A DNA stretch of 10,812 bases from an uncultured cyanobacterium. GTDB lineage: Bacteria; Cyanobacteriota; Cyanobacteriia; Cyanobacteriales; Microcystaceae. Every line of letters begins with the position of its first letter. The first letter of the stretch is position 1. A program made the position numbers and the translations under genes. Below are positions 1 through 10,812 of the stretch, in pieces. Location: positions 1-10,812 of the forward strand of contig CAWEDJ010000107.1 of NCBI GenBank assembly GCA_963807635.1, in the 5' to 3' direction. The notes under the pieces are model-generated. The model ran no database searches. It saw only the letters and a list, made by a program, of their open reading frames with translations, and had not been told where the DNA came from.

Positions 1-36
1 ATTTCAATCGGCGATCGCGTCTGAATAGAAATCTTT

Positions 37-488
37 CTAATATTCAGGAAGCCAATTCATATCCAATAATTGCTCAAGTTTGTAGGGACATTCTGAGGGA
101 AAGTTAATTTTTTTATCCGTTTTAATCTTAACAAATCCCAAGGAATCGGAATAGATCGAATCTAACTGCAAGGTCAAGTGATCGTAAAGTGTTTTCGTCA
201 TACGGCGTTGTAGTCTGTAACCGAAAATTATAAATCTCACTTTTCCAATGATTAGCGTTATATTTTCTTTCTCTGCGTATTCCAATAAAAGCAAATGACG
301 AATTACCTGATCTAGTAAAGTTCGATACCGTATTTTTCTTTTCACTCCCCAAATCTTCTAACTCCTCGATTAAATTTTCTAGGTTGCGCAGCTTCAAATT
401 GACAATCTTTAAGTAGTTTGACGGTTTCCTCTAACCATTGATAATTATCGGTTTCATAGAGTTGTTTAAGATAATTAATAACAAGCAT
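37..488 (-). CDS. DUF29 family protein (~150 aa), interrupted by about 4 frameshifts (sequencing error or pseudogene)
   Basis: From ATG at 488, switching frames gives MLVINYLKQLYETDNYQWLEETVKLLKDCQFE / LENLIEELEDLGSEKKNTVS / LLDQVIRHLLLLEY / YNANHWKSEIYNFR / LQRRMTKTLY...FPSECPYKLEQLLDMNWLPEY. These are the typical DUF29 motifs (LYE.D...W, ENLIEELEDLG, FP..CPY..EQLLD..WLP). Frame switches lie near 390, 320, 280 and 215. Confidence 0.85.
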
Positions 489-591
489 AATCGTATTTTT
501 TAAAATTCATTCAAAAGATTAATAACATTAATTAATAAGTACATATTTCAAAGCTTATAAACTTTATTTTTTGTCAGGAAATTCTGTTTTC

Positions 592-1551
592 TCAATTATT
601 GATACTTTCTATAACTAACTCATTATCTTGTTTGGTAAGCTTATTATAGAGCCGTTCCGTGTGGGAAAAATTCGCGACGGGTAAAATTGGGAAACGACGG
701 TAAGGAACCGTACCTTCACCAAATAATTGTCGGTATTCTAGGCTATTAACCATTGACTTAATAAAAGCACGAATGCCTTAATTGGCCAAAATTTGGTTAT
801 ATTTCTGGATTTCTTTTTGGTTGAGGGGCGCACGACCGAGGAAATGCTTCGTTCCCAATTCAATTACCTTCGTATTGGGGAAAGGAGCATAGAATTCCTT
901 GATATACAGATCAGAGACTCCCAAACCTTCAATAAACTCTTTAACGTTAATTTCACGATTGCTAAGTTTACTTTCTAGTGCGGTAAATTCAGTCTCAATA
1001 ATAAAAGTCTCAAGATCACGCTCGAAAATTTGACGATATGCGGCACGCACAGTTGTTTGAATTGCCACCTTATCCGCCATCGTTAACAACTCAAAGACTT
1101 TGGACTGCTCGCGCTGAACCGTAATCCCTTGATCGATGGGAGATTTAGTATCAGATTCGGTGCGAGTATCAAGTTTTCTTAATATTTGCATTTTCTCGAA
1201 GTGAGAATTTAAAAATTCTTCATTCAAACTATTTTCTTTACCATTTATGCTTTCTTGACGGTAAAGTGGACTCTGTAAAACAGGATCATAATAACTTTTA
1301 GTATTCTCTCTTTGTTTTTCTTCATTAATAGAGAAATTGTTTGAATCCAATCGTCTAACTTCACTCCAAGCAACGAAACCAATCCCTAGACAGACAGTGA
1401 CTGATAAACCAAAAGCTGAAGGGCGACCAGCCGTTACCAAGAGCATGACAGCAAACCCTAAACCCACTTGACAAGTTTGTTTAACTAAAGATTGCAAATT
1501 TGATTTAGCTTCCTGATAATGACTGTTTTGATTTCGAGAGGCAATGGTCAT
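592..1551 (-). CDS. Chimeric protein: N-terminal transmembrane hairpin, polar linker and ApcE-derived C-terminal phycobilisome linker (REP, PF00427-type) domain; in-frame TAA at 778-780
   Basis: ORF 778..1551 contains [13 protein letters not shown]...[12 protein letters not shown]...[69 protein letters not shown], recognisable as the last ARM/REP of ApcE. The same frame continues past the TAA for 61 codons ([55 protein letters not shown]...) to TGA at 592-594, completing the ApcE C-terminus. Residues ~29-62 are hydrophobic. An RBS-like GGGAGA precedes the ATG. Confidence 0.85.
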
Positions 1552-1563
1552 AAATTTTCTCCC

Positions 1564-1944
1564 TTACTTTCGCCGAAGATTTTTTAAATCTACGATAAAA
1601 CGAGCAATAATTCGTCCTGCAAGAATAATCCAGAGTAAAAAGTCTGATGTGACAATGATAAAGCAAGCATAGCGAGAAGGGCCAAGAGCATTTTCTTGTA
1701 AACAGATATCAAAACTGGAAAAATCTTTGCCTATGATGATCTTACCAATGAAACTGGGAATCTGGAGCAAAAGACCCAACGCGATCGCATCCTGAATTGT
1801 GAGATAAAAAGTTTTCCACAAATCTCCCAATAAACGCTGTCCAACAAGATCGATTGGTTCCAGAATATTGTCCAAAAATCTTTCAATCCGTTTGCCCCAG
1901 AGAGATTTCGGCGGACTTGAGTTAGGATCTGGGGTTTGGCTCAT
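1564..1944 (-). CDS. Hypothetical small membrane protein (126 aa, about 2 TM helices)
   Basis: Clean ATG-started ORF with hydrophobic segments AIALGLLLQIPSFIGKIIIG and YACFIIVTSDFLLWIILAGRIIARFIV, two Cys around the loop and a basic C-terminus. Its stop lies 12 bp before the next ATG (1551). Confidence 0.75.
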   Translation of the reverse strand: MSQTPDPNSSPPKSLWGKRIERFLDNILEPIDLVGQRLLGDLWKTFYLTIQDAIALGLLLQIPSFIGKIIIGKDFSSFDICLQENALGPSRYACFIIVTSDFLLWIILAGRIIARFIVDLKNLRRK

Positions 1945-2097
1945 AAACAGTAGAGTTTTTTATCAAACAATTACCAAATTTTACTAAAAAGCGATCGCGT
2001 TTATTTTGGGGTATTCATAAGAAGGTTACTATTACCGACTCCTATGCTTACCAAAACTGCGATCGCCAAATTTGTAAATCTTAGAACGACTTAAGAA

Positions 2098-3158
2098 TTA
2101 CTCTAAATCTCCCTCTTCCTCATCATCAGAAGAAATCGGTAAACTCAAAGAGCCAATTTCTAACTTTTCACGGACTTGCTTTTCTACATCCACCATGAGT
2201 TCAGGACGTTCCTCAAGGTATTTCATCGCATTGTCCCGACCCTGGGCAATATTTTCACCGTTGTAGCTATACCAAGCTCCCTTACGCACTATCACATCTG
2301 TCCGTTCGGCTAGATCTACCAAACAACCGACTTGGGAAATTCCCGATCCAAAAAGAATATCAAATTCAGCAATACGGAAAGGCGGCGCAACTTTATTTTT
2401 AGCCACTTTGACCTTGGCCCGAATCCCGTATTCTCCTTCTGTCCCTTTTTTCAGCGTTTGAATACGACGAATATCTAACCGTACCGACGCATAAAATTTC
2501 AGCGCATTTCCCCCAGTGGTCACTTCGGGGCTACCGTAGGTGACACCGATTTTTTGACGTAATTGGTTCAAGAAAATGACGACACAACCTGATCGCCCGA
2601 TATTACCCGCAATTTTTCGGAGAGCCTTACTCATCAAACGAGCTTGTAAGCCCATCTGGTTATCTCCCATTTCTCCCTCGATCTCTGCACGGGGAACCAA
2701 AGCCGCAACGGAATCTACCACAATCACATCGACAACAGAGGAGCGCACCAATTGATCAACAATTTCTAGGGCGGTTTCTCCCGTATCAGGTTGGGCAACT
2801 AATAAATTCTCAATATCCACTCCCACTGCGGTGGCATAGACAGGATCTAGGGCGTGTTCTGCATCGACAAAAGCCGCGACTCCCCCCGCTTTCTGAACTT
2901 CGGCCAGGGCATGGAGGGCAAGGGTCGTTTTTCCTGAACTTTCTCGACCGTGATCTCTACAATTCGTCCTTTAGGAAAACCACCTCCCAGGGCTAAATCG
3001 AGGGTTAGGGACCCCGTAGAAATCGTTTCTACCCGCATCTGAATGGCATCGCCTAAACGCATAATTGAGCCTTTGCCAAAACTCTTCTCAATTTGATTGA
3101 GAACCACATTGAGGGTTTTATCTCGATCAGAAATATTGGTTGTGGTAGTGGTAGCCAT
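2098..3158 (-). CDS. recA: Recombinase RecA (~353 aa when repaired), 1-nt deletion at ~2951
   Basis: [38 protein letters not shown], then in the shifted frame [34 protein letters not shown], followed by [40 protein letters not shown] and KNKVAPPFR. The minus strand reads ATC-_AC-GGT-CGA-GAA-AGT-TCA-GGA-AAA-ACG where IYGPESSGKT is expected. Confidence 0.98.
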
Positions 3159-3195
3159 TAATGCCTCAGAAAGTCTTGGGTGTGAAAATTTGTTT

Positions 3196-3215
3196 AGTAC
3201 AAGGGTCTTATTGTA
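3196..3215 (-). promoter_or_regulatory. Candidate recA -10 box (TACAAT) with an adjacent degenerate cyanobacterial LexA box
   Basis: Minus-strand TACAAT lies at 3215-3210. The + strand AGTACAAGGGTCTT (3196-3209) matches the RGTAC half of the cyanobacterial LexA consensus RGTACNNNDGTWCB, with 2 mismatches in the other half. Confidence 0.45.
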
Positions 3216-3366
3216 GCTTATTTGAGGAGAGACTCGTGGTAAGATTTTTAGGAAAATTCAGCCGAAGATTCGCCCAATAAAATTGGTTTTTCGTGACTTC
3301 TAAATCCCAGGGAGCCTTTAGAACAGATTAAGATAGAAGAAATAAACCTAGCGTAAAATATTGCGA

Positions 3367-4664
3367 ATGATCACCTCCCTGGCTCCTCGATTGAATGCAC
3401 CAACTGTTCACACTCTTCCCAATGGTTTAACGATTATTGCCGAACAATTGCCTGGGTCAGCCGTTAATCTTAATCTTTGGTTAAATGTCGGCTCGGTTCT
3501 AGAAGATGATTCGATCAACGGGATGGCCCATTTTTTAGAACACATGATTTTTAAGGGAACCCCCCGCTTGGCTAGTGGGGCTTTCGAGAAGGCGATCGAG
3601 GAACGGGGGGCTGTGACCAATGCCGCAACGAGCCAGGAATATACCCATTACTACATCACGACGGCTCCCAAGGATTTTCGGGATCTGGCTCCTTTGCAAT
3701 TAGAAGTTGTCCTTAATGCCAGTATCGCGGAAGAATCCTTTGCGAGGGAAAAATTAGTTGTGTTAGAAGAGATTCGTCGCGCTGAGGATAATGCCCAACG
3801 TCGAATTTTTAATCAAGTGGCGCAAGTGGGTTTTGAAAATTCTCCCTATTGTCGCCCCGTTTTGGGATTAACGTCCATTATTGAACAACTCCGACCCCAG
3901 CAAATGCAGGACTTTCATGCCCATTGGTATCAACCCAATGCCATGACCGCCGTCGTGGTGGGAAATTTGCCGACAGAAGATTTGATTGCAACCGTAGCCG
4001 ATAGTTTTGCCCAGACCTATACGATTAAGTCTCCTTCTCAGGTTTTACCCATCCCAATACTAGAACCAATTAAACCGTTTGAAACGATTATCAGTCGGGA
4101 TTCTGTGGATGAAAGTATTCAGCAATCTCGTTTAATCTTGATGTGGCGGGTTCCAGGGTTAGCGCAACTGAAGGAAACCTATGCGTTGGATGTTTTAGCT
4201 GTGATTTTAGGCAAAGGTAAGGTTTCACGCTTATTTCGGGAATTACGGGAAGAAAAAGGTTGGGTTTCTTCTATTAGCGTCAGTAATATGACCCAGGGAA
4301 ATCAAGGGTTATTTTATATTGCGGCCCAATTACCGACGGAAAATATTTCTAAGGTGGAAGCGGCGATTTTAGCGCAAATTGAAAAAATACAACTGGATTT
4401 AATGACTGAATCCGAATTGAACCGCATTCGTACCCAGGTTGCTAACCGTTTTATTTTTGGGAATGAACGAGCCAGCGATCGCGCCAATCTGTATGGTTAT
4501 TATTATTCTCAATTGCAAACCTTAGAACCCGCTTTTAATTATCCCCAGGAAATCCAATCTTTGCAAAGTGAAGATATGCGAAAGCGGCCCAGAAATATCT
4601 CTCCAGTGAGGCCTACGGTCGGGTAATTGTTCGTTGTCCTTTAATTATGAATGAAAATTGCTAA
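3367..4664 (+). CDS. M16 (pitrilysin/insulinase) family zinc metallopeptidase, 1-nt deletion near the C-terminus
   Basis: LPNGLTII, GMAHFLEHMIFKGT (HXXEH), NAATSQEYTHYY, EKLVVLEEI and SRLFRELREEKG. Adding one A at ~4581-4583 restores the typical ending KAAQKYLSSEAYGRVIVR..., with a stop at 4662-4664. As given, the ORF stops at 4626. Confidence 0.93.
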
Positions 4665-4775
4665 ATAATTTCGCAAATAACCAAGGAAACAAGTTAAAGA
4701 TTTTGTTAAATCTTTGTTAACATGGGGGAATGCTAAAAACTGTGATGCCACTGTCTATGAACTTCCTCCACTCCC

Positions 4776-5321
4776 ATGAATACTCCTACTCACTCAGCTT
4801 TACTCTTAGTCGATGGCTATAATATTATTGGCAGTTGGACTTCTCTTAAACTGACTCGCGATCGCGATGGATTAGAGACCGCTCGCCAAGAACTGGTTGA
4901 AAGACTGTTGAATTACACGACCCATCAGGGTTACAAAACCCAAATCGTTTTTGATTCCCAGTATCAAAAAACAACCAGCACAGAAGAACTCTACGGCCCC
5001 CATTTGTCGGTTTATTTCACTGCTTGGACACAAACTGCCGATACCTACATTGAGAAATTTTGCGCCGCGTTTTCTCGTAAACAGGATCGAGCTTCTCCCC
5101 GTCTCATCGTTGCAACCTCTGATAGAGATCAACAGTTAACAGTGGTCGGTTACGGGGCTGAATGTATGTCCGCTCAACTTCTTGCTCAGAATGTGGATCA
5201 AAGTATTCAAGGCATCAAGCGTCAACAGCGATCGCGCTCAAAACAATCTAGTCGTTTTTTGTTTCATTCCTTGGATGCTAAAGCTCAGGAAAAGTTAGCG
5301 CAATGGCGGCACGGAAGTTAA
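4776..5321 (+). CDS. NYN domain protein, YacP/Rae1-like PIN-fold endoribonuclease
   Basis: Conserved acidic motifs LLVDGYNIIG, IVFDSQ, QTADTYIEK and IVATSDRDQQ, plus GAECMSA and the basic C-terminal helix typical of the YacP family. Confidence 0.9.
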   Translation: MNTPTHSALLLVDGYNIIGSWTSLKLTRDRDGLETARQELVERLLNYTTHQGYKTQIVFDSQYQKTTSTEELYGPHLSVYFTAWTQTADTYIEKFCAAFSRKQDRASPRLIVATSDRDQQLTVVGYGAECMSAQLLAQNVDQSIQGIKRQQRSRSKQSSRFLFHSLDAKAQEKLAQWRHGS

Positions 5322-5615
5322 ACTTAATTCAAGTAAATTTAAACAAATAGTAGATTTTTCCTGAAATATTGTCTCTAAAAATAGTCATTAAAAATAGCTA
5401 GTCTCGTGATTTTTTTCACTGAAATACAGTAGAAGCAGGATAGAAGCAAAACACAAAAAAACTGTTCAAATTAGCGTATATTGTTTTAATTATTTAAATT
5501 TATTCTTAAACCCGCAAAATATTAATTTATTCTTTCATCAAAGTCATCTTACTACCTCCTATTTGATTTTTAAATGATTTCCCTTAATCAAATTTAGCGA
5601 GGAATCTATTTATCT

Positions 5616-5765
5616 TATAGCGAACCTAAATCAATTGTGAAAACTCCAAGCTCTTTTGACTTATTCTTTATTTCTAACAGAAGTCATAGAGAGAAGCTAA
5701 TTGAGCTTTTGGAAATTAAACGATTTCATCTGTTGCCTGTTCACATCTCATTTAGACTGGCTATA
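5616..5765. mobile_element. MITE-like element (150 bp) with 25-bp imperfect terminal inverted repeats and TA ends (IS630/Tc1-mariner style)
   Basis: Left end TATAGCGAACCTAAATCAATTGTGA (5616-5640) versus the reverse complement of the right end, TATAGCCAGTCTAAATGAGATGTGA (5741-5765): 19/25 identical. Both ends terminate in TA and there is no substantial internal ORF. Confidence 0.7.
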
Positions 5766-5801
5766 CAATCTTTATTGTTCATGATGAGCTAATTTTTCTC
5801 C

Positions 5802-5823
5802 ATTGCAACTATATTGCAACTAT
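5802..5823. repeat. Perfect 11-bp tandem repeat ATTGCAACTAT x2, possible transcription-factor site
   Basis: ATTGCAACTAT-ATTGCAACTAT, which contains the dyad TTGCAA-N5-TTGCAA. Confidence 0.6.
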
Positions 5824-5879
5824 CCATTCATGCGATCGGGTGAACCAATAAGGGGAAAATTCAGTTTAGAATTTAACTT

Positions 5880-5971
5880 AGAGTGAGGTTAGAAATAAGC
5901 AGGACTTAATTGCGATTTCCTCCTCGCACACGAAAAATCGATTGGGCCGTCCTTCGGGGCGGTTTTTTTTT
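5880..5971 (+). ncRNA. Candidate ~90-nt small regulatory RNA
   Basis: TAGAAT -10 box at 5867-5872. The stem CGATTT(5913-5918)/AAATCG(5935-5940) encloses a loop with CCTCCT. A strong intrinsic terminator follows, more than 600 bp from the nearest upstream + strand CDS. Confidence 0.5.
5946..5971 (+). terminator. Intrinsic terminator with a cUUCGg tetraloop
   Basis: GCCGTCC-TTCG-GGGCGGT stem-loop with a 9-T run at 5963-5971. Confidence 0.85.
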
Positions 5972-6213
5972 GGAGATTTCCCTGAATCCAGTATCGAGTT
6001 ATTCCGTAATACGTGCTATAAGTTTTGCTGTTCGTTTTAGCTGAACGTTATATGTTATGGTGAATGGGCATTATCATTGAAGCAGAGATAGCTTGTTCCT
6101 AATCCCCAAGATAAAAACAGCCATTTTAGTCATCAGTGAATAAGAGTAAATTAGGGCTGAATTGATGGCATTTTCAGCAAGATTTGCTATTTCCCTAGCG
6201 AAGGTAGGCCATT

Positions 6214-6420
6214 ATGAAAGTTTCTGTTCTAGAGATTCGAGTCGGCGATCGCATTTTGGCTTACTTCAATACGAAGATGCAGATCTGTACAGTGAAATAT
6301 GTCCTCGGAGCCGATGGTGATACCGTTGCTCTATCTGTATTTACAGGAACCCATTATCGTCACTCCGCTTCCCGTGTCGTTCGGTTTCGTCCCGATGCGT
6401 TGATCGATTTAGCCGCTTGA
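6214..6420 (+). CDS. Hypothetical 68-aa protein, probably a small beta-barrel (SH3/KOW-like)
   Basis: ATG preceded by GAAGGTAGG. Beta-strand-like pattern (IRVGDRILAYF, ICTVKYV, TVALSVF). Contains a HIP1 site and ends 54 bp upstream of ccmK on the same strand. Confidence 0.7.
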   Translation: MKVSVLEIRVGDRILAYFNTKMQICTVKYVLGADGDTVALSVFTGTHYRHSASRVVRFRPDALIDLAA

Positions 6421-6474
6421 ACCACCACAGTTATTTACCCTTTTATTTTTTAAATCAACAGGAAACTCAAATAT

Positions 6475-6780
6475 ATGTCAATCGCTATTGGAATGATCGA
6501 AACACGGGGTTTTCCCGCAGTCGTAGAAGCGGCTGATGCAATGGTCAAAGCGGCCCGCGTTGTCCTGGTCGGCTACGAAAAAATTGGTAGCGGTCGAGTT
6601 ACCGTCATCGTTCGAGGCAATGTATCCGAAGTGCAAGCATCTGTCGCGGCGGGTGTAGAGTGCGTTAAACGGGTCAATGGTGGAGAAGTTTTATCGACTC
6701 ATATCATTGCCCGTCCCCACGAAAATTTGGAATACGTTTTACCAATGCGCTATACCGAATCCGTCGAGCAGTTCCGTTAA
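6475..6780 (+). CDS. ccmK: Beta-carboxysome shell hexamer protein CcmK (CcmK1/2 class, short CcmK2-like C-terminus)
   Basis: [55 protein letters not shown]...[31 protein letters not shown], with the KIGS pore motif and an AGGA RBS. Confidence 0.97.
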
Positions 6781-6806
6781 AAGCTTTGAGCTTAAGATAT
6801 TGATTG

Positions 6807-6849
6807 AAAGTCCCCTATCTCTTTTTGAAGTCGGGGATTTTTGTTTTTT
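6807..6849 (+). terminator. Probable intrinsic terminator after ccmK
   Basis: AAAGTCCCC(6807-6815)...GGGGATTTT(6833-6841) stem followed by TGTTTTTT. Confidence 0.6.
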
Positions 6850-6870
6850 ATTTTCCATTTAAGGAATTTG
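6824..6870. repeat. Direct repeat, left copy (partner at 7953-7992)
   Basis: TTTGAAGTCGGGGATTTTTGTTTTTTATTT (6824-6853) is identical to 7953-7982. After a 7-nt insert (TCCATTT) it continues AAGGAATTTG, as the right copy does. Confidence 0.9.
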
Positions 6871-6900
6871 GATGAGAATTAAATGATCTTCAGTAGATCT

Positions 6901-6916
6901 TGTAGCACTTTTTACA
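6901..6916. promoter_or_regulatory. Candidate NtcA-type palindromic site TGTA-N8-TACA
   Basis: TGTA-GCACTTTT-TACA matches the NtcA consensus GTA-N8-TAC, but there is no -10 box at the canonical ~22-nt spacing. Confidence 0.35.
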
Positions 6917-7058
6917 TTTTTAAATAGCATTTAATATGGTCAAAATTGCGATGCGTTAAGCTGCACCAACACATCCTACGAAAAAAAATTCCTCGAAGTT
7001 ATTGGCGATCGTCCCTTACTGCTAAATTAGAGAGACTTATCTACATTGCTGTCAAATT

Positions 7059-7607
7059 ATGCGGTCAAATGTTGATTCTCAGAAAATCGAACAACTCATG
7101 GAAGCATTAGGTAAAGAAGCTCGTAGTTCAGGTTGTATCTACTTTACGGGCGGTGCTAGTGCTTTACTCATTGGTTGGCGCAGTTCTACTGTTGATATAG
7201 ATATTCGTCTAGATCCAGAACCATCAGGCATTTTTCAAGTGATCGCCAAGCTCAAACAAGAATTGAACATAAATATTGAACTTGCCTCCCCGCAGGACTT
7301 CTTGCCACCTCTTCCAGGATGGCGTGATAGAAGCGTATTCATTGGTAAACGAGGTCAAATTTCGTTTTATCACTATGATTTTACAGCCCAAGCTCTTTCT
7401 AAATTATCCAGAGGATTTGACCGCGACATTAAAGATATTGAGGCTATGTACGCTCAGAAATTATTCTCTCTGAGTAAGCTACGCGATTGCTTTGAGGAGA
7501 TTGTACCTGAAATAATTCGATTCCCCTCTCTTAATTCTGATGTACTTAGAAGCAGAGTCGAGAACTTCATCGAGCGTTTTGAAGATCAAGGGTCGGAGGA
7601 GCAATAA
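7059..7607 (+). CDS. DUF6036-like nucleotidyltransferase (Pol-beta superfamily, AbiEii-related), putative toxin
   Basis: IYFTGGASALLIGWRSSTVDIDI gives the hGG...T.DhD NTase signature. The C-terminal ALSKLSRGFDRDIKDI matches the K..R...RD..D motif of AbiEii/DUF6036-type enzymes. Confidence 0.8.
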   Translation: MRSNVDSQKIEQLMEALGKEARSSGCIYFTGGASALLIGWRSSTVDIDIRLDPEPSGIFQVIAKLKQELNINIELASPQDFLPPLPGWRDRSVFIGKRGQISFYHYDFTAQALSKLSRGFDRDIKDIEAMYAQKLFSLSKLRDCFEEIVPEIIRFPSLNSDVLRSRVENFIERFEDQGSEEQ

Positions 7608-7909
7608 TGAGTCTCAATGATTTGCCAGGAGCCGAGATAATATTACCTGGATTAAGTGATCTTCACAATGGTGAGTCCAATACAATTGGAGCTTTACTAG
7701 TTGCGATCGCAGTAACACGCTTAACTGAAGCAGGTTTAGATATTCCCAAAGATCACCTAGCCTCAGAGCCAGAGCTAACTTTGTATGCTCGTCTCCAAGA
7801 CGAACGAGATGATGCTTATCCTTACTATAATGCTTTACTGAATCGCCTTAATAGCTTTTGTAATGCACTTGAACTCAGGTATCAATATAAGCCGTCTAAC
7901 AATGCGTAA
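7607..7909 (+). CDS. Hypothetical 100-aa, probably helical protein translationally coupled to the nucleotidyltransferase
   Basis: TAATG stop/start overlap at 7605-7609 with GGAGGAG upstream. Acidic, amphipathic sequence (PELTLYARL, YYNALLNRLNSFCNALE). Confidence 0.75.
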   Translation: MSLNDLPGAEIILPGLSDLHNGESNTIGALLVAIAVTRLTEAGLDIPKDHLASEPELTLYARLQDERDDAYPYYNALLNRLNSFCNALELRYQYKPSNNA

Positions 7910-7952
7910 CAATGCGTTGGAATCAATTTTTGGAGTATTATTTTCAAAGTCG

Positions 7953-7992
7953 TTTGAAGTCGGGGATTTTTGTTTTTTATTTAAGGAATTTG
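7953..7992. repeat. Direct repeat, right copy; overlaps the last codons of the GH57 gene
   Basis: TTTGAAGTCGGGGATTTTTGTTTTTTATTTAAGGAATTTG. The segment TTAAGGAATTTG is the reverse complement of CAA-ATT-CCT-TAA (Q-I-P-stop). Confidence 0.9.
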
Positions 7993-10246
7993 TACCAGAA
8001 TCAAATTATCTTCGGGAAGATAACTATGAAATTCTCCTTGATCTGCCAGCATTGCGATGAGATGGAAAGTCGTGTTGGGTTCTTGGTGTAAATCAGACCA
8101 GGGAAGAGCCAGTTCTAAACATTCATTAAAGGCAACTTGAGCTTGGGTATGGCGGGGATGCCAAACAAAGGGAGCCGCAACTTCTTCTAACCAAACTGAT
8201 TTATTCAGTAAATTAATACCCAAATGGTGATGAAAATAGTAATTCACAATCGGTTCGTCGGGGAGTCCTGCGATCGCGGCTGGGCTATTGGGACGGGGGC
8301 TACCAGGGTAATACCAAAATAAATGAAGCTCATTGGGGGTATTCGGTTTGAGGTCAAGGTTGGTTTTAAAGTCTGCTCTAAAATTTAATCGACAATAAAA
8401 ATTTTGATGATTTACCCCATAGTAAAGTCGCTGAACTAAGGTGTTTTGGTGCATCGTTCCCTTTGCGCCACCGATTTCAATTTGTCCCGCTTTTTCCCAT
8501 TCTTCTTCCTCACCAATGCCATTAATAATCGGTTGAATAAAGGCTTCAGGTTGTTGAAAGGCTTTTTTAGGATATTTTTCTAGGGGTTGATAAAGATAAT
8601 TGGGAATCGGTTCATTCAGAGCGCGATAGAGAGTGCAGAGATGTTCTCGAAAAAGTTGATCAAAGATTTCATCCTGATGACTGGAATGACCTTCGCCAAA
8701 CCACCAAAACCAATCTGAACCTTCGGCGGCATAAAGAGCTTCCCAAACTTCGGGGTTATTGTCTTCGGTAGCTTCGGGATGATTTGCTAATACCTGACGG
8801 GCATCAATCAGATAATCCCAAGCTTTATTTTTAATGGGATCACCAATCCAAGTTTTCAATGTTCCGTCAATCCAGGAACCTGTATGCAGGTGATCGCGGG
8901 GAATGGTGTGGGTGGGAGGAAATTGGTCTAGAAATTCGGAGACGGTAACCAGTTTAAATTGATCGGTATGGCTAAATTGTTCATAAAGACGAGTCAGAAA
9001 GGGTAAGCCGTCCTGGGCATAATTTTCCCAACAATTTTCACCATCTAGGGCAATGGTCACCAGCCAGGGTTGTTGGAGATGGGTTTTACTCGTCAAACTT
9101 TCTCGTTGCGCCAGGGAAGCCGCGATCGTCTCCAAATGACCCAGCAAATCCTGAACCGCTTTTTCAACAGACATTCCACTATAGGTAAAACCAATTAAAT
9201 CCGAAAGTCGATGGTCACGAAAAACGATTCCTAAATCTCCATCAGGAGTTTCCAAGCGATAGGGTTGATAAAGTAACTCTGGTTCGGTTAAATTCCCTGT
9301 TTCGTCTCGATGAAAAAAATGCTGTAAAGTGCAAGCCAAAACCATTTCATCAGAACAAAGCCACTTAAACCTTGCCTGAGCAACATCCGCTAAAATTGCA
9401 GGACTCACCGCCTGTTCCGACGGGCCAAAGTCCCCTAGCCTCACAACCAAAGCGATCGCGATAAATAGCCTTAGCTTTTTGCAAATGGCGAGCAATATCC
9501 TCTGACCAACAAAAACGAGGTTCAGGTAACTTCATTTTGGGAACCGCAACCCGCCCCGCAGTGGTATCCGCTAATAGAGGTAAAATCGGGTGACTATAGG
9601 GACTAGTGGTGATTTCCAGTTGTCCCGCTTCCTGCATTCGTCGATGTTGGGGAATAATTCGTTGAATAATTTGTCGTTGTTTGGCAATGATTCGTTGGCG
9701 ATCGCTGAGAGAAAAAATTTTACCCTGTTTTCCCCAAGCCTGTAATTCTTCATCATCTTGCCAAAAAAGCGGATCAATCCAAGCCAGATTATGCCAAGCC
9801 ATCAAATCACAGTAATCCTGGATCGTCCAATTTTCTAAACACCAAGTTATCCCTTCTGTGTGGCGTTGTTCGTAGAGTTCTTGATAACGGGGATGGGGCG
9901 CAATTAAGGTGCGATGGTGAGCATTGAAAAAATATTCCAGAATTTTTAAACGATGTTCCGTCGTAATCTGCGATTCTGGCGTGATGGTTAACGCTAAATA
10001 GGGATCAATCGCGTTTCCTGCGGCATAATCCTCTAATTGTAAAATCAGAGAAGGAACCAGATTAACCGTTTGATGCAATTTTGGGTAACGTTTTAGCAAC
10101 AACACCAAATCCAAATAATCCTTTGTCCCATGCAACCGCACCCAGGGAAGGCGATAATTACCCGCCTCATTTCCCAAGGATTGATTAGATTTATACAGGG
10201 GTTGATGCTGATGCCAAATAAAGGCAATATAGAGCGGATAGGACAT
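7981..10246 (-). CDS. Glycoside hydrolase family 57 (amylopullulanase/alpha-amylase-like, ~754 aa when repaired), 1-nt insertion at ~9422-9424
   Basis: GH57 conserved regions WHQHQPLY, LPWVRLHGTKDY, EITTSPYSHPILPLL, GLWPSEQ (nucleophile Glu, split by the frameshift: TGG-CCC-G-TCG-GAA), IALDGENCWE (acid/base Asp), GSWIDG...WIG and AEGSDWFWWFG. Confidence 0.93.
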
Positions 10247-10279
10247 AAAATCACAATTCTGAAGATGAAAATAATGATA

Positions 10280-10503
10280 TCAATTGAACTCATCACTTTG
10301 AACACTAACGGATAGACACATTTTTAAATCGGTTAATCCCTTTGCAATCAAACCAGCAATATTGGGTCTATCGGGATAAACAGCTAGTTTTCGCTCGGAA
10401 GGAAGAATCACTAAATCCATATCTTCCATCAGAACCGCTCTGAATAAGACCGAATCCCCCCCAACTAAAGCCCCAACAAAAGCAAGATGAAGGCTAAACC
10501 CAT
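10280..10503 (-). pseudogene. Internally deleted clan AA aspartic protease-like gene remnant
   Basis: The minus frame from 10483 reads AFVGALVGGDSVLFRAVLMEDMDLVILPSERKLAVYPDRPNIAGLIAK, resembling the C-terminus (GALV.GD..LLG.IPMEDMDLV..P...V.P..PNIA) of small clan AA aspartic proteases. An out-of-frame ATG-GGT-TTA (MGL, a usual N-terminus) sits only 20 nt upstream. The catalytic DTG region is absent. Confidence 0.6.
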
Positions 10504-10812
10504 ATTTTTAACCGTAATCATAGAAGACAAAACTGAATCGCTCTTGTAACTATGTATTGAAAGTATTGAAAATGCGATCCCGCTTTAAACCTTATTCTGA
10601 ATTGCAAGCATCATAATACGGAAGGAAAGACAGGCCGCAGAATATAAACAAAAACTCTGAACGCAATAATGACCCCTTAGTCTTTATCGATAAAACTATA
10701 GAGGAAGGTACCCGTTTCACCGACCATCGAGACCCTTAATAAACTAAAAGCGCGCCCTATAACCCCCCTCCATCATCCTCAAACCATAAATAATTGCTTA
10801 AAGCCTAACCAA

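Follow-up and report, generated by a model that had tools for sequence, protein, structure and literature searches.

The phycobilisome core linker ApcE (LCM) contains two to four REP domains joined by ARMs, and the membrane anchor of the linker CpcL is C-terminal. Passages of PMC13436157 describe CpcL as docking the rod on PSI via a transmembrane helix, and ApcH as a core-extending linker of Anthocerotibacter that is built from ApcE-like REP domains. Phycobilisomes are also targeted by cyanophages, and nblA genes carried by phages act there, as stated in part of PMC12695635. In the plant NLR pairs RGA4/RGA5, Pik-1/Pik-2, and RRS1/RPS4, the extra domain of one partner is thought to derive from an effector target (a section of PMC9528084). 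Among the systems with which cyanobacteria and other multicellular bacteria counter invaders, the portion of PMC8195603 consulted lists pentapeptide, TPR, HEAT, STAND NTPase, caspase, HTH, and FGS domains. The locus described here is a two-gene modular cassette in which a constant module is joined to swapped tails, one of them derived from ApcE.

The window, i.e. the whole stretch of 10,812 nucleotides analyzed, contains a chimeric gene on the minus strand (gene B, 592-1551) that joins a hydrophobic hairpin and a polar linker to the last ARM, REP3, and tail of ApcE. The constant N-terminal module (aa 1-68; 1348..1551, minus strand), delimited on an alignment of 23 modules whose profile retrieves 266 representatives at 50% identity, comprises an amphipathic helix and a hydrophobic helical hairpin with a G-x-P turn and basic residues on either side. 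The hairpin spans aa 26-63 (KD-19 peaks of 1.48 and 1.64), the family-average hydrophobic segments start at ~aa 26 and aa 44-47, an AlphaFold model places helices at 8-39 and 46-73 (pLDDT 70), and all hydrophobic windows of the ORF lie within aa 21-66, so that the N-terminal hairpin noted in the preliminary description is well supported. Its polar spacer was also recovered, as a stretch of ~60 residues (1168..1347, minus strand) that corresponds to the linker of a cargo-free allele (proteins P0062, P0064, and P0086). The captured apcE fragment follows in frame (613..1165, minus strand) and encodes the last ARM, REP3 (PF00427, aa 160-286, E 4.6e-30), and most of the C-tail, in agreement with the earlier assignment from position 1165 leftwards; its best stretch corresponds to the third REP of solved ApcE chains (e.g. 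7EYD and 7SC7), and its DNA is 85-86% identical to the apcE genes of two congeners. The right junction (555..612, minus strand) leads back to the 3' end of the cargo-free allele, with the stop codon at 592-594, and is 86% identical over 44 bases to the tail of the empty site that is preserved in the metagenome contig L055. Neither a PB domain nor an apc or cpc gene is found among the window's 14 ORFs of at least 80 aa, as had been stated previously. Searched separately, the REP part is ApcE, whereas the hairpin is not an anchor specific to apcE and instead belongs to a constant module that occurs with many tails.

Gene B had been read as one open frame from 592 to 1551, a reading that overlooked an in-frame TAA (778-780, minus strand; codon 258, inside the REP) and does not hold; the listed ORF is therefore 257 aa long. 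In the seven database alleles that reach this codon, it encodes Q in six and D in one. The TAA is probably, though not certainly, a consensus or assembly error, since the assembly is rich in errors and the very same stretch is damaged in the apcE of the genome itself. Signs of indel errors in the window include the splitting of two genes that we take to be recA-like (2098..3158, minus strand) and glycoside hydrolase-like (7981-10246, minus strand), the latter being split over frames; a presumably M16 peptidase-like gene (3361-4626, plus strand) has an odd C-terminus. In its 3' part, the genome's own apcE (contig C18 of assembly G000) is interrupted by three TGA codons and one TAA as well as by several indels, and one of the stops falls on the same codon as the window TAA. 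Its identity to the genes of two congeners is 93-99% and decreases to 86-88%, accompanied by many indels, in the captured stretch only (C18:5475-6030). As judged from this pattern, the corruption is likely an artefact of cross-polishing between paralogues during consensus building, and the same cross-talk may be the source of the stop in the window. An apcE is thus present elsewhere in the genome but carries stops and indels over the shared stretch. A dN/dS calculation against this copy was dropped, given its drop in identity there, and the congener apcE genes served as references instead.

The preliminary description had allowed for a chimeric read or assembly near 1165-1200, which is not borne out, as the junction is crossed by two short-read contigs, each from a different run of the same study (X1, 1034-1354; X2, 1042-1222, with 2 differences) in a comparison covering 7 of the 24 listed sequencing runs. 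The proposed joining of an apcE 3' end to a membrane module is therefore real. With the 257-aa query, we found two full-length relatives of 311 aa each, P0002 (93%) and P0003 (80%), so that the search for the same architecture elsewhere yielded 6 + 2 further fused proteins in two 90% clusters, drawn from ENA and JGI records, with one member present on 29 contigs and another (P0123) ending at 250 aa. Both clusters have a frameshifted tail after the REP. In 30 other genomes, none of the matches listed covers both parts of the protein.

Directly upstream of gene B lies gene A (126 aa; 1564..1944, minus strand), which belongs to no known family. According to an alignment of 19 sequences and hydropathy, it encodes an amphipathic N-terminal helix and two predicted TM segments (~aa 53-71 and 91-113), and its inter-TM loop contains an invariant Cys81 and a near-invariant Cys94. 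In 50 of 51 locus rows, or 45 of 46 once five duplicates are removed, gene A and a B module share a strand and lie within 150 bases of each other; in the sole exception a contig end cuts the locus, with the last 23 codons of gene A still visible. Among 401 genomes of the order, 36 encode gene A, 38 the B module, and 35 (~9%) both. The carriers include Crocosphaera, Pannus, Moorena, Sphaerospermopsis, Anabaena, Tychonema, Tolypothrix, and one Leptolyngbyaceae genome. The Leptolyngbyaceae allele (L098) places the cassette outside the sampled order, and its tail, read by eye, ends in a LuxR-like HTH. Gene A was not found in any of the five congeners searched (84-99% complete), which hold other genes 3' of recA, and in two sequencing runs a contig joint from 441 to 1975 bypasses the cassette. 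The distribution of the cassette is patchy between species and polymorphic within them, as is typical of conflict genes.

Neither gene A nor the B module is assigned to a Pfam, NCBIfam, or PADLOC family. Gene A and the window's gene B match 0 families among the PADLOC 2.0 models at E 0.001, and in a PADLOC scan of 87 proteins one B allele has a weak match in its tail (E 5.5e-4). No relatives of gene A were found in viral contigs. Its structure model is weak (pLDDT 65) and has no match in the PDB by Foldseek at E 0.001; in the ESM Atlas, gene A finds a single cyanobacterial cluster without a name (0.98), plus two leads below 0.9, and the B module has no usable match. A complex prediction for aa 12-126 of gene A with the B module (score 0.10, mark 0.32) weighs neither way. 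Among alleles, dN/dS ranges from 0.10 to 0.29 for gene A and from 0.07 to 0.60 for the B module (66 codons; mostly near 0.2), values that indicate purifying selection on both. The two hydrophobic segments per protein, the basic flanks of the B hairpin, and the lack of an obvious signal peptide by eye suggest that A and B are located in the membrane with the tail of B in the cytoplasm. In each of the three RNA-library runs examined, contigs extend over gene A (X10) or over both gene A and the module (X17 and X18), and one contig of 1599 bases in X17 leads from gene A across the module into an ApcE-remnant tail; these contigs could also originate from DNA. The apcE junction of the window is uncovered in the RNA-library contigs, a lack of cover that is uninformative.

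The tails of gene B differ strongly between relatives. A search with residues 1-125 retrieves 25 proteins of 171-545 aa, of which those with the closest modules (85-95% identical) carry unrelated tails; close alleles end in an ApcE REP, ribosomal S3, an FGE-sulfatase, DUF29, a helical domain, pentapeptide repeats, or the linker only. A Pfam scan of 122 of the best 150 of the 266 representatives (20 of at most 117 aa, 7 already seen, and one 1905-aa repetitive match were left out) assigned the tails to pentapeptide repeats (n = 39), DUF6232 (n = 8), DUF1822 (n = 3), and 12 families found once each, with 60 tails having no family. The single occurrences include caspase, NACHT/AAA_22, AAA_35, double-GTPase, CyanoTRADDas_TM, sigma-70 r4, NfeD, DUF1508, RTX, and DUF2690 domains, as well as a whole CpcC-like linker (P0204). 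In this last protein, encoded on one Logan contig of 1971 bases, the module is followed by a complete CpcC-like rod linker with a CpcD domain, which points to a second, independent capture of a phycobilisome linker and, if real, would represent a rod linker anchored at its N-terminus. Short forms of B are also found, with 18 of 149 representatives being at most 110 aa long and 80-aa tail-less forms persisting in Moorena. Three genomes in which the main module copy is the 80-aa tail-less form encode a second, divergent module in open frames of 389-750 aa (G216:C1:7363684, G275:C159:100902, and G369:C1:7822219). In three genomes (L067:6441-7758, L072:6014-7238, and L073:3535-4771), gene B is followed by an additional pair, a 203-212-aa gene without a Pfam match and a pentapeptide-repeat gene.

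How such tails arise can be followed in five metagenome contigs, which were picked by module peptides alone and hence blind to the downstream sequence. One of them (L059) has a pentapeptide tail. In L055, ~700 bases that run from rpsC across the intergenic region into the start of rplP are inserted in the linker (~1285-1291), with both flanks kept. Two deletions in L056 leave short ApcE remnants that are followed by a helical domain of a multicopy family, and in L058 the sequence between the module and the ApcE tail is deleted, with an FGE-sulfatase fragment following; the deletion point of both contigs in the linker is ~1324. In L057, a deletion fuses the module to the neighboring DUF29 gene, and the proteins P0114 and P0145 are similar in-frame DUF29 fusions. 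All seven rearrangements in the four rearranged contigs (three insertions and four deletions) are in sense orientation and in frame, for which the chance under random frames is ~6e-5, in a small sample and with microhomologies that can favor the frame. The rearrangement junctions have 0-5 bases of microhomology. Six bases flank the apcE insert if the left side of the window is combined with the right side of L056. We considered whether this reflects a target-site duplication; as the rpsC insert is equally readable without one, we claim no capture mechanism or enzyme. The genome contains five reverse-transcriptase matches, with no link to the cassette locus seen; paired matches (a 598-aa frame and a second one, split in C75) occur at G000 C46:16083-18270 and C75:2687-4879.

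Selection on the captured sequences was estimated as dN/dS from pairwise and three-point distances. Compared to the nearest native genes, the window apcE has a dS of 0.61-0.65 and a dN/dS of 0.10, against 0.02 for natives at a similar distance, and the three-point distances give a dN of 0.062 and a dS of 0.42 for the window branch vs. 0.004 and 0.19 for the congener G003; the window values also cover the period that the sequence spent as a native gene in a donor outside the sample. Within the fragment, the REP core has a dN/dS of 0.06-0.07 (95% interval 0.02-0.14), possibly lowered by assembly cross-talk in the form of partial polishing towards the native gene, and is indistinguishable from natives (0.05-0.06). 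The ARM and tail have a dN/dS of 0.15-0.16, with 15-16 replacements vs. 0 for G003 and G004 against G001. Judging by these rates, the REP fold seems to have been kept, with the ARM and tail relaxed. A dN/dS near 1 against the congener genes, as would mark a non-functional copy, was thus not found for the REP core, and together with the dS of ~0.6 this makes the young, non-functional chimera considered earlier a poor fit. Seventy-four columns are conserved in 95% of the native sequences (n = 97). Here, seven of the eight fused alleles have 4-7 changes, and the eighth, a mosaic, has 2, compared to a mean of 0.82 and a maximum of 5 in the natives; the changes in fused alleles cluster in the ARM and the PTLPAANFPN tail. 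The flanks of empty and filled sites differ by ~15%, less than the apcE divergence, suggesting a capture from another species. The rpsC tail has accumulated 16 replacements and 12 silent changes (pN/pS 0.45), with 0-1 replacements in native genes, and the ApcE remnant of L058 (35 codons) differs from the window by 9 replacements and 1 silent change, so that some tails look near-neutral.

The split recA-like gene, interrupted by one indel (one gap compared to the congener G004), forms the fixed upstream flank of the variable site, and a DUF29 gene (PF01724; 37..490, minus strand), also split here, lies beside gene B. Octamers of the sequence GCGATCGC, which we take to be HIP1, bound the variable region 3' of recA at window positions 11-18, 1781-1788, 1991-1998, and 2059-2066, and the same octamer, GCGATCGC, flanks the different content of G004 at this site. 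Farther away (7059-7909, plus strand), a DUF6036 nucleotidyltransferase (182 aa) and a 100-aa ORF without a family, with overlapping stop and start codons, look like a toxin-antitoxin-type pair. Across genomes, the neighbors of the cassette vary by genus and are often housekeeping genes, with some Uma2-type, PDC-M32, and GmrSD-type genes. The defense-like neighbors are mostly Uma2-type PDC-S03 matches, and this family is abundant among cyanobacteria.

Two small, predicted membrane proteins that form a conserved pair with a patchy occurrence and one hypervariable in-frame tail fit a conflict system best. We therefore tentatively regard the cassette as a conflict or anti-phage sensor-effector pair of the membrane in which the tail, here REP3 of ApcE, is a captured bait. 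In such a system, A and B would act together in the membrane with the B tail facing the cytoplasm; DNA fragments would enter at breaks in the AT-rich linker and be trimmed by microhomology deletions, and in-frame products would be retained by selection. An invader protein attacking the host original, such as a phycobilisome linker or ribosomal S3, might then also engage the membrane-tethered copy, and this engagement might trigger membrane damage or growth arrest through the A/B pair. The bait function is favored by the retention of the REP fold together with the loss of its native context (ARM and tail), as expected of a decoy. Many of the tails also belong to domain types named for counter-invader systems in PMC8195603, and fragments of apcE, cpcC-like, and rpsC genes would be sensible baits if they worked as the integrated domains of plant NLR pairs are believed to (PMC9528084); the attack of cyanophages on phycobilisomes fits as well. 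It is weakened by the persisting tail-less forms, the near-neutral tails, the mixed neighborhoods, and the absence of a match to the defense models searched, and the most frequent tails may do no more than reflect which domain families are most expanded in cyanobacteria, which counts against it. The more specific proposal of a cyanobacterial immune cassette that captures in-frame pieces of essential host genes (phycobilisome linkers and ribosomal S3) as decoys for phage effectors, and gains new specificities in this way, is rather unlikely as it stands, and we would put no more weight on its extension by analogy, namely that the cassette might be a bacterial counterpart of the plant integrated-decoy receptors that swaps its baits within one lake population.

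Doubtful, but the best of the alternatives, is the idea that gene A and the B module do the work, in a membrane function or as a selfish toxin-antidote pair, and that any folded, soluble, in-frame tail suffices to stabilize or space B, leaving the REP without a specific role. Unrelated tails on modules of 85-95% identity, their origin from abundant or ordinary genes, the near-neutral rpsC tail and apcE remnant, and the purifying selection on gene A and the module would all be expected, and maintenance of a fold could explain why rearrangements stay in frame and why the REP core is constrained. However, tail-less alleles exist and persist, which makes a folded tail dispensable, the repeated swapping of one working tail for another needs a cause, and phycobilisome linkers were captured twice independently.

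That the site is a neutral junk pile next to recA, and that codon 258 is a genuine stop which makes the window copy a pseudogene, is unlikely. Such decay would account for the TAA, the frameshifted tails that follow the REP in the clusters of P0002 and P0003, internal stops in 7 of 41 gene A matches, and the split DUF29 gene alongside, but it leaves unexplained the in-frame bias of the rearrangements, the low dN/dS (well below 1) of gene A, of the module, and of the REP core, and the contigs over gene A or gene A and the module in three of three RNA runs (possibly of DNA origin).

The idea put forward in the preliminary description, a new type of phycobilisome anchor in which REP3, tethered to the membrane, would bind allophycocyanin and anchor or titrate the core cylinders, mirroring CpcL, is unlikely. 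The native-like dN/dS of the REP core agrees with it, as do the 62-72 of 74 highly conserved columns that are untouched (2-7 changed), the full-length fusions in two clusters, one with a member on 29 contigs, and the independent fusion to a CpcC-like linker on one contig (P0204); as the fold seems to be kept, however, the constraint on the REP core counts equally for the anchor and for a bait. The fusion is confined to a single lineage (0 of 30 other genomes with a match to both parts, among the matches listed), and the REP was deleted in frame and replaced at least twice in sister alleles. In addition, seven of the eight fused alleles exceed the native mean at conserved columns (4-7 changes vs. 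0.82), and the module, which has no apc or cpc neighbor, is always paired with gene A and not with antenna genes. A widespread cassette in which the module is the constant part, with many unrelated tails and repeated in-frame loss of most of the REP, thus argues against a dedicated anchor. Finally, a fusion created by assembly, for which a noisy assembly and the corruption of the genome's own apcE over the same stretch could be cited, is hardly credible given the independent short-read contigs across the junction, the eight further ENA and JGI proteins with the fusion, and the derived deletion alleles on record.

The locus allows the birth of chimeric genes to be observed through empty, filled, trimmed, and refilled alleles with junctions at base-level resolution. 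If the tails are indeed baits, as we tentatively favor, their catalog would be a natural list of host proteins attacked by cyanophages, and the cassette would become a sensor programmable by tail swapping. Should allophycocyanin binding by the REP persist, the fusion would represent a one-step origin of a CpcL-like anchored linker.

The cassette is not a form of ApcE, CpcL, or ApcH, nor does it belong to a curated defense family. No description of either gene was found in open-licence PubMed Central and bioRxiv text, a search that unnamed hypotheticals and survey supplements could escape. Compared to ApcE, B carries as its tail a direct copy of the terminal ARM, REP3, and C-tail, but the window protein lacks the chromophore-binding PB domain (only PF00427 is found, and aa 1-125 match unrelated proteins), has a single REP without REP1 and REP2, and combines a foreign membrane module with a relaxed ARM and tail. 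ApcH resembles it in its ApcE-like REPs, yet is a structural subunit with tandem REPs, whereas the window protein carries one REP on a module with swappable tails. With CpcL, it shares one PF00427 domain and a predicted membrane anchor, but the anchor is an N-terminal hairpin of an unrelated family, the linker domain is derived from ApcE (E ~2e-22 to CpcL vs. 1e-136 or better to ApcE), the NCBIfam CpcG1-4 scores are 76-102 at cut-offs of 420-440, and the fusion is not conserved across genomes. The SLATT 2TM effectors offer one sub-threshold SLATT_1 match on the module of 1 of the 122 representatives (E 6e-5, 23.5 bits vs. a cut-off of 26.3), with no domain above the cut-off. The TRADD-N, EAD, and ternary systems overlap with the cassette in their domain repertoire (pentapeptide, TPR, HEAT, caspase, STAND NTPase, and FGS, as listed in part of PMC8195603), whereas the cassette has no TRADD-N, EAD, or core NTPase and includes fragments of essential single-copy genes among its tails. 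The plant NLR pairs are unrelated by homology and differ in having NB-ARC and LRR domains, A and B being two small, predicted bacterial membrane proteins, but they share with the cassette a host-derived domain that varies between alleles (apcE, rpsC, and cpcC-like on the same module), a likeness that would be a purely functional analogy.
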